Of a DNA stretch of 64,000 bases, positions 1 to 64,000 are shown piece by piece (the stretch's first letter is position 1; every line of letters begins with the position of its first letter). The notes under the pieces were generated by a model. That model made no database searches. It worked only from the letters and a program-made list of their open reading frames with translations, and was not told the origin of the DNA. The position numbers were made by a program, and so were the translations under genes. The stretch is from Candidatus Zixiibacteriota bacterium (GTDB lineage Bacteria > Zixibacteria > MSB-5A5 > GN15 > JAAZOE01): NCBI GenBank assembly GCA_043819555.1, contig JBDREQ010000003.1, forward strand, positions 122,973-186,972, in the 5' to 3' direction.

Positions 1-1
1 C

Positions 2-436
2 TCCAAGTATCTTCATTGGAGGTTATTTGATAATCCTTATGTGAAAAGCGTAGTAAAAGCCATTTATAATAAAGATAAATTGCTTGGCTGGGTAGCATAT
101 ACTATGGCCGACGATGGTATGGGTTATCTGGTGGACCTAATGGTCGCCGACGATGATGCTGAGTTTTCACTCATAGACCAAATCAGGGCTTTATTGCTCG
201 AAGCCATTATTGGCACCCGAAATATGGGAGCTACCGGAATACGCGGATGGCACGTCAATAATCATCCGTTTGATAACCTCACTTGCAAAATCGCGAAAAG
301 TGTCGGGTTTTATCATTTCAAACGCGGACATGCCGTAGTAATATATAATTGCGAGGCCGGAAAAAAGCGAGTTTCATTCGATAAATTCGACGACTGGTTT
401 ATCAGCAGGATTTACACCGAAGGAGTAATCGGGTAG
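2..436 (+). CDS. GNAT-like acetyltransferase, C-terminal part (5' end outside window)
   Basis: Frame is open from base 2 (SKYLHWRLFDNPY...). YLxWR..NP is typical of GNAT-like proteins in polysaccharide loci. Confidence 0.6.
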   Translation, partial: SKYLHWRLFDNPYVKSVVKAIYNKDKLLGWVAYTMADDGMGYLVDLMVADDDAEFSLIDQIRALLLEAIIGTRNMGATGIRGWHVNNHPFDNLTCKIAKSVGFYHFKRGHAVVIYNCEAGKKRVSFDKFDDWFISRIYTEGVIG

Positions 437-1842
437 TGATCTTGCCGGAAGTCGCCTATATTCAAAATCAAATATCCAACCATATTTCACTATTTTTCAA
501 TCTAAAAGGAAAAAACTTGTTTGAAAGTGGCTATATCCGCTTTCTCCCTTATGAAAAAGCAATAACTACCCAGGACAAAGTAATCGCAATTCCATATGAC
601 ATTGAGGTCCCCCAGCATCAGGAAAAACCATATACTGTAAAATTCAACAACACAAAACTTACTCTTTGGAATGGAATCAGTAATCCTTCTGAGAATACTT
701 GGGAAGCGATTCCCGGTGACTCAGCTCCATTGTGGTATCGAAATCAGCATGGTACTCTGATTCCGGCGTGGAATTTGTACGGCAATTTATTTCATCTTCT
801 GACGTTTGCCGAAGAAAAAGGCTCAACTTCAACAGATTCACACGGAAGATTTGCGGCCGCGTTCAGCCCGAGATTAAATTATAACCTGCTGGAAGTACCG
901 GCATTTAATGAAGCAGTTGCCGCCATTGTAGCTGCGTACGCCGGACTATGCGAGAATGGTTATCCTTTTCTCAATTTGAATAACATTTTAAAACCCCCGG
1001 TTATCGTTTTATCACACGATTGCGATATACTGAGAGGTAATGATATCTGGACTCAGACTGTGCGAGGGGTTCGAATATTTCTGCCATTAATCAGGTTTAG
1101 GCTGCCTGCGATTAACAATATATGGTGGATTATTAGAAACGCCTTTACGCCTCGCAGATACTATTTCGATAATGCAGCCGGCATGGTCGATCTGGAAAGA
1201 TGCTTTGGATTCAGTTCGACTTTTTATCTTATTAATGGTAAGGGTGGAAGATTTGGCGCTCGAAGCGGGTTTAGGATTATCCCGGAATTATTAAATCACA
1301 TCCCTCCGGGATGTGATACCGGGATGCATTACAATTATGATACTTTTCTAAACGATAAGAAATTCCGGGCTCAACTCGAACAACTCACCAGTATTGAAGA
1401 TTTAAAAATAGTAAACGGCAGAGCACACTATCTTAAATTCGATCCTGAAAAATCATTTACTTTTATAGCCAAATATGGAATTTATTTGGACGAATCTTCC
1501 GGCTATGCCGATCGAACCGGATATCGTAACGGTATTGCCGGGTGCTTTCAAGTTTACGATACGATTCAAAAAAGGCCCTTGGATATCTGGGAATTACCCA
1601 TGACAATTATGGATTCTATGTTTGTCGGGCAATATTGCAGTCAATCAATCAACAAATTCAATCAGCTATTATATCATCTGAGCTGTGTTGGAGGAGCCTT
1701 AAGTATTAATTTTCATCCGGGTCAATTTTTCAATCCAGAATATAAACAGTTGATTGGCATATATCACAAAATGCTAATTGAAAGCCGGATATTAGGGGCA
1801 GTATCTATGACCGCTCGTTCACTTATGGACCAAATTCGTTAA
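436..1842 (+). CDS. Polysaccharide deacetylase-family protein
   Basis: SHDCD, STFY, GMH, RAHYL, YRNG, ELPMTIMD and FHP motifs of CE4-like deacetylases. Confidence 0.75.
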   Translation: MILPEVAYIQNQISNHISLFFNLKGKNLFESGYIRFLPYEKAITTQDKVIAIPYDIEVPQHQEKPYTVKFNNTKLTLWNGISNPSENTWEAIPGDSAPLWYRNQHGTLIPAWNLYGNLFHLLTFAEEKGSTSTDSHGRFAAAFSPRLNYNLLEVPAFNEAVAAIVAAYAGLCENGYPFLNLNNILKPPVIVLSHDCDILRGNDIWTQTVRGVRIFLPLIRFRLPAINNIWWIIRNAFTPRRYYFDNAAGMVDLERCFGFSSTFYLINGKGGRFGARSGFRIIPELLNHIPPGCDTGMHYNYDTFLNDKKFRAQLEQLTSIEDLKIVNGRAHYLKFDPEKSFTFIAKYGIYLDESSGYADRTGYRNGIAGCFQVYDTIQKRPLDIWELPMTIMDSMFVGQYCSQSINKFNQLLYHLSCVGGALSINFHPGQFFNPEYKQLIGIYHKMLIESRILGAVSMTARSLMDQIR

Positions 1843-1883
1843 CGAAGAATGACAGGTGCCATTCATGCTTACCGCAGAAATCG

Positions 1884-2819
1884 CTAAACATATCTCATTC
1901 GCCTGTCTTTGCGGCGGATTAGTTCGTTGGCATATTCCTGGCCCAGCCATGATGCATTGTATTTGACCCATTCAGAAAACTTGGTTGGTCCGGTCGGTTC
2001 TGATTCAACAAATAACAGATTGCTCATCAAACCGTCGACTTCCGCGCGAGTGATAATGACGTCGTTTTTAAATTTGCTAATAAGTTGGCCCGTAAAACAT
2101 GCCACAGCAGGAGGGATAGATAAAATTGGTTTATCAACACCTATAGCACTGGCAATGACTTTAACCAACTCTCGATATGTGAAAGTCTCGGGTCCGAGAC
2201 AATCAATAATCACATTCTCTCGACTTCCGCCCGATTCGACCGCGATTTTGGCCAGATCGTCGACGAAAATGGGCTGCAATTTATATTCGCCATCGCCAAA
2301 AATGCCAAAGACCGGGAATTTCCTAAGGAGCCAGGCAATGTTGTTTGTTAATATATCCTCTCTGCCAAAAATCAAAGTTGGTCTCAAAATGGCGTACGAT
2401 ATTCCCGTATCTATCAGAGCTTTTTCCAGAACCGCCTTGCCTCTGAAATATTCAAGACGCGAATCCTCAGAAGGATTGGTGACACTGACATGAACGATCC
2501 GCTCAACCCCGGCCGCTTTAGCCGCCTCGAACAATTTTATGGTATTCTCAACCGCATCTGCATGTTTAAACAACTTGTGATTGAATCTCACCCAGTAAGT
2601 ATTATACAGGACCGACACAGCCTCAAGAGAGTTTGTCAAATCCTCTGGATGGTTAAAACCTAAGGGATAAGCCCGGATTTTTCCTCCAAAAGAATTATCC
2701 CTTTCAGGAGAATTAGTCAATGTAATGACTTCGCATCCTATGTTTAGGAGATGCCGAGCAATATATTTTCCCGTATATCCAAAAGCCCCTGTAACTGCGT
2801 GTATTTTTCCCTCATTCAT
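1884..2819 (-). CDS. NAD(P)-dependent epimerase / atypical SDR (NDUFA9-like)
   Basis: VTGAFGYTG Rossmann motif, YFRGK, ILRPTLIFG, QPIFVDD. Confidence 0.85.
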   Translation of the reverse strand: MNEGKIHAVTGAFGYTGKYIARHLLNIGCEVITLTNSPERDNSFGGKIRAYPLGFNHPEDLTNSLEAVSVLYNTYWVRFNHKLFKHADAVENTIKLFEAAKAAGVERIVHVSVTNPSEDSRLEYFRGKAVLEKALIDTGISYAILRPTLIFGREDILTNNIAWLLRKFPVFGIFGDGEYKLQPIFVDDLAKIAVESGGSRENVIIDCLGPETFTYRELVKVIASAIGVDKPILSIPPAVACFTGQLISKFKNDVIITRAEVDGLMSNLLFVESEPTGPTKFSEWVKYNASWLGQEYANELIRRKDRRMRYV

Positions 2820-2831
2820 TTTGTATCCGGC

Positions 2832-3314
2832 TTATTCAAACCTGTTATCGGCCTTATTATCATCTTGCCTGTCAGCTTTATCAGACAACCAGCCGGTGCG
2901 CACGTCAGTTTCTTCATCGAAAGATGGAGTATATGGCTTAATATCTAATAGGGGTGTGCCGTCAAGCATGTCGATATTTTCTATATGCAACATATTCCCC
3001 TCGATTTTAACAAGTTTCACAACCGACAAACCAATCGCATTGGGTCTCCGGGGTGCGCGAGTGGCAAACAGCCCCCGCTCTACATCATCCAAATACGGAA
3101 TGACTTTTAATTTGTATCCGGTTGACCGATGCAAATGATACAGCAGAATTATGTGCGAAAATTTATCAAGATCGGCCAATCCTTCGATATAGTTTTTAAA
3201 TATTTCAATCGTCCCCTTGACGTCTTTGCCCTTACCCGGTTGAATCGGAGTTCCTTTTTGTTCTATAAAAGGTGTATGAATAATTCCAATTGGTTCGAAT
3301 TCTATCTTATCCAT
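2832..3314 (-). CDS. tsaA: tRNA (N6-threonylcarbamoyladenosine37-N6)-methyltransferase TsaA/TrmO
   Basis: PIGIIHTPF, GLFATRAPRRPNAIGLS, DMLDGTPLLDIKPY. Confidence 0.9.
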   Translation of the reverse strand: MDKIEFEPIGIIHTPFIEQKGTPIQPGKGKDVKGTIEIFKNYIEGLADLDKFSHIILLYHLHRSTGYKLKVIPYLDDVERGLFATRAPRRPNAIGLSVVKLVKIEGNMLHIENIDMLDGTPLLDIKPYTPSFDEETDVRTGWLSDKADRQDDNKADNRFE

Positions 3315-3317
3315 ATT

Positions 3318-4028
3318 TTAATCATCCCCCTTCTCACCATAATATATAATTGCCGTTCCAAAAGTCTGCCGATGAGCCTGGACATTGATAAACCCGCATT
3401 CTTTCATCAATGCGCAAAATTCATCAGGCACGGGAAAAGACTCAACCGATTTATCAAGATATTTATACGCCTTATAATCGCCCGACAAAATCCCCCCGAT
3501 AACTGGCATGATTTTACGAAAATAAAATTTGAAAAGTTCCGCCATAATCTTGTTCCCGGGAATCGCCGGTTCAATTATAACCAGCCGTCCTCTCGGAACC
3601 AGCGCTCGGATAATCTCCTGCAAAGCATCTTTCTTCTCAATAATATTCCTGATACCAAACCCGATCGTTACGGCATGTACCGATTTGTCGGCGCAGGGTA
3701 ATATGAGGGCGTCGGCTTGACACAAAACAAGATTTCCCGAACCCGACAGATTCAATCTTTGCCCGGCAATACGAAGCATCTCTCCGGCAAAATCAATCCC
3801 GATGAGATTTATATTTTCTTGATAACTATCTCCCAGAATTTTCAAAAAATCGCCCGTGCCACAGCATAAATCCAGAGCCGTCTTACCCGACAAATCCCCC
3901 AAAAGCCTGACCGCCTTTCGCCTCCAGCGCATATCATTAAATCCTGAAAGCAATCGATTCAATAAATTATAACGGGGGCTAATCCGATTGAACATTGTTC
4001 TGATATTTTGTCCGTGACTGTCGGCCAT
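3318..4028 (-). CDS. menG: Demethylmenaquinone/ubiquinone methyltransferase MenG/UbiE
   Basis: MFNRISPRYNLLNRLLS, LDLCCGTGD, FGIRN, AYKYL..S. Start moved to MADSH (4028). Confidence 0.88.
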   Translation of the reverse strand: MADSHGQNIRTMFNRISPRYNLLNRLLSGFNDMRWRRKAVRLLGDLSGKTALDLCCGTGDFLKILGDSYQENINLIGIDFAGEMLRIAGQRLNLSGSGNLVLCQADALILPCADKSVHAVTIGFGIRNIIEKKDALQEIIRALVPRGRLVIIEPAIPGNKIMAELFKFYFRKIMPVIGGILSGDYKAYKYLDKSVESFPVPDEFCALMKECGFINVQAHRQTFGTAIIYYGEKGDD

Positions 4029-4180
4029 AGATTTGAAAGTAACAATTAGTTGCGGCGAGGGCAAGCTCTTCAAAATAATTTGAAAAAACGAAAAATAAAG
4101 ACAACCCTGAGTGTACAAATTTCGTCTAAAAAATACAAACATAAAAGATAGAGCGAGCTTGTTACCAAAGGAGGCGAAGT

Positions 4181-6730
4181 ATGCGGGTACGCAGGCAAGT
4201 TATAACGATTCTCGCTCTGTCAACCCTTCTTCTAATCGGCGCTGTATCAGCCGATGAAACCGAGAAAAAAGAAAGAACCATCCCGGAATTAAAAGCGTAT
4301 CGAATTAATCCCCATCCCCCAAAAATTGACGGCTTTCTTGATGATGAAGTTTGGAAATCAAAAGGCGTCGAGTTTGCGCGGGAATTCAAACAGCGCGTTC
4401 CTGAAGATGGCGCCGCGGCAACCGAATCGACTACTGTCGCCGTTGTCTATGATGATGATGCCATCTATTTCGCTTTCTGGAATTATGATTCGGAGCCGGA
4501 AAATATCGTCAGGCAAATGGTCCGCCGGGACAGGATCGGACAGGCCGATAATCTGGGCATCGTTATCGATCCCCACCACGATCATCAAACCGGTTATGAA
4601 TTTGTGGTCAGTTCTTCAAATACGCAGTTTGATCGAACTTATTTCAATGATTCCTGGAGCGATCAGTCGTGGAATGGTGTCTGGGAAAGTGAGGTGCAGA
4701 TACAGCCCTGGGGATGGTCGGCTGAGATAAAAATCCCATACCACTGTCTGCGCTTTGCAGAAAAAGATGTTCACACATGGGGTGTTAATTTCAATCGCTG
4801 GATCTATCGCAAGATGGAGGATGTTTATTGGTCGCACTGGCCACAGGGCGATAACGGCATTATTTCAAAAAACGGGCATTTGATCAACCTGGTGAATATT
4901 AAACCGGCCAGCCATTTTGAAATTATGCCGTTCACCGTGTCAAGCGCGGAATTATCGCCATCAACACCGGGTAATGACGGCAAAAGCACCTACGCCAATA
5001 CAGGAGTGGATATCAAATACGGATTGACCTCGAATCTGACTTTGGATGCGACAATTAATCCCGATTTCGGCCAGGTCGAACTCGATGCTCCGGTTCTTAA
5101 TTTATCTGCCTTTGAGACCTATTATCCCGAACGAAGGCCGTTTTTCATCGAAGGCTCAAGTATGTTCAGCACTCCGTTTGATCTGTTCTATTCCCGCCGC
5201 ATCGGTCGTACACCGCGAGGATACGCAAGCGATGATTCCTTACTCTATTCAACCGAGCGGCCAGATGCCACATCTATAATTGGAGCGGCTAAATTGACCG
5301 GAAAACTATCAGGAGGTACATCGCTGGCATTCCTGACTGCCCAGACAGCCGAAGAACAGGAAGAGATCGGTATCGGTTATAGCAGGATAATCGGATATGA
5401 TGATGACGGAAAACCAATAAGAGAATACATAGAGACTCGCCGCGAAAAACAAACTATCGAACCAACCGCCAATTATTCCGTCCTCAGATTGAAACAGGAT
5501 ATCTTGAATAATTCATATATCGGTTTGTTGGCGACTAATGCCAGCCAGAGTAAAAGAGATCCGGCCAACACCGGCGGCGTCGATTGGCGTCTGAGTACAA
5601 ATAACAACAATTGGGGCACCAACGGCCAGATGGTGTACAGCAAAATCGATGGACAGAAGACTGGTTTTGGATTTTGGGGTGAACTTGAGAAATTATCGGG
5701 TAAGCATTGGCGCGGCAGCGCTTATGTTATGATTATGGATCCCTATCTTAATCTCAATCATCTTGGGAGGAACAATACCAATGGCATAAGAGAAGGTGGC
5801 ATGTGGGTTCAATACCGTACTGATAATCCCTGGTGGATTATCCAGCGTACATGGAATAATTTCAATATGTATGCCGGCTCTACCTATGATGGTTATAATT
5901 ATGAAAAAGGCGGCAATGTCAATTTCAGCATTCAGTTTATCAATTATATGTCGCTAAACGGCGGGGTTGGCGTCCAGGCCGATGAATATGCTCCCTGGGA
6001 ACTGCGCGGAAACGGTATCTGGGAATGGCCCAACAATCCGACCTATAACTGGTGGGCCAGTTTTAACACCGATTCCCGCAAAAAACTTTCGTTTAATGTA
6101 AATCCCGGAAGCGGCACCGATCGCGAGGGCCACTGGTGGGCCAATTATATCGGTTTCAATTATAAGCCGGTTAGCAACTTCGATATATCCCTTGGTGCCA
6201 ATGTCAACCGCGACGTCGGAACGACACATTTTGTGAGCAATGTGCCTGAAGTTTTGGAGTCCGGCGAAGTAGTGATGACATCCGTATTCGGCAATCGCCA
6301 TCAGGACAGCTTTACACCCAGATTAACTTTCAATTTTGTCCCCAGTCCGAAACTGTCGGTTCAATTTTCGGCCCAGACACTGATATCATCGGTTTCACAT
6401 GATGATTTCAGATATTACAGAGGCGGAAAAGAATATCAATATCTTAAGAAAGTCGATGATCCAACTACAGATGAAGATAATGATGAAGTGGCCTTGTATA
6501 ATTCATTGAAAGCATCTTCGAATTACAATTACTCAGCAATCAACTCAACTTTGTTGCTGCGCTGGGAATATATGCCCGGCAGTACATTGTATCTGGTCTG
6601 GACCCGTTCGCGGCCGGAAATTGATCGAGATGTTAACAATCTTGTAGTTTCCCGCGATTTGAAACGGCTATTCTCCGGCGACGATGATAATCTCTTTCTC
6701 ATAAAGGCCTCATATTGGTGGAATATATAA
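4181..6730 (+). CDS. Secreted CBM9-like + DUF5916 outer-membrane protein
   Basis: Signal peptide, KIDGFLDD..W, GWSAEIKIP, NPDFGQVE, ERRPFF, LFYSRRIG, C-terminal SYWWNI. Confidence 0.85.
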   Translation: MRVRRQVITILALSTLLLIGAVSADETEKKERTIPELKAYRINPHPPKIDGFLDDEVWKSKGVEFAREFKQRVPEDGAAATESTTVAVVYDDDAIYFAFWNYDSEPENIVRQMVRRDRIGQADNLGIVIDPHHDHQTGYEFVVSSSNTQFDRTYFNDSWSDQSWNGVWESEVQIQPWGWSAEIKIPYHCLRFAEKDVHTWGVNFNRWIYRKMEDVYWSHWPQGDNGIISKNGHLINLVNIKPASHFEIMPFTVSSAELSPSTPGNDGKSTYANTGVDIKYGLTSNLTLDATINPDFGQVELDAPVLNLSAFETYYPERRPFFIEGSSMFSTPFDLFYSRRIGRTPRGYASDDSLLYSTERPDATSIIGAAKLTGKLSGGTSLAFLTAQTAEEQEEIGIGYSRIIGYDDDGKPIREYIETRREKQTIEPTANYSVLRLKQDILNNSYIGLLATNASQSKRDPANTGGVDWRLSTNNNNWGTNGQMVYSKIDGQKTGFGFWGELEKLSGKHWRGSAYVMIMDPYLNLNHLGRNNTNGIREGGMWVQYRTDNPWWIIQRTWNNFNMYAGSTYDGYNYEKGGNVNFSIQFINYMSLNGGVGVQADEYAPWELRGNGIWEWPNNPTYNWWASFNTDSRKKLSFNVNPGSGTDREGHWWANYIGFNYKPVSNFDISLGANVNRDVGTTHFVSNVPEVLESGEVVMTSVFGNRHQDSFTPRLTFNFVPSPKLSVQFSAQTLISSVSHDDFRYYRGGKEYQYLKKVDDPTTDEDNDEVALYNSLKASSNYNYSAINSTLLLRWEYMPGSTLYLVWTRSRPEIDRDVNNLVVSRDLKRLFSGDDDNLFLIKASYWWNI

Positions 6731-6755
6731 CACGCAACACCATGTTCGCTCCAAC

Positions 6756-6788
6756 AGACCCTCAAAGTTTTTACCCTGAGGGTTTTTT
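6756..6788 (+). terminator. Rho-independent terminator
   Basis: accctca...tgagggt hairpin followed by a T tract. Confidence 0.6.
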
Positions 6789-6818
6789 AATTTATGGAAA
6801 TTTGGAGGATATTTAAGA

Positions 6819-7676
6819 CTATTCTTTCCAACCCATTGGCTTTCGATGATAATCCTGAATCATTTGCCATGCTTCTTCCGCCGTCGAGGCATAGCGGAAT
6901 AAATCAAGATCATTGGCATCGATAGTGCCTTCATTGACAAGAAAATCAATATTAATCAATTGCGCCCAGAAATCTTTGCCAAATAAAATAATGGGTATAC
7001 GCCTGGTCTTATCAGTCTGGACCAATGTCAGAGCCTCAAATAATTCATCAAGAGTACCAAATCCGCCGGGAAAGGCGACGAGGGCTTTGGCCCGCATTAA
7101 AAAATGCATCTTTCTTACGGCGAAATATCGAAATTGAAAGCATAAATCGGGAGTTATATATTGATTGGGCCTTTGTTCCATTGGCAGGGTAATATTCAAA
7201 CCAATTGACTTGGCGCCGCAATCGTGGGCGCCCCGATTGGCGGCTTCCATAATGCCGGGTCCACCTCCGGTGACAATTACGAAATCGGCCCCATGAGAAT
7301 TCTGAGATTCGCGCGAGACCAGCTCGGCAAACCGGCGGGCTTCGTCATAAAAACCTGATTTGGCTTCGATGCGCCGGGCAATGGACAGTCTTTTTAGAAG
7401 TTTAGGATTTCGCGGTTTATCTTTGAGTTGTGCTTCAATTTCTTTAATTTTTTTACTGCATTCTTTGGGTTCGGCGATGCGTGTGCCGCCAAAGACGACA
7501 ATCGTTGAGCGAATATTATGTTCGAGAAGAGACAATTCAGTTTTGGCCATTTCCAATTGCAATCGTACCGGACGAAGTTCATCGAGCATTAAAAAATCGG
7601 AATCCTCAAATGCCAGACGATAGGAAGGTTCTGTTTCCCACCATTTATCTTTCCCGTTTTTCTTTTTACCTGTCAT
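6819..7676 (-). CDS. LOG-family (TIGR00730) nucleotide phosphoribohydrolase
   Basis: TGGGPGIMEAANRGA, F..RK, PGGFGTLDE. Confidence 0.9.
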   Translation of the reverse strand: MTGKKKNGKDKWWETEPSYRLAFEDSDFLMLDELRPVRLQLEMAKTELSLLEHNIRSTIVVFGGTRIAEPKECSKKIKEIEAQLKDKPRNPKLLKRLSIARRIEAKSGFYDEARRFAELVSRESQNSHGADFVIVTGGGPGIMEAANRGAHDCGAKSIGLNITLPMEQRPNQYITPDLCFQFRYFAVRKMHFLMRAKALVAFPGGFGTLDELFEALTLVQTDKTRRIPIILFGKDFWAQLINIDFLVNEGTIDANDLDLFRYASTAEEAWQMIQDYHRKPMGWKE

Positions 7677-7744
7677 AGTCGAGTTTTTTCCATAATTATT
7701 AAGAGTTTTCAGCCTAATAGATTTTTAATCCAAACCTTTTCTTA

Positions 7745-8518
7745 TTAATCGGTACTGGAGACCACTAAGTCAACCTCTTCGCCGGGCAAAAGTTCAGTGC
7801 CCGGATCCTCAGATTGTTCCAAAACCGTTTCCGGCAAATAGTTTTCATTGACAATCCTTGTAACTAATCCAATCGCCAACCCCTTTTCTTCAAGCCGCTG
7901 GGTGGCTTCATCAAGCGACAAACCTATTAAACGAGGCACGAACACAGTCCGCTGATACGGTCCCTGGTTGACCATTAAATTGACTTCGCTGCCATAGGGA
8001 ATTTTTTTTCCGAATGCCGGGAATGAAAATACGACGACCTTTTCGGGCAGAGAATCGGCGCTGGTCCATTCAATGTCACCCAGAACGAATCCTTCCGCCT
8101 CAAGATTTAATTTGGCCTGCCGCACCGAAAAACCTCTCAATTCAGGAACCTCGACGGCTTTCTGCCCCAGCGAAATGACTACTTTCACAATCCGTCCCGC
8201 TTTTACCAGAGTGCCTCCCGATGGAAATTGCGATAGTATCGTCCCGGTCGGTTTATCCGGATGATATTCTTCGGATGTAATTTGCAAAGATAAATCGGCT
8301 TCCATTAATATCGGTTCGGCTTCGACGACTGTCATACCCTCGATATTGGGAAGTGAAAACTCATTGCCGTGACGGGTAACGATTGGCATCACAAAAGAGT
8401 TTAGTATCAAGAACAAAATATAGAAAATTATCAGTGTCGCAATTACCCTCGTTGTTATTTTCCCCCACTTGCTATTTGTCCACGGAATTTTATTATCCAG
8501 ATATGATTTTATCGACAT
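7745..8518 (-). CDS. Membrane-anchored PASTA-domain protein (3 PASTA repeats)
   Basis: TM helix followed by LPNIEG, VPELRG and VPRLIG repeats. Confidence 0.88.
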   Translation of the reverse strand: MSIKSYLDNKIPWTNSKWGKITTRVIATLIIFYILFLILNSFVMPIVTRHGNEFSLPNIEGMTVVEAEPILMEADLSLQITSEEYHPDKPTGTILSQFPSGGTLVKAGRIVKVVISLGQKAVEVPELRGFSVRQAKLNLEAEGFVLGDIEWTSADSLPEKVVVFSFPAFGKKIPYGSEVNLMVNQGPYQRTVFVPRLIGLSLDEATQRLEEKGLAIGLVTRIVNENYLPETVLEQSEDPGTELLPGEEVDLVVSSTD

Positions 8519-8587
8519 AATGGAAAACGATGCCTCACCATTGATTTGCCATACTTATTATACCAATAAAGCATGTTAGGGATTTTT

Positions 8588-9958
8588 TTAATTCGCGCCA
8601 AGCCTTTTCTTAAGTCTGACACAAAAGGCGCCATCCAAGTTTTCAATGGCGGGATAAGTTTTTGTAAAACCTCGTTCATTGATCAATTCGGGGGGAATGA
8701 ATCGGCTGGGAACATCAACGGTAAAATCGCGCCGCTCCAGTAAAAATTCCTCGATGATAGAATCATTCTCATCACGAATTATTGTGCAGGTTGAGTAAAC
8801 CAGAATCCCTCCCGGAGCAACCATATCGGCGGCATGCCTGAGAAGGCGAGCCTGCAATTCGGCCAGTTTCAACGAATCGCCGCGATCCTTCATCCACCTC
8901 AGATCGCTATGTTTGCCCACGACTCCCCAGCCGCTGCAAGGTACATCGATTAGAACCCGGCTGCAGGCCGGTCCTTTGAAATCAAAGACATCACAGACAA
9001 CGGGAATTATATTGGTCACACCCAATTTTTTTGCATTAGCCAATAACGTTTCTAATCGATTGAAATTTATATCGACCGCGGTTATTCTACCGCGATTATT
9101 CATAAGAAGCGCGGCGTACGTCGCTTTCCCTCCCGGCGCGGCGCAAAAATCTATAATCTCATCATCCGGTTGAGGATTTAAAAGCCTTACGGGAAACCCG
9201 GCTGATTCATCCTGAACATAAACTCGGCCTTGTCCGATTAATTCCTTTTCCAGAGGAATCCCCTGCTGTTGAATATAGAAATAATCCTCGAGATAAGTTC
9301 CCCGGCTATAGTGAATATTATTTTTCTCGAAAAGCTCGATGAGATTTTCAGAGCTATAATTGAGACCATTGATTCGATAAGTCAGTTGTGGCGGTTGATT
9401 ACCTCGGCGCAAAACATTTTCTGCGTGCGTCATTCCAAATTCATTGATGCAATACTCGACAAACCAGTCGGGGTAACTATAATAATTGGCCAGATACTCA
9501 GCTGGAAATTCCCGCCGTTCGGGGAATATCACCTTTTCCGGTGAACGCAGGTAATTTCTTAAAATAGCATTAACAAATGAGCCCCGCGATTGATGAACCA
9601 ATCCCCGGGCGAGGTTTACCGATTCTGAGACCGCCGCTCCGGGGGGGATGCGATCGGTGTAAATCAATTGATACAATCCAAGTCGAAGAATGTTTCGGGA
9701 AACTCTATCAAGTCGAGCGTTAGGCCGTTGAAGGTAAAACGAATACGTAAAATCAAGCCGCCGTTTCATTTTTATTACGCCGTGACAAAGTTGTCTCAGA
9801 AAACGGCAATCAAGATCAGTAAAATCCGAACCTTCGACAACATGGTTAATAGCGTTATCGCTATGCCATCCTCTTTCGAAGACCAGCCCCAGTGCATGAA
9901 TACAGGCTGCCCTGACGGGATCATATTTTTTACCTCTTTTTTCTTGAGGATTAGTCAA
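8588..9958 (-). CDS. rsmB: 16S rRNA m5C967 methyltransferase RsmB
   Basis: NusB-like N-terminus (LRLGLYQL, AVSESV, FVNAILR), VQD, DFCAAPGGK, DVPCSG, YSTCT. Confidence 0.92.
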   Translation of the reverse strand: MTNPQEKRGKKYDPVRAACIHALGLVFERGWHSDNAINHVVEGSDFTDLDCRFLRQLCHGVIKMKRRLDFTYSFYLQRPNARLDRVSRNILRLGLYQLIYTDRIPPGAAVSESVNLARGLVHQSRGSFVNAILRNYLRSPEKVIFPERREFPAEYLANYYSYPDWFVEYCINEFGMTHAENVLRRGNQPPQLTYRINGLNYSSENLIELFEKNNIHYSRGTYLEDYFYIQQQGIPLEKELIGQGRVYVQDESAGFPVRLLNPQPDDEIIDFCAAPGGKATYAALLMNNRGRITAVDINFNRLETLLANAKKLGVTNIIPVVCDVFDFKGPACSRVLIDVPCSGWGVVGKHSDLRWMKDRGDSLKLAELQARLLRHAADMVAPGGILVYSTCTIIRDENDSIIEEFLLERRDFTVDVPSRFIPPELINERGFTKTYPAIENLDGAFCVRLKKRLGAN

Positions 9959-10058
9959 AATGTCTCCATTTTGTCCCGGCTTAAATGTCCGGAGTTGCTG
10001 CTTAAACTAAGGCGCTCATTAAAGTTATCGGCTTATTTCCTCGTTTGTTAACGCCAAA

Positions 10059-12584
10059 TTACATTAATGCGCTCAACGGATCAAGGTATATTCCATCATC
10101 GTTTACATAACCCATCTTCGCACGATGAAAATGAAATGATGATATTTGGCCCGCATCAAATAATTCCAGCGCCTCAAGCACTTCGCTGGGTTTTGCGTAT
10201 CCACCCTGGCCAAGCCCCAATTCCATTTCAATTATTGCTTTCGGTATTGAGTCGATCAATTCCAAATGATAGATTGCCCGTCTTATCTCAACCGCTTTTC
10301 CACCATCTTTGGTTGTCCTTATGGCGATAATCGAATCATTTTCCAACAATTTTCCAATTGCACCACGCAAAGAGTCCAAGTCTTCAAAATCGCCGCTTAT
10401 ATGATAATTGGCGCGATTCAGTAGCGTCGAAATGGCGGGAGCTTTCGAAAAAATCTGTTTATATTCCCTGATAAAAAAATCTTCCGGCAAAGTTTGTGAT
10501 AACGCATCCAAATGGGACTTAAGACAGCTTCCTTCGGTTTGAATATCCAGATACTCCGCGTCGGAACTATATCCGTGAGGCAATGGCGGACCAAAAGACA
10601 GTTTTTGATGAGGATGAAAGCCCTGGCTATAAACAACAGGCAACTGCGCTCTACGAATCGCGCGCTCAAAGACTCTGTTATTTTCGAGATGCGATAAAAA
10701 CCTGACCAATCCTTTCTTACCCCATTTGATTCTTAGTTTGCCCCTGGCGGGACTGACCGAAGACGCGGCCGCCGTAATTTTGCGTTTGCGGCGGCCATAC
10801 ATATCGGAATCATTTTCCGTAACCGTTTGAGACTCCTGGTTATCTCCACGTTCAAGAACTTGAATAGCGTCGGCAGATGATTTTGCTCTTTCCTTCTGAA
10901 GTTTTTCTTTTGATTGGCCTCGGTCTATATGATCCCACGGAAGCTTAGCCGAAAAACTCATAGCCTGGGCATAGGCATTTATGTTTAGATTCTGATTTTC
11001 GAAAGCAGCATGCCAAATTTCAGGTTGAAAATACTCTGACCATCCGTCAAAGCGAGCTCCATTCTTATAGGCATCTAAAATAACTTTTCCCAGTCTTCGA
11101 TCGCCCCGGCCAATGACGCCTTCAAGAAATGACAACTGGGGATTTCTAAATTTAAGATTTACTTCTCGTGCCCGAATGCTCCGCCTGATTATTTCCTGTT
11201 TTCTCTGAATTTCATCTGGGGGACATATTTCATCCCATTGATAAGGCGTATGTGCTTTTGGAGAAAATGGCGAAAGCGTCACATTTATCCGTTTTTGGCC
11301 TCTGAATTTTCGACCCAAATCGGCGACTTTCATTATCAAATCCGTGATGCCATAAATATCGTCATCAGTTTCAGTCGGCAACCCTATCATAAAATAGAGT
11401 TTTACCAGTTGCCAGCCTTTTTCAAACGCGATCTGGCAGGCATTAAGCAAATCTTCTTCTTTAATGTTTTTATTAATGACCTGGCGCATTCGTTCGCTGC
11501 CGACTTCGGGAGCGAACGTCAAACCGGTTTTATGCGATTCACTCGCGGCTTCAGCCATTTTCCTGGTAAAGCTCGCGGGTCTAAGAGAAGGAAATGAGAC
11601 CGATACCTTGTGTTTTTCAAGGTCGGCCGACAGCGAGACAATCAAATCCTCAATACCCGGATAATCGGTGCTGGATAACGATAACAACCCGACTTCATCA
11701 TAGCCGGTGATAGCAATATTTTTTATCACCTGTTTCTTTATTTCCGGAATCCTGCGGACCCGAACCGGCTTATAAATTTTCCCGGCCTGGCAAAAACGGC
11801 AACCCTGAGGACAACCCCGCATGATTTCTACGGCGATTCGATCATGAGTCGTCTCCGTCAGCGGCATAATGGGCAATTCGGGATAATATTCGGCTTTTAA
11901 TTCGGGAGCATGACTGGAGACGATTTTTTCCGGAATACCGTCGATAGTAGGCTTCAAGCTTACAGCATCGTAGAATGAAGGAACGTATATTGATTTCAAA
12001 TCGGCTAGTTGCCGCAGGCGCTCCCTTCGAGGCTGGCCCTTTCCAGAAATTAACACCTCCAAAAGTTTTGGCATTTGTTCTTCGACTTCACCGATATAAA
12101 TAAAATCGAAAAAATCGGCCATTGGCTCGGGATTAAAGCAGATTGGCCCTCCGGCGGCGATTAATGGATGATTGTCATCTCTGTCGCTCGCCAATAAGGG
12201 AATTCGTGCCAGATCCAGCATGGCCAGGACATTAGTATAGACCATTTCATACGACAGGCTGAAGCCAATTAGATCGAATTGATTTAGCGGCCGGTGAGAT
12301 TCCAAAGTAAAAAGAGCAATGTCTTCCCGGCGCATTAAATCGCCGGCGTCAGGAGCGGGAGTGTAAACTCGTTCGCAAAGAACATCATTACGATCATTGA
12401 AGAGATGATACAGGATTTGACCGCCAAGATAAGACATTCCGACTTCATACATATCCGGATAGGCAAGGGCTATTTGGAATTTTCCGGATGGATTTTTTTT
12501 TATCTGACCGATTTCACAGCCGATATATCGGGCGGGTTTTTCCACGAAGGGGAAAAATTTTTTCTCGAGTTGTTCTCTCAACAT
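10059..12584 (-). CDS. TIGR03960-type B12-binding radical SAM protein fused to a TIGR03936 domain
   Basis: PDMYEVGMS, RGCPQGCRFC, FAPEVGSERMR, C-terminal RFLSHLE...YSQGFHPH. Likely start MLREQ at 12584. Confidence 0.88.
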   Translation of the reverse strand: MLREQLEKKFFPFVEKPARYIGCEIGQIKKNPSGKFQIALAYPDMYEVGMSYLGGQILYHLFNDRNDVLCERVYTPAPDAGDLMRREDIALFTLESHRPLNQFDLIGFSLSYEMVYTNVLAMLDLARIPLLASDRDDNHPLIAAGGPICFNPEPMADFFDFIYIGEVEEQMPKLLEVLISGKGQPRRERLRQLADLKSIYVPSFYDAVSLKPTIDGIPEKIVSSHAPELKAEYYPELPIMPLTETTHDRIAVEIMRGCPQGCRFCQAGKIYKPVRVRRIPEIKKQVIKNIAITGYDEVGLLSLSSTDYPGIEDLIVSLSADLEKHKVSVSFPSLRPASFTRKMAEAASESHKTGLTFAPEVGSERMRQVINKNIKEEDLLNACQIAFEKGWQLVKLYFMIGLPTETDDDIYGITDLIMKVADLGRKFRGQKRINVTLSPFSPKAHTPYQWDEICPPDEIQRKQEIIRRSIRAREVNLKFRNPQLSFLEGVIGRGDRRLGKVILDAYKNGARFDGWSEYFQPEIWHAAFENQNLNINAYAQAMSFSAKLPWDHIDRGQSKEKLQKERAKSSADAIQVLERGDNQESQTVTENDSDMYGRRKRKITAAASSVSPARGKLRIKWGKKGLVRFLSHLENNRVFERAIRRAQLPVVYSQGFHPHQKLSFGPPLPHGYSSDAEYLDIQTEGSCLKSHLDALSQTLPEDFFIREYKQIFSKAPAISTLLNRANYHISGDFEDLDSLRGAIGKLLENDSIIAIRTTKDGGKAVEIRRAIYHLELIDSIPKAIIEMELGLGQGGYAKPSEVLEALELFDAGQISSFHFHRAKMGYVNDDGIYLDPLSALM

Positions 12585-12585
12585 A

Positions 12586-12612
12586 AGAAAAAACCCCGGC
12601 ATGGCCGGGGTT
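12586..12612 (-). terminator. Rho-independent terminator after the 61-aa gene
   Basis: aaccccggc-cat-gccggggtt hairpin plus a T tract on the minus strand. Confidence 0.75.
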
Positions 12613-12616
12613 CGAG

Positions 12617-12802
12617 TTAGCCGTAAATTTCGGCTTCGTTACATTTGCAAACCCCGACAGGTTTATTGGAAAATCTCCAATTACCTTCTTTTTTCTGCGC
12701 GCGCACCAGCTTTATGTGGCTGATTTCGTTCTGACAGATAGGACATATATCAACCTGTTTTTTCTTGTTGGCTTTGTCCGCAAATGACTGCTTCTTTGCC
12801 AT
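12617..12802 (-). CDS. Small basic Cys4 protein, possibly DUF4295-like
   Basis: MAKKQSFADK start, CPIC...CKC, IKLVRA..KEGNWRF; AGGAG RBS upstream. Confidence 0.55.
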   Translation of the reverse strand: MAKKQSFADKANKKKQVDICPICQNEISHIKLVRAQKKEGNWRFSNKPVGVCKCNEAEIYG

Positions 12803-13022
12803 GACTCAGATTCTCCTCTATTACTATTTCAGTTTTCTCAAGTTTTAATTTCTCAATTCTCAAAACGGCCATTAATTTAGTCGATTCTTTTATAATTTTC
12901 AACCCCTTACTGCCGGAAAATTCATTTCCGCTAGCCTCAAATTCCTTATCGGCAGAAATATAATCTTTTTTGTGCAGGGCTTCAAGAGCCCGGCAATAAG
13001 CTTTTTCCTCAAAACTCAGCAT
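12750..13022 (-). CDS. Hypothetical helical protein
   Basis: Operon-like spacing with neighbours; TPR-like helix. Confidence 0.5.
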   Translation of the reverse strand: MLSFEEKAYCRALEALHKKDYISADKEFEASGNEFSGSKGLKIIKESTKLMAVLRIEKLKLEKTEIVIEENLSHGKEAVICGQSQQEKTG

Positions 13023-13034
13023 AATTCTATACGC

Positions 13035-13661
13035 TTATCCCAGCCTTTGGGTTTTAAGTTCTTTCAGTTTTTTCACGTAAGGATCGACTTTATACCCTTC
13101 CATTTGAAGGAAATATATAACCGAGGCGGCCATATGCTGATAAATGGTATCGGTTTTCGACTCTGCTGATTTTATGATATCGTTTAGGCAGGTTAGTATA
13201 TGGCCATGCTTCTCAATCAAATTATCCATTTCCAAAGTTTCCCGGCGGAGCATTAATTGGTACCGGTCATTCAAAGAAACTCTCTCCTCGCCTTTTTTAA
13301 GCGTCAATTTGAATGATCCCTGACCAAGTGATTTTATCCAGATTTTTAACTCTTCTGCGAGCTTTTGATAGCTTGTTTCTTCTTTATGGGCCAGTTCGCT
13401 GTACAGTTTACTAAGAAGTTTTGCGGCTCGAGATTTTTGAGTGGGCAGGGATTGAATCGTTTCCAGCCAGCTCTTTTTCTCGCATAAAAAACTCGCCAAT
13501 TTTTCTTCTGTCAAGATCCCTTGGCGGCATTCTTTATAGATATCATCCAACTGGTTCAGTCCGATTAAAAAATCAATCTGCGCCGATTTTTCGGCAAGCA
13601 TATCATCCAGTAACTGTGAGATCTGGCGCTCCAGTTTATCTATGGTCTGAATATCGCTCAA
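13035..13661 (-). CDS. Hypothetical protein
   Basis: 208-aa ORF overlapping the upstream stop by 4 nt. Confidence 0.6.
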   Translation of the reverse strand: MSDIQTIDKLERQISQLLDDMLAEKSAQIDFLIGLNQLDDIYKECRQGILTEEKLASFLCEKKSWLETIQSLPTQKSRAAKLLSKLYSELAHKEETSYQKLAEELKIWIKSLGQGSFKLTLKKGEERVSLNDRYQLMLRRETLEMDNLIEKHGHILTCLNDIIKSAESKTDTIYQHMAASVIYFLQMEGYKVDPYVKKLKELKTQRLG

Positions 13662-14506
13662 GACTTTTCTCCGGTTCCCAGACGGGAATCAAAAGTTCGT
13701 TCCATTTTATCGGATAGATAATCTTCAATCAATTGACTTAGGTGATCAACCATGCCTTCAAGCCGATCTGATCTATGTGAAGGGTTCTGAACTGGACATA
13801 TTAATCCGGCAAGCTTCAATGTTGCCAGGGTTTTAAGGATATGATAGGAATCCTGGGAAGAAGCCTTAATAATATCTTCTATACTTCTATGACCATCAAT
13901 TAAGGCCAGGATATTCCATTCGTTTGGCTCCAGCGTAACCTCTCGTTTCTGGTTTTGTTCAGAAGGCGCCAGAGCAAAAACGACTGAAAAATCAGGCAAA
14001 AATTCTTTAACCCGCGTCAATTCATCAAGCCGGCGCATTCCTTCCAAAACGATATTCTCGGTAGAAAGACTGACCGTAATCTCTTCCTCGGTGGGGAATT
14101 GATTTTCATAAAACTTAAATGATCCTCGATCCCATTCCATCAGCGAATAGATTAATTCCTCGACCTGATTTCGCACCACCTGTTCCAAATCGGCACGGTC
14201 AATATAATTTCTTTCGATCAATATCTGGCCCAACCGCCGCCCCGACGTTTTGTCAGCGGCTTGAAGCGAAATAGCGTCATCCAACTGTTCCGACGTTAAT
14301 CGGCCGTTTTCAACCAGCATCCTTCCAACATGATAGGTTTTGCGAGGCCCGTAACCGTATACTACTGAGCCCTTTTTAAAGTATACCATGACGATGTCAT
14401 CATCGCGCTGAATACCCAGCGTGCCGGTCTTTCGGCTGGTTGAAACCAGTTGAAAAATCTCAGGCAGGGTAAATCGTTCTATATTTCCTTGTAAATCTAA
14501 ATCCAT
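13658..14506 (-). CDS. DUF4388/PATAN protein with MshEN-like motifs
   Basis: LQGNIERFTLPEIFQLV...KTGTL, W.RGSFKF; tandem VGRMLVENGRLT..QL and RLGQILIERNYI motifs. Confidence 0.8.
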   Translation of the reverse strand: MDLDLQGNIERFTLPEIFQLVSTSRKTGTLGIQRDDDIVMVYFKKGSVVYGYGPRKTYHVGRMLVENGRLTSEQLDDAISLQAADKTSGRRLGQILIERNYIDRADLEQVVRNQVEELIYSLMEWDRGSFKFYENQFPTEEEITVSLSTENIVLEGMRRLDELTRVKEFLPDFSVVFALAPSEQNQKREVTLEPNEWNILALIDGHRSIEDIIKASSQDSYHILKTLATLKLAGLICPVQNPSHRSDRLEGMVDHLSQLIEDYLSDKMERTFDSRLGTGEKS

Positions 14507-14630
14507 ATCCTAATTTCCATCCCAAAATTTTATAACTTAACAATATAAAACTTCCCAGACAATTGTCAACGGTATTCAATTTTATAAATGTGATTTGCGA
14601 TTGTCAAAATGATGATTATTTAAATCCTGA

Positions 14631-14960
14631 TTATGACAGGTGATTTTTCATAGTCCCGGCAGTAATATCAAAATGAGAGCAATTCCAAACTGGCAATCCC
14701 ATGGAAAACAATATCAATTGAGGGGATTGGTGGGAAATTTGGGTTCGTTCGGCGATGTCCAGAGATAGTTGACGGTCTTCCCGAACCAAAACAATCCAGA
14801 ATTGAGCTTCAGGTTCAGCCGCCATGAATTTTTTAAATTCTGACAATGCTGAGCCTGATATCGGGCAAACCGTAGAATGCTTAAGTAAAAATACCGGTCC
14901 AGCCTGGCTGGCTTCCAATATCTTCTCAAAATCATCTTCTGATTTATATTTGTTTATCAC
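14631..14960 (-). CDS. ytxJ: Thioredoxin-like YtxJ (DUF2847)
   Basis: LKHSTVCPIS, HQSPQ, W..SH..I. Confidence 0.85.
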   Translation of the reverse strand: MINKYKSEDDFEKILEASQAGPVFLLKHSTVCPISGSALSEFKKFMAAEPEAQFWIVLVREDRQLSLDIAERTQISHQSPQLILFSMGLPVWNCSHFDITAGTMKNHLS

Positions 14961-15139
14961 GTCAATTTCTCACTAATTCAGACTTTAAATATGAAACCCA
15001 TGTATATATATATATTCCGCCATGAAAACAATGATTGTTTTTGGAGCTGGGAATATCTATATTTTATAAATATCGCTCGCTAGGACGTATCTTATATGAA
15101 AATCAAGAGGAAAGAGTTCTAAACCCAGGCGGGGAAATT

Positions 15140-16465
15140 ATGAATAAATCAAAATGTGGAAAAAGTAAAACGAGAATACAATCACCTTTATTGGCAGTTG
15201 TTTTCACGCTCCTCTTAACTAGTATCATTTTTATTGGTACCGTGACCGCCAATAACACCGGCAGCGCTCTTCGCGCTAAGGTCGATATGCCGATCGGGCC
15301 AATCGCCCTGCGGATAATCGAAGGCGCCCTTGAACAGGCAATTGAGAACGACGATGATATTATTATCTTTGAACTGAACACACCCGGCGGACTTGACGCG
15401 TCGATGAGACCAATCTGTCGCAAGCTTCTTAACGCCGATATTCCAACTGTGGTTTATGTCTCGCCTTCGGGGGCTCGAGCCGCCTCGGCGGGACTATTTA
15501 TTACGTATTCAGCGCATATTGCGGCCATGACACCGGGGACTAATATCGGAGCCGCGCATGTTGTCAATATGGGCGGTGAAATAGATTCGGTTATGTCAGA
15601 AAAAGTACAGAATGATGCCGTCGCCTATATTACCTCAATCGCCAAGAAAAGAAACCGGAATACCTCCTGGGCCGAGGCCGCGGTGCGTCAAAGCGTTTCG
15701 ATTGATGCCGAAGCGGCCCTGGATTCAAACGTCATAGACATCCTTGCCAAAGATTTTGAAGATCTACTGAATCAATTAGACGGGCGAATTGTTTCAATGC
15801 CCAACGGTGAAGATACTCTCGCGGTCGCGGGCGCGGTTGTCAAAGATTATCACATTTCCTTCAAAAATAGATTCTTGAGTATAATAACTAATCCGACCGT
15901 GGCCTTTATCCTGTTTAATATTGGCTGGCTTGGTTTGATGGTTGAGCTTTATAATCCGGGTGCGATTTTACCCGGAATCGTCGGCGGCATAAGTCTGATT
16001 TTGGCTTTCTTTTCGTTTCAGCAATTGCCGATTAATTATGCCGGATTGGGGTTGATTATCTTCGCTGTGGTTTTGTTTATACTCGAGATAAAAATAGTTA
16101 GCCATGGAGTCTTGGCGATTGGGGGTGTAATATCAATGCTTTTGGGATCATTTATGCTGATTGATTCACCCGAACCGTACCTACAAATTTCAATGGTTGT
16201 CATCATCACGACGGTATTGGCGATATCCGCGTTTTTCCTTTTTATCGTCGGGTTTGCCATCAAAGCTCATCGGCGAAAAATCGCAACGGGGCAGGAGGGA
16301 ATCGTCGGCGAAATCGGAGTCGTCCGCGATGGAGGCATGATTTTTGTCGAAGGCGAGCTGTGGCGGGCTGATTGCGAACAGGAATTAAATCCGGGTGATA
16401 AAGTGGAAGTTGAGAAATTTGAAAATATGCGCTTAAAAGTAAAAAAACTGGGAGGTGAAAGGTGA
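15140..16465 (+). CDS. nfeD: NfeD-family membrane serine protease
   Basis: [21 protein letters not shown] bundle, GELWRA OB domain. Start moved to MNKSK. Confidence 0.92.
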
Positions 16466-17229
16466 ATATCTTCAGTTCAGGAATATTGACGATTATCTTT
16501 TTCGCGGTCATAATAATTGCCTATGCCGTACGAGTATTGCGAGAATATGAGCGAGGCGTCGTGTTTCGCCTTGGACGTCTAATTGGAGCCAAAGGACCGG
16601 GTCTGATTTTACTTATTCCGGTTATCGATAAAATGGTCAAAGTATCCCTGCGGGTGGTAACGATGGACGTTCCCGAGCAGGATGTTATCACGCGCGATAA
16701 TGTCACCGTCCGCGTCAATGCCGTCGTTTATTTCCGGGTTATGGATCCGATCAAAGCGGTCATTGCTGTCGAAGATTTTCTGTACGCGACATCGATGATT
16801 TCACAAACTACACTGCGAGCCGTTCTGGGTCAGGTTGATTTGGATTCGCTGCTGTCTGAGCGGGACAAATTAAATGATCAGCTCCAGAAAATCATCGACG
16901 AAGACACCGAACCGTGGGGCATCAAGGTTACCAAGGTCGAAGTCAAAAATGTCGATTTGCCTCAGGAGATGCAGCGTGCGATCGCGCGGCAGGCTGAAGC
17001 CGAACGTGAACGGCGGGCCAAAGTTATTCATGCCGAAGGCGAATTGCAGGCGGCGGAAAAACTGCTTTTGGCCGCCCGGGAAATTTCAAAAAATAAAACA
17101 ACGATTCAGCTCCGCTATCTCCAGACTTTGACCGAGGTCGCCGCTGAGAAAAATTCAACGATAGTATTCCCTCTGCCGATTGACCTCCTTGAAGCGTTTT
17201 TGCCCAAATCTAAAGATGATACCGAATAA
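16462..17229 (+). CDS. Stomatin/SPFH (slipin) protein
   Basis: [39 protein letters not shown]. Confidence 0.95.
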
Positions 17230-17253
17230 ACAAGTCAGATAAAACAAATCCGC

Positions 17254-17283
17254 AAGGGTCGGGAATCCCCCGGCCCTTTTTTT
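17254..17283 (+). terminator. Rho-independent terminator
   Basis: aagggtcggg-aatcc-cccggccctt plus a T tract. Confidence 0.75.
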
Positions 17284-17321
17284 GTACTCTTTTTTTATAC
17301 AGTAAATAATCCAACTTTTTT

Positions 17322-17612
17322 TAGGGATGGAACCCAACGGGCACCTGCCAAATCTGTTTATCTTTTTGTGTAGCGACAACTCTCGAGTTGTCGTCCTAAA
17401 ATCATTATCCCGTGTCATTGCGAGGAGCGAAGCGACGTGGCAATCTAATGCTAAAGCCTGCGGAAAAATGGGTATTGTGCCTGGCAGACGTCCTCGTCTG
17501 CTGGAAAAATGGGTTTGTTTCCTCAGATTAACGTTTTTGGTCATATCAACTCGATGGTGATTACGACAGGCAAAGGCCTGTCTTCCATTAATCCTTCCCC
17601 TCTGGAGAGGGG
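17322..17612. repeat. Cluster of REP-like palindromic elements
   Basis: GTAG+cgacaactc-tc-gagttgtcg (17370-17393); gtcattgcgaggagcgaagcgacgtggcaatct (17414-17446); gcagacg-tcct-cgtctgc (17484-17501); cccctct-gg-agagggg (17597-17612). Confidence 0.7.
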
Positions 17613-17787
17613 TGTCCGGCGGGGTGTGTTTTGTCTATTCGCCTGCACCATCATACATATGCGGATAATTTCGGATAATACACCGGATTGATTGGGAAAA
17701 TGTGGATGCGACTATGCGGGGATCCATCTGTTTTGTAAAGTAAAATCAGCAGACAATTTGGAACTGCTGACAGAAGAGAATTCCCAC

Positions 17788-18309
17788 TCAGTCCTTTGAT
17801 TTTCCATTCTTTCTAAAAGAAAGAAAATAACTTGCGATAAATAAACCAGCACTAATAATCAGAGTTATTATTACATAACTAAAAGGATACATACCCGCCA
17901 AATTAGTATCTACTGAATCAATAACTCGCCCAATTATAAATAATCTTGAGATGCTTTCCATTAGGGCAATGCCCATTATAAAAAGAACAAAACCTAAATG
18001 CGTTTTCCACCAACTGCGACTATTGTTTCTAAATGAACTCCAAGCCCAAATAGTGCATGTTATAATATTTAAAAATGCAAATGCGGCATAGCCGATTTTC
18101 CCATTTTGTGAAACCATTTGAAGAATTCCTATTTCATTGAAATTTAGCAGAAGATTACTTATCCCGTAATTGTAAAGAGAAATATTAAAAAAACTCGGTA
18201 TTGGACGTGAAAAAAAAGCGTTCATGTGATCATATAATAATATTATTGCGATGATTAGAAAAAATGCCAATTTTATGTATCTCATTTTCATTGTGTTCAT
18301 TCCTTTCAT
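17788..18309 (-). CDS. AT-rich membrane protein with weak resemblance to signal peptidase II
   Basis: Four TM segments; NYG and SRLFIIGRVID resemble LspA motifs. Confidence 0.45.
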   Translation of the reverse strand: MKGMNTMKMRYIKLAFFLIIAIILLYDHMNAFFSRPIPSFFNISLYNYGISNLLLNFNEIGILQMVSQNGKIGYAAFAFLNIITCTIWAWSSFRNNSRSWWKTHLGFVLFIMGIALMESISRLFIIGRVIDSVDTNLAGMYPFSYVIITLIISAGLFIASYFLSFRKNGKSKD

Positions 18310-18389
18310 TAGCAGATATAGGAAATAATTCTAATCTGCATAACGAAATTCTTTACTCTAACAAACCAACTTTTTACTTAATACAATAT

Positions 18390-18818
18390 TCAGTACTTCT
18401 TTATCTTTCCATTAAATGTAATAAAGGTCAAAGATACTCGCTCTTTTTGTCTTATCCATATCACGCCGTGGCTGTCAATCAGGGTATCACCCTTCATGAT
18501 GTATTTTTCTTTATTATTTCTGAGATTTAAATTGTGATGTCCTTTTAATGCTTCATAATCTTCTTGGGATATTTTACCGACGATGACTCCGACATCTAAA
18601 ATAATTGTATCGCTACTTGCCGTATATCCGCCCTGAAGAACCAAATCACCAATCAATGTTGTGTATTTGCCACGAACCCTTAGGTCAAACCACTCATAGG
18701 GAGCATCTTCTTTTGCATAAGTACCTGTGACTGGGTCGTTCGAACAGCCGAAAAGTATCAAAACAATGGTCAACGAAATGACAATATGCTTACTCTTCAT
18801 TTCGATTACCTCTCTCAT
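18390..18818 (-). CDS. Hypothetical lipoprotein
   Basis: Lipobox LFGC after a hydrophobic stretch. Probable start MKSKH. Confidence 0.6.
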   Translation of the reverse strand: MREVIEMKSKHIVISLTIVLILFGCSNDPVTGTYAKEDAPYEWFDLRVRGKYTTLIGDLVLQGGYTASSDTIILDVGVIVGKISQEDYEALKGHHNLNLRNNKEKYIMKGDTLIDSHGVIWIRQKERVSLTFITFNGKIKKY

Positions 18819-19053
18819 TTTGCTTAAGTCTTGTATAATTTCAGTCCAGCATCATTGCCAAAACTCAAGAATCATTTGTCCAACTTCAAACATAGCTTCA
18901 GGCCATTTACTAAAATCTGTACGTCGTCAAACGATCCAGACAAAGTTTGACTTAATCTAAAACATAATCTGTCTAATGACAATTACCTTTTTGTATACTT
19001 TTTTGCCCTATTCTTTAATTCGTTGTCTTTGTTCGATTATTATCGCCAATTCT

Positions 19054-19218
19054 TTACTTCAATCCCATAAATTTCATCCTATAAAACCTCAACTCCCCAT
19101 CCTTCTCCGCATCAACCTGCAGCCACAACACACCATAACGGTCAACGTAATTGTCTGGTGGCCCATCCGAAAGGGGAGAACCATTGATTGAACGGACCCA
19201 TACCTGGGTAACAAAATA
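19054..19218 (-). pseudogene. Start-less C-terminal gene fragment
   Basis: Open frame YFVTQVWVRS...RFYRMKFMGLK* abutting a truncated palindromic element, with no plausible RBS or start at its 5' end. Confidence 0.35.
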
Positions 19219-19350
19219 GCGAGGAGGCCTTTAGCCGACGTGGCGATCTGTTCTTGAGACCCAAAAACAAGAGATTGCCCCGCTCATTACACTCGCTCGC
19301 AATGACAGTGATTATTTTTGGTTTTGTAGGGATGGAGCCCAGCAGGTTCC
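19219..19350. repeat. Palindromic element (gcgaggag...gcaatgac family) plus GTAG-type REP
   Basis: Arms 19219-19249 and 19272-19306 resemble 17414-17446; tagggatggagcccagcagg (19327) resembles 17322. Confidence 0.7.
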
Positions 19351-19471
19351 GGCCCGACAGTTGTATTATTTCTTATGAATAATCTGCCTGTTTAATTATC
19401 GATATAGCTATTGTGCCAAGCGGCGTAATCGTATAGATTTGGCAGATTGATGAACGGACGATAATATATTT

Positions 19472-20383
19472 ATGAGCGAGAATCATTCTCATAGCCATCA
19501 TACCAGCTCAAAAAAGATCGGATGGACGATCTTATTGAATCTGGTTATCACGGCGGCGGAATTCATCGGCGGGATATTTTCTGGTTCGCTGGCTCTCTTA
19601 TCCGACGCCGGGCATAATCTGTCGGATGTAATAGCTTTGGTGCTGGCCTGGCTGGGCGCCAAAGGCGCGGCGATGAAACCGACCAAGCGCTCAACGTATG
19701 GTTTCAAACGGCTCGAAGTAGTCACTGCTTTTATCAACGCCGTATCGCTGGCGGCAATCGCTGTCTATATCATTTTTGAAGCCTTCCAACGATATAACGA
19801 TCCCCAGCCGATTGACAGCGCCATAATGCTATCGGTGGCGGGAATCGGTCTTTTGGGAAACCTGTTTTCCGTCTGGATTCTGCATCGGGGCAGAAACGAG
19901 ACATTAAATACCCGGGCCGCTTTTCTCCACATGCTCTATGACGCCATCTCATCGGTGGCGGTAATAATCGGCGGCATAATAATTATGTTTTCCGGCTGGT
20001 ATCTCCTTGATTTAATCCTGTCGGTTCTTATCGCAATTATGATTTTGTGGTCGAGCTTCGATATTCTTAAGGAAGCCTCCGGGATTTTCATGGAAGCGGC
20101 ACCGCGAGGCATCGATACCTATGAAGTGGAACAGGCCATATCGGATTTGCCCGGAATAAAAGGCGTGCATCATACTCATATCTGGTCGATATCCAGCTCG
20201 CAAATTGCGCTATCGTGTCATATCGTCCTGAACCATGCGGATTACCAGGATTGTACTGTGATTATTGGGAAAATACATAAACTGCTGAAAGATAAGTTTG
20301 GAATTAACCATGCAACGATTCAGCCCGAGGGAGAATTTTGTCCCGAATCATCGAAATTTATTAATCCGGATGAGGCAGACTAA
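19472..20383 (+). CDS. Cation diffusion facilitator (CzcD/ZitB-like) transporter
   Basis: His-rich N-terminus, SLALLSDAGHNLSD, HMLYD, HIW, HATIQPE. Confidence 0.93.
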   Translation: MSENHSHSHHTSSKKIGWTILLNLVITAAEFIGGIFSGSLALLSDAGHNLSDVIALVLAWLGAKGAAMKPTKRSTYGFKRLEVVTAFINAVSLAAIAVYIIFEAFQRYNDPQPIDSAIMLSVAGIGLLGNLFSVWILHRGRNETLNTRAAFLHMLYDAISSVAVIIGGIIIMFSGWYLLDLILSVLIAIMILWSSFDILKEASGIFMEAAPRGIDTYEVEQAISDLPGIKGVHHTHIWSISSSQIALSCHIVLNHADYQDCTVIIGKIHKLLKDKFGINHATIQPEGEFCPESSKFINPDEAD

Positions 20384-20389
20384 GAAAAA

Positions 20390-21754
20390 ATGGGCCGCAT
20401 AATTGAAATAGATATTGAGGATTTGGCTTACAATGGCAAATCGATCGGATACGATAACGGCAAAGTAACCTTTGTCAAAGGGGGACTTCCCGGGGAAAGG
20501 GTCGAAGCTCGGATTATCAAAAACAAGAGAAATTATAATCAGGCCAAATTATTGCGAGTTATTACCAAGGCCCCCGAACGGATTGAGGCGGTCTGCAAAC
20601 ATTATGATATATGCGGCGGATGCATCTGGCAGGATTTGGAATATTCTCGGCAGCTATATTATAAACGGCGGCAGGTAATAGCATGCCTCAAGCATATCGG
20701 CGGTTTCAAGGACATTAACGTTGAGGAGATAATTCCTTCCCCGGATGTTTTCTTTTATCGCAATAAAATGGAATATTCATTTCATGTTCTTGCTACTCAA
20801 GGTGGGCAGGAACAATTTGTTTTGGGCCTGCACGAGCGGGGGCGCTTTGATCACATTTTTGATATTGAAGAATGCCACCTGCAATCGCAGTTGTCCAATC
20901 GCATTGTGAGGAAATTGCGGGAAATAATCGGGGAATTATCGATACCGGTTTATGATTTGATTGTTCATCAGGGATTTATGAGGTTTGTAATTATCAGGGA
21001 GGGGAAAAACACCGGGCAGGTGATGGTAAATATCGTTACCAGTGAGGGGAATTTTCAAAGTAAGGATGAGTTTACATCTCGGCTTATTGAAGCCTTTCCG
21101 GAAATAACGACAATGGCATGGACGGTAAATCCGGGCAAATCGAATATTGCCATCGGCGAGATCCGAGAGATATTACATGGCCCCGGATATATTTATGAAG
21201 AGATATTGGGAAAAAAATTCCGAATAAATCCGGGGGCGTTTTTTCAAACCAATAGCCGTCAGGCCGAAGCTTTATATCGTTGCGCGATTGAGTTGGCCGA
21301 TATTAAAACCGGTGATACGGTTCTTGATTTGTATTGCGGGGCGGGAACGATTGGAATATGCGCGTCGCAAAACGCGCTTGAAATTGTGGGGATTGAAATT
21401 GAGGAAGAATCTGTTGCGGCGGCTGTGGAAAACGCGAAAATAAATAAACTGGAAAATTGCTCGTTTCATTGCGGTTCGGTCCGTAAAGTCATGCTTAATA
21501 ATAACCTTAAAAATAAATCATTTTCGACGATTTTTGTGGATCCGCCTCGAGCCGGTATGCATCCAAAAGCTCTAAAACGATTGATTGAGATTGGGGCCGC
21601 GCGGATTGTCTATATTTCCTGCAACCCGGCGACTTTTTCGAGAGATGCCGCAGAAATTATCAATAACGGTTATAATCTGGTAAAAATTTCTCCTTTTGAT
21701 ATGTTTCCTCATACGATGCATATCGAGCTAGTCTCCCTATTTGCGGCTACTTAA
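20390..21754 (+). CDS. rlmD: 23S rRNA (uracil-1939-C5)-methyltransferase RlmD
   Basis: TRAM domain, C..Y..CGGC, YRNKMEY, FFQTN, DLYCGAG, DPPRAG, YISCNP, DMFPHT.H.E. Confidence 0.93.
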   Translation: MGRIIEIDIEDLAYNGKSIGYDNGKVTFVKGGLPGERVEARIIKNKRNYNQAKLLRVITKAPERIEAVCKHYDICGGCIWQDLEYSRQLYYKRRQVIACLKHIGGFKDINVEEIIPSPDVFFYRNKMEYSFHVLATQGGQEQFVLGLHERGRFDHIFDIEECHLQSQLSNRIVRKLREIIGELSIPVYDLIVHQGFMRFVIIREGKNTGQVMVNIVTSEGNFQSKDEFTSRLIEAFPEITTMAWTVNPGKSNIAIGEIREILHGPGYIYEEILGKKFRINPGAFFQTNSRQAEALYRCAIELADIKTGDTVLDLYCGAGTIGICASQNALEIVGIEIEEESVAAAVENAKINKLENCSFHCGSVRKVMLNNNLKNKSFSTIFVDPPRAGMHPKALKRLIEIGAARIVYISCNPATFSRDAAEIINNGYNLVKISPFDMFPHTMHIELVSLFAAT

Positions 21755-21866
21755 TCGTTTATCGTCCAAAAAATTATATCAAGTCCACCTAATAAATCAA
21801 GAACCGGTCTATAAAACCCGATAATCAATAATATAGAATAATATCCTGTAAGAGGTCAGCCGTTTA

Positions 21867-22043
21867 ATGAATGATGATATTGAAAAAATTCCCGGTTTTG
21901 GCAAGATTGATTTCCCAAATAGCCTCCTTGATATCTTCCGCGATGAATTAAATAGTCTGCGTAAAGAGGACGACGGCGATCGATCTCGTTTATACGATCA
22001 GGCGGAATTTATTGGCATTCAGATTATAAAAGGCGAAAGATAG
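21867..22043 (+). CDS. 58-aa ORF missing from the track, abutting the ATPase gene
   Basis: MNDDIEKIPG...QAEFIGIQIIKGER*; TAG immediately followed by the ATG at 22044; AGAGG upstream. Confidence 0.55.
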   Translation: MNDDIEKIPGFGKIDFPNSLLDIFRDELNSLRKEDDGDRSRLYDQAEFIGIQIIKGER

Positions 22044-24149
22044 ATGTCCTCAGGTCTATACATAAAAACAATCAGGTTTGAGAACTTTGGGCCGTTTAAT
22101 GATTTGAACCTGTCTTTTGAACCTGGAATCAATCAGGTTATTGGATCCAATGAGAGCGGTAAAACAGCGCTGATAAATGGGATCGTGACGGCTCTTTTGA
22201 TACCCGCCGGGAAGTTTGATAGTATAAAGAGTCCGAATAGACTGTTATCTTCCAGAAGCTGCCTTGGGATTGTCATATCAAATCATCAGTTAGAATATAT
22301 GCTTATCAGAGATTACGCGAATAAGACAGATAAGCTGCTTTTGGAAAACGGGGAAGAATATATTGGCGAATTTGTTGAGGGACAACTGGCACGCATATTT
22401 GGGAAGGGGTATTTATCCAGACTGTCTGATTTAATTTGTTTTTCTTCTTACTCGCCTTCTGTGGTTGAAAATGCGGGGCCATTATTGCGGTATATTATGG
22501 AAGAACCAGTATTTGTTAATTATGACCCGGCAGGGATAGATAAAAAAATACAAGATGAAATTGAAAATCTTGAAAATGGTACAGGCGACGAATTAGATAG
22601 TCTGCCATGTATATCTGATAAAATAAGTGAGCATTTAAAAAAGATAACGTCAATTGAGACAAGTCTCAATCAACTTTACAGTAAAAATGAAGAATTGGAG
22701 CTGATCCGCTCCAAGACTCGAGAGCTCGGCACCGAAATTTCACAATTAAAATCCGAGATTGAAGGGGCGGTTGAGTACGGTCGAATCAATGGTCAGCTGG
22801 TTGATTTACAGGCAAGATTGGAAAGTCATTTATCAATATATTCGCGCGCATCGCAGGTTGCCGATGATCTGGATCGCGTTGATAAGGAGATTAATAGGTT
22901 AAATATTCCCGATGCGGATGAAATGGAAGGCTTTTGCTGCCATAAGGAAACCCTTGAAGGAGTTATTGACGTGGCCAAAGACAAAATGGACAATTTAATT
23001 ATTTTGAGGAATAACTCCGGGCGGGAATTTGTCCTGACTTCGTTTCTTTTAGCATTATTATGTCTTGGATATGTATTTCAAATAATGGGCTATGCAAAAA
23101 CCGGTTTTATATCGGGATATATTCCGACGGCAATTTTGCTGATATTGGGATTCTGGTTTTTAAGATTGGGAAAGTATTTATTCCACCAGTCGAGGAAAAC
23201 CAGGGCGACTATAAGATTCCGTGCGGAAGTTGCGCGTCTTGATGAATTTTATCGCGCTATTAACCGCAAATTTGGATTGGGTGCGGCCGATCCGGTAGAG
23301 GTTTTGCAGGGAGAGTTACGGCGAAAACAAATATTGGAAATGAGTTTTGAAAACTTATCCGGGACGATTGGCCATCTATCGCTGGAAAAAGGCATGGGAT
23401 ATCTCGCCGAGATTAAGGGGAAAATGGAATCAGAGTTGGCCGAGCTGAATCAAAAACTATCATTGGTCAAGAAATATGGCCCTGTCTCCAATAGAATTTC
23501 GGAACTGGATGAAAACTTGACAGCCCGGAAAGTGAGATTGAAGGCCCTAAATGAGAGAAATTCCGCATTAACTGAAGAATGCCGGAATATGGCCCGGCTC
23601 AAATCAGAACTTAAAGAGCTGGATGAGAAAATTGAAAGGCTTAAAGAAAAGTTTAAAAATCTCAATGAAAAGATTGAGGTATTGAAAATTGCCCGTTTGG
23701 CATTGCATCGCGCTTCCGATCGCATTATTGAAGGTACGTATGAGGAATATACGAATCGTGCCTCTGAATATATAAGGCTTTTGACTTCGGGCCGATATGA
23801 TGGCATTCGTTTTAGAAGAGAAATACATACATTCGAGGCAAAATTAAATCGATCTCAATCTTGGCAGGATGTGTCGCAATTTGAGTCTTTATCATTTAAG
23901 GAAGTGGCCAATTTGAGCATATTCCTGTCGATGGTTTCATCCAATCATAGAGTCAGACCATTGCCGATATTTTTTAATCAGGCTGATTCACGATTTGATA
24001 TTGAAAGAAGAAGTAAGTTTTATAAAGCCTTAAATCAATTGTCTTCCTCGCGGCAGGTTATTTATCTGGGAACAGAAACGATAGACGTATTGGAAAACTC
24101 GCATTCGATTAATTTAAACTTGTCAAATGTCCAATCCGCGATTGCCTAA
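22044..24149 (+). CDS. SbcC/YhaN-like coiled-coil ATPase with two TM helices and degenerate C-terminal motifs
   Basis: IKTIRFENFGPF, GSNESGKT, long coiled coils, LTSGRYD, PIFFNQADSRFD, RQVIYL. Confidence 0.75.
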   Translation: MSSGLYIKTIRFENFGPFNDLNLSFEPGINQVIGSNESGKTALINGIVTALLIPAGKFDSIKSPNRLLSSRSCLGIVISNHQLEYMLIRDYANKTDKLLLENGEEYIGEFVEGQLARIFGKGYLSRLSDLICFSSYSPSVVENAGPLLRYIMEEPVFVNYDPAGIDKKIQDEIENLENGTGDELDSLPCISDKISEHLKKITSIETSLNQLYSKNEELELIRSKTRELGTEISQLKSEIEGAVEYGRINGQLVDLQARLESHLSIYSRASQVADDLDRVDKEINRLNIPDADEMEGFCCHKETLEGVIDVAKDKMDNLIILRNNSGREFVLTSFLLALLCLGYVFQIMGYAKTGFISGYIPTAILLILGFWFLRLGKYLFHQSRKTRATIRFRAEVARLDEFYRAINRKFGLGAADPVEVLQGELRRKQILEMSFENLSGTIGHLSLEKGMGYLAEIKGKMESELAELNQKLSLVKKYGPVSNRISELDENLTARKVRLKALNERNSALTEECRNMARLKSELKELDEKIERLKEKFKNLNEKIEVLKIARLALHRASDRIIEGTYEEYTNRASEYIRLLTSGRYDGIRFRREIHTFEAKLNRSQSWQDVSQFESLSFKEVANLSIFLSMVSSNHRVRPLPIFFNQADSRFDIERRSKFYKALNQLSSSRQVIYLGTETIDVLENSHSINLNLSNVQSAIA

Positions 24150-24194
24150 AAATTCGCTTTATTTCCTCTTGTCATGTGATTATATTTAATTTCT

Positions 24195-24686
24195 ATGGTA
24201 AAAAAGAGTATTCAGTCTCCCTGGCGTTCAGAATTTATTTTGGGCGAAAAAGAGAAGGGTTGTCCTTTTTGCACTTTGGCAAGAATAAAAAGGCCGAGCT
24301 TTAAGAACCTATTATTGTATCAGACCAAAAAAAGTTATATCGTGATGAATAAGTTCCCCTATACGGGCGGGCACCTGCTTATTGTCCCTCGGCGCCATGT
24401 CGGGGTGCTTGAACGATTGACTGATTTTGAATCAACTGAAATGATGCAGCTCTGCCAATTATCGCTGAAAGTAATTAAGGGAAATTTGCGCCCGAATGCG
24501 TTTAATCTCGGTATGAATCTTGGGCAGGCGGCTGGGGCGGGAATACCTCGTCATTTGCACATGCATATCGTTCCGCGATGGATTGGCGATTCCAATTTTA
24601 TGCCGATTGTAGGAGAAACTCGAGTTCATTCAGTACCAATGGAACTAATTTATAAAACGTTATTCAGGGGATTTTCCAAATTATGA
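24195..24686 (+). CDS. HIT-family hydrolase
   Basis: CPFC, NKFPYTGGHLL, AGAGIPRHLHMHIVPRW.GD.NFM. Confidence 0.92.
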   Translation: MVKKSIQSPWRSEFILGEKEKGCPFCTLARIKRPSFKNLLLYQTKKSYIVMNKFPYTGGHLLIVPRRHVGVLERLTDFESTEMMQLCQLSLKVIKGNLRPNAFNLGMNLGQAAGAGIPRHLHMHIVPRWIGDSNFMPIVGETRVHSVPMELIYKTLFRGFSKL

Positions 24687-26299
24687 GCCCGAGGCGGATG
24701 CCCAATAAGAACGAGCTTTTGCGATTGCAGAGATTATATCGTACCGATAAGCGCATTGCTGAGGTTTTAGGTAACGGTGTAACAGAACATCTGATTGCCT
24801 ACTGGCGGCGCAAAAAAGGCATATCCAATTATAGTTTTCCCAAATTTTCCGACAAAGAAATCCGGGAGATTTGGGATCGGTTTGGAGATGATTTTCATGC
24901 CGGGCTGGAACTGGGTATATCTAAGGCCGCGTTTTATAACTGGCGACGAAGATATAAGATAATCAAAAAACCCGAGGCTTTGAGACTGGAGCAGCTTTCG
25001 CTTGAATTATATACTCGGGATAATCGGAGCCGTTCTCGATTGGGTAAGGGGCGGCAGTCGATTATTCAAAAAATGGTTTCACAAAAGACTGGGGAAAAGG
25101 AAATCCAATGCGGGCAGGAATATGAAATTGAACCGGATTTGGTTATTTTCGATCGGGAGGGATGGGATATCGTTCGGAAATTTCATGAACTTGGGATTAC
25201 TTATGTTTGGAATTCCGGGCGCATAGTTATTGCGCTGGACAATATGACTGAAAATCGGAACCAGGCCGAGACGGCTTCAACAGCAAAAATTGTCCGTGAA
25301 TTTGTTCGCTTTCAAAATATTACCGGGTTTTGTGATATTGGTGAGGGTGATTTGTGTCTGGCGGTTTTGGAAAAGGGATTGCTTTTGCCGGGTCAATTGG
25401 CGCTGGGTAATTGCTTTCCATTGGCGGCAACAGGAGCTATCGGAGCGCTTTCTTTAAAAATGAATGGAAGCGAAATATCGGGAGTATTATCAACGGGCAA
25501 ATATAAATTTAATGTACCCGAATCAATTAGGGTGAATTTATCCGGCCGCCTGCCCAGGTCAGTGTTTGCCCGCGACGTGATCCATCATATTATCTCAAGT
25601 CTTGAGAACGGGAGCTCTGAGAATAAGATTATTGAGTTTTATGGCAGTGCGGTTGATCGTTTGTCTGTTTCCGAACGATTTACTCTGTGCGCCTTGAGTT
25701 CCGCAACTGGAGCGATAGGGGCAATATGTCCTTATGATGCAACGATCCGGCGGTATATAAATTCAAGGGTTCAGAAGGCGTTCATACCCATACTGGCCGA
25801 TCGAAACGCCGCATATTCAGCTGAATATACGTTTGATGTGAATTCAATTAAACCCTGTGTGGCGGGCAGCAAATCGTTTAATAAAATCAGACCGATTGAG
25901 GAATTAAACGGGATTCCGATCCAATCGATTTTTATTGGCGGTTCAGTTAACGGTAAATTTGATGATTTAAAAATTTCCGCAGAAATATTGAAAGGCAAAA
26001 AAATAGCTCCGGATGTCAGGCTCTTAATCCAGCCGGGCTCGCGCGCAGTTTATCTGGAATCAGTCAAGAAGGGAATAATACGGGCATTTATTGAAGCGGG
26101 GGCGGTAATTGTTCCTCCAGGATGGAATAACTCGATGAGCCAATCCAACTATCTGGCCGATAACGAAAAAGGTCTTTCGACTGACTTTATTGATATTTCT
26201 GATTTGGAGAAACAAATATATTTTGTATCTCCTGCCACTGCTTCGGCTTCGGCTTTGACGGGAAGAATTACCAGTCCGGCGGGGTATGTTAAATTATAA
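24683..26299 (+). CDS. Tandem HTH fused to a LeuC/aconitase-like domain lacking Fe-S cysteines
   Basis: Two HTH-like units at the N-terminus; aconitase scaffold (IEFYG, ERFTLC, SPATASASALTG); GGSVNG and PPGWNNSM replace the Cys motifs. Confidence 0.8.
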   Translation: MSPRRMPNKNELLRLQRLYRTDKRIAEVLGNGVTEHLIAYWRRKKGISNYSFPKFSDKEIREIWDRFGDDFHAGLELGISKAAFYNWRRRYKIIKKPEALRLEQLSLELYTRDNRSRSRLGKGRQSIIQKMVSQKTGEKEIQCGQEYEIEPDLVIFDREGWDIVRKFHELGITYVWNSGRIVIALDNMTENRNQAETASTAKIVREFVRFQNITGFCDIGEGDLCLAVLEKGLLLPGQLALGNCFPLAATGAIGALSLKMNGSEISGVLSTGKYKFNVPESIRVNLSGRLPRSVFARDVIHHIISSLENGSSENKIIEFYGSAVDRLSVSERFTLCALSSATGAIGAICPYDATIRRYINSRVQKAFIPILADRNAAYSAEYTFDVNSIKPCVAGSKSFNKIRPIEELNGIPIQSIFIGGSVNGKFDDLKISAEILKGKKIAPDVRLLIQPGSRAVYLESVKKGIIRAFIEAGAVIVPPGWNNSMSQSNYLADNEKGLSTDFIDISDLEKQIYFVSPATASASALTGRITSPAGYVKL

Positions 26300-26340
26300 A
26301 ACTTTAGAATCAATCTCAGGCTAAACAACAACCAATTAAT

Positions 26341-26799
26341 CTAAAAAAAATACCTGATTCCGATAGCTCCTTCGATATCAACCTCTGTTTCAGGATTCAA
26401 GTCAAGAACCGGAACTAATTCAAAGAAGATCCCAAGAGGAGTGTTGGCCGGCAGATATTCCAAGCCAACCGGTATTCGTATGCCGACAATATCATCGGCC
26501 GGGCCTTCGGTGAATTTTATCCTACCGCCAATTCCAAAGTAGACAGGGAGTTCACCCTTTTGTACTTTTATAGCGGTGAAATTATGAACCAGGTAATCAA
26601 GGTGGAGGTGGAATGAATTTTGTTTATCAAGGGACCAGGCGGCGGCTGTAAAGGCTGTTTTTTCACCGGTCCAAAGCTTGAAAGATGGACCGGTTGGTTC
26701 ACCCATAATAATGCCCAAACCAAAATCCCCATCTTTTGATATTGCGGTTCCAGAGGATATTAAAAATATCAAAAAAAAGACCGCCATTATTTTTTTCAT
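26341..26799 (-). CDS. Small outer-membrane beta-barrel (DUF3996-like)
   Basis: Signal peptide, FGLGIIMGEPTG, GIRIPVG, C-terminal GIRYFF. Confidence 0.75.
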   Translation of the reverse strand: MKKIMAVFFLIFLISSGTAISKDGDFGLGIIMGEPTGPSFKLWTGEKTAFTAAAWSLDKQNSFHLHLDYLVHNFTAIKVQKGELPVYFGIGGRIKFTEGPADDIVGIRIPVGLEYLPANTPLGIFFELVPVLDLNPETEVDIEGAIGIRYFF

Positions 26800-26876
26800 T
26801 TTGGGTACTCCGTTTTATTTAGCCAAACGAGAAAATTTATCCTTATGCGGAAATTTAGTTTATTGAGGGATGTGAA

Positions 26877-27731
26877 TCAACAAATTTTCATGTTATCGAT
26901 AAGGCGCACCGGACCGATTTTGACGGCCAGTGATATAATGGCATTCTTTTCGATTATTCTTACCACTCGGAGAGAATTCATTTCAGTGAACTCGATGTAT
27001 TCTATATTTGCCAAAGGAGCCATTTTTGAAATAACTCTCTTCATCCGATTTTTAATTACAGCGACATTTTTCTCACCAGAGAGGTACATTTTTTTTGCCT
27101 GAATTAATGAGAGGTAGAGAGAACGGGCTTCTTGCCGTAGAGTGGGATTTAGGTAGCTATTCCTTGAAGACATGGCCAGGCCATCTTTCTCTCTGACAGT
27201 TGGGCAAATGATAATTTTTGTCGGCCAATTAAGATCGGCAGTCATTTTCTTTATAATCATAGCCTGCTGATAATCTTTCATGCCGAACATGGCGAAATCG
27301 GGCTGAGTGATATTAAATAGCTTGGCCACGATTGTAGTTACACCGCGAAAATGACCCGGGCGTTGTTTCCCTTCCAGCGAAGCGGTTAAATATTCGACAT
27401 TCACATAGGTTTCGAAATCATCGGGGTATATATCTTTTAAGCGGGGAATGAAGACGATTTGTCCCCCGGCATTTTTGACCTTTTGTATGTCCCCTTTTTC
27501 ATCGCGGGGGTAAGTTTTCAGATCTTCATAAGGCGAGAATTGCTCGGGATTGACGAAAATTGTTGTGACAACAATATTGGCTTTTTTCAACCCTTTTTTT
27601 ATCAGGGAAATATGGCCTTCATGCAGGTAACCCATCGTCGGGACGACTGCGATTGTTTTTCCGGCGCGGATTGTTTTTTTTGAAAAAGCGCACAGGGATT
27701 TGATGCTGCGGATTATTTTAAAATTAATCAT
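26877..27731 (-). CDS. panC: Pantoate--beta-alanine ligase
   Basis: VPTMGYLHEGH, RPGHFRGV, GLAMSSRN, RLIDN. Confidence 0.96.
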   Translation of the reverse strand: MINFKIIRSIKSLCAFSKKTIRAGKTIAVVPTMGYLHEGHISLIKKGLKKANIVVTTIFVNPEQFSPYEDLKTYPRDEKGDIQKVKNAGGQIVFIPRLKDIYPDDFETYVNVEYLTASLEGKQRPGHFRGVTTIVAKLFNITQPDFAMFGMKDYQQAMIIKKMTADLNWPTKIIICPTVREKDGLAMSSRNSYLNPTLRQEARSLYLSLIQAKKMYLSGEKNVAVIKNRMKRVISKMAPLANIEYIEFTEMNSLRVVRIIEKNAIISLAVKIGPVRLIDNMKIC

Positions 27732-28561
27732 TCCATGAAAGATTCTTCTTCGCTTGGATAGTTTCCTGATTTGACGTCCTCCACAAATTGCCGGGCGGAT
27801 TTGGCGATTTCTTCGGCGACATTCGCATAGCGTCGCACAAAGCGGGGTTTGAATTCTTCATAAAGTCCAATAATATCATTAATGACGAGGACCTGGCCGT
27901 CACAATGAGGTCCGGCGCCAATTCCGATAGTTGCCATTTTGACCTGTTTAGTGATTCCTTCAGCCAGTGGGGCGGTCATGAGTTCCAGTACACAGGAGAA
28001 ACAGCCGACTTCATCGAGGGCAAGGGCCGATTCGATAAAATAATTCCTTCCTTTTTCACTACGTCCCTGGACGCGGGCGCCGCCGATGCGGTTTATCGAT
28101 TGCGGTGTTAGACCGATATGACCCATTACGGGGATTCCCAATTCGATAAGTTTTTTAGCGGTCGGCACGATTTCAAGACCACCCTCCAATTTGACCGCTT
28201 CAGCTCCAGCCTCTTTAAGGAAACGGCCAGCATTGACAATCGCGGTTTCCTGGGAGGATTGATACGACATAAAGGGCATATCGGCAATAACGAGCGTTCT
28301 CCGTGAGGCGTCGGCTACAGCGCGGGTGTGGTAAAGCATTTGTTCCATTTCGGCTGAGAGAGTATTATTTTTGCCGTAAATAACCATATTCAGAGAATCG
28401 CCGACTAAAATGGAATCAACTCCATTGTCCTCCAGGATTCGCGCGGTGTAATAATCATAGGCGGTTAAAACGGCGAGTTTTTCGCCTTTGCGTTTCTTTT
28501 GGAAAAAGGTTCGAGTCGTTACTTTATTATTATTTTTCATTACAGACATGGCAGTGTTCAC
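27728..28561 (-). CDS. panB: 3-methyl-2-oxobutanoate hydroxymethyltransferase
   Basis: LTAYD, LVGDS, ADMPF, VKLEGG, GHIGLTPQS, IGIGAG. Exact start uncertain. Confidence 0.96.
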   Translation of the reverse strand: MNTAMSVMKNNNKVTTRTFFQKKRKGEKLAVLTAYDYYTARILEDNGVDSILVGDSLNMVIYGKNNTLSAEMEQMLYHTRAVADASRRTLVIADMPFMSYQSSQETAIVNAGRFLKEAGAEAVKLEGGLEIVPTAKKLIELGIPVMGHIGLTPQSINRIGGARVQGRSEKGRNYFIESALALDEVGCFSCVLELMTAPLAEGITKQVKMATIGIGAGPHCDGQVLVINDIIGLYEEFKPRFVRRYANVAEEIAKSARQFVEDVKSGNYPSEEESFME

Positions 28562-28566
28562 CGATC

Positions 28567-29229
28567 CTATAATACCCGGTTATCGATATCCCCAGCGGGG
28601 GCGTAGTACATCGTTTGCGGTTGCGGTTTTTTTATTTGTTCAATTAAATCATCCAGATGATGGGGATTCTTGACAAAATCGATGTTATCGGTTTTGACAA
28701 CGAGAAGCGGGATATCGGCATAGTGAAAGAAGAAGGAATTATATGCTTCATTAAGTTCATCAATATATTCGGCATTAATTGGTTTTTCAACGGATAGGTT
28801 TCTTTTGCGAATCCGTTTAAGTATAACAGAAGTTGAAGCCTGCAGATAGATTACCAGATCCGGCCGGGCAATATCTCGCTTAAGAATCGAGGCCATTTTT
28901 TCATAAAGGGCGAATTCCCGTTCTGATAATGTAACTGAGGCGAAGAGGGCGTCTTTTTCAAAAATATAATCGGCGATTATGTGCTCGACGAATAAATCGC
29001 GTTCGATCAGAGATTGAAGCTGCTTAAAGCGGGACAGGAGAAAAAATATTTGGGTGGGGAAGGCATATCGTTTGCGGTCGCTATAAAAATCAGCAAGAAA
29101 AGGATTATTAAAAACCTCCTCAAGCATAAGATCGGCGTTGATCTTTTCCGCCAGTAATTTAGAGAGGCTGGTTTTTCCGACGCCGATTACTCCTTCGACG
29201 GCGATGTAACGAGGAATTCCGTCAGGCAC
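28567..29229 (-). CDS. Deoxynucleoside kinase
   Basis: YIAVEGVIGVGKT, NPFL..FY, FLLSR, PDLVIYL. Start moved to the GTG at 29229. Confidence 0.9.
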   Translation of the reverse strand: MPDGIPRYIAVEGVIGVGKTSLSKLLAEKINADLMLEEVFNNPFLADFYSDRKRYAFPTQIFFLLSRFKQLQSLIERDLFVEHIIADYIFEKDALFASVTLSEREFALYEKMASILKRDIARPDLVIYLQASTSVILKRIRKRNLSVEKPINAEYIDELNEAYNSFFFHYADIPLLVVKTDNIDFVKNPHHLDDLIEQIKKPQPQTMYYAPAGDIDNRVL

Positions 29230-29725
29230 CAGAAGCCTCCCTGAATAAAACAACACCCTGATCACCGAGATCATCAATCAAATTTATCAGTGGCCGATGT
29301 TCAATCGGATCAATGATATCGGGATCGATTTCTTTTAAGGGAATTAGAACAAATGCTCTTTGTTTCATGCGCGGGTGCGGAATTTCGAGTCGGTCGTTTT
29401 TGAAAACTCTTTCACCAAAAAGAATTATATCAATATCGATGACGCGATTGACATAATAACCTTTCCTTCTCCTTCCCAGAGATATTTCGAGCCGTTCGGT
29501 GAAATCAAGAAGTTGTCCTGGCTTAAGCGTACATTCCAGTTTGACAACTTTATTTAGAAATTCAGGGCAATTTTCAGGGCAATCGAGGGGAATGGAGCAA
29601 TAAATCGATGATTCCGCCAGAAGTTTCAGTCCCATGGTTTCGCCAAGTTTTGCGGTTGCCCTCTTTAGATAATCGGCGCGATTTCCGAGGTTTGAGCCGA
29701 GAGATAAATAAACAATTTCACTCAT
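29222..29725 (-). CDS. folK: HPPK (FolK)
   Basis: YLSLGSNLG, FLN, RVIDIDI, IPHP, RAFVLIPL. Confidence 0.95.
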   Translation of the reverse strand: MSEIVYLSLGSNLGNRADYLKRATAKLGETMGLKLLAESSIYCSIPLDCPENCPEFLNKVVKLECTLKPGQLLDFTERLEISLGRRRKGYYVNRVIDIDIILFGERVFKNDRLEIPHPRMKQRAFVLIPLKEIDPDIIDPIEHRPLINLIDDLGDQGVVLFREASGA

Positions 29726-30119
29726 GGTTTTCCTCCGGAGGAAGGAGTTTTTCCGGGGCAGGCTGGCGCCGCGTCACTTCTACTTCAATGTAGTCAATAT
29801 TTCCATTTATGGGAGGCATAATTTTCCGAGTTTTTATGGTTACTTCAATAACATCAAAGGCGTTTAAAATTTCGTCGGCCAGATATCCGGCCAATCCTTC
29901 CAAGAGGGAAAATGATTTGTTCTGGACGATTTCCGCAATAAGCTGATAAACCGCGGAATAGTCAATAGTATCTCCCAATGCATCGGTTTTTCCCGGTTGA
30001 ATAAGATCAGCCAATAATTCACAATCTACTTCAAAGCGCCGCCCGGTTTCCTTTTCCGAGGCGGAAACTCCATGATACCCATAAAACGACATATTGACAA
30101 GCCGTATTCTATCCATCAT
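29718..30119 (-). CDS. folB: Dihydroneopterin aldolase
   Basis: FYGYHGV...E, TIDYS, LLE. Start moved to MMDRI. Confidence 0.93.
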   Translation of the reverse strand: MMDRIRLVNMSFYGYHGVSASEKETGRRFEVDCELLADLIQPGKTDALGDTIDYSAVYQLIAEIVQNKSFSLLEGLAGYLADEILNAFDVIEVTIKTRKIMPPINGNIDYIEVEVTRRQPAPEKLLPPEENHE

Positions 30120-31278
30120 CTGATTTCCTCGCTTTTTGGAAGAAGCCGCCTGCGACGGAGATTGCTTTTTCATAAACTTCGCTTTGAGGAGTTAATGAAA
30201 AGCGGATATATCCTTCACCGTTTTCTCCAAAGGATATGCCAGGCAAAGCCAAAATACCACATTTTAAGTAAAGGAGGCGGCAGAAGCGTCTTGACTGCTT
30301 GCGGCCGGGCAATTTGGCCCAATAAAAAGGTCCCTGCCGAATCTGACCCGGCATTATGCGAAGTTTGTCACATAGTTGATCCGCCAAATACCTATTATGC
30401 GCATACATTTCCTTCAACTTGTTTAATCTCTCTGAATAATCGCTAAAGGCTCCAGTGGCACGATTAATTTGCCCTGATGATGGATATATTCCGAATCGCG
30501 ACGCAATATGTTTAAGCGCGGAAATCAAAGCAGGCTGACCGATGGCAAAGCCTAACGATGGAAAGGAATTTGCGAAATTGTACGAATATGAATACAATTC
30601 CAGGCCGACTTTGCGTCCGCCGGGAACTGAAAAAACAGACGATGATTGTTCGTTCTCAGCAAGACCCTCGAAGGCATGATCCAATATAAGAATTAGATTA
30701 TTTTTACCGGCCATGCGAACAAGTTTTGTCAAATCTTCCTTCGTTATTGATTGTCCGGAGGGATTATGCGGCGAATTTAATACCATGCCTCGGGCGACTC
30801 GAATCAAGCTTTCTGAAAACCCGGAGAGAGCGGGCTTAAAACCATTTCTTTCAAGGATATGATAAGGAACCGCTTCAGCGGAAGATATCGCGGCAGCGGC
30901 ACGGTAATGCCAAATACCGGGGTCGGGAATGAGAAGCAAATCGCCAGGGTTTAGATATGCCAATGAAAATAAAACAAGGATTTGACGAATGCTGCCTCCG
31001 ATATATATTTCTTTGGCGGGATTGATTTTTGTCCCAAATCTATTCTGGTACCAGTCGGCTGTTTTCCGGTATAAGCTGTCAAGGTCAGTTTCAGTACTGG
31101 TATTCAAACCCTCTGGCTCGCTTTGAGAATCTGGAGAACTTATCCATTCAAATCGGGCCAGATCCAATATTTCGTGCCTGATGAATTTTCTCTTTGATTT
31201 GTGCGGCAGAAAATCATCCACGACCGAAGGCAGATGATAAATCCGGTCAGCTTTCTCAAGAACGAGCTTTCTAATCAT
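30109..31278 (-). CDS. Class I/II aminotransferase-like protein lacking the PLP lysine
   Basis: LNPGD..LIPDPG, LNSPHNPSG, DHAF, PGISFGENGEGYIRFSL; SYSY where SxSK is expected. Confidence 0.8.
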   Translation of the reverse strand: MIRKLVLEKADRIYHLPSVVDDFLPHKSKRKFIRHEILDLARFEWISSPDSQSEPEGLNTSTETDLDSLYRKTADWYQNRFGTKINPAKEIYIGGSIRQILVLFSLAYLNPGDLLLIPDPGIWHYRAAAAISSAEAVPYHILERNGFKPALSGFSESLIRVARGMVLNSPHNPSGQSITKEDLTKLVRMAGKNNLILILDHAFEGLAENEQSSSVFSVPGGRKVGLELYSYSYNFANSFPSLGFAIGQPALISALKHIASRFGIYPSSGQINRATGAFSDYSERLNKLKEMYAHNRYLADQLCDKLRIMPGQIRQGPFYWAKLPGRKQSRRFCRLLYLKCGILALPGISFGENGEGYIRFSLTPQSEVYEKAISVAGGFFQKARKSDDG

Positions 31279-31967
31279 TAAAGTTTTTCCTGCCTTTTGT
31301 TTTTTTGGAGTATCTTGTTTCGCTGGTCAGTTTTACATGATTGCCTGATAGCCAAGAGTCTGTTCACTTCTGAATCCGTTAAATAGTCAATATCTCCCAA
31401 CTGCCGGGAAAGATATAATATTTTTGAATTATGTTCAACTACTTCGAGCAGATTAAGCGCCGATTCTAAATTTTCGCCGAAACAAACCAACCCATGGTTT
31501 TTCAATATAATTGCGTCGCATTCTTCAATAAACGGAGAAAGAGATAGAGCAAGGTCATCTGTTCCGGGAGTCGCATATGGGGCCACCGGGATCTTGCCCG
31601 CCGAAATAACGGTTTCAGGCAAAATGTAATTGTGATCCGATAATCCGGCGACTGAGAGCGCGGCAGTAAATGGCGGATGGGCATGAATGCAGGCATTAAT
31701 ATCACCTCGATTATTATATGCAAAAAGATGCATTCTATATTCCGAGGAGGGTTTTTGTTTTCCTGAAATTTGATCTCCAACTAAATTAAGAGTGACCATA
31801 TCTTCGAAATCAAGTAATTCTTTTCTTTTTCCGGAGGAAGTAATCATTATATTTTTCGATTCTAACCGCACAGAAATATTTCCTTCGCATGCAACAATTA
31901 GCCCCTTTTCATATAGAATACGTCCGATATTGGCGATTTTTTCGAATGCGAGCGATAATATTGACAT
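31278..31967 (-). CDS. Class II aldolase/adducin-family protein
   Basis: EGNISVR, PSSE..MH, HAHPP, NHG. Confidence 0.9.
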   Translation of the reverse strand: MSILSLAFEKIANIGRILYEKGLIVACEGNISVRLESKNIMITSSGKRKELLDFEDMVTLNLVGDQISGKQKPSSEYRMHLFAYNNRGDINACIHAHPPFTAALSVAGLSDHNYILPETVISAGKIPVAPYATPGTDDLALSLSPFIEECDAIILKNHGLVCFGENLESALNLLEVVEHNSKILYLSRQLGDIDYLTDSEVNRLLAIRQSCKTDQRNKILQKNKRQEKL

Positions 31968-32117
31968 AAAACTCCCAAGCTTTACACATTTAAATAACCC
32001 ATTATACTACTGAAAGTCAAGCGATTATATGAATTTGGGGAGCTGCAATACCCATTGTCCTAAATCAATGGGCAGATTAGGCGGAAAAAACGTCAAGAAA
32101 ATAAGGCAGAAATTGCG

Positions 32118-32197
32118 TCGCATAATCTGCGAATTGATAAAAAATACTTGACAAGCCATTTGTCAAATAGTAAGTTACAGGTGAGCATAATCTGCGA
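32118..32197 (+). promoter_or_regulatory. sigma70-type promoter flanked by 13-bp direct repeats
   Basis: TTGACA (32148)-N17-TAAGTT (32171); GCATAATCTGCGA at 32120 and 32185. Confidence 0.6.
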
Positions 32198-32269
32198 GAA
32201 TCTACATTGAGTTTAGTCATTGTTCTTTATTTTGATAATATAGTTATACCAATTTAGGAGGAAGGTACC

Positions 32270-32581
32270 ATGAAGGTATCAAAGATGACTCGGATACTGT
32301 CTTTTGTATTCTTGTTGTTTGCATTCTTGGTTTTTTATCCCGGAGTCACCAAAGGTGAACACCCTTGGGAAGAAAATAATTTTAATTCTGGAGGCCCAAT
32401 GGTTAAGCCACCGCTCGTTATTGTAGATTCGTTATTAACGGAAGAAATCGACCCAGATGAACCGGATCCGGGTGATGATCCGCCGGTGGTAGAAGGAACA
32501 TCAACTACAGGTAATTGGTGGGATAGTCTTTGGGATTGGATGACAGGCAGTTCGGCTGGCAATAATCCGTCAGCAAGTTGA
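32270..32581 (+). CDS. Small secreted acidic protein
   Basis: AGGAGG RBS, signal peptide, EHPWEE start of the mature region, WWDSLWDW near the C-terminus. Confidence 0.7.
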   Translation: MKVSKMTRILSFVFLLFAFLVFYPGVTKGEHPWEENNFNSGGPMVKPPLVIVDSLLTEEIDPDEPDPGDDPPVVEGTSTTGNWWDSLWDWMTGSSAGNNPSAS

Positions 32582-32647
32582 TAGACATGCGCACATTTTA
32601 ATTTAATGTGTAGAGTCTATTTGAACTAACTTCAAGAGGATGCAAAA

Positions 32648-35581
32648 ATGGACAGTACCTCACAACATACGGCAAGTCTAAGCCCAAGGCTGTTAGAAAT
32701 TGAGAGTCTATTCAAACAGCAAAAAACAAGGCAGGCATTGTCGGCGTTGGAAAAGCTGGCTCAGGTTGAATATTCACCTGAGGGCTTGGATTTGGGGCTA
32801 TATTCTTTATTGCTGGCAGAGCGCGATTTTTGCGACAGCGATTATCAAGCAATGCTTAAAAAATGTCGGGTGGCGTTAGATGAACTAGGTAGAACTAATC
32901 TCAACAATAGAATTGGCAGAATTCAGTATTTGGTTTATTTGGCTCATTCATCGCTTGGTGATCTAAAAGCCGCCGAACAGGCATCGCGCGATTCTCTGGC
33001 TTCGTATCGGCGGGTAAACGATAATGCCGGTATTATTGATGCCTATAATGCCTTGGGCAAGATTTATTTTATCCGATCCGACTATGGTACAGCGGCAGAA
33101 TATGTCAATGAGGCAATCAATTACTCGCCTCCGGATTCAAAGAAAGCGGTACAGCTATTAGGAAATCTTGGGAGAATTTATCTATTAACTGGAGATTTGG
33201 ATAAGGCCCAGGAAAATCTTGAAAAATCACTAAATATGGCCAAAAAGTTGGAACTGGTTTCGTCCATTGTTTCGAAACAACTATCATTGGGCTATCTACA
33301 TATAAGGAGAAGGCATTTTTATCAGGCCGGAATTGAATTAACCGAGGCGGATAACTTAATTCGCGAATTTGGTTTTCAGAGAGAGAGGGTTATTTCGCTT
33401 GAATATCAAGGCGAATTATGCTTCGAGAAACAGGATTTCGTGGCCGCCAAGAATTACTTAGAAGAAGCGATTTCGATGGCCAATGAATTGGCTCCGCAGT
33501 CTTCGTTGATGAGTCAGTGTTTACGTCGTTTGGCTGAAACGGAATTGGAACTGGGGAATGGTGATTTGGCGATGCGTCACGCACAAAAGGCCTTAAATTT
33601 AGCAAAAGAGATTGGTGAAAAGGCTGAAATTGGAATGTCTCATCGGGTAATTTCCGCTGTATTCTTATCGCGCAATGAAACCGCAGATGCCAGGCGGCAC
33701 AGTTCAATGAGTATCGATATTTTGCGCGAGGTTGGTGATAACTTTGAATTAGGCCGTTCGATTATTCAATATGGCGCCATTCCGCTGGCGGGAGTGAGTA
33801 TCAGCGACCGCAAGTCGATTCCGTTATTGCGTGAAGCGGAGAAGATTTTTACGGTTCTCGGCGATGATTATTATGTTTCGCGGTGCCGCTTTGAGCTGGG
33901 AAGTTTATGCCACCATTTGGGAAAAAACGGTGAGGCGCTTGAGTATTTAAACCTATCTTATGAAGGATTTCGCAATGTCGGTGATAAATCAAGGGCGAAA
34001 ACCGTAAGCGATTTTCTGGATTCATTATCTAGGAACGCCGTTAAAAAAGCGCTTTCAAATAAGAATGAATTCAAAATATTTAGTAATCTTATTTCCGGTT
34101 CAGAATTTGAGAATATAAAAAACGATCAATTGGAAAATTTGCTTGAAATATTATGTCGAAAAATCTCTGTTGACCGCGGTTTGATTATTGATTTATTCGA
34201 AAACTGTAATCCTCAGATAAGCGCCGCATACGGATTGGAAGAATCAGATTTTGAATCGGTAATATCAGGATTTTCGGAACTTATGGAAGAGGACCTCATC
34301 ACTGACGAACCAATTTTGATTTTGGACGGATCCAATGGAGCCGAGTTTATGGAATTGGTTCCGTTACGGGAAAATGATATTTCCTGTTTGATTGTTTTGC
34401 CGCTGACATTTGCCTCAAAAGTAATTGGTTATATATATCTTGATCGATTGAGTCAATCGCCGGGAAAAGGTATCAATCCGTTTAGTCAAAATGATATTAA
34501 CTTTGCAGTCGGGTTTGCTGATTTGGTTGCGTTTAAAACGACGGATTTGCAGAAAGAGAAGCTGTTGGCAGATAATTTACGTCTGAAGGCTCAGTTATTG
34601 GAATCCTGTACGTTCCCAAATATTATTACTCAATCGCGATTGTTTATGGAGATATTAGTACGCGTTCAGCAGGTGGCGAATTCCAATATGGCCATTTCCA
34701 TCACGGGAGAAACCGGAACGGGGAAGGATTTATTGGCCAAAGCTATACATTATAATTCGTCCCGACGCGATAAACGATTTATATCAGTCAATTGCGCGGC
34801 ATTGCCGGAATCTCTTTTAGAGTCGGAGTTGTTCGGGTATAAAAAGGGAGCGTTTACCGGTGCAGATCGCGATAAACCCGGCCTGTTCGAAGAGGCTGAC
34901 GGCGGCACATTTTTCTTAGATGAAATTGCCGATATGCCTTTATCACTTCAAGCCAAAGTGTTGCGCCTTTTGGAGAATATGGAAATTACCCGCCTGGGAG
35001 ATACGCATCCGCGAAAGGTTGATGTCCGGGTGATTTCGGCGACGAATAAGGATTTAAAAAAGGAGATGGATCTTAGGCATTTCCGGAGTGATTTATATTA
35101 TCGATTATGTGCTTTGCATTTTTCCATTCCAGCCTTGCGTGATCGCAAGGAAGATATTCCTGTTTTGGCAGAGCATTTTCTTGATGGCGGTAATTGCCAG
35201 ATTATGCCGGATGCGATGAAATACCTAATTGATTATGATTGGCCGGGGAATGTTCGAGAACTTGAGAACGAAATCAAAAAAACGGTACTTTTGGCTAACA
35301 ATGAGGGGCCAATAACTGCCGCTCTGTTATCGCGGAGAATTCTTGGTGAGGATCAGATTAATGTAATGAGTATTCCGAACGAAGAGGCATATTTTACCGA
35401 GGGCATCTTTTCGCTATATGACTATATTGCTGAATTTGAGAAGCGATTTATTGTCAAGGCCTTAAAAGAGCAACGTGGGATTAAAAAGCGGGCGGCTGAT
35501 TCTCTGAAAATACCGGAATCAACGCTGCGTTTAAAGCTGAAACAATATGATATCGACCCAAAGAGGATTGATATAAATTAG
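32648..35581 (+). CDS. TPR-GAF-sigma54 enhancer-binding protein with Fis-type HTH
   Basis: About 450-aa TPR array, GAF-like GYIYLD, GETGTGK, ESELFG, GAFTGA, FLDEI, WPGNVRELEN. Confidence 0.93.
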   Translation: MDSTSQHTASLSPRLLEIESLFKQQKTRQALSALEKLAQVEYSPEGLDLGLYSLLLAERDFCDSDYQAMLKKCRVALDELGRTNLNNRIGRIQYLVYLAHSSLGDLKAAEQASRDSLASYRRVNDNAGIIDAYNALGKIYFIRSDYGTAAEYVNEAINYSPPDSKKAVQLLGNLGRIYLLTGDLDKAQENLEKSLNMAKKLELVSSIVSKQLSLGYLHIRRRHFYQAGIELTEADNLIREFGFQRERVISLEYQGELCFEKQDFVAAKNYLEEAISMANELAPQSSLMSQCLRRLAETELELGNGDLAMRHAQKALNLAKEIGEKAEIGMSHRVISAVFLSRNETADARRHSSMSIDILREVGDNFELGRSIIQYGAIPLAGVSISDRKSIPLLREAEKIFTVLGDDYYVSRCRFELGSLCHHLGKNGEALEYLNLSYEGFRNVGDKSRAKTVSDFLDSLSRNAVKKALSNKNEFKIFSNLISGSEFENIKNDQLENLLEILCRKISVDRGLIIDLFENCNPQISAAYGLEESDFESVISGFSELMEEDLITDEPILILDGSNGAEFMELVPLRENDISCLIVLPLTFASKVIGYIYLDRLSQSPGKGINPFSQNDINFAVGFADLVAFKTTDLQKEKLLADNLRLKAQLLESCTFPNIITQSRLFMEILVRVQQVANSNMAISITGETGTGKDLLAKAIHYNSSRRDKRFISVNCAALPESLLESELFGYKKGAFTGADRDKPGLFEEADGGTFFLDEIADMPLSLQAKVLRLLENMEITRLGDTHPRKVDVRVISATNKDLKKEMDLRHFRSDLYYRLCALHFSIPALRDRKEDIPVLAEHFLDGGNCQIMPDAMKYLIDYDWPGNVRELENEIKKTVLLANNEGPITAALLSRRILGEDQINVMSIPNEEAYFTEGIFSLYDYIAEFEKRFIVKALKEQRGIKKRAADSLKIPESTLRLKLKQYDIDPKRIDIN

Positions 35582-35608
35582 ATTGAGATTTGATAAATAA
35601 TAAATAAA

Positions 35609-35643
35609 AAAGGGGCCCGTCAAAATTCCGGCGGGTTTTTTTT
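35609..35643 (+). terminator. Probable terminator
   Basis: cccgtc...ggcggg followed by a long T tract. Confidence 0.55.
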
Positions 35644-35687
35644 GAATCTATCAGTCTGGAAAAATCTATGAAGGGCCAGGAGTAATC

Positions 35688-38519
35688 GTGAAGAATTTAT
35701 ATTGCGTTTTTTTTATAGTAATTTTTACGTTTTCCTTATCTCTTGGAGACGATTTATATAAAGTTAAATTGAGAAATCAGGCCGATGCGGAATATATGAA
35801 TTCATCAGAAGTCGTATCAATAGCCGTACTTTCCCGGGGCTATTTGATTATTGCTGATAAATTGCAATCCGCCGCTTTGGAATCCCAAGGCATAGAAATA
35901 TCGTTGATTGAAAGTGATGTTGAAATCGACAGACTGGTTTTTGACATGCGGTACGATAAAAAGGGTTATGGCGTAGATGATGTTGTGTTTGAGGAAGAGG
36001 GAATTTGCATCTTGCGTCGAGATGTGAACGAGAAATCGATTACAGGCAATGAATTTGATTTTATGCCGATTTCGCAAGCGGATTTGGTTTTTACATATAT
36101 TGAAAGCGTTGAGATCAATAAAGATAAGTTATTATTTCCTCCCGGACTCGATGATTTAATAGATTCGGTAAGCAGCTCAAGATTATTTGCAGTTACGCGG
36201 AATCTCCAAAATTTGGGAGAACGAGTCGCCGGTTCGGCGGGTAGTGTTGATGCTCAGGCGTTGCTTTTGGAAAGATTGGATTCCTTTGGGTATGATTCGT
36301 TATATCTGGATGAATTTACGGCTTATATACAGGGAGGCAATAAATCCTGCCGCAATGTCATTGCTGTCAAGCCGGGCATTGTAATGCCTGAAGCCAAAAT
36401 AATCATCGGCGCTCACTACGATGCCGTTCCCGGTTCTCCGGGAGCCGATGATAATGGATCGGGGACATCGGCGGTTATAGAACTGGCAAAAATATTTAAG
36501 AATATTGAGACGAATATAACGTTTATTTTTGCCCTTTTTGATGCTGAGGAATGGGGTTTGTATGGGTCTCATCATTACGCGAGTAATGCATACGCTAATG
36601 GCGAGGCAATTGTATTTATGATTAATCTTGATATGATTGGCGCTAAGAATAATGATGAAGACATGGTCAGGATTTATCATGGGGATGATTTGAAATATAT
36701 CAATGTTATTCAGCAACTGGCGGATTCATTATTAAATTTTGAAGCTTCAATGGCGGGTACTTCATCCCGCTCTGATCATTATAGTTTTCAATCCCTGGAT
36801 TATGACGTATCATTTTTCCAGGAATGGGAGTTTTCGGAAGTTTATCATACTTCAAGTGATAATACCAATCAAATGGATTTTGGGTATATGGCGCAATTAG
36901 TGAAGATCGCTTTGGCGACGGCCTATACGGTAGATCGTTTGGCATCGCCGAATCGGTCAGTGTCGGTTACGTATCCTAAGGGGTTGCCATTATCGTTTGT
37001 AGCGGATGAGTTGTCTTCGTTTGATATTCAAGTTGAAGGGATTCATGGCGGCTCGGTTATGTCGGGGACGGTTGAATTTCATTGCTCAATTGATGGCGGG
37101 GATTATGTTACGATTCCTTTGACTGAGGAAAGTCCAGGTTTGTATGAAGTTATATCAGAGGGTTATCCAGCGGGAACGCCAATAAAATATTATGTAAGCG
37201 CCCGGGAAGCAGCGACGGGATTGCCAGGCGGCGAGGCGGTGTCAAAGGCCAACGCAGGATCGTATTTATATTTTGAGTCATTGGTATTTGAGGGTGATTT
37301 TTCATTGGACCATGGTTGGATTGTCGATGGTGATGCGGTTGACGGTCAATGGGAGCGTGGGATACCTGATGGAGATGGCAGTAATGGCGATCCTTTGGGA
37401 GATTTCGATGGCGATGGCTGGTGTTATTTGACGGGTAATTCTTTGGGAGATTCTGATATAGATGGCGGTCAAACTTCACTTATTTCGCCGGTATTTGATT
37501 TGTCGGGGGGATATGGGGAGGTTCGTTATTCGGTGTGGTTTAGCAATGGTATCGATCGTGAGGATTTGTTTCATATATATTTAAGCGGAGATGATGGCAG
37601 CACATGGGTTAAAGTTGAGACACTGGGTCCATTTTCTGATGACGCGGCCGGTGGCTGGCAGAGTCATTCGTTTATTGTCAATAAATATATTGATTTAAGT
37701 TCGACTGTGCGGGTGAAGTTTGAAGCCTCTGATTATGGTAAAGAATCGGTAGTTGAAGCTGGAGTAGATGGATTTAAAGTATTGCTTCATAGCTCTGAGC
37801 CGTTTGAGATTCCGGAGCAGTCATTTGGGGAGTGGACGAAGTATCAGCCCTTTTCGGCAATCTTGAAGGCGACCGGCGGACTGGGAACTCGGACATGGTT
37901 TGATGCCAATGGAAGTTTTGGTTTAGCCGGATTGACATTAAATCCGGATGGAACCGCAGATGGTTTTCCGACGAAGACGGGTTCATTGAGTTTGTTGACC
38001 GAGGCTATTGATGGAATCGGCAATACGTCCCAGCAGACGGTGTCCTTTATGGTTAATGACGCAGTGGCGCTGCATACGTTCAGTCTTCCGGGAGGTATGA
38101 TACGGGAGAGTTATTCGGAGCTATTGGATGCCGACGGAGGAACGGGTGAGTTGACATGGGTGGATAAATATGGAGATTTGGAGGGGACAGGATTGACGTT
38201 ATCATCGACGGGGCTGGTTTCAGGTGTGGTTGAAGATCCCGGGTTGGTAAGTTTTACGGTTTATATTTCTGATATAACAGGCAGCGATCAGGAATGGACA
38301 TATGAGATGAATTTTGAATATCTTGACGGTGATGCCAATGGAGACAATACCGTTAATGTCGGTGATGCGGTGTTTATTATCAATCATGTATTCAAGCAGG
38401 GGCCGGCTCCCTATCCTTACCTTGCGGCGGATACAAATTGCGACGGTACTGTAAATGTCGGTGATGCTGTTTATTTGGTGAATCATATCTTCAAGGGCTG
38501 GCCGGCGCCGGGATGTTGA
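35688..38519 (+). CDS. Secreted M28 peptidase with Ig-like repeats and C-terminal dockerin
   Basis: AHYD, GADDNGSG, AEEWGL, NLDM, SDH, YHT; GDANGD..VNVGDAV twice. Confidence 0.9.
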   Translation: MKNLYCVFFIVIFTFSLSLGDDLYKVKLRNQADAEYMNSSEVVSIAVLSRGYLIIADKLQSAALESQGIEISLIESDVEIDRLVFDMRYDKKGYGVDDVVFEEEGICILRRDVNEKSITGNEFDFMPISQADLVFTYIESVEINKDKLLFPPGLDDLIDSVSSSRLFAVTRNLQNLGERVAGSAGSVDAQALLLERLDSFGYDSLYLDEFTAYIQGGNKSCRNVIAVKPGIVMPEAKIIIGAHYDAVPGSPGADDNGSGTSAVIELAKIFKNIETNITFIFALFDAEEWGLYGSHHYASNAYANGEAIVFMINLDMIGAKNNDEDMVRIYHGDDLKYINVIQQLADSLLNFEASMAGTSSRSDHYSFQSLDYDVSFFQEWEFSEVYHTSSDNTNQMDFGYMAQLVKIALATAYTVDRLASPNRSVSVTYPKGLPLSFVADELSSFDIQVEGIHGGSVMSGTVEFHCSIDGGDYVTIPLTEESPGLYEVISEGYPAGTPIKYYVSAREAATGLPGGEAVSKANAGSYLYFESLVFEGDFSLDHGWIVDGDAVDGQWERGIPDGDGSNGDPLGDFDGDGWCYLTGNSLGDSDIDGGQTSLISPVFDLSGGYGEVRYSVWFSNGIDREDLFHIYLSGDDGSTWVKVETLGPFSDDAAGGWQSHSFIVNKYIDLSSTVRVKFEASDYGKESVVEAGVDGFKVLLHSSEPFEIPEQSFGEWTKYQPFSAILKATGGLGTRTWFDANGSFGLAGLTLNPDGTADGFPTKTGSLSLLTEAIDGIGNTSQQTVSFMVNDAVALHTFSLPGGMIRESYSELLDADGGTGELTWVDKYGDLEGTGLTLSSTGLVSGVVEDPGLVSFTVYISDITGSDQEWTYEMNFEYLDGDANGDNTVNVGDAVFIINHVFKQGPAPYPYLAADTNCDGTVNVGDAVYLVNHIFKGWPAPGC

Positions 38520-38550
38520 GATTTGTATTCAATAGAAAGAAACGGTTGTC

Positions 38551-41388
38551 ATGCTATTAAAAATTGCCTCATTATTATTTGCGCTGTTTATATTTGTATC
38601 GATTACTGGGGCTGATGATTTATATAAAGTTAAATTGAGAAATCAAGCCGATGCGGAATATATGAATTCACTGGATGTTCGGCCGGCCTTGAAAATATAT
38701 CAAGCATATTTAGTGGCTGCTACTGCCGAGCTGGCCTCGGATATTAAAAAATCGGGGATGGAAATAGGTCTACTTGCCCCGGACGTAGATTTTGATAATT
38801 TATTTATAGATTCCCGCCGGGATAGCAAATACGCAAAGGATTATCCTTCAATTTATGAAGACTCTCGGTTAAGGCTTGTAGAAGTTGCCGAAAGAGATAA
38901 GACGGCGGTAAATTTACCAAGTGAATTTTGGCCGATCAGCTTAATGGAATTTTCTTTCCGGTTTACGGAGCCGAAAAAATATGATATCGGCGCGCTCTAT
39001 AATGCCCCGGATTTGGAATATATAATGTCTCTTGTGGAAACCGATTCGTTAATATCATATACCGAAAAGTTGCAGGCTTTTAACGGTCGTGCGGTGGGAT
39101 CCGATTCCAATTATGCTTCGAGTCAGTGGATTTTTGATAAACTTCAGGAGTTTGGATATAATCCGGAGTTCGATAATTTTATTGTATCAAGATATGGCGG
39201 CCCTGTCAACGCCCGCAATGTAGTCGCGACTAAAACTGGCCTTGTTTCGCCTGATAATCAGATGATATTATGCGCCCATTTTGACGCCGTTCCGGGATCT
39301 CCGGGTGCGGATGACAATGGTTCAGGAACGGCCGGAGTTTTGGAGTTGGCAAGAGTATTGAAAGATATTGAGGTTGATTTATCATTTGTTTTCATTTTAT
39401 TTGACGCTGAAGAAATAGGATTGTACGGCTCGTTTCATTATTCCGAAGAGGCATTTGCATCAAGCGATAACATTGAATACGTTCTCAATCTGGATATGAT
39501 AGCTCACTATCCAAACTCTGACAGCGCCAATCTTTTTCACAGTGATTTTTTGGAATATGCCTATTTATGTTCTCACTTGGGCGATTCCTTGCTGGATTTG
39601 ACAATTGAATTTGGAGGAACCTCAGGCGGTTCGGATCATTATCCATTTTCAACTTATGGTTGGGAAGTTGGTTTTCTCGCGGAACGTATTTTTTCAGATG
39701 TATATCACAGCAGTCATGACAGTACCACTTATATGAATTTTGAATATATGACAAGGATGGTGCAGCTTGCAGCGGCGACTACTTATTCAATCGATTATGC
39801 CTTTATTCCCGAGCCGACGCTGGCGATTAAGTTTCCGGATGGAGTACCTTTGGCAATTGTGGCTGACGAGCAATATTTATTTAGAGTAGACATTAATGAA
39901 CTATACGGCGGGCAACATCTATCAAATAGTTGCCAATTGCATTATTGGAATCAAGATGGATCCCCGGTAATCGAAGATATGACAGAAGTTGATTATGGGC
40001 GCTATGAGGTATATTTCCCGGCGCTTGGCAGTGGCAGTTATTTTGATTTCTTTGTTACTGTTCAGGATATTGATGGCGGATTATCTTATGCCGGTTCGTA
40101 TGAAAATCCTTATCGTGCAACATCTCTTCATTTTGAAGATATTCTGATTTCTGATAATTTTGAAACGGATTTGAGTTGGACCACAAGTTCTGACGCAACT
40201 TCCGGATTTTGGGAGAGGGATGTCCCAGTAACTGGCGGTTATGGGGGAGAGCCGCCATCGGATTATGATGGAAGCGGCTATTGTTTTGTGACTGGAAATT
40301 CCGAAGGGTCAGATGTTGATTATGGCACAGTCTCGCTCTATTCTCCAGCATTTGATGTCAGCGACGGATACGGTTTGGTTAATCTCGCATTCTGGTTTAG
40401 TAATGGCTCACCCAAATCAGATATTTTAAATATATATTTGCGAAAACAGGGGATTAGCCAGTGGGCTTTCGTTAAGTCTTTTGGGCCCGTCGGGAATGCT
40501 TCCGGAGGATGGGACCAATTTTCTTTCTGGGTAAATGATATTTATCCTGCGGGAGGAGTGTTTGAGCTCAGAATTGATGCGTCCGATGAAGGTTTTGATT
40601 CACAAGTCGAAGCCGCCATTGACGCATTTTCAGTGACCAAATATTTCCCGGATCCATTGACGATATTGGATGCCACTCCTGCCGACTGGACGATGGGACA
40701 GCCATATTCTTTTCAACTCAATGCTGAAGGAGGGGTCGGTGAATATCTTTGGGTCGATTACAATCAAGGATTGGCGCCGTTTGGATTGTTGATTTCTATT
40801 GAAGATGGTACAATATCCGGCATTCCAATAGCTTCGGGAGAGGTTGAATTCGTGGCATGGATTGCGGATGAAATGTATAATGATAACGAAAAGGCCTTTT
40901 CATTTGTTATAAATCAGCCGGTTGATCTGATTACGGAAACAGTCCCTGAAGGAGAAGTTGACGTTGCATATTATGAACTGCTTGAATGCAGCGGCGGTAC
41001 AGGAATAAAAATATGGTCGGAATTAGATTCCAATCTTGAGTCAGCAGGATTGACTCTATCCGAAAGCGGGGTATTATCCGGGACAGTAGTTGTCCCTCAG
41101 GAAATATCATTTGCAGTTCATGTTGAAGATATTGCCGGAAGTTTCGATGAACATGAGTTCTCGATTGCATTTACCTATATTTATCTTCCCGGTGACGCTA
41201 ACGGTGATGAAAATGTCAATATTGGCGACGCGGTATTTTTGATCAACCATGTTTTTAAGGGAGGCCCTGCGCCTTATCCTCTGATTTCAGGTGACGCGAA
41301 TTGTGATGGCGATGTTAATGTAGGTGATGCTGTTTTTATCATCAATCATGTGTTTAAAGGCGGTCCGGAACCGGGATGCAGCGATTGA
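38551..41388 (+). CDS. Secreted M28 peptidase paralog with Ig-like repeats and C-terminal dockerin
   Basis: AHFD, GADDNGSG, AEEIGL, NLDM, SDH, YHS; dockerin repeats. Confidence 0.9.
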   Translation: MLLKIASLLFALFIFVSITGADDLYKVKLRNQADAEYMNSLDVRPALKIYQAYLVAATAELASDIKKSGMEIGLLAPDVDFDNLFIDSRRDSKYAKDYPSIYEDSRLRLVEVAERDKTAVNLPSEFWPISLMEFSFRFTEPKKYDIGALYNAPDLEYIMSLVETDSLISYTEKLQAFNGRAVGSDSNYASSQWIFDKLQEFGYNPEFDNFIVSRYGGPVNARNVVATKTGLVSPDNQMILCAHFDAVPGSPGADDNGSGTAGVLELARVLKDIEVDLSFVFILFDAEEIGLYGSFHYSEEAFASSDNIEYVLNLDMIAHYPNSDSANLFHSDFLEYAYLCSHLGDSLLDLTIEFGGTSGGSDHYPFSTYGWEVGFLAERIFSDVYHSSHDSTTYMNFEYMTRMVQLAAATTYSIDYAFIPEPTLAIKFPDGVPLAIVADEQYLFRVDINELYGGQHLSNSCQLHYWNQDGSPVIEDMTEVDYGRYEVYFPALGSGSYFDFFVTVQDIDGGLSYAGSYENPYRATSLHFEDILISDNFETDLSWTTSSDATSGFWERDVPVTGGYGGEPPSDYDGSGYCFVTGNSEGSDVDYGTVSLYSPAFDVSDGYGLVNLAFWFSNGSPKSDILNIYLRKQGISQWAFVKSFGPVGNASGGWDQFSFWVNDIYPAGGVFELRIDASDEGFDSQVEAAIDAFSVTKYFPDPLTILDATPADWTMGQPYSFQLNAEGGVGEYLWVDYNQGLAPFGLLISIEDGTISGIPIASGEVEFVAWIADEMYNDNEKAFSFVINQPVDLITETVPEGEVDVAYYELLECSGGTGIKIWSELDSNLESAGLTLSESGVLSGTVVVPQEISFAVHVEDIAGSFDEHEFSIAFTYIYLPGDANGDENVNIGDAVFLINHVFKGGPAPYPLISGDANCDGDVNVGDAVFIINHVFKGGPEPGCSD

Positions 41389-41444
41389 TTGCCGGGCGAA
41401 GGTTGAAGTTTTGAATAGAGGTTCATCGAGATTAATTATAAAAA

Positions 41445-41762
41445 CTACTTGCCCTCAATTACTTTATAAACTGTTTCTCGTGTGAAAAAATAGGGCAACC
41501 CCTGAAGAGCGCCACGATTTTCAGTACAGACACAAAATAGTTTTGTTTCAAAAATAGCTATGACCATTTCACTAAGCGCGCCGGGTTCCAAATCGGCGTA
41601 ATATTTCCCGACTTCAATGAGCCGTTTTGTCTGGCCGTGATACAGTGGATTGACACCCACAGCCAAAATATTTTTGTCTCGAATGGGATGACCCAGAGTT
41701 CTCTCAAGATAAGTCTTAATTTCCAGGTACTTTTTTTCGTCTATTTTAAATTTATCATTCAT
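41445..41762 (-). CDS. Hypothetical protein
   Basis: 105-aa ORF occupying the intergenic space. Confidence 0.55.
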   Translation of the reverse strand: MNDKFKIDEKKYLEIKTYLERTLGHPIRDKNILAVGVNPLYHGQTKRLIEVGKYYADLEPGALSEMVIAIFETKLFCVCTENRGALQGLPYFFTRETVYKVIEGK

Positions 41763-41960
41763 TTCTTAAAAGATTTCATGAAAGCCGGAATATGTCAAGT
41801 GAAATAGCAAATCCTTTTAACCAGGTAAGGCATCCAATTTGAGGGAACATTTTAGTACCTCGACTGTTATAGTCCATGAATAGACTGTAGAGACAGTAAA
41901 TGATCTAACGCCTAATACAGGGGTTACCTGGCAGGCTTAATAAAAAAATGGAGGTTTACA

Positions 41961-42584
41961 ATGGCTTATAAATTACCGAAATTACAATACTCTTACGACG
42001 CGTTAGAGCCTTATATTGATGCGCGGACAATGGAAATCCATCATAGCAAACATCATCAGGCTTATGTAAATAATCTAAACGCGATCGTCGAAAATTATGC
42101 TGATATAGCCAAACAATCACCGGAAGAATTACTGGTTAATCTGAATAATATTCCTGAGAAAATTCGGACCGGGATACGCAATAATGGCGGAGGAGTCGCC
42201 AATCATACGTTCTTTTGGAGTATTTTGAAGAAGGGCGTGGAATTTAGTGGAGAGGTTTCCGAAGCTATAAATGCCAAGTATGGCAGTTTTGATAATTTCA
42301 AGGAACAGTTTATGAAGGCCGCGCTGGGACAGTTTGGAAGCGGTTGGGCATGGTTGGTAGTTTCAAATGGAGATTTGGAAATAATGGCGACGGCTAATCA
42401 GGACAGTCCTTTGAACCATGGCAAAACGCCGATTCTGGCGGTTGATGTCTGGGAACACGCTTATTATCTGAATTATCAGAACAGGCGCCCGGATTACCTG
42501 AACGAATTTTTTAATGTTATAAACTGGGAAAAAGTGAATAAGTATTATTGTGAATCTGTCAAAAAAAGTGTAGTTACTCCCTAA
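41961..42584 (+). CDS. sodA: Superoxide dismutase, Mn-type signature
   Basis: [32 protein letters not shown]. Confidence 0.93.
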
Positions 42585-42593
42585 CCTTCGATG

Positions 42594-42633
42594 ATAGCCG
42601 TATCCAGTTTATTGGGTACGGCTATATTATTTT
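42594..42633 (+). terminator. Terminator between convergent genes
   Basis: atagccgtatcca...tgggtacggctat hairpin. Confidence 0.65.
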
Positions 42634-42645
42634 TCGATGATGACG

Positions 42646-43137
42646 CTATTTAATCATAGATTCTTCAGTATACTGCAATCTTTTTTCCGCCTCAATCCAG
42701 TCATCAGTATCTCGGCCATTTTCGGCACCACGATTTTCATATAGGGAATAGGCAACTTTCTCGACGACCCATCCAATTTTGCTTTTATCCTGCTCGCCGG
42801 ATATCTCAAGCATCAATTCTGCGCCATTTTTGGATTTTATTTGAAGCGTTAACTTTGAGTTGTCTTCCCTCGTATCGATTTGAATAGTATCCGGATCAGG
42901 CAACGTTACTTCGGGAAGGGCCAGATTATTTGGGTCCCAGCTTGCTCTAAATAACTGAATTCCATTGATGAATCGACCTTTTCTGCATGGTTTGATACCC
43001 AAAAACGGATCCAATGGGATTTCTTGTCGATTTTGATCCATATCCCGGATGGTTATTTTGGCCTGGCGGTATTGATTTTCCAAGTTGAAGTGTCGGCAAA
43101 ATCGGGTCCAATTGCTGCGCTTGATTTCCTTGACCAT
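42646..43137 (-). CDS. DUF5335-like + DUF2934 domain protein
   Basis: EIKRSNWTRFC at the N-terminus; AYSLYENRG..NGRD.DDW..AE at the C-terminus. Confidence 0.7.
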   Translation of the reverse strand: MVKEIKRSNWTRFCRHFNLENQYRQAKITIRDMDQNRQEIPLDPFLGIKPCRKGRFINGIQLFRASWDPNNLALPEVTLPDPDTIQIDTREDNSKLTLQIKSKNGAELMLEISGEQDKSKIGWVVEKVAYSLYENRGAENGRDTDDWIEAEKRLQYTEESMIK

Positions 43138-43336
43138 ATATACCTCTTGAGGTTTATGTGATAAATGTCTCATTTTTTATATCGGTTTGTTTCATATCGA
43201 AATTAATCTATGAAGAATAGATAGTTTTGATGCCCACAAACCTATCTACGGCTGTCAGGCATTATTATTTGATATGTCCTGTCCCCAGTATGTGGTTTTA
43301 TTGATATGGCGGCAAGTGAATAATTGATTTATATTT

Positions 43337-44176
43337 ATGCACGCTCAATATGAGATGATGAATAGTCAAAATGACAACCAAAGCGAAATAGAGTGGAAAA
43401 TGAAGAAAGATAAGAATAATGTGATAAAGAAAAGGCAAAACTGGTTCCGCGAGTCATTCTCGGATGATTATTTGTGGCTTTACGCTCATCGCAATGATTC
43501 AGAAGCTAACAGGCAAGCTAAAGTGGCGTTGAAATTGTTGCCATTTAGGAAAGGACAGAAAGTACTTGATGTGGCCTGTGGAGCCGGCCGCCATATAGTT
43601 GCTTTTGCCCGGCTTGGCGCGCGTATGACCGGAGTAGATCTGTCGCCGGTGCTTATTGAAACCGCTCGAAATAAGATCAAAGACAAAGGCGTACATGCAA
43701 AATTGATAAACCAGGATATGCGCAGGCTTGATTTCAAAGATGAGTTTGACGGCGCGACAATGTGGTTTACCTCATTTGGATATTTTCCCAGTATCGCCGA
43801 TGATAAAGCTGTTTTAAGAGGGATTCATAGAGCGTTAAAACCTGGGGGGTGGTGGTGGATTGATTTGCCAAATCCATCCTGGCTGAATAAGAATCTAATC
43901 GATGAAACTCAGAGGACAAAAAGGGGGCCGTTTGGGAAGGCGGAAATTCGCGAAATCAGGAAAATTCTAAACGGCAGAATTATTAAGAATACGAGAATAA
44001 GGGATCGCATGGGAACGAGGGAGTTTTATGAAAGCGTCCGTCTCTATCACCCGGAACAGTTTGGATCATTAATTAAATCGTCCAGATTAAAAGCGGTAGG
44101 CGTATTGGGAGACTATGAGGGCAGGGCGCTTACGGCCGATAAACCTCGCCAGATATGGTACGGCATGAAAGAGTAG
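43337..44176 (+). CDS. Class I SAM-dependent methyltransferase
   Basis: VLDVACGAGRH, DMR, FTSFGYF, LKPGG. True start probably further downstream. Confidence 0.88.
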   Translation: MHAQYEMMNSQNDNQSEIEWKMKKDKNNVIKKRQNWFRESFSDDYLWLYAHRNDSEANRQAKVALKLLPFRKGQKVLDVACGAGRHIVAFARLGARMTGVDLSPVLIETARNKIKDKGVHAKLINQDMRRLDFKDEFDGATMWFTSFGYFPSIADDKAVLRGIHRALKPGGWWWIDLPNPSWLNKNLIDETQRTKRGPFGKAEIREIRKILNGRIIKNTRIRDRMGTREFYESVRLYHPEQFGSLIKSSRLKAVGVLGDYEGRALTADKPRQIWYGMKE

Positions 44177-44417
44177 TTTTGCCATGTAAATGGCAGATTT
44201 TGGATTTCTCCAGATAAATATCCATAAATATCAGCCGAAATTAACAAAATAGTAGATTATTTCCCATATCTTTGCGTATATATGCTGGATAAAGATATTG
44301 TTTATGCCTGGATTTCAAGGGTCAGATAAGTTGGCTTATTAAAGAACCTTAGAATCTGTTCTAAGCCGAATATTGCGGCATGAAAACCGAGCACTTTTAA
44401 ATAAGGGTAAAAGATTA

Positions 44418-44840
44418 ATGTTTTCAGCAAAAGCTCATTATGGTCTTAAGGCAATCATTTATTTGGCGAAAATGGAAGGGAAAGGTCCGATCCAGGCAAA
44501 GCAGATAGCCAGTTCACAGAATGTTCCTGTAAGATATTTAGAGCTGCTATTATCCCAGCTTAAAAAGGCACGAATTATTAATTCAAACCGGGGAAAATTG
44601 GGGGGATATTTTTTGGGGGGATCGGCTTCCAGTATAAAAGTTTATGATATTATTATAGCATTGGAAGGACAAATCTCGTTCATATCGTCACATGAGATTA
44701 AGGAAAACGATTTAATAGAAATCGTAGTTTCCAGTTACTGGAGTTCGGCCGAAGATTTATTGATTAGGAATTTGCAGCAGACGACTATCGAAGAATTGCT
44801 TCAGAAAACCGAAAAAGACGAGCAAATGTATTACATTTAA
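44418..44840 (+). CDS. Rrf2-family regulator (CymR-like, no Cys ligands)
   Basis: YGLKA, YLE.LL..LK, SNRG..GGY; directly upstream of cysK. Confidence 0.88.
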   Translation: MFSAKAHYGLKAIIYLAKMEGKGPIQAKQIASSQNVPVRYLELLLSQLKKARIINSNRGKLGGYFLGGSASSIKVYDIIIALEGQISFISSHEIKENDLIEIVVSSYWSSAEDLLIRNLQQTTIEELLQKTEKDEQMYYI

Positions 44841-44853
44841 TGGGAGATGAATT

Positions 44854-45789
44854 ATGTCGGGAATAATGGGTAATGTAATAGATTTAATAGGTAAAACGCC
44901 CCTTTTGGCTCTGGATCGGATAGCTGGTGGTTTACCAGCGCGCATTCTGGGCAAAATGGAATCGCAGAACCCGGCTTCATCAGTAAAAGATAGAATTGGA
45001 TATGCCATGATCGCCGCCGCGGAAGAAGATGGGCTGCTTAAAGAAGATTCCGTTATCATAGAACCGACTTCCGGGAATACCGGTATTGCCCTTGCGTTTG
45101 TATGCGCGGTCAAAGGTTATAAGCTAATTCTTACGATGCCTGAAACGATGTCGGTCGAGAGACGGAACTTGCTCAAAGCATACGGGGCGGAAATAGTCCT
45201 GACTCCCGGCGCGGAAGGTATGAGCGGCGCGGTATCGGCCGCAGAGGAGTTGGTTGGGAAGTACCCTGGCTCGGTCATGCTACAACAGTTCAATAATCCT
45301 TCTAATCCCTTGATTCATGAGAGGACTACCGGGCCGGAGATTTGGGAAGATACCGGTGGAAGAATTGATGCGATTGTTACAGGTATAGGTACGGGGGGAA
45401 CCATCATGGGAATCACCAGATTTATTAGAAAGCATAATCCGAATTTCAAAGCAATTGCGGTCGAACCAGAGGCATCGCCGTTTTTATCCAAGGGTGAAAA
45501 GGGACCTCATCCTTTGCAGGGAATTGGCGCAGGTTTTAAGCCCGGAATTGTGGATCTTGACCTGATTGATGAAATTGTGACTGTCACCAATGATGAAGCG
45601 ATCGAGACCACCCGTAATATTGTCAGGAAGGAAGGAATACTGGCGGGAATATCTTCGGGGGCTAATGTTGCGGCAGCAATTAAGGTGGCGTCGAGACCGG
45701 AAAATAAAGGCAAAACAATTGTTACCTTAATTTGCGATACCGGAGAAAGGTATCTCTCGACCCCAACATATTCGGAATTTGATTTTTGA
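44854..45789 (+). CDS. cysK: Cysteine synthase A
   Basis: SVKDR, EPTSGNTG, GTGGT, HPLQGIG, GISSG, DTGERYLS. Confidence 0.96.
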   Translation: MSGIMGNVIDLIGKTPLLALDRIAGGLPARILGKMESQNPASSVKDRIGYAMIAAAEEDGLLKEDSVIIEPTSGNTGIALAFVCAVKGYKLILTMPETMSVERRNLLKAYGAEIVLTPGAEGMSGAVSAAEELVGKYPGSVMLQQFNNPSNPLIHERTTGPEIWEDTGGRIDAIVTGIGTGGTIMGITRFIRKHNPNFKAIAVEPEASPFLSKGEKGPHPLQGIGAGFKPGIVDLDLIDEIVTVTNDEAIETTRNIVRKEGILAGISSGANVAAAIKVASRPENKGKTIVTLICDTGERYLSTPTYSEFDF

Positions 45790-45962
45790 TATTTCTGTTT
45801 CAATATAAAATGGTTGGAACAAGTATATGTCTCATTATTAAACATGCGGTCATTAATTGGAGCTATTTACATCGGCGCCTCATTTTTTTCGCTCATTATA
45901 AGTTATTGCACTACAATAAATAAAGAAGTTGTTTTTCGCATTTCTACTCTTTTGGGTCATCC

Positions 45963-45978
45963 TGGCACACATTCTGCT
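45963..45978 (+). promoter_or_regulatory. sigma54 -24/-12 promoter
   Basis: TGGCAC-acatt-CTGCT with exact GG-N10-GC spacing. Confidence 0.65.
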
Positions 45979-45989
45979 TAAGTTATACT

Positions 45990-46153
45990 AATTCGATTCC
46001 TCCATGAGGAATGTGAGGGGAAGAGGATGGCAAGGTGATTGCCCTCCCGATTATAAAAGGGGGATATCGCGGAAGGTTTGAGGGGACTCCGCGGTATTCA
46101 AATCGAATCTAAGGGGGATCAGCCTGCAACTGCACTGCAGGCTGATTTTTTTT
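45990..46153 (+). ncRNA. Candidate structured small RNA ending in a strong terminator
   Basis: 8-bp closing stem enclosing four hairpins; atcagcctgca...tgcaggctgat+T terminator at 46118-46153. Confidence 0.5.
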
Positions 46154-46268
46154 GTATATTCCTCGATGCTCCATTTCCGGCGATTTCGTGAAAGATTCGA
46201 TAAGCCGGCGCAAAAAATAAAGCCTTCCTCAGATTATAGTTTTAAAACCTCATGAATTATGTATAATA

Positions 46269-47276
46269 ATGTATAAAGGTGCTATAATGATTGGTGAAAT
46301 GATTGAAAGATTGGCGGCAAAAGAAACGGGCCGAGCCGAATGCCCGATCGCTATTAGTCATAAGAGAATGTGCATTGTTTATCCGAAGTATCTATCTTTT
46401 GCCCCTTTTATATCTTCAAGCGAGGAAAATGGCAAAAATAAGACTGAGCATTACCGATTTGACTGGCAACCGGGGTGGTCTTTAAACGGGGCGATATCGC
46501 TGTTTTCAAATGTTCATAAGATAATTCGGTTGGTTCGTCAATCTGCCACAATTGAGATGTACAGTTTTTCGAATAAATTGGACTTTCCTATTCTATTTAT
46601 TCTAACTATGATAGGCAGCTTATTTGGAGTCAGGATTATACTGAACGATTATTGTTTCAATCGGAATAATGAAAATGGAAAAGCATGGTTTCTTTATTGC
46701 CTCAGCGATTTGGTAAGGCTGGGAGATAGAAGTAGAAGGATCGGAAAATATTTATCATCCACCATTTTTGTCAATTCCTATGAATCTGAAGATTTGTCAA
46801 AATATATGAGAATCCCGAATGTTTCGATTGCACCCAGGGTTATGATATATGGTGATTTTGAGCATAAGAAAATTATCGCCCTCATTAACCGAGCCTTTGA
46901 TATCGTAAAGCAAAAATATCCCAGGACAGAATTTATATTGATATGTCCGGCATTTTATGACGAGGAGCAGATGTCGGTTTTTAGACGGAAACCGACAATA
47001 GAAATTGTTCGGCCAAAAGATGAAAATGATTTAAGAGATTTATATTCGGAGGCAGATATTTTGGCGGTTTTATCTTCCGGAGGTAGTAATTGTTATTTTA
47101 TTAAGCGAGCTAATGCGGCCGGTATCCCAGTAATACTAAATGATAAGAATTATGCGCAGACCAATGGCAATGCCAAGCGCATTTTAATATCTCGAGATAG
47201 TTATAGCTCATTAGCCGGTGAAATAATTAAGCTGGTTGATGACAAAGAATATTATCGCACTTTTTCTCAGCCATAG
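46269..47276 (+). CDS. Divergent GT-B (GT4-like) glycosyltransferase
   Basis: LINRAF..VKQKYP, LYSEADI, ANAAGIPVI, LAGEIIKL; the usual ExA motif is not evident. Confidence 0.6.
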   Translation: MYKGAIMIGEMIERLAAKETGRAECPIAISHKRMCIVYPKYLSFAPFISSSEENGKNKTEHYRFDWQPGWSLNGAISLFSNVHKIIRLVRQSATIEMYSFSNKLDFPILFILTMIGSLFGVRIILNDYCFNRNNENGKAWFLYCLSDLVRLGDRSRRIGKYLSSTIFVNSYESEDLSKYMRIPNVSIAPRVMIYGDFEHKKIIALINRAFDIVKQKYPRTEFILICPAFYDEEQMSVFRRKPTIEIVRPKDENDLRDLYSEADILAVLSSGGSNCYFIKRANAAGIPVILNDKNYAQTNGNAKRILISRDSYSSLAGEIIKLVDDKEYYRTFSQP

Positions 47277-47365
47277 TTTCTTCGACAAATCGTAATTCAA
47301 ACACTGTGATTTTCGATCCTGTTAATTTCTTTTATGTCTTTCCGATAGATATAGAGGAGGAAGAT

Positions 47366-47962
47366 ATGAAAACGGGATTGATATTCATGGCCGCAATAAT
47401 ATTATTGCCCGCTTATTGCCTGGGTGACAGCGGAGCCGATTTTATAATTAAATGCGGGTTTGTGGATGATTTTCATCATCCCGGTTTGCGCCTCCCAATT
47501 AATAATTTCGAACGACAAAATCTCGCCGGCGGGCAATTTTATTTTTCACAACCCATGATATTTGATCTAATAATCGGAGTCGACTTATTTCGGCAGGAGA
47601 GAGTTTACTCATTGGAAGGCCAGAAAATCAATTTGAGAATGCGGGATATGGCCGTAACGGCTTCGTTAGTTATCCCCATTAAATTCTCAACTTTGGATTT
47701 ATTCGTCGGCGCGGGATGCGGTACGCATTCATTGGCATTTGATTATGTCCGGCCTCGGGATTTATCATTGACATCTAATGGGATGGTTATTCCGGAAGTA
47801 TCTACATATTTTGGATATCATGCTATCGCCGGGATGAAATATGATCTTCCGGGTTTACCGGTTGGCGTTTACGCTGAAAGCAAGTTTAATCGTGTTAATC
47901 TACCGGCTGAGGATATAGAATATAAGAGCTTCGCAATAGGATTATTTTTGAGTCTTCCTTAA
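47366..47962 (+). CDS. Outer-membrane beta-barrel protein
   Basis: GAGGAGG RBS before MKTGL, signal peptide, FVGAGCG, FGYHAIAG. Confidence 0.65.
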   Translation: MKTGLIFMAAIILLPAYCLGDSGADFIIKCGFVDDFHHPGLRLPINNFERQNLAGGQFYFSQPMIFDLIIGVDLFRQERVYSLEGQKINLRMRDMAVTASLVIPIKFSTLDLFVGAGCGTHSLAFDYVRPRDLSLTSNGMVIPEVSTYFGYHAIAGMKYDLPGLPVGVYAESKFNRVNLPAEDIEYKSFAIGLFLSLP

Positions 47963-47985
47963 AATCTTGTGCACAAAGAATATTT

Positions 47986-48018
47986 CCCCGGAATCACTGA
48001 ACGATCCGGGATTTTTTA
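47986..48018 (+). terminator. Rho-independent terminator
   Basis: ccccgga...tccgggg plus a T tract. Confidence 0.65.
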
Positions 48019-48090
48019 TTGCCCGCGAATGGTTACATTCGTACAATACAATTGGAGTTTAAATGAAATAGCCACAATTGGGGAGGTCGA

Positions 48091-49296
48091 GTGCCGGTAT
48101 ATTCATATTCGAGAATAGGGTGTTTTGAAAATTGCCCCCGCCAGTACAAGTTTAAATATATAGAGAAGCCTCCAATTGAGAAGGTAACCGGAATCGAAGC
48201 GTTTATGGGTACAATGGTTCATGATGCCCTCGAAAAATGTTACCTCATGGCGATGTCTGAAAGAATCCTTGATGAAGAGGAATTAATCACGACATATAAA
48301 AAGGGTTGGTCTGATTCGAAACCGGATAATCTTAGAATTGTCAATTCGGATATTACGGAGGATGAGTTTATTCGAGTTGGGGAAAAAGCGCTGCGCTTGT
48401 ATCACCAAAAACATTTTCCATTTGATGATGAACTGACAATTGGACTTGAGAAAATGATTGTTTTTTCACTTGATGATGAAAACCAGTACAAAATGCAAGG
48501 TTTTATTGATCGATTATCCCGGGATGGCTCAGGTCGTTTGCGGATTCAGGATTATAAGACCAGCGGGCGGTTGCCTACTCAGGAGGAGGTTGATTCGGAT
48601 AGGCAGTTAGCTTTATATCAAGTGGCGGTCGATAAGATGTGGCCGGATAATAATGGAATCGAGTTGGTCTGGCACTACCTGCGTTTTGATACGAGTTTAG
48701 TGTCGTATCGAAGTTCGGATGCGTTAGACAATGTATGCCGGGAATATATCAAGAAGATAAAGAAGATTGAGAAGGCTGTTGTTTTGGATGATTTTCCAGT
48801 CAATGAAAGCCGTTTGTGCGATTGGTGCGAGTATAATTCAATTTGTCCGGCGAAAGTGGATATAAATATTTTATCTGAAAAAAAGCAAACTGAATTAGCT
48901 TTTTTGGGTGCGGAAGCGCAAAAAATCCTTGTTGATGATTATATCGCTTATGAGGTGGGTATTAAGGATCTGTTGGAGAAACAAAACCGGATAAAAGAAA
49001 AGTTGCTGGAGCTTGGAAAAGAAGGCCGCGATATTTATATCAGGGGAAGCGGGGGAAATGGTGTGTTGATTTCTGTTCGTAAGTCGGAAAAATTGCCGAC
49101 CAAATCGTCTGATTCCGGGAAATTTAAGGCCATAAGTGAAGTGATAAATGATGCGGGGATATTAGAGAACTATTCTTCACTCGATATAAGGAAGGTGCAG
49201 AGGGCATTTGATAATTTTGATTTTCCGGACAGTGTTCAAAAAAGGCTGGCAGAGTTTATAGAAGCGACCGTTAGGGGATCGATAAAAATTAAATAG
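48091..49296 (+). CDS. PD-(D/E)XK nuclease, RecB/AddB/Cas4-like, with 4Fe-4S cysteines
   Basis: SYS...CPRQY, G..VH, GFIDR, DYKT, QLALY, LCDWCEY...CP. Confidence 0.88.
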   Translation: MPVYSYSRIGCFENCPRQYKFKYIEKPPIEKVTGIEAFMGTMVHDALEKCYLMAMSERILDEEELITTYKKGWSDSKPDNLRIVNSDITEDEFIRVGEKALRLYHQKHFPFDDELTIGLEKMIVFSLDDENQYKMQGFIDRLSRDGSGRLRIQDYKTSGRLPTQEEVDSDRQLALYQVAVDKMWPDNNGIELVWHYLRFDTSLVSYRSSDALDNVCREYIKKIKKIEKAVVLDDFPVNESRLCDWCEYNSICPAKVDINILSEKKQTELAFLGAEAQKILVDDYIAYEVGIKDLLEKQNRIKEKLLELGKEGRDIYIRGSGGNGVLISVRKSEKLPTKSSDSGKFKAISEVINDAGILENYSSLDIRKVQRAFDNFDFPDSVQKRLAEFIEATVRGSIKIK

Positions 49297-49321
49297 CAAT
49301 TCAACAAACAGTTATAAATTT

Positions 49322-49354
49322 AAAAAAAAGACGCCGTTATGATGCGGCGTCTTT
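49322..49354. terminator. Bidirectional terminator
   Basis: aaagacgccg-ttatgatg-cggcgtcttt between convergent genes. Confidence 0.75.
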
Positions 49355-49380
49355 CGTAGCATTTGCCTTAAAGCAGGGAA

Positions 49381-49905
49381 CTATTTTTTGGTTTCAATTT
49401 TCAACGCGGGAACGATTGTTTTGGCTTCGGTATTAACCAGCATCAGATGATTGTTGGGAGCGTAATAAGCCGTATCGACCGCGAATGGCCCCGGGGTTTT
49501 TGAATCATTTACCGAAATATATATTCTGCCAATTTCGCCCTTGCCCGGTTCAAGAGGCGGTTTATCCGGCCCCATGTAGGCGATACCGCCGAAGTGCATA
49601 ACCTGACCGATGGTATCAGCCTGCATATATTTCTGGGCGAAATATTCAATTCGGGTTCCGGCGTAAGAAACACTGTCGAGAACGAGTTTGGCGATGCCGG
49701 CCGTATATCCCAGGGGAATATCCATGGCGGCCAATTCTTCATCATTCCACAACTGGACGGAGACCATCCATTTACCATCGCCAATTTTATTGACGATCAG
49801 AGACAGCGTATCGATAGCGCCGATTGGGTCAGTTTGAGCCATCGATGTTCCGGATATCATTATTAAAAGGACGACAATTAATAGAAACGGTTTTTTGTTT
49901 TTCAT
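49381..49905 (-). CDS. Secreted cohesin-like protein
   Basis: Signal peptide; VSVQLWNDEELAAMDIPLGY, LDSVSY.GTR, PLEPG.G.IG.IY. Confidence 0.55.
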   Translation of the reverse strand: MKNKKPFLLIVVLLIMISGTSMAQTDPIGAIDTLSLIVNKIGDGKWMVSVQLWNDEELAAMDIPLGYTAGIAKLVLDSVSYAGTRIEYFAQKYMQADTIGQVMHFGGIAYMGPDKPPLEPGKGEIGRIYISVNDSKTPGPFAVDTAYYAPNNHLMLVNTEAKTIVPALKIETKK

Positions 49906-49917
49906 TTATCCCTCCGC

Positions 49918-51456
49918 TTATTGCAAAGCGTCTATATTAATATTTGTATTTTCGTTTTCGTTAATAGTAGTGCTATCGGTAATTCCGAATTCTTTGTTTA
50001 GCCGGTCGAGATAATTTTGGGCTCGTACTGAATCACCCAAATCTTTATAGGCAATTCCGGCGGCATTATAAAGGGCTTTGGCTCCGATTAATGATCCCGG
50101 AGCCAGGGCATGGATTTTCTCCAGGAATTCCAAAGCTTCCTGAGTGCGATCGGTACTGCGATAAATATCGGCCATATAAGTATATGCCGCCAGAGCGACG
50201 GATTGTCCCTGATTATTATCCGCCGCTTGTTGATAAAACTCGATGCCCTTATTATACCAGATATCGGCCAGTTCAATATCACCTTCGGCCATGAAATACT
50301 CGGGAATAAAGCGAGCGGCTTGAAATGCCGGTTCGGTGAAGGGGTAATTATCGAACAGCCATTGAAATTCCAGAAGCGCCCGATCCCAGTCGTTATCGGC
50401 TTGAAATGACTGAGCATAAACCAGTTGAGTTTGAGACATTAGACGGGAGCTATAAGGGAACTTTCTTTTTAAATCGACAAAATATTTACGCCCTTCAAAG
50501 TAATCGTTTTTAGAACAATAGACCTTCCCGATATTTAGAAGCATCTGACCGATTATGGAACTATCAGGCTGGCGGTCTATAATATACTGATACATTTCAA
50601 GGGCGCTATCAAGATTATTTATGGGGCCGTTATAAATATTTCCAATCAGGATAGCCGAGGGGATATCGATTTGACCGGAAGTATCTTTGATATCGTATAA
50701 TTGATTAATAGCATCCTGCCATTTTTCCGTAAGCGCATATAATCGAGCGGTATGAACCTTGGCCGAACGATTTAAATCCTGATTACTCGAAAACTCTGTT
50801 TTTAATCTGCCGTAATATTCCAGAGCACTATTGGTGAAGCTTGCATATCGCTGGTCGTCTTTTAAAGATTTCAATATTTTAATCTTATCCAGCGGGATAT
50901 TCATAATATTCGTATTCACACGTTGTCTGTAATCCAACGGGGGGAATTGGTTTTCAAGGACCCTATCATATATAGCAAGGGTCGAGTCATACTGTTTGAG
51001 ATCTTTGTATGTTCTCGCAATTTGTATTTGGGCCGCGACAATATCATCAGGCATGGCTGGAATGTCATTTCCTATGTGTCTAAACGCGGCGATTAAAGAA
51101 TCAGCTTCTCTTCGAGCCTGATAATATCGGGCCAAATGCAATTGTGAGGCCACGGCAATTCGGGCCATCTGTTGCAAGGTTAAAGTATCGGCGGCAATAC
51201 TCACGTTTGTTTTGTGGTGGTGATAAAAGGCAATGATATTTTCGTGGGCGGATTTTAATCTCAGGCTATCATCAGATGTTATCAATTCGGGTTGAATGCT
51301 AAGTTGTTCAGCTATCTTATCAGTTTGGAAGGCCATTTTTTCCATTTCATAGCGTATTCGGTCGGGGCTATCCTGAGTACATGCCGCCATGATAGAAAGA
51401 CCGGCGATTATGGTGAATATCAGTATTATGCGAATCATATTTGCGCAACTCGTCAA
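49918..51456 (-). CDS. TPR lipoprotein
   Basis: MAAC lipobox, many TPR units. Confidence 0.8.
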   Translation of the reverse strand: MTSCANMIRIILIFTIIAGLSIMAACTQDSPDRIRYEMEKMAFQTDKIAEQLSIQPELITSDDSLRLKSAHENIIAFYHHHKTNVSIAADTLTLQQMARIAVASQLHLARYYQARREADSLIAAFRHIGNDIPAMPDDIVAAQIQIARTYKDLKQYDSTLAIYDRVLENQFPPLDYRQRVNTNIMNIPLDKIKILKSLKDDQRYASFTNSALEYYGRLKTEFSSNQDLNRSAKVHTARLYALTEKWQDAINQLYDIKDTSGQIDIPSAILIGNIYNGPINNLDSALEMYQYIIDRQPDSSIIGQMLLNIGKVYCSKNDYFEGRKYFVDLKRKFPYSSRLMSQTQLVYAQSFQADNDWDRALLEFQWLFDNYPFTEPAFQAARFIPEYFMAEGDIELADIWYNKGIEFYQQAADNNQGQSVALAAYTYMADIYRSTDRTQEALEFLEKIHALAPGSLIGAKALYNAAGIAYKDLGDSVRAQNYLDRLNKEFGITDSTTINENENTNINIDALQ

Positions 51457-51732
51457 TTGTTTGCCCCTTATACCAAAGAATTGTTAATAAAGCCCCAAAA
51501 AAGTGAATCTGTAACCACTCTAATGAGATTTTACGGAATAACTGTTAAATTATTGACTATTTTTCGCGCCTCCCAATTTTCGCTATTACAATGTCCAAAA
51601 AGAATTTAGTTGATTGGGGTTAATATGTCAAGAAGGGTGATTGCATTTGATTTTCTGGTATATCAATTTCAAAGGTGATTTGGCAATATTTCTGAATTCT
51701 CCCCATTAATAAAAAGCAGTGGAGGTTTATCA

Positions 51733-53001
51733 ATGCGCGAAAAATACAACAAGTATAATGATGTCTCAGAACCGGTTATGGTAAGTTCGATTCGGGGGGA
51801 CAAGTTGAAAAGAGGCCGGTTATCCGAAAACAGGTTTTTGGGAAATAGTTTAAGTTTTAAATCCGGAGAATACCGAGAAAGTAGATTTCGGATTAAACTA
51901 TATCGATTTATGGCTGAATCAATTCCCCTGGTCAGCTCAGTCATATGGACGTGGAGCCGTCTGGCGGCGGCACCCGGGAAATTTATTTTATCTAAAGATG
52001 ATAAGCAAATTGAAAATAACCGGGCCAGACAGACCATAGAGGATTTATTCAGGCGGATTATAAAGGAGAATTTCGGTCACAGTGGATCGATTAATGAAAT
52101 ATTGCCGGCGTTTTTCCAATCGCTGTTTCTCGATGGCAATGTCGCGGGGCAGATAAAATTGCACAGTGATATGTCCGGAGTTGAGAGTTTTCGATTTTTT
52201 GATATGTCAAAGAGCGAAGTTGAAATATCATCTCGGGGAGATATAAAAATAGTGTCCGCAGATGAAAAAGGTGAGAGGGCATATTCGGGCAATGATCTGT
52301 TCTTTTATGGCCATAATAGCGATTTATCCAATCCGTATGGAAAATCGATTTTAAAAGCGGTTTCGTTCGTTTCCTATGTAGAGCAACAACTGGTAGATGA
52401 TATGAGGCGGGCGACGCATAACGCCGGTTATCATAGATTGCATATTAAAATAAAGCCTCCGGAAAAGAAAGAGGAGGAAAGCGATGAGGCGTATGTCCGC
52501 CGGGCTAATAGTTATTTTGACGATACAGTTTCGATGATTCGCGATATCGAGACGGAGGATAATCCGGTAACCTGGGATGATGTAGCAATTGAGTACATCG
52601 GACCCCGGATGCAGGGCGGCGCACGCACGAGTAATTGGTATCTGACACATCGAGCAATGATTGAGGAAATATGCAGCGGCACGAATCTGGCGCCATTTCT
52701 TTTGGGCTATTCCTATAACGCTACGACCAACTGGGCACAGTTTAAGTATGATCTTGTGATGCGACAGGTTCATTCGGCGCAATATGCAGCCAGGAATTTT
52801 ATGACATGGCTGGCCAATATTGAATTGGCTCTTAAAGGATTCAAGTTAAGGGCGGATTGGGAATTCGATAATAATTTTTCGGCTCTGGCAAAAGAACAAA
52901 CCGATACCAAAAGCAAACAGGCGGCCTATATTATTGATTTGTTTAATGCCGGGTTGATTGATCGTGACGAGGCAGCGAAAAAAGCAGCGGGGTTGCTCTA
53001 A
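51733..53001 (+). CDS. Putative phage portal protein
   Basis: LYR.M...P.V, LFLDG, NPYGKSIL, I.SG...PFLLG, T.NWA..Y, AGLIDRDEA; size and position next to TerL. Confidence 0.75.
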   Translation: MREKYNKYNDVSEPVMVSSIRGDKLKRGRLSENRFLGNSLSFKSGEYRESRFRIKLYRFMAESIPLVSSVIWTWSRLAAAPGKFILSKDDKQIENNRARQTIEDLFRRIIKENFGHSGSINEILPAFFQSLFLDGNVAGQIKLHSDMSGVESFRFFDMSKSEVEISSRGDIKIVSADEKGERAYSGNDLFFYGHNSDLSNPYGKSILKAVSFVSYVEQQLVDDMRRATHNAGYHRLHIKIKPPEKKEEESDEAYVRRANSYFDDTVSMIRDIETEDNPVTWDDVAIEYIGPRMQGGARTSNWYLTHRAMIEEICSGTNLAPFLLGYSYNATTNWAQFKYDLVMRQVHSAQYAARNFMTWLANIELALKGFKLRADWEFDNNFSALAKEQTDTKSKQAAYIIDLFNAGLIDRDEAAKKAAGLL

Positions 53002-53054
53002 TCGAAACAGGCAAAAAACTCTTTGAGCCGGGTCGGGTAATCTGGAGAAAAGCT

Positions 53055-54353
53055 TTGCTTGACCCGGTTTATTTTTCTCAAAAAGTATTAAATATAAATC
53101 CTCATCCGGGCCAGGCCGCCTGGTTGCGGGGTTCCTATCGGCCTGAGAATCTTTTGGCGACGGGCAATCGCTGGGGGAAATCGTATGTCCAGGCGATAAA
53201 GATTCTTCACCGCGCATTATTTAAAATTCGCTCTCTGGAAAATGACGGCGATGGCCATTACAATATAGTAGTTGCCTCGATAACACAGGATCAGGCCAAT
53301 ATAATTTTTAATACGGCTGTGCGAATTGTAAGATCAAATCAAATATTTTCGGGTCTGGTTAAGTCAATTAAAAGAACGCCATATCCAATAATGACATTAG
53401 GCAATAACGCAGTAATAACGGCAAGAACGACCCAAAACCGAGGGAATTATTTGCTGGGCAATGATTATGATTTTTTTTCGTTTGATGAAGCAGCGTTTGA
53501 GGTCGAACCGGAGTATGTTATAAATGATGTCGTCATGATGCGGTTGGCTGACAGAAACGGTCGATTGGATCTGATTTCAACTCCAAATGGCAGGAATTGG
53601 TTTTATCGCCGGATGTGTGAATTACAGAAGGATGCGGGACGCGGGTATGTGCAATTAGGGGACAGCCGCGATAACCCTTACCTTTCTGAAATGGCATTAA
53701 AAACCAGATTAAGGCAATTACCCGCTGATCGTGTGGCCCAGAATATCGCGGGACAATTTATTGATAACAATCGCACGATATTTTCATCCGAAGATATTGA
53801 TCATGCCTTAACAACAGATAAACTCGATTCATTTAACTCTGAGCGAAAATATATTTCGGGGTGGGATCTGGCTCGCAAGCAGACACATACGGTCGGAATG
53901 ACGTTTGATGTTACCGAGAAGCCATACAAACTCGTCGCCTTTGATCGCTTTAATAATCGCGATTGGTCGGATGTGGTGGGAGTTATCAGACGTCGACAGG
54001 CTGAATATAAAAGTAAGATAGTCATTGACGCGACCGGGCTGGGTGATGTGATTATTTCCGAGTTATCGGATTTGAAGCCAGAAGGGGTTATTTTTACAGT
54101 CAAGACTAAATCTGAGCTATTGGGGAATCTATTGCTTCTTCACAATCGCAAAGAAATAAGGTATTGTGATATGGTCCAGTATGAAGATAAGGCAATCAGG
54201 TGGAGTTTGGAAGATGAGATGCGAGAGATAACCTGGGATAATAATAATAAATTTGACGCCGAGATGGCAATGGCATTAGCTGTATGGCCCAAGAGAAGCA
54301 GGATATTATTTCCAGCTAGCGGTCCGGTTCCAGTCAGGGTTTCAACTATTTAA
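53055..54353 (+). CDS. Large terminase subunit
   Basis: PHPGQ, Walker A GNRWGKS, Walker B FSFDEAA, ISTPNG, DNPYL; nuclease acidic motifs GWDLAR, IDATGLG, FDAEMA. Confidence 0.9.
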   Translation: MLDPVYFSQKVLNINPHPGQAAWLRGSYRPENLLATGNRWGKSYVQAIKILHRALFKIRSLENDGDGHYNIVVASITQDQANIIFNTAVRIVRSNQIFSGLVKSIKRTPYPIMTLGNNAVITARTTQNRGNYLLGNDYDFFSFDEAAFEVEPEYVINDVVMMRLADRNGRLDLISTPNGRNWFYRRMCELQKDAGRGYVQLGDSRDNPYLSEMALKTRLRQLPADRVAQNIAGQFIDNNRTIFSSEDIDHALTTDKLDSFNSERKYISGWDLARKQTHTVGMTFDVTEKPYKLVAFDRFNNRDWSDVVGVIRRRQAEYKSKIVIDATGLGDVIISELSDLKPEGVIFTVKTKSELLGNLLLLHNRKEIRYCDMVQYEDKAIRWSLEDEMREITWDNNNKFDAEMAMALAVWPKRSRILFPASGPVPVRVSTI

Positions 54354-54376
54354 AAACCGCCTTTGTCAAAAGCGGT
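54352..54376. terminator. Terminator-like hairpin between terL and a convergent small gene
   Basis: accgcct-ttgtcaa-aagcggt preceded by an A tract (T tract on the minus strand). Confidence 0.5.
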
Positions 54377-54412
54377 GGAAACAGGGATTTATATTTTTTT
54401 AGATGGCTTTTA

Positions 54413-54517
54413 TTAAAAGCTGTACACATCTGCAAATGTGATTAGCATTCCCAGAATAAAGACAATTAGTCCGGCTACCCAGGCGTAAGATTTTTTGTCT
54501 TTTTTGTATGTAACCAT
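54413..54517 (-). CDS. 34-aa hydrophobic peptide missing from the track
   Basis: MVTYKKDKKSYAWVAGLIVFILGMLITFADVYSF* with double TAA; GGAG/AAGG RBS; sigma54 site upstream. Confidence 0.6.
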   Translation of the reverse strand: MVTYKKDKKSYAWVAGLIVFILGMLITFADVYSF

Positions 54518-54552
54518 GATCCTTATCTCCGGTTATTGTTTGATTTCATTAA

Positions 54553-54568
54553 TGCAAGATTTGTGCCC
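54553..54568 (-). promoter_or_regulatory. sigma54 -24/-12 promoter
   Basis: GGGCAC-AAATC-TTGCA on the minus strand, 35 bp upstream of the ATG at 54517. Confidence 0.65.
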
Positions 54569-54750
54569 GAATGGTGTTCAATAATTTAACAGCGCTAATC
54601 ACTTGGCATACAAAAATATCCAAAATTATATATGGAAACCGGCGGCAATCTCCGATTAAATATGCAAACTAATGTTAAACTTGGGCGAAATTAACGGCAA
54701 ATAACCGCAGATTATGGAACCTCCGGCTTAATTAAAAAGCTGGAGGATAA

Positions 54751-56616
54751 ATGGCAAAATTATCAGGACGGTTGACAGCAAAGCTGGCCGAAAAGAGTGA
54801 AACATATGATCAATCGTTAGTTGATGAAATCAATCAGCGAATTAGACCACCCCGATCAATTCTGGAAAAAGATGTATATATCAGGGCAATGTATATTGTT
54901 TCGGACAATATTAATAGCCAAGGGGGACGATTTGGCGAAAATGAACTTGATGCTTTGACTGATTTAATTATTGACGCACCGGTGATGATTGGGCATCGTC
55001 GCGATAGTTTGCCGGTAGCGCGGAATTTCAAGGCAGAAAGAGTTAATATTGACGGGCGTCAATGGGTCAAGGCCTATTTCTACTGGATGAAGGACAGTGA
55101 AGGCGCCGTTGATTTCAAGAATAATATGGATGGCGGAATTTATAAGGAATGTTCAATCAGTTTTTTGTTTTCTTTCCCCGAATGCAGTATTTGCGGTAAG
55201 GATATTCGGCAATGCCATCATGTTCCGTTTGAAGAATATGATTCTCCTGGTGGAGACCATGCAATAGCTCATTTCTGGTATAGGAAAATAGAAAAAGTAC
55301 TCGAAACATCTCTGGTTTTCAGAGGGGCCATTCCGGATACGCGGATAACCGACAAATTGCATGAAAATGAAAAGGAAAAAGTGCAGTTGTTTACCAAAGC
55401 GAGAACTAAGGATTTATCAAATCATAAAACCGGCCTTTCGCGTTCACGTTTGGGTTGCTTGAATCCGAACAGAACAACAATTCCCAATGGTCAGAAACTA
55501 TGGGTATATCCTTATCAACCGGGATTATTAATCAGAATTAAAAAGCAAAACAAAGAAATCAATTATGAATCACCGGTTTTGCTATCAGAAAAAGTCAGAA
55601 ATCGCTTGAATTCAAGATTAGAACTGGTGCCACAGGAATCATTTATTGTTGACGCTCTTCTCTATTCTACCCGGGGGAAAGACAGGCTCAATGGTTTTGG
55701 CCTGGCCAATCTCCTCGATTCTGGAGATCAATTGCATCGTTTGAAAATTCGGTTTTGTGATCTGTTGGAATATGAAGATGATTCTTACACGGAGAGTGAT
55801 TTTGCGTACCGCATAAAAAGAATGTCTGCGGTTTTTAAGATGGATGTTGGAATTGAAATATTTAATCCCAGATTGATCACTCAGGATGAATTGTCAATAT
55901 TTCTGAAGGGGGATAAATCAACTCAATTCAATTTTGGTATTGAAATACTCGCTGAAGATAATGCCAAGTGTCTCTCGCGATTTTTGACCAATGGGAGCAA
56001 TCTGACCGCAGGGGAAGTTAAATCAATTGATAGAATTAATAAATCTCAAGTTCTGTGCGGAGTGAGTTTGATCCATGATCACGATGCGGCGTTTCAAGTA
56101 AATATACCCGCCCATGATTGCCTTAATTCCGGAGCAGTTCTTTTATTATCTGAGATAAATGAAAATTCAAAAGATAAATCCAACCGGTACAAGGTAGTGG
56201 ATATTTTAGTTGGCATGGACGCGGATCGCATTGATGTTTCGAATTCTGATAAAAACCGGGAAGGCGTTTTGTATGCCTGTCAGAATGATAAGCAATTGAT
56301 AGTGGAATTTGTGTGCGACAATAACGTCTATCGAGCTTTAGTTTATTATTATTCACAGAGGTTGATTAATCAAAAGCGGAAATTTATCGCAGATGTAAAA
56401 ATAACTCGGGCAGCTAAAAAGGATAATATACGAGGCGATGAAATCCGTTTGAGTTCAGCGACCCTGGCGGGGAAACTAATCCGATTGAAGTTGATGGATA
56501 AGACAAAATTATTTGGGGATTGCCAGATATTATGGCTGCGACCGGTTCTTATTGATGGAGAAGAAAGATATTTGTTTTACGGGGGCAACGCTAATTATCG
56601 GCCAGAAGAATTATAA
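54751..56616 (+). CDS. Putative prohead protease (with CSICG...CHH insert) fused to a degenerate ATP-dependent-ligase-like domain
   Basis: SDNINS...RF, PVMIGH, GIYKECSI, ETSLVF.GA; C-terminal half with IVDA, FCDLL and R..RM ligase-like motifs; GGAGG RBS. Confidence 0.65.
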   Translation: MAKLSGRLTAKLAEKSETYDQSLVDEINQRIRPPRSILEKDVYIRAMYIVSDNINSQGGRFGENELDALTDLIIDAPVMIGHRRDSLPVARNFKAERVNIDGRQWVKAYFYWMKDSEGAVDFKNNMDGGIYKECSISFLFSFPECSICGKDIRQCHHVPFEEYDSPGGDHAIAHFWYRKIEKVLETSLVFRGAIPDTRITDKLHENEKEKVQLFTKARTKDLSNHKTGLSRSRLGCLNPNRTTIPNGQKLWVYPYQPGLLIRIKKQNKEINYESPVLLSEKVRNRLNSRLELVPQESFIVDALLYSTRGKDRLNGFGLANLLDSGDQLHRLKIRFCDLLEYEDDSYTESDFAYRIKRMSAVFKMDVGIEIFNPRLITQDELSIFLKGDKSTQFNFGIEILAEDNAKCLSRFLTNGSNLTAGEVKSIDRINKSQVLCGVSLIHDHDAAFQVNIPAHDCLNSGAVLLLSEINENSKDKSNRYKVVDILVGMDADRIDVSNSDKNREGVLYACQNDKQLIVEFVCDNNVYRALVYYYSQRLINQKRKFIADVKITRAAKKDNIRGDEIRLSSATLAGKLIRLKLMDKTKLFGDCQILWLRPVLIDGEERYLFYGGNANYRPEEL

Positions 56617-57292
56617 GACGCCGGGTTGCGGCCGCCTTTGAAGCAAGCATCACCAGGCCAACTCCATCAGCATAATATTCGTCAGCGGTTATAAGAGTAT
56701 CGGTGGAGAGTTCGTTCAGGAAAATGTGCGAACGAAAATGATAGGCGTCGTAGGAACTGGTGGGGAGAATGACTTCGCTTTGTTCTATGAATGAACGTTC
56801 TGTAAAAAAACCATAATTTAGATTAAGAAATGAGGTTCGGATTTCGCCAGTATCCGTTACGAACAACGGGGTCGTTATATAAAAAGTTGTACCAATTGTA
56901 TAGAATCGCGGGAGGATAACGGGAGTAGGCACATAGTACAAAGTATCCGGTGGCGCCGCATTGAGTCGAATCTGACCGGAGTGAAGGACACCGACGTCAT
57001 CAAGAGTCAATAAGTCCCGTGCGGTACCATTGGCTGAAAGCTGAACCTGGTCGCCGTGGCCGGAAATGATATCAACATTAATAAATGTAGTGTCAACATC
57101 AACAGAATAGTCGGGATAAAATGTTACCAGTGTATCATAAATGACATAACGAAGTTGGTGATCCCGATTTAGACCAAGCAAATCAGCTCCTTGCGGATAC
57201 GTTACCACAATTGGATTTTCAGAGGATTTATCACATCCGAAACCGATTATCGACCAAGAAATCGCAAGGAAGATGAGTACGGCACTTTTCAT
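56591..57292 (-). CDS. Lipoprotein on the opposite strand inside the capsid cluster
   Basis: GFGC lipobox, C-terminal EYYADGVGLV. Confidence 0.7.
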   Translation of the reverse strand: MKSAVLIFLAISWSIIGFGCDKSSENPIVVTYPQGADLLGLNRDHQLRYVIYDTLVTFYPDYSVDVDTTFINVDIISGHGDQVQLSANGTARDLLTLDDVGVLHSGQIRLNAAPPDTLYYVPTPVILPRFYTIGTTFYITTPLFVTDTGEIRTSFLNLNYGFFTERSFIEQSEVILPTSSYDAYHFRSHIFLNELSTDTLITADEYYADGVGLVMLASKAAATRRLIILLADN

Positions 57293-57367
57293 TACATAAT
57301 CCCTTTTGATATAAGTAAAGCGGAATTAATGGCACTAAGTCAATAAAAAAAAGGAGAGTTTGCGAGG

Positions 57368-57679
57368 ATGAATCAGATAATTTGGTCTCGCGTTAAATCG
57401 TTTCAGTCGATTTTAATGATTTTAATAACGCTGGGATATCTTCTAGGGACGCATCTATCAACGATTAATAGCCTGAAGATGGCTTTGATTAGTAAGGCCG
57501 AACGAAGCGAAGTGGATATGCTGGACAAAAAACTTACAAGAATTGAGGTAAAACTGGAAGAGGCGCTTTTATCGAAACAGGAAATATTCAGTCTGCGGCA
57601 GTGCCTTGAAGAAAAATTAAATGAACTTGCTGTCGAGATGCAACGATCAAGTGAAAGGGCCGGAAATGCCGGAAAATAA
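57368..57679 (+). CDS. Small membrane-anchored coiled-coil protein
   Basis: One N-terminal TM helix, then LDKKLTRIEVKL coiled coil. Confidence 0.6.
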   Translation: MNQIIWSRVKSFQSILMILITLGYLLGTHLSTINSLKMALISKAERSEVDMLDKKLTRIEVKLEEALLSKQEIFSLRQCLEEKLNELAVEMQRSSERAGNAGK

Positions 57680-58103
57680 TATTGAGAATATCTGTCACTC
57701 GCTATTGAGCACACTGGAACTGTTAACAAGTAATTCTGACGGCCCGAATATAAACAGTTGTAATTCAATCCCTACAATTGAAAAAATCGATTTTGACAGA
57801 TTACGCGATGAGTTGGGATTTGTCGCATTACATTTTAAGAATTATTCGCAGAGTAAGAATGACAATGATTTATCTCGGAAGTGGTTAATTGATCGTATTT
57901 GCGCATTTCGTCGGGCTCGCAGCTTTTTACATAACGAGTTACCTCCGCATGATTTTGATGAGTTGAATAATTACACGATGGCGACTTTGATTAGAGAATA
58001 TGAAGATCAAACATCGCAATTGCGGAGGAATATTGGAGGCAATTCAAACCTGTCTATTTCATGCGCCCGACACGGCGCAGAGTTTACTCAATATAAATCT
58101 TAA
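57666..58103 (+). CDS. Helical protein, possible capsid scaffold
   Basis: Position just before the decoration/capsid genes; helical; ends in QYKS. Confidence 0.5.
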   Translation: MPENNIENICHSLLSTLELLTSNSDGPNINSCNSIPTIEKIDFDRLRDELGFVALHFKNYSQSKNDNDLSRKWLIDRICAFRRARSFLHNELPPHDFDELNNYTMATLIREYEDQTSQLRRNIGGNSNLSISCARHGAEFTQYKS

Positions 58104-58175
58104 AGTTGGATGAGGGAGGTTTCCCTGGCCGGCGTTTTATGAAACAGGCCAATCTAAGTAACGAAAGGAGAAATT

Positions 58176-58598
58176 GTGACTATACGCGCTCAAAATTTGG
58201 AAGCGATTAATCCGGTATACGCGACTTTTAATATCCATCAAACCAGCAGTGTTGATGATTTGAAGGATACCAATATCGGAGAGCCGGTAAGTCTTACCGG
58301 GAATTATGAAGTGGGCCGGACATCGGCCGGTTCGATTTTATTGGGAAAGTTGGTAGCTCTGACACTTACCGACAATGATGACGGTGATCGGTTGGCGACC
58401 GTGCAAATTGGCGGTATCTGCACTTTAGCTGTATCCGCTACGGTACCGAGTATAGGCGATCGAGTGGTTGGCGGGACGGCCGGAACGGTCAAGCAGGCGC
58501 CGGTTCTGGCGGCCGATGATCCGGCAGGCGGCAATATCGACCGCGGTACGGTTATCGCAGTCAGCGGTACTTCAACCTGTACCTTAATTCTCAATTAG
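58176..58598 (+). CDS. Putative capsid decoration/cement protein
   Basis: 140 aa, Gly/Thr/Val-rich beta protein (GEPVSL, ATVQIGG, IGDRVVG) directly upstream of the MCP; AAGGAG RBS. Confidence 0.7.
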   Translation: MTIRAQNLEAINPVYATFNIHQTSSVDDLKDTNIGEPVSLTGNYEVGRTSAGSILLGKLVALTLTDNDDGDRLATVQIGGICTLAVSATVPSIGDRVVGGTAGTVKQAPVLAADDPAGGNIDRGTVIAVSGTSTCTLILN

Positions 58599-58604
58599 GA
58601 GGAA

Positions 58605-59714
58605 ATGAAAATGAATTTGGATAGATTTTTCGCGGGTCAGTCTGGTACCGGTTTTTTGGAGATGGCTGAAGCCGAGCCGGAAATTACCGGTCCAATTGAT
58701 CTTTCGCGCGCATCTGAAATTGAAGTATCCCGTGATGCGTATCTTGAAGCGCAATCACGCGGCATGACTTTGAGTGATTTACTGGAAACAGAAGATTATG
58801 ATCCTTCACCGTACGGCTATCCTCTGGATGCATTTGAACGGCAGTTGGCGTTAAGTGGTATCAAAATCAATGGCAAAAACAGCAGTACCGTGGAGTTATT
58901 TTATAAGAACGCACCGGCGCTGCTTCCGGAGTTTATTCTTCGTGAAGTTCGCAAAGGGCAGATGATGCGTCCTGAACTGGATCGATTAATTTCCGGAAGT
59001 ACGGTCATCAATAGTAACCGCTATACGCCGTTTTATATCGATACATCGGATACGACGAAGTTTTCGTTGCGTCCGGTGGGAGAGGGAGCCGAGATTCCTA
59101 CACTGGCCGTTAATGAGCAGAAGCATTCTATAAATGTCATGGATTATGGTCTGGCTCTTAAGACTTCTTACAAAACCCTTCGACATCGCAGTACATCCCA
59201 GTTCAAAGTGTTGCTATGGTACATTGGATTCAGGCTGCAGACCGATAAGATTGCGTTGATCGTCGATACAATTATCAACGGCGATGGGAATGACAATGCG
59301 GCCAGTTCCATCAATTCTGCCTCATCCGGAATCCTGGCCTACGCAGACCTGGTTAAACTGTGGGCGGAATTTGCGCCGTTTGAAATGAATCATATCATCT
59401 GTCACATTGATACTCTTAAGACTATTCTGGCCCTTGATGAATTTAAGGATCCGCTGGCCGGGTATCGTTTCCGTCGTACGGGAGAGTTGTTTACTCCATT
59501 AGGAGCAACATTGGTGCGCAGTGATGATGTCGCGACCGACAAGGTTCTCGGTCTTGATTCCCGCTTCGCGGTTGAGGAAGTAATCAGTCAGCCATTGATG
59601 GTTGAATTTGACAAAATCATCGACCAGAAGTTTGAAGAGGCGGTTATTTCTGAATCGGTATCGTATGCCAAAGTTGTCAACGAAGCATCATCGGTACTTG
59701 ACTATAATTTCTAA
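58605..59714 (+). CDS. Major capsid protein (HK97 fold)
   Basis: LDAFERQL...GIK, LLPEFI.R.V, PVGEGAEIP, YG..L..SY, INGDGN, DKIIDQKFE; AGGAGG RBS. Confidence 0.85.
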   Translation: MKMNLDRFFAGQSGTGFLEMAEAEPEITGPIDLSRASEIEVSRDAYLEAQSRGMTLSDLLETEDYDPSPYGYPLDAFERQLALSGIKINGKNSSTVELFYKNAPALLPEFILREVRKGQMMRPELDRLISGSTVINSNRYTPFYIDTSDTTKFSLRPVGEGAEIPTLAVNEQKHSINVMDYGLALKTSYKTLRHRSTSQFKVLLWYIGFRLQTDKIALIVDTIINGDGNDNAASSINSASSGILAYADLVKLWAEFAPFEMNHIICHIDTLKTILALDEFKDPLAGYRFRRTGELFTPLGATLVRSDDVATDKVLGLDSRFAVEEVISQPLMVEFDKIIDQKFEEAVISESVSYAKVVNEASSVLDYNF

Positions 59715-59725
59715 ACCTAACCAAT

Positions 59726-59751
59726 TGGCCCGGTCTGTTCAGGCCGGGCTA
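59726..59751 (+). terminator. Stem-loop after the MCP (attenuator or mRNA stabiliser)
   Basis: tggcccggtct-gttc-aggccgggcta, without a strong T tract. Confidence 0.55.
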
Positions 59752-59765
59752 TAATTGAGGAGCCA

Positions 59766-61178
59766 ATGGACAAGTTTATTGCCAATAGCAGCGCCACAAA
59801 TCCGCTCGGAATTCCAACCGGGAGGAAGTGCTTCCGCGTTACCGGCGGTCAGTACGCCAATCGTCTTACCATATTATATGCCGCTTCATCATCAAATATA
59901 GTATTAGTTTCCGCGGATCCCCCCTATACAAGCTTTTCGTCTCCGACAACGATTGTAACCGATTCGGCAGATTTGCCTTTTGACGCCGTAATGGATTTAG
60001 ATGGAAACATCTATTTCGCATACACAATTGGAACAAGTAATAATCTTGGATTTGTTAAGCTTACGTTTAGTAGCGGAATTTGGTCAGTGGGATCGCCTGT
60101 TACGGTATATAATGGGGATGATAATTATTACCCATCAATATTGAAAATGACTTCTGATGAGATTGGCATTGCTTTTACAAGGGATTCAAGTGGCACGAAA
60201 TATATAAATTACAAAAAATCAATGGATGATGGCGAAAGCTGGGGAACTGTCTCTGATCCGGGCGATACCTTAACTTCCGGGACAGCTTCGGCTTTTGGGC
60301 AGCCACTTGAATCTCAGGGGTACATTTACACTTTTTTTACCTATGGGGGAACAGGCTTTAGTTATCGCCGGAGGTTAGTAAGCGGATCAACCTGGGAGAG
60401 TGCTGTATCGCTGGCAACCGGTTCAGGATTTGGCGAGAATTTCGATACCGCTGTAAATCCTGACGGACGTATCGGGGCTGCATACGCCACATCCAGCGGA
60501 TTAATGTTTCGTGAGTATTCCGGATCGGTCTGGTCGGGAGAGATATCGCTTGAATCCAATACGGTATTGAATCCGTCAGTGACATATCAAGGGGGAATAC
60601 CTTTTGTCACATATTCCCGTGCGGTTGGAAGCAATATGGATATTGTTTATTATACCAAAAAAGAGGAAAATTCTTTTTCCAGTCCCACCATTCTTGATTC
60701 ACGAAAATCTTATTTCCAAAGTTTGCTGTTATACGATGAATCGGCCGGCTCTATCGAGGATTTGACCTCGGCGGGATCGTCAACCGATAGCGCCGATATT
60801 CTTCATTCAGGTACCGGGGCATTGATTGTTGATACGGGTGATTCGGTATTTTTTGGGATGGACAGACCATTTCATGCCTTGAATTTAATATTGTCGACTG
60901 CCGGAGAAGGAGGAGAAGTAAACTGGCGGTATTTTACCGGTCAAACCTGGCAATCATTTACACCTTCATCCGGTTCATGGCATTTCACGACAACAAATCA
61001 CGATGTATTATTATGGACAGATTATATGTCTATCCCGGATGATTGGCAGAAAAAAACAATTAACGGCGCGGCTATGTATTGGGTGGCGGCGACAGTAACA
61101 TCAACATATACAACCGCGCCAATTGGCAGTCAAATAACAGCGGCATCTGATTTGGGTGCGGTTTCGGTAAAGGATTAA
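59766..61178 (+). CDS. Ser/Thr-rich BNR beta-propeller protein, candidate virion spike
   Basis: Asp-box SMDDGESW, repeated W strands, C-terminal VNWRYF.G..W...WQKKTING..MYWV domain; no signal peptide. Confidence 0.55.
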   Translation: MDKFIANSSATNPLGIPTGRKCFRVTGGQYANRLTILYAASSSNIVLVSADPPYTSFSSPTTIVTDSADLPFDAVMDLDGNIYFAYTIGTSNNLGFVKLTFSSGIWSVGSPVTVYNGDDNYYPSILKMTSDEIGIAFTRDSSGTKYINYKKSMDDGESWGTVSDPGDTLTSGTASAFGQPLESQGYIYTFFTYGGTGFSYRRRLVSGSTWESAVSLATGSGFGENFDTAVNPDGRIGAAYATSSGLMFREYSGSVWSGEISLESNTVLNPSVTYQGGIPFVTYSRAVGSNMDIVYYTKKEENSFSSPTILDSRKSYFQSLLLYDESAGSIEDLTSAGSSTDSADILHSGTGALIVDTGDSVFFGMDRPFHALNLILSTAGEGGEVNWRYFTGQTWQSFTPSSGSWHFTTTNHDVLLWTDYMSIPDDWQKKTINGAAMYWVAATVTSTYTTAPIGSQITAASDLGAVSVKD

Positions 61179-61179
61179 T

Positions 61180-61992
61180 ATGAGTCTTACCAGTGTCAGC
61201 ACAGTGCGCAAGCACTTATATCGATTAAACCTGGGCCAAAGCGAGATCAGGAATTTTGCATTCAGGCTGATTTCGGATAGTTATGTTAGTTTGCCTCATT
61301 CCCATATTGTCACATTATCGGAAACTATCAAAGCGATTGAGAGCAATGTTCCCTATCAGGAGAATATTATCCTGAATGATGATCCGGTATTTTTGTCAAA
61401 TCAAATGGTGGCAGCCGGAACAGTTGTGTGTGCCCGGGATAGTTCGCTCACAGCTGTGTATCGGGAGAATGTTGATTTTTCGATCGATTATGTCACCGGT
61501 ACGATAAAGCGAATTGAAAACGGTTCAATTTCGTCGGGCAATACGGTATCGGTATGGTACTTGTTCTATCATGCCTATCAAAAAAATATTGACTATACAA
61601 TCGATTATGAACGTGGCCGTATTAACAGGCTGGTTTCGGGCAATATTGAGGACGGCCAGGAACTACTCATTGATTATCAGCTGGGGGTAAGTGAGTTTTC
61701 AGATGAGGAAGTAAATCAATGTATTGTGGAGGCCGAAGCCGAAATTCAACTATTGATTGATGTCTCATATTCAGAATCGATAGATCCGGTGCTCCAGACG
61801 ACCGCGACTTATTTATCATTATCATTACTGTGCCGCAATTCAGTCGGCATTGCCCAGGCGGGAGCCTCAAGCAGTACAAAAGATGCCAAATTGTGGCTGG
61901 AACTTTCGGCGTCATACCGGGAAACGGCTATGCGATTGCTGAATTGGTTTCGTCCCGAGAGCCCTCTTATGAACTCACCAAAACTGACTTAA
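61180..61992 (+). CDS. Head-closure/adaptor-like protein with two inserted Ig-like repeats
   Basis: MSLTSV..VR.HL, FSDEEV..CI.EAEAEI, P.LQ..A..L; internal D(F/Y).IDY..G.I.R repeats. Confidence 0.6.
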   Translation: MSLTSVSTVRKHLYRLNLGQSEIRNFAFRLISDSYVSLPHSHIVTLSETIKAIESNVPYQENIILNDDPVFLSNQMVAAGTVVCARDSSLTAVYRENVDFSIDYVTGTIKRIENGSISSGNTVSVWYLFYHAYQKNIDYTIDYERGRINRLVSGNIEDGQELLIDYQLGVSEFSDEEVNQCIVEAEAEIQLLIDVSYSESIDPVLQTTATYLSLSLLCRNSVGIAQAGASSSTKDAKLWLELSASYRETAMRLLNWFRPESPLMNSPKLT

Positions 61993-62003
61993 GGAGAATG
62001 ACA

Positions 62004-62378
62004 ATGAGCATGATGCTTGCATATTTAAGAAGCCGCCGGGCGTGGTTGGTAGAAAATTTATCCGTATGGGGAGTTGATAATGATGCCGAATTTTTTGTAG
62101 CGGCCCAGGAAATTGTCGGTTCCGATAAACGGATCGGATTTTGGAATATATCATTGGGCGGGCAGCAACAGGAAATCGCATTCTCGAGTATAATCGATAA
62201 TCGAGGCAATGCACTTCCGGCTGTTATTCAAAAACCAGCCATTGTTGTAATTCCACGATCACCACAGGGAGCATTTATAAAAAATGTATCGGGAAATTCC
62301 GGATTCGCAATCGTGCGAAACGATGAAGATTCGGCCTCAGCCCTGGTGGATTTATTGATCTTTGAAACAGGGGCATAA
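62004..62378 (+). CDS. Hypothetical protein of the capsid cluster
   Basis: AAGGAG RBS 7 nt before ATG 62004; the track start at 61830 overlaps the previous gene. Confidence 0.6.
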   Translation: MSMMLAYLRSRRAWLVENLSVWGVDNDAEFFVAAQEIVGSDKRIGFWNISLGGQQQEIAFSSIIDNRGNALPAVIQKPAIVVIPRSPQGAFIKNVSGNSGFAIVRNDEDSASALVDLLIFETGA

Positions 62379-62386
62379 ATTGAAAA

Positions 62387-62611
62387 ATGGGCCGGAAAAA
62401 AAAGAGGAGATTCTCCTCAGATAAGGAATTATTGGATTTTTTGAAGAACACAATTGTCGATCAAATTGATGAAGGAAAAATAAGTCTGAAAGTGGGTGAT
62501 CTTTTGAGAATATTAGAAATTCAGAAAAAGCTCTCTTCGGATAATGATTCCGAGGCTAAATTCTGGGAAATTATCGAGAAAATACGGCAGGAGGAACTGG
62601 GAAGTGAATAG
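62387..62611 (+). CDS. 74-aa helical protein, candidate small terminase without HTH
   Basis: Basic N-terminus, helix-ISLKVGDLLRILEI-helix pattern. Confidence 0.45.
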   Translation: MGRKKKRRFSSDKELLDFLKNTIVDQIDEGKISLKVGDLLRILEIQKKLSSDNDSEAKFWEIIEKIRQEELGSE

Positions 62612-62653
62612 ACTTTCACGATATTTCATGCGGATAAATGGGGGAGAATCCTG

Positions 62654-64000
62654 ATGCGGTTTATCATCTTTATGTTTGTGCTGTCGTCAGTGTGTCTGGG
62701 CCGAACACCTGTTGGATATAATCAATGGCAGTTGGATAATGGTGAATACCAATCTCAATTTGGCGGGATATTTTACAATTATCAAAAACCGGATTCGACC
62801 TTTGCCCCAATTGAAAATAACTGGATAAACGAAGGTGACACTCTATTTACCAACTATCGGTCAATATTGAAAACGGCGGTCACGGCTAAAGGGCAATCAA
62901 TTGTCACGCTCGATTACAAAGGCAATACTTATACGGTTACACAGACTCCGAAACGGTTAGTTTGGCTCAAGACTGACAACTGGAGCTGGGTTGATATATT
63001 TCCGTCAACATCATGGCCGACGCCAACAATGAATGATAGCGTTTTGCAATGGAATAATATCTTTCCCAGAGTAAATTATCGAATTACTAAACGCAACGGG
63101 GCGGTTCCTCATGCGGTTATGTTTAAACCCGCCTTTCTCGATTCGGCGGTGACACTTTATAATCAACGGTCTGATTCTCAGACAATCGCATTAGGCAATG
63201 TCATGGAATACTCGTTGACTGGAGTTGATGATGCCGATATTGCAATCGGGAATGTACCGAAGCGGATACTGAAAAAGCTCAAGGATTTTGCGTTTGAAAT
63301 CTCAGCTCAGAAATTATTCCACGATACAGTCGAAGCGGATATTCCGGTATTGCAGAGGTGGGTAAAGCTTCAGGGGAAAATATACTGTATTGAGTATGTG
63401 ATGATGTCAGATGTGAAGAGGTTTCACGAAGATTATCCGACGGAAGTAATCTGGCACAATAAGGAAACAACTGTCAAGCCGACAACTAATGACTGTTATA
63501 TTTATCAATATGGGGTTGATGATAATTACAGTACAATGACTGAAGTTCATTGTTGGGGTCATGCAGCTGTGAAAAAGTTGGGCATGTTTTATTGGGATAT
63601 ATCAAGCATAGATGCAAGCGACCAACTTGATAGTGTAGAGATATGTTTTTTCCGGGAATCCCCCAACGTAGAGGAGCAATTATATTTTGCACGCATGACT
63701 ACAGAGTGGCATATAGATGATGATGCTACCTGGAACGAAGCGGACAACGGCAATAATACTGATTGGGTGACAGAAACGGGTGGTGATTATGATAGTTGCG
63801 ATAACGCCTTTTATGTCTGGTGCGATTCTCTAACTGATAAAGGCTAAAATGATCCCGCTCAATATAATGATAGTGTGTTTTCAAAGAGTACGACTGCAGA
63901 TGGTTTATATAATATAGTTCAGGGATGGATAGATGGAACCTATCCTAATTATGGTTTGGGCGTTCAAACCAGTTATACGCCAAATAATTATTATATAACA
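62654..64000 (+). pseudogene. Secreted DNRLRE-domain protein interrupted by an in-frame TAA at 63845-63847
   Basis: Signal peptide; DCYI...DNY, FYWDISSI, ATWN, GGD; the same frame continues after the stop with IVQGWIDGTYPNYGL. Confidence 0.6.

Follow-up and report, generated by a model that had tools for sequence, protein, structure and literature searches.

RosA of Bacillus subtilis is described as a G-rich sponge for the C-rich RoxS and FsrA, and RsaI of Staphylococcus aureus as a G-rich sponge for the C-rich RsaE, RsaD and RsaG, with RsaI, like RosA, being regulated by CcpA (PMC8216469, in the part available to us). These two RNAs appear to be the closest functional precedent for a G-tract RNA that we predict in a 64-kb stretch of Candidatus Zixiibacteriota DNA (the whole stretch that was analysed, hereafter the window). 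Like RosA and RsaI, which it matches in general design, the window RNA appears to be a stand-alone sRNA (~150–230 nt) that exposes several G-rich regions and is devoid of a C-rich one, and its setting is comparable in that Hfq was not detected and a C-rich sRNA with looped C-runs is encoded in the same genomes. The differences are also clear: the window RNA has a promoter of the sigma-54/EBP type as opposed to the CcpA regulation given in that account, it carries 3–7 tracts as opposed to 2–3, it shows no sequence relationship to either sRNA and it comes from a different phylum. Moreover, its pairing is a prediction that is not statistically distinctive, and its co-occurrence with the C-rich sRNA is imperfect.

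The CsrB/RsmZ/RsmY RNAs, which are transcribed from promoters of the GacA/UvrY type, and the sigma-54/EBP-dependent sRNAs Qrr (LuxO) and GlmY (GlrR) offer further points of comparison. With CsrB/RsmZ/RsmY the window RNA has in common that it is short and purine-rich, with repeated motifs resembling a Shine-Dalgarno (SD) site, a strong terminator and a csrA gene in the genome; unlike them, it has no Rfam match, its GGA motifs are not enriched, it has a sigma-54 promoter with an array of EBP sites and the CsrA system of its host is of the FliW type. Like CrcZ/CrcY (CbrB), Qrr and GlmY, it is preceded by a −24/−12 promoter and an upstream activator site, the putative site apparently serving the RNA alone; unlike RNAs of this kind, it occurs where no Hfq was found, shares no sequence or structure similarity with them and has no activator gene adjacent to it. 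CrcZ is described as carrying several A-rich motifs that bind Hfq/Crc (PMC5113210, in the part available to us). The window RNA likewise repeats a short motif, this being A-GGGG(G) and not A-rich as in that description.

The locus very probably represents a genuine gene for a small regulatory RNA, one not described before, under a sigma-54 promoter. The predicted sRNA (45989..46153, plus strand, ~165 nt) is purine-rich (G 31 %, C 18 %); its start is deduced from the promoter geometry and its end from the U-tract of the terminator, and its transcription is likewise deduced from these two elements. In G000, the window's own genome (97 % complete; G001 belongs to the same genus and further G-numbers denote relatives in the order), a gene for a CymR/IscR-like regulator of the Rrf2 family (44373..44840, plus strand; Pfam Rrf2, E value 3e-29; NCBIfam rrf2_super above its cut-off) opens a conserved Rrf2-cysK-sRNA neighbourhood, the synteny of which is held in family f1 and in three f4 genomes. 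It is followed by cysK, encoding cysteine synthase A (44854..45789, plus strand; TIGR01139, 434 bits against a cut-off of 351), orthologues of which (68–91 % identity) lie immediately 5′ of the sRNA element in 11/14 family genomes. On the 3′ side, and separate from the RNA, is a gene for a GT1-like glycosyltransferase (46269..47276, plus strand; Pfam Glycos_transf_1, E value 5.7e-7).

No Rfam family matched at the gathering score across the 64-kb window. With E values up to 10, positions 45940–46170 returned eight chance-level matches, the best of which (E value 0.56) fell on the terminator, and none was to a Csr/Rsm family. The lack of an Rfam match, together with the conserved sigma-54 promoter and terminator, bears out the proposal of a new ncRNA made in a preliminary description of this DNA. 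The same description had recognised only a weak ORF, and this also held: the 25-codon ORF (46004..46081, plus strand) has ATA in place of its ATG start codon in G001 and is not conserved, and we judge that it is not a gene. A comparison of the RNA regions of the homologues found no ORF common to them.

The sigma-54 (−24/−12) promoter (TGGCACacattcTGCT, 45963..45978, plus strand) has the form TGGCAC-N6-TGCT with canonical GG-to-GC spacing. TGGCAC-N6-TGCW matches once in the 64-kb window, against 0.09 matches expected, with at least one match in 9/100 shuffles. All 16 homologues retain GGCA[C/T] at this spacing, while the −12 element is TGC in 12/16 and TGT, TGA or TAC in G006, G007, G028 and G066. 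As the sole match in the window, canonically spaced and kept in the homologues, this element agrees with the sigma-54 promoter and the start near 45989 that had been proposed. An rpoN gene was found in G000, where protein genes are also preceded by genuine sigma-54 promoters of the same form.

An intrinsic terminator (46118..46153, plus strand) with the stem ATCAGCCTGCA/TGCAGGCTGAT and T8 closes the predicted transcript. It was missed by a simple terminator scan and is evident from the homologues and from the fold, in which an 11-bp core stem (18 pairs in the fold) is followed by U8. In an 11-sequence alignment, 4/10 stem pairs changed on both sides (TA/CG, CG/AT, AT/GC and TA/CG/AT/GC), and each stem position was paired in 9–11 of the 11 sequences. 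The long terminator that had been placed after a set of hairpins is, in other words, a strong intrinsic terminator with a covarying stem.

The hairpins themselves fared less well. Folding favoured the whole RNA (−67.2 kcal/mol, z −4.66; 0/200 shuffles as good) and gave a modest result for the body without its terminator (z −2.68; 2/200 shuffles as good), so the branched fold is just modestly better than chance. The closing stem attcgatt/aatcgaat of the preliminary description is found in the minimum-energy fold, with 45991–45998 being the exact reverse complement of 46101–46108, as are three of its four hairpins (ttcctc/gaggaa, ggcaa/ttgcc and atatcgcgga/tccgcggtat); the fourth, ctccc/ggggg, has three pairs only. 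Body-only z-scores for five homologues were −2.68, −1.32, −2.64, −1.14 and −3.56. The branched fold is not kept even in the same-genus G001, and a conserved multi-branched structure is therefore not supported; covariation among homologues was found in the terminator stem.

The terminator and the gene beyond it also bear on a different reading of the locus, as a cis-acting leader or attenuator in which the exopolysaccharide-type genes downstream would depend on the sigma-54 promoter and the terminator would be overcome conditionally. At all seven loci examined (G000, G001, G002, G007, G010, G011 and G066), the gene that follows has the same orientation and begins ~30–250 nt past the terminator, and in several genomes it is a glycosyltransferase or a relative of the gene that follows cysK in G005, G008 and G013. 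Such a leader is nonetheless very unlikely, given that the terminator is long, GC-rich, followed by U7–8 and conserved by covariation, that no conserved alternative anti-terminator pairing was found and that the downstream gene varies (a glycosyltransferase, other ORFs and, in G047, an integrase-like ORF). In G000, a sigma-70-like −35/−10 in the gap that separates the terminator from the downstream gene is weak evidence pointing the same way.

A BLAST search of the locus against 61 related genomes returned one orthologue, in the same-genus G001 (79 % identity, same neighbours and promoter); six other short matches that were inspected lie within coding sequence. A two-sequence covariance model (G000 and G001) gave weak matches in four further genera, each carrying a −24/−12 element, G-runs and a strong terminator. 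When the region downstream of cysK was surveyed in 14 genomes of family f1, promoter, half-sites, G-rich RNA and terminator were present in 11, with the promoter 167–179 nt beyond where the cysK match ends and the RNA 110–187 nt long. The RNA-negative genomes are G005, G008 and G013 (two genera; 95, 89 and 87 % complete), and in these the next gene comes directly after cysK. When an 11-sequence model was applied to 151 genomes of the order, further homologues came to light in G028, G152 and G153 (f4), where Rrf2-cysK is still upstream, and in G066 and G047 (f3), with other neighbours. These comparisons support an sRNA gene that 16 genomes share together with promoter, upstream activator sites and terminator, a total that is a lower bound, the sensitivity of the model being low outside the family.

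Several matches of the 11-sequence model were set aside. Those to its 3′ part only, in other families, were terminators, and a match in G050 was false. Of 16 further weak matches that were fetched, 12 had a sigma-54-like promoter and four had none; in eight of the 12, the promoter is soon followed by an evident start codon and ORF (flagellar, small heat-shock-like and others), and the combination of the RNA's G-runs with a terminator was seen in none. The RNA-negative G005 gave a weak match to this model (E value 0.0035).

Upstream of the promoter lies a putative enhancer (UAS) of four half-sites (45797..45843, plus strand: GTTTCA 45797, TGGAAC 45815, GTCTCA 45829 and TTAAAC 45838), at −166, −148, −134 and −125 relative to the −24 element, the first being 8 nt past the cysK stop codon. 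The TGAAAC/GTTTCA half-site array recurs at equal distances in 15/16 homologues and is missing from G047. Among 176 loose sigma-54-like sites in G000, the sRNA promoter alone has at least three half-sites upstream (four; the runner-up has two), and the three-half-site pattern has a single occurrence in the genome, so that the regulator seems to be dedicated to this RNA. By the same pattern, the putative UAS appears to serve the G-tract RNA alone.

G000 encodes 17 sigma-54 activators, four of which are without orthologues in the three RNA-negative genomes. EBP-A (G000:C31:32755-34110) has orthologues of 67–90 % identity in 10/10 other RNA-positive family genomes and only paralogues (42 %) in the RNA-negative ones; for EBP-C (G000:C40:17202-18515), the corresponding values are 63–88 % in 10/10 and best matches of only 37–41 %. 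EBP-B fits the pattern in only 5/10 RNA-positive genomes, and the fourth gene is broken. EBP-A and EBP-C are thus the sole intact activators of the 17 whose occurrence matches RNA presence and absence exactly within the family, a profile in which the three RNA-negative genomes come from two genera only and represent one or two loss events at most. Both have the domain order REC-AAA+-HTH of NtrC-type response regulators. In its operon EBP-A is preceded by a short kinase, and EBP-C by a solute-binding protein and a HAMP histidine kinase. Likely orthologues of both are present in the RNA-positive G028, G153, G066 and G047 from other families, making a choice between them impossible, and we regard the two as candidate activators of the sRNA promoter. 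The activator encoded nearest to the RNA (977 aa, window positions 32648–35581) is not favoured, having an orthologue in the RNA-negative G013.

We therefore think it very likely that the locus is a free-standing gene for a trans-acting sRNA of ~165 nt. An NtrC-type response regulator, with EBP-A or EBP-C as the candidate, would bind the half-site array ~125–166 nt upstream and activate sigma-54 RNA polymerase at 45963–45978; transcription would then begin near 45989 and stop at the 46118–46153 terminator.

The predicted sRNA contains four G-tracts, all on the plus strand. G-tract 1 (AGGGGA, 46016..46021), G-tract 2 (AGGGGGA, 46058..46064) and G-tract 3 (AGGGGA, 46081..46086) lie in blocks of 13 nt (GTGAGGGGAAGAG), 14 nt (AAAAGGGGGATATC) and 17 nt (GGAAGGTTTGAGGGGAC), respectively, that are identical in G001, while G-tract 4 (AGGGGGA, 46112..46118) adjoins the terminator and has a G-run at the same place in most homologues. 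Between G000 and G001, all four tracts fall in identical blocks (at least 13, 14, 17 and 18 nt) despite an overall identity of 79 %; substitutions are concentrated between these blocks, and the intervening stems change. The most widely conserved of the four is G-tract 2, corresponding to the CAAAAGGGGG column of the 11-sequence alignment.

Motifs were counted in 14 non-redundant RNA bodies (1707 nt; G153 and G001, the latter near-identical to G000, were left out). AGGGG was observed 33 times in these homologues against 6.2 expected (z 11.9; 0/1000 mononucleotide shuffles), and against an expectation of 12.8 from dinucleotide shuffles, 0/300 of which reached 33. The longer AGGGGG is present in 10/10 non-redundant f1 RNAs (16 observed, 1.48 expected). 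Within the whole G000 genome, the sRNA locus is the top AGGGG cluster; a second G-tract locus (G000:C63:47855-47936) has no recognisable promoter or terminator and was rejected.

The bodies of the homologues contain 22–39 % G and 14–22 % C. There are 1–7 G-runs of at least four per body (16 bodies), and C-runs of at least four are absent in 15/16. Because the RNA is almost without C-runs, the tracts cannot be masked intramolecularly, and G-run positions are slightly more unpaired than positions overall (0.53 vs 0.42). The primary sequence diverges fast, and judging from these comparisons the selected feature is the set of A-GGGG(G) tracts in a C-poor RNA, not the branched fold. The motif resembles an SD site: A(A)GGGG(G) lies 4–20 nt before the start in ~63/2897 crude G000 gene calls, and the 3′ end of the G000 16S rRNA (CCTCCTTTCT) is complementary to the tract motif with one G.U. 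At their 3′ ends, about half of the tracts have C or U instead of A (GGGGGC 7, GGGGGA 7). G152 carries three tandem AAAAGGGGC repeats, and the tandem repeats of G152 and G153 are spaced ~10 nt.

The purine-rich strand and its roughly seven GGA motifs had earlier been taken to point to an RNA of the CsrB/RsmZ type. Seven GGA were indeed counted in the window RNA, but its purine-rich composition alone gives that number, and GGA is not enriched over composition in the 14 bodies, with 51 observed against 54.5 expected (z −0.6) and against 63.1 in dinucleotide shuffles (z −2.3). The more specific forms behave similarly (ANGGA, 13 vs 15.0 expected; A[A/U]GGA, 6 vs 7.1; AGGAG/GGAGG, 8 vs 11.1). The genome does carry csrA, the presence of which had been proposed as a check (PF02599, 80.2 bits, G000:C25:150229-150381); the gene sits between flgK and flgL with fliW nearby, and the canonical RNA-binding residues are visible in its translation. 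Since csrA is universal in the order (152/160 genomes, 110/110 high-quality ones), its distribution is uninformative either way. The flagellin leader contains likely CsrA sites of the AAGGA type (CAAGGAC, CATGGAC and CAAGGAGG at the SD), in an arrangement presumably like that of Bacillus subtilis hag.

A CsrA sponge, in which the RNA would bind several CsrA dimers through GGA-containing tracts and relieve CsrA repression beside FliW, draws on the fact that CsrA, with its canonical RNA-binding residues, is the only global RNA-binding regulator found in G000 (97 % complete), Hfq not being found there, and on the presence of 2–6 GGA in each RNA body. We also count for it some of the GGA contexts, for example AGAGGATGG at 46022–46030, which we take to be close to the CsrA SELEX consensus, and the size, purine richness and G-run/GGA right before the terminator, presumably like those of RsmZ/RsmY. 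This reading is unlikely all the same. It is the G-run that is enriched, and not GGA, ANGGA or A[A/U]GGA; roughly half of the tracts have a final C or U in place of A, and the host's own likely flagellin-leader sites are of the AAGGA type; in addition, G005 and G008 carry csrA without the G-tract RNA, and there is no similarity to CsrB/RsmZ/RsmY models. FliW is also present, and FliW-type CsrA systems are described, in the parts of the sources available to us, as controlled by FliW and not by sRNAs (PMC4894983, PMC7829508, 10.1101/2020.07.02.184341). If CsrA binding were true, the RNA would be an sRNA antagonist within a FliW-type Csr system, a type described in those sources as being without one. 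Protein sequestration is thus no longer the best-supported reading of the locus, and a CsrB/RsmZ-type function is possible and not favoured.

A scan of G000 for intergenic clusters of C-runs found a C-rich sRNA of ~128 nt (G000:C66:42969-43096). It has three hairpins (z −5.36) and no Rfam match, and its C-runs are located in the single-stranded 5′ part, the hairpin-1 loop, a linker and the terminator loop, an architecture that we take to be that of RoxS/RsaE-type sRNAs. A five-sequence model detected one copy in 12/14 family genomes and none in other families of the order at an E value of 1e-5. As a predicted structured RNA it is well supported by covariation: across 12 sequences, 91 % of cells are paired and 11/28 pairs changed on both sides (0/500 shuffles equal), including 9/10 pairs in helix 2, while the C-runs at unpaired positions are kept in 11–12 of the 12.

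Pairing with this C-rich sRNA is predicted for every G-tract, at −14 to −15 kcal/mol, and 8–9 bp are predicted between G-tract 3 and loop 1, a pairing that is statistically not distinctive. The predicted pairing was matched by 40/200 dinucleotide shuffles of the C-rich sRNA, which ranks 410th of 12,994 intergenic windows. Nor do the two RNAs always occur together, as searches for the C-rich sRNA gave no copy in G006, G007, G028, G153 and G066, all of which carry the G-tract RNA, and it is present in G005, G008 and G013, which are without it. The top weak matches of the C-rich model in G006 and G028 were terminator or coding sequence. Regarding mRNA targets, C-run counts in translation-initiation regions revealed no coherent gene set, whole-RNA duplex scores were the same as for the reversed control, and AT-rich words made up most of the complementary k-mer clusters, which gave no target set.

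The working parts of the sRNA would be its 3–7 SD-like A-GGGG(G) tracts, which in this Hfq-less lineage may act through direct G:C pairing with C/U-rich RNA. In the most likely form, the RNA would serve as an SD-like decoy, or sponge, that draws off a C-rich sRNA with SD sites as its targets, for instance the one at G000:C66:42969-43096; in an alternative form, it would pair with C-rich anti-SD elements of mRNA leaders. A two-component signal would then lead the RNA to relieve or reset repression of translation initiation. The view that we rate highest, if tentatively, is that the G-tracts function by pairing with C-rich RNA in the manner of RosA/RoxS; we regard it as plausible and somewhat short of probable. 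The tandem arrays of the G152 type resemble protein-binding arrays no less than they do pairing seeds, an observation that counts against pairing.

In another reading, the tracts would be decoys for a different reader of SD-like sequence, titrating either a G-tract-binding protein or the 30S anti-SD itself. That the motif, A-rich then GGGG(G), is the real SD in ~2 % of crude gene calls and can pair with the 3′ end of the 16S rRNA is in keeping with this, as are the 3–7 copies per RNA and the ~10-nt spacing of the tandem repeats in G152 and G153. No candidate protein was found, however, and to titrate ribosomes a small RNA would have to be very highly abundant, which makes a decoy of this sort distinctly unlikely. 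A broader conjecture, which we also rate as quite improbable, is that of a signal-induced SD decoy whose tracts compete with mRNAs for a RoxS-like C-rich sRNA, CsrA or the 30S anti-SD; it would act as a global translation-initiation rheostat, with the G-rich/C-rich pair having arisen independently of Firmicutes.

A search of the literature available to us found no paper linking Zixibacteria with sRNA, and neither RNA has an Rfam match, so the G-tract and C-rich RNAs may represent the first description of regulatory RNAs from this uncultured phylum. Together with a dedicated putative enhancer, a sigma-54 promoter, two candidate two-component activators and a strongly selected motif, the possible partner RNA would complete a testable circuit. 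If G-tract/C-tract pairing is true, the sponge logic of RoxS/RosA would be a recurrent answer in Hfq-less bacteria, extending beyond Firmicutes.

Wider searches were also made. A pattern scan of metagenomes returned four loci, all of them chance matches without promoter or terminator, and a search of genome contigs for the combined pattern of UAS and promoter gave 53 loci, seven of which were inspected. Two of the seven, from a group of ~23 near-identical Pseudomonas entries, have the promoter-like match inside a transporter gene; two others are Zixibacteria loci and one is a Desulfobacterales locus. One DNA sequencing run gave a single 172-nt contig spanning 45823–45994. Finally, the recognition helix of EBP-A resembles that of the Desulfobacterales activator, which is no more than a weak hint for choosing between the two candidate activators.

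The half-site found upstream of the promoter of the G-tract RNA (the predicted sigma-54-driven RNA of the window) recurs in a Desulfobacterales MAG, at a locus (G160:C195:63500-72500) in which a gene for a 624-aa sigma-54 activator is followed by genes for a C-S-lyase-like aminotransferase, a symporter and a cysteine-desulfidase-like protein. This locus carries two sigma-54 promoters, each with TGAAAC-N8-GTTTC 130-148 nt upstream, the half-site being identical to that at the G-tract RNA; the recognition helix of the 624-aa activator is similar to that of EBP-A, one of the two candidate NtrC-type activators of the RNA. In the genome of the window, another sigma-54 activator gene (G000:C39:90433-91418, - strand) is interrupted by an in-frame TAG; this could reflect pseudogenisation or an error of assembly. 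Positions 32648-35581 of the window encode a sigma-54 activator of 977 aa with TPR, GAF, AAA+ and HTH_8 domains. Two paralogous proteins of ~945 aa come after it (35688-38519 and 38551-41388; the three genes together span 32648-41388), and both carry a peptidase M28 domain as well as a dockerin at the C-terminus. The strict pattern TGGCAC-N6-TGCW revealed no canonical sigma-54 promoter between these genes.

The extreme forms of the G-tract motif were observed in the homologues from G066 and G152, both outside the family of the window's genome; the former has seven G-runs in 153 nt, and the latter carries AAAAGGGGC three times in tandem at a spacing of ~10 nt, with an AGGAGG-like word 3′ of the array. 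On contig C63 of G000, the intergenic region 5′ of a 149-aa ORF holds three CUCCCCU-type motifs in the space of 80 nt (47856-47937, + strand); no promoter or terminator was recognised. Judged by complementarity, these motifs could in principle pair with the G-tracts of the RNA.

G000 also encodes, outside the window, a C-rich sRNA of ~128 nt (36-40 % C; C66:42969-43096, + strand; L238:372-497), which has no match in Rfam and is undescribed. It is present in 12 of the 14 family genomes, displays strong covariation and folds into three hairpins. Its C-runs are left exposed in the single-stranded 5′ segment, in loop 1, in a linker and in the loop of the terminator. Directly 5′ of it, GGCGTCATA is conserved and may represent a -10 region.

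The flagellar cluster of G000 (C25:149000-156700; loci L039, L041 and L084) has the order flgK, csrA, a small ORF and flgL, then fliW and flagellin. Its CsrA is 104 aa long, with a long basic extension at the C-terminus; in the flagellin leader, a sigma-28-like promoter is accompanied by AAGGA-type sites, of which one overlies the SD.

Finally, a glycosyltransferase gene and a 218-aa ORF without a family match lie upstream of a 401-aa PD-(D/E)XK nuclease gene (window 48091-49296), whose product returned a weak Cas4/AddB-like match.

Follow-up and report, generated by a model that had tools for sequence, protein, structure and literature searches.

Gene content of the locus

Near the end of the 64,000-nucleotide stretch of DNA analysed here (the window), which comes from a genome of the uncultured phylum Zixibacteria, lies a cluster of 11 phage-type genes: a portal, a large terminase (TerL), a phrog_16951-type head protein, small proteins, a phrog_4588 protein, an HK97-type major capsid protein (MCP), a propeller protein, a gp6-like adaptor, and two last proteins of 124 and 74 aa. 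Their coordinates and those of the neighbouring features are collected in Table 1. The ORFs lie at the coordinates where the first-pass annotation had placed them, they are full length and free of frameshifts as it had stated, and of the strong ribosome-binding sites that it mentioned, that of the portal is a GGAGG sitting 8 nt ahead of the ATG. A crude k-mer count over 30 upstream regions finds no conserved upstream motif besides this site.

Table 1. Features of the phage-type locus and its immediate surroundings, in window coordinates.
Feature	Position	Strand	Remarks
Phage-type cluster	51733-62611		11 intact genes, all frames open
Divergent intergenic region	51457..51732	.	Separates the minus-strand TPR lipoprotein gene from the portal gene, whose ATG follows a GGAGG ribosome-binding site
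Portal protein, 422 aa	51733..53001	+	phrog_3753 E 4.5e-22
Large terminase TerL, 432 aa	53055..54353	+	TTG start; phrog_2 E 7.9e-40; Pfam Terminase_6N E 5.4e-7
Non-coding gap, TerL to head genes	54354..54750	.	No ORF of at least 35 aa; no Rfam match
621-aa head protein	54751..56616	+	N-terminal phrog_16951 domain; degenerate ATP-dependent DNA-ligase-like domain; poorly conserved C-terminal part
233-aa lipoprotein gene	56591..57292	-	Lipobox-like N-terminus; inserted on opposite strand
103-aa protein, scaffold position	57368..57679	+	Hydrophobic N-terminal segment, coiled-coil C-terminus
160-aa ORF, scaffold position	57621..58103	+	Poorly conserved
140-aa virion structural protein	58176..58598	+	phrog_4588 E 1.5e-8; directly before MCP
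Major capsid protein (MCP), 369 aa	58605..59714	+	phrog_3922 E 2.3e-64; HK97-fold class
470-aa propeller protein	59766..61178	+	Seven-bladed Asp-box beta-propeller and C-terminal beta-sandwich; lectin- or glycosidase-like
270-aa head-to-tail adaptor	61180..61992	+	gp6-like helical core with inserted Ig-like beta-sandwich (residues ~22-168)
124-aa beta-rich protein	62004..62378	+	Head-closure or neck position
74-aa helical protein	62387..62611	+	Basic N-terminus (GRKKKRR)
397-aa secreted, highly variable 'slot' protein	62654..63847	+	Signal-peptide-like N-terminus
End of contig C3	63848..64000	.	Next gene interrupted by a gap; locus resumes on the reverse strand of contig C56

The profile matches in Table 1 bear out the portal, TerL and HK97 capsid assignments of the first-pass annotation. 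Its claim that TerL carries all of the ATPase and nuclease motifs holds as well. TerL consists of an ATPase and an RNase-H-like nuclease domain. The Walker A sequence TGNRWGKS is present in all 25 sequences having residues there (the remaining 5 are full length and in one frame by tblastn), the Walker B pair D144/E145, S175-T176-P177, D271 and D325 are kept in 30/30, and D401 in 29/30. TerL is found in 29 of 31 related loci; the portal stands upstream of the MCP in 29 of these 31 and, as originally described, before TerL (29/29). No small terminase is recognised in Pfam/PHROG-type searches. The gap that follows TerL measures at least 200 bp (202-2894) in 30/30 loci measured and is probably a break between two transcription units.

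Four of the head-region proteins (621-aa, 140-aa, MCP and 470-aa) are each present in 31/31 loci. The 621-aa protein matches phrog_16951 (E 7.1e-14, residues 27-165), a family of unknown function that stands between portal and MCP in related phages, and its N-terminal part matches 16/32 viral loci. It had been called a prohead protease, a role that the matches do not support: the N-terminal 200 aa match phrog_16951 only, with no Pfam family even at E<=5. Further along, the profile matches archaeal DNA ligases (E 0.002-0.008, positions 249-390), and PF01068 is carried by 100% of the 58 members of the closest ESM Atlas cluster, which is from Zixibacteria; neither the lysine of the ligase KYDG motif nor the glutamate of EGELV is kept, and the domain is predicted to be catalytically dead. 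At the scaffold position, the 103-aa protein occurs in 25/31 loci and has a weak match to RNase_Y_N (coiled-coil; E 0.0028), while the 160-aa ORF has BLAST matches in 3/31 loci, a 137-aa gene taking its place in other families. Among the small proteins of the cluster, the 140-aa protein is the best conserved (median identity 66%, mean column identity 74%), and its family also precedes the MCP in the phage contigs L013 and L020. Of the label 'decoration' first given to it, membership in a virion structural family stands; a role as a decoration or auxiliary head protein is plausible.

Downstream of the MCP, we rely on predicted structures. The AF2 model of the 470-aa protein (pLDDT 92.4, pTM 0.87) aligns in VIA-align to the PLL lectin 5c9o (Z 25.8), PL25 ulvan lyase (Z 24.6) and the glycoside hydrolase 5mum (Z 23.6). 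Foldseek returns the pseudaminidase 2w38 (E 5.6e-11) and, at rank 4, the portal-tail chain 9efk_M of phage LME-1; 'P22 Gp10' proteins appear at ranks 10, 17 and 26 in BFVD. Among the listed matches, bacterial lectins, lyases and glycosidases (Z 23-26) are nearer to it in fold than any phage protein is; BNR_2 is found in 6/29 members of the family, and no relative of the propeller was found in IMG/VR. The earlier term 'spike-like' is fair given this model, and we regard the protein as a candidate glycan-binding spike or short-tail hub. The adaptor, likewise correctly named by its fold, has a model (pLDDT 83.5) that aligns to the Mu neck subunit 5ydn (Z 9.7), the phiCD508 neck (8.9), the SU10 tail (8.8), the GP4 portal-tail (8.8) and HK97 gp6 (3jvo, Z 8.1). 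It is present in 30/31 loci, as is the 124-aa protein, which has 11 invariant columns and no PDB, Pfam or PHROG match. The 74-aa protein (22/31 loci), with its basic N-terminus, is a candidate DNA-binding protein.

Two further genes belong to the neighbourhood. Only one of the two host-like genes described on the opposite strand inside the cluster is supported, and the other minus-strand ORFs overlap coding genes. This 233-aa lipoprotein has no Pfam or PHROG match, occurs in 9/31 related loci (present in G001 and G002, missing from G016, G014, G047 and G058) and is family-specific, outside the phage-derived set. The 397-aa slot protein has sequence relatives in only 2/31 loci; its G001 orthologue (66% identical) has weak CBM96 and disaggregatase-repeat matches, and in most loci its position is taken by a signal-peptide protein of 230-845 aa; it is probably a conserved neighbour rather than a virion part.

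Flanks, distribution and selection

The window ends where its contig C3 (186,972 bases) ends, 153 bases past the last ORF. On C56 of the same genome the locus continues with the C-terminal 556 residues of a 782-aa homologue, a 108-aa protein, a dockerin protein, lipA, HD-GYP and M50. The right flank in five relatives is of the same kind (secreted-protein genes, lipA, an HD-GYP regulator and an M50 peptidase), the left flank consists of TPR, a 174-aa gene and PD-(D/E)XK, and these host flanks are common to 5/6 relatives examined in full (G001, G002, G016, G014 and G047). In relatives with long (megabase) contigs, the cassette is bounded by the same host flanks. That the cluster looks 'head-only' as an artefact of the contig end is ruled out by these flanks together with the C56 continuation: where tail, replication or integrase genes might have followed beyond the window, neither C56 nor the five relatives has any, and host-type genes stand there instead. 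The co-directional conserved block does extend past 62611, through the variable secreted protein and, on C56, a 500-780-aa secreted protein and a membrane protein of ~110 aa, and the cassette is always found among exported-protein genes (TPR, 174-aa gene, variable slot protein, 782-like protein, dockerin protein). As had been noted, the window has no GC break and no tRNA.

Several phage functions are missing. Neither C3 nor C56 has a tyrosine integrase, all 5 of the genome's matches lying on other contigs. No sheath or tape-measure family turns up in the genome, which is 97% complete, and no replication or lysogeny gene, tail tube or fibre was found with the cassette. Pfam/PHROG-type searches of the locus recognise no endolysin or holin; the only candidates for a lysis function are two single-pass membrane proteins, one of 103 aa and one of about 108 aa.

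The MCP is present in 57/61 relatives and, phylum-wide, in 255 of 285 Zixibacteria genomes (189/198 high-quality genomes, 118/130 genera, 18/20 families), with two matches listed in 12 of the 255 and one in the others; combined with the shared flanks, this describes a single-copy syntenic locus and not a patchy or variable one. Identity is 96% within the genus, 72-83% within the family and 61-70% within the order. In the MCP tree, 67 Zixibacteria sequences form one clade (SH-aLRT 100) separate from 31 IMG/VR relatives, with no nesting among free phages. All 14 multi-member host families are monophyletic, order clade support is 99, and mapping the host-family labels takes 18 changes, the lowest number possible, compared with 62.5 on average after shuffling (0/200 shuffles as low).

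Selection on the cluster is not relaxed. For 10 of the 11 genes, dN/dS (NG86) between the congeners G000 and G001 is 0.03-0.15: MCP 0.028, 74-aa 0.049, TerL 0.051, portal 0.064, 470-aa 0.075, 103-aa and 140-aa 0.077 each, 270-aa 0.087, 124-aa 0.113 and 621-aa 0.152. The highest value is that of the 160-aa ORF (0.336). Flanking host genes are similar (PALP 0.052, TPR 0.120, PD-(D/E)XK 0.164), and dS is 0.37-1.03 in cluster and flanks alike. Since synteny extends over the whole region, a conserved neighbourhood by itself is no proof of function.

Some lineages can dispense with the cassette: 9/198 high-quality genomes have no MCP. In G134 a deletion spans the 103-aa gene to the 74-aa gene and leaves portal, TerL and the 621-aa gene intact, and G024 has portal and TerL alone. 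Such capsid-less lineages could reflect decay or a separate role for portal and TerL. Together with the putatively dead ligase-like domain of the 621-aa protein, the Ig-inserted adaptor and the lectin/glycosidase-like propeller, they are the new details of this analysis.

Interpretation of the cassette

We consider the gene set most likely to encode a virus particle that the host has tamed for its own use, and not to be a prophage. Specifically, we favour, with a probability of roughly 0.6, a particle system of phage origin (a 'viriform') that Zixibacteria have domesticated and pass on vertically, and that would be nearest in kind to gene transfer agents (GTAs). The host-maintained, GTA-like packaging system first proposed for this locus is supported by the fixed locus, the 255/285 genomes, the host-congruent MCP clade and the low dN/dS. 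The genes predict a DNA-filled capsid with a neck and no long tail. The description 'head-only' is sound in that no tail genes lie past the window, and is qualified by the portal adaptor and the propeller, given which there may be a short neck or tail hub.

From the gene set we infer particle formation, packaging of host DNA and transfer, along the following lines. Portal and capsid protein would assemble with the 621-aa, 103-aa and 140-aa proteins into a prohead, into which TerL would pump DNA through the portal, cutting it by headful. Packaging would likely not be sequence-specific, because no small terminase is recognised, and host DNA would be taken up. Closure of the portal vertex would fall to the 270-aa adaptor and probably also to the 124-aa protein, and the propeller-lectin protein would supply glycan binding as a spike or short tail hub. 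Particles would exit by lysis or in some other way and pass their DNA on to related cells.

Everything that speaks for domestication would hold just as well for a capsid system that packages DNA for a host function other than gene transfer, such as defence against phages (by sequestering or cutting the DNA that invades, or through competition for phage parts), programmed release of DNA into the matrix of a biofilm or sediment, or the protection of DNA during stress. We hold this reading to be appreciably less probable than a GTA-like system. It would fit the lack of a recognised delivery device, the constant siting among exported-protein genes and the lineages that keep portal and TerL without a capsid gene; however, the conserved portal adaptor and the predicted glycan-binding propeller are easier to explain by particles docking to cells, and, to our knowledge, wherever the function of a domesticated set of portal, terminase and capsid has been tested, the set is a GTA.

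We think it unlikely that the locus is a fixed 'capsid-only' element, making DNA-filled heads with connectors that would obtain tails from infecting phages (as cf-PICIs do) or from an unlinked host locus (as in multi-locus GTAs). A gp6-like adaptor and a small neck-position protein are what heads use to join tails that are assembled separately, the nearest phages with the same head core are long-tailed, and the cluster has no tail genes. Yet the fixed locus, inherited vertically over 18/20 families with no integrase/replication module, is unlike mobile satellites, the genome holds no sheath or tape-measure family, and dependence on foreign tails over the age of the phylum seems unstable. An ordinary or decaying prophage that lost its tail, lysis and integration genes to the contig end, as the phage-type genes and the abrupt end of the window might suggest, is effectively ruled out by the host DNA on C56, the recurrence of the bounded locus on relatives' megabase contigs, near-universal single-copy presence, the host-congruent MCP tree, the low dN/dS and the lack of an integrase on C3 or C56.

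Comparison with known systems

The closest free phages are distant. MCP identity does not exceed 39% across 32 IMG/VR loci or 36.4% across 5 INPHARED records, and for TerL the highest value among the matches listed (8 of 297 records) is 27.5%. The 470-aa, 270-aa, 124-aa and 74-aa proteins have no tblastn match in the 32 viral loci. Phages with the phrog_3922/phrog_4588/phrog_16951 head core (L013, L020 and others in IMG/VR) share the order portal, phrog_16951, phrog_4588, MCP, but they have TerL before the portal, and their head genes are followed by sheath and baseplate in L013 and by Neck1 and tape measure in L020, tail modules that the cassette does not have.

Among known systems, the cassette resembles the RcGTA-type GTAs of Alphaproteobacteria (Rhodobacter capsulatus; viriforms). 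Both have portal, TerL, an HK97-class capsid protein and a gp6-like adaptor (our adaptor model aligns to the RcGTA virion chain 6tba_2A, Z 8.0), both are without integrase, replication or lysogeny genes, and both are chromosomally fixed, vertically inherited over a large clade and under purifying selection. In contrast to RcGTA, the cassette arose independently in another phylum, its nearest phage MCPs being at most 39% identical; it is without tail tube, tape measure, distal tail genes or a recognised small terminase; its portal precedes TerL; its maturation-position protein carries the apparently dead ligase-like domain; and a lectin-like propeller follows its MCP.

Capsid-forming phage-inducible chromosomal islands (cf-PICIs) likewise have a complete head, packaging and connector set without a tail. 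They are mobile elements with modules for integration (an integrase), replication and regulation, occur at sites that vary and rely on helper phages, whereas the Zixibacteria locus is fixed and host-congruent, with no integrase on its contig. Other described GTAs and defective-prophage particles (BaGTA, VSH-1, Dd1, VTA and PBSX) are host-kept phage-like particles that package host DNA. All have been described with tails, and none is known to range beyond genera or families; the cassette differs in having no recognisable long tail and in spanning 18 of the 20 sampled families of a phylum. Encapsulin nanocompartments, too, are built from a host-kept HK97-class shell protein. They have no portal or terminase and carry protein cargo, whereas the Zixibacteria cassette conserves both a portal and a motif-intact TerL.

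Gene content and surroundings of the cassette

ORF calling across 51733-62611 recovers 11 co-directional, unbroken ORFs and one ORF on the opposite strand, and with profile matches for portal, large terminase (TerL), major capsid protein (MCP) and two further proteins (see table), the phage-type head and packaging genes placed here by the first-pass annotation are real. In the same sequence profiles (Pfam and PHROG) the 470-, 270-, 124-, 74-, 103- and 160-aa ORFs have no clear family, with weak matches only for the 270-aa and 103-aa ORFs. The left flank is made of ordinary genes: methyltransferase, Rrf2, PLP enzyme, glycosyltransferase, PD-(D/E)XK nuclease, a 174-aa exported protein and a TPR lipoprotein. 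We find no tRNA in the 64-kb window, no GC break in the window and no integrase on either C3, the contig that carries the window, or C56, the contig on which we place its continuation, in agreement with the earlier description of a cassette lacking integrase, tRNA and composition break. Rfam has no match in the window at 49-64 kb, promoter and terminator counts do not rise above those in shuffled sequence, and a k-mer search for a shared motif in the upstream regions of related loci recovers the RBS alone.

Features of the cassette and its immediate flanks, with profile matches
Feature	Window positions	Strand	Profile match
PD-(D/E)XK nuclease, 401 aa (left flank)	48091-49296	+	phage 'exonuclease' families phrog_69, E 7.6e-28; phrog_1218, E 7.8e-26
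Portal	51733-53001	+	phrog_3753, E 4.5e-22
TerL	53055-54353	+	phrog_2, E 7.9e-40; Terminase_6N
621-aa protein	54751-56616	+	N-terminus, phrog_16951, E 7.1e-14
140-aa 'virion structural protein'	58176-58598	+	phrog_4588, E 1.5e-8
MCP, major head protein	58605-59714	+	phrog_3922, E 2.3e-64
Slot protein, 397 aa (right flank)	62654-63847		

The PD-(D/E)XK nuclease of the left flank also adjoins the cassette in six other Zixibacteria genomes (G001, G002, G016, G014, G047 and G134), and it could either be left over from the ancestral phage or be a Cas4/RecB-like enzyme of the host.

Because the window stops at the end of C3 (186,972 bases), with its sequence ending 153 bases past the last ORF, the 'head-only' appearance of the module could have been an assembly artefact. 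The end of C3 shares no k-mer overlap (21-127 bases) with any other contig, and the continuation was placed on the reverse strand of C56 by homology to the downstream proteins of the same-genus genome G001. Read in order, C56 encodes the last 556 residues of a 782-aa protein, then a protein of 108 aa, one of dockerin/DUF7451 type, lipoyl synthase, a response regulator that combines GAF with HD-GYP, and an M50 peptidase. The gap between C3 and C56 is inside one gene and hides no tail, lysis or integration block. Elsewhere in this 97%-complete genome we find five tyrosine integrase matches, all off C3 and C56, and no match for sheath or tape-measure families; the lack of a match for PF06841 (tail tube) is uninformative, its control genomes being equally silent. 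Pfam and PHROG scans of the cluster and its flanks find no endolysin or holin family, and the single-pass membrane proteins there are just those of 103 and about 108 aa.

Signal-peptide or lipoprotein-like N-termini are carried by the 397-aa protein in the slot after the 74-aa gene, the 782-like protein, the dockerin protein and the minus-strand 233-aa protein, and a signal-peptide-type start is seen in most slot proteins and most 782-like proteins (29 loci). The genes after the 74-aa gene are probably not virion parts but conserved neighbours, the whole region being syntenic. Since these next genes look like exported, conserved neighbours, their signal-peptide-like starts make 62611, the right boundary drawn earlier, a good limit for the phage-derived set.

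The slot itself holds a hypervariable signal-peptide protein of 230-845 aa directly after the 74-aa gene, both in the window and at the equivalent position of the related loci L058-L133. Behind it lie a secreted protein of 350-780 aa, whose C-terminal beta-sandwich is conserved, and then a single-pass membrane protein of ~110 aa. The profile of the 782-like family has weak Ig-like or adhesin matches among PDB sequences. For the slot, 782-like and ~110-aa proteins, possible roles are those of surface partners or receptors for the particle, or of a release factor akin to a holin; they may also be mere frozen synteny. On four other contigs of the window's genome (C20, C63, C9 and C25), many paralogues found by tblastn with the 747-aa neighbour end in a dockerin-type-I-like C-terminal domain, and in Zixibacteria this domain may serve as a tag by which exported proteins are sorted or anchored.

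Packaging, assembly and neck-position proteins

The Walker A sequence of TerL, TGNRWGKS, is present in 25/25 sequences having residues there; the other five have ORF calls that are too short and are full length in one frame on alignment. Walker B D144/E145, the S-T-P at 175-177 and the nuclease-domain residues D271 and D325 are kept in 30/30 sequences and D401 in 29/30, where the assignment of residues to motifs is one we presume from general knowledge of terminases. With these counts, the proposal of a TerL with ATPase and nuclease motifs is borne out. There is no candidate for a small terminase, with no ORF of at least 35 aa between TerL and the 621-aa gene (a gap of 397 bp in the window, and of at least 200 bp in 30/30 loci) and none upstream of portal. 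The start codon of TerL in the window is TTG; in five of 30 loci (L058, L059, L098, L102 and L116) no ATG, GTG or TTG lies upstream of Walker A, the frame being open and aligned from residue 1-3, which suggests that TerL may there use a rare start codon or be coupled to the portal gene.

The middle of the 621-aa protein (residues ~245-390) is like the adenylation domain of ATP-dependent DNA ligases in a profile search against PDB (E 0.002-0.008), a likeness of fold or of weak sequence similarity at most. The corresponding Pfam family, PF01068, is found in one of 29 members of the 621-aa family (E 0.0076) and in 58/58 members of its nearest ESM Atlas cluster. A true ATP-dependent DNA ligase is rejected, since the motif I lysine (KxDG) and the motif III glutamate are not kept: in the HMMER alignment the KYDG lysine position is A, R, Y, H, L, E, S or Q in 29/29 members, and the ligase EGELV is aligned to d-A-r-L-v. 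The motif I lysine of these ligases is the AMP acceptor, and because it is absent from all 29 aligned members the ligase-like domain would, on that basis, be catalytically dead, with some structural role. We know of no fusion of a ligase-like domain to a phage head-module protein. The N-terminal domain of the same protein has no Pfam family even at E<=5, and for this reason its annotation as a prohead protease stays unproven.

Two of the proteins encoded after the MCP can be approached through their predicted structures. The family model of the 470-aa protein (pLDDT 92.4, pTM 0.87) is a seven-bladed propeller with a C-terminal beta-sandwich, and the sequence has an Asp-box, S-x-D-x-G-x-T-W. 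Its closest VIA-align matches are PLL-type lectins (Z 25.8), PL25 lyase (24.6) and a glycoside hydrolase (23.6); Foldseek against PDB returns sialidase-type enzymes, with a portal-tail chain of phage LME-1 at rank 4, and in the viral library (BFVD) three 'P22 Gp10' proteins of ~500 aa stand at ranks 10, 17 and 26 (TMq 0.35-0.40). A propeller also forms the basis of short-tail hubs such as T7 gp12. For the 470-aa model, bacterial lectin, lyase and glycosidase propellers outscore the phage matches, and the protein has no viral relative in the viral contigs searched.

The family model of the 270-aa protein (pLDDT 83.5) has a helical core with a beta-sandwich inserted at residues ~22-168. Neck or adaptor proteins of phages or GTAs, or YqbG, fill 11 of its 12 best VIA-align rows with Z values of 7.9-9.7, close to the grey zone that the tool sets for helical folds; among them are the Mu neck subunit (9.7), phiCD508 neck (8.9), SU10 (8.8), GP4 (8.8), P74-26 (8.7), JBD30 (8.6), HK97 gp6 (8.1) and the RcGTA virion chain (8.0). 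Because the list is consistent across rows, despite the grey-zone Z values, the predicted fold places the 270-aa protein among gp6-like head-to-tail adaptors (HK97 gp6 / Mu neck subunit class), with its helical bundle. Foldseek against PDB gives this model one match at E<=0.001 (TMq 0.27), and the family profile gives noise only against PDB sequences. From the fold matches of the 270-aa and 470-aa models, the cassette would thus give the particle a portal adaptor together with a predicted glycan-binding or glycan-cleaving protein, and the two may form a minimal tail. The 124-aa and 140-aa proteins have no PDB match by profile search and no Pfam family at E<=5.

Distribution, inheritance and selection

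We find the MCP in 57 of the 61 nearest genomes, at 96% identity within the genus, 72-83% within the family and 61-70% within the order. A profile search across the phylum finds it in 255 of 285 Zixibacteria genomes (189/198 high-quality genomes, 118/130 genera and 18/20 families, the unmatched families being f11, 0/2, and f12, 0/1), with two matches in 12 of the 255 and one in the rest. The order left flank (PD-(D/E)XK, 174-aa, TPR), cluster, right flank is the same in five of six relatives compared over 40 kb each, and the sixth (G058) has the site without portal and most of TerL. In 31 loci taken with 10-kb flanks, the 621-aa, 140-aa, MCP and 470-aa genes are each present in 31, the 270-aa and 124-aa genes in 30, portal and TerL in 29, the 103-aa gene in 25 and the 74-aa gene in 22; portal precedes TerL in 29/29. 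The small 124-aa and 74-aa proteins are conserved. On the flank the 782-like and dockerin proteins are each present in 29 of these loci and the 108-like protein in 22, the minus-strand 233-aa gene is in 9/31, and relatives of the 397-aa protein are in 2/31. One record of 9.6 kb (L110), whose MCP is of the Zixibacteria type (64% identity), bears the title of a Thermoplasmata archaeon MAG, and the titles of several others say Ignavibacteriales; mis-binning or mislabelling of the contigs is the probable cause.

Five high-quality MCP-less genomes were probed with TerL, and four have it intact. In the 99%-complete G134 (L202, G134:C4:146000-165999) the left flank, portal, TerL and a 621-like gene lead directly into the C-terminal part of the 782-like gene, a clean deletion of the 103-aa gene through the 74-aa gene. 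In G024, also 99%-complete (L203, G024:C12:66000-85999), intact portal and TerL stand alone. Therefore, either some lineages can do without the cassette, or the portal-TerL pair has a value of its own.

The MCP tree (quick LG+G4) joins 67 MCPs of Zixibacteria, drawn from 19 GTDB families, with 31 relatives from IMG/VR, one short viral row being left out, and its congruence was judged against GTDB family labels. A branch with SH-aLRT 100 sets all Zixibacteria MCPs apart from the viral ones, all 14 families having at least two members are monophyletic, and the four families of the window's order form one clade with support 99. Family labels change 18 times on the tree, which is the minimum (shuffled mean 62.5, 0/200 shuffles as low); long viral branches affect the rooting, not these family counts. 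Free-phage MCPs come no closer than 39% identity among 32 IMG/VR loci and 36.4% among five INPHARED records, and TerL is at most 27.5% identical to phage records among the best 8 of 297.

Values of dN/dS between G000, the genome of the window, and G001 (NG86) are 0.028 for MCP, 0.049 for the 74-aa gene, 0.051 for TerL, 0.064 for portal, 0.075 for the 470-aa gene, 0.077 for both the 103-aa and 140-aa genes, 0.087 for the 270-aa gene, 0.113 for the 124-aa gene, 0.152 for the 621-aa gene and 0.336 for the 160-aa ORF. The flanks give 0.052 (PLP enzyme), 0.120 (TPR) and 0.164 (PD-(D/E)XK), and dS is alike in cluster and flanks. Selection on the cassette is thus flank-like and not relaxed (0.03-0.15, the 160-aa ORF at 0.336), its presence is neither patchy nor at variable loci, its MCPs form one Zixibacteria clade and do not nest among free phages, and neither the C56 continuation nor the relatives' downstream genes hold tail, replication or integrase genes. 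These outcomes for surroundings, distribution, tree and selection, on which the first-pass annotation had staked its proposal of a gene-transfer-agent-like packaging system, all favour a host-maintained element.

Reading of the cassette and relation to known systems

With a probability of about 0.9, we take the cassette for a phage-derived particle system that has been domesticated and is inherited vertically. That such a system would in addition act as a gene transfer agent (GTA), the best-supported mechanism, is a combined claim that we hold to be somewhat probable. More tentatively, and at less than even odds, it could be a phylum-age, independently domesticated, long-tail-less DNA-packaging particle that uses the lectin-like propeller on a minimal neck to dock to kin cells and passes random pieces of the chromosome to them.

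If this last reading is true, the particle would be a GTA of new architecture, in which portal comes first, a small terminase is absent and an assembly protein has co-opted a dead ligase domain, and no such system outside Alphaproteobacteria is known to be as broadly conserved. To our knowledge GTAs are known from a handful of lineages only, the alphaproteobacterial one being the sole ancient and widespread example. A second independent domestication, across nearly a whole uncultured phylum, would show that the taming of phage heads is a recurrent, stable outcome; it would give a candidate gene-exchange route for unculturable sediment and aquifer bacteria, and structural and synthetic work would gain a compact set of 11 genes for capsid, packaging and neck that lacks a long tail. 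There is also a practical trap, in that prophage finders and virome binning will call these host loci viral. In the literature searched, no paper pairs Zixibacteria with a gene transfer agent or with a major capsid protein, and broader searches brought up nothing on Zixibacteria in titles and abstract openings.

In the phage contigs whose MCPs are nearest, TerL, portal, the phrog_16951 protein, the phrog_4588 protein and MCP are followed by connectors and then by sheath and baseplate in one IMG/VR contig (L013) or by Neck1 and tape measure in another (L020). Because these contigs share its genes, we read the Zixibacteria set as the head core of a long-tailed phage lineage, kept without the tail module; the order differs, with TerL before portal in the nearest phages and portal before TerL in Zixibacteria. 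An integrated prophage is rejected on the lack of an integrase on C3 and C56, of a tRNA in the window and of tail or lysis genes in the C56 continuation and downstream in relatives, and on a distribution that is not patchy. A capsid-forming PICI is rejected on the same lack of an integrase on these contigs, together with the fixed locus and vertical inheritance. An encapsulin, an HK97-fold shell without portal or terminase, is dismissed since portal and TerL are present and conserved here. With GTAs and viriforms, the cassette shares a structural and packaging set free of integration, replication and lysogeny genes (ORFs at 43-64 kb and the relatives' downstream genes), as well as the fixed locus, vertical inheritance and purifying selection found here.
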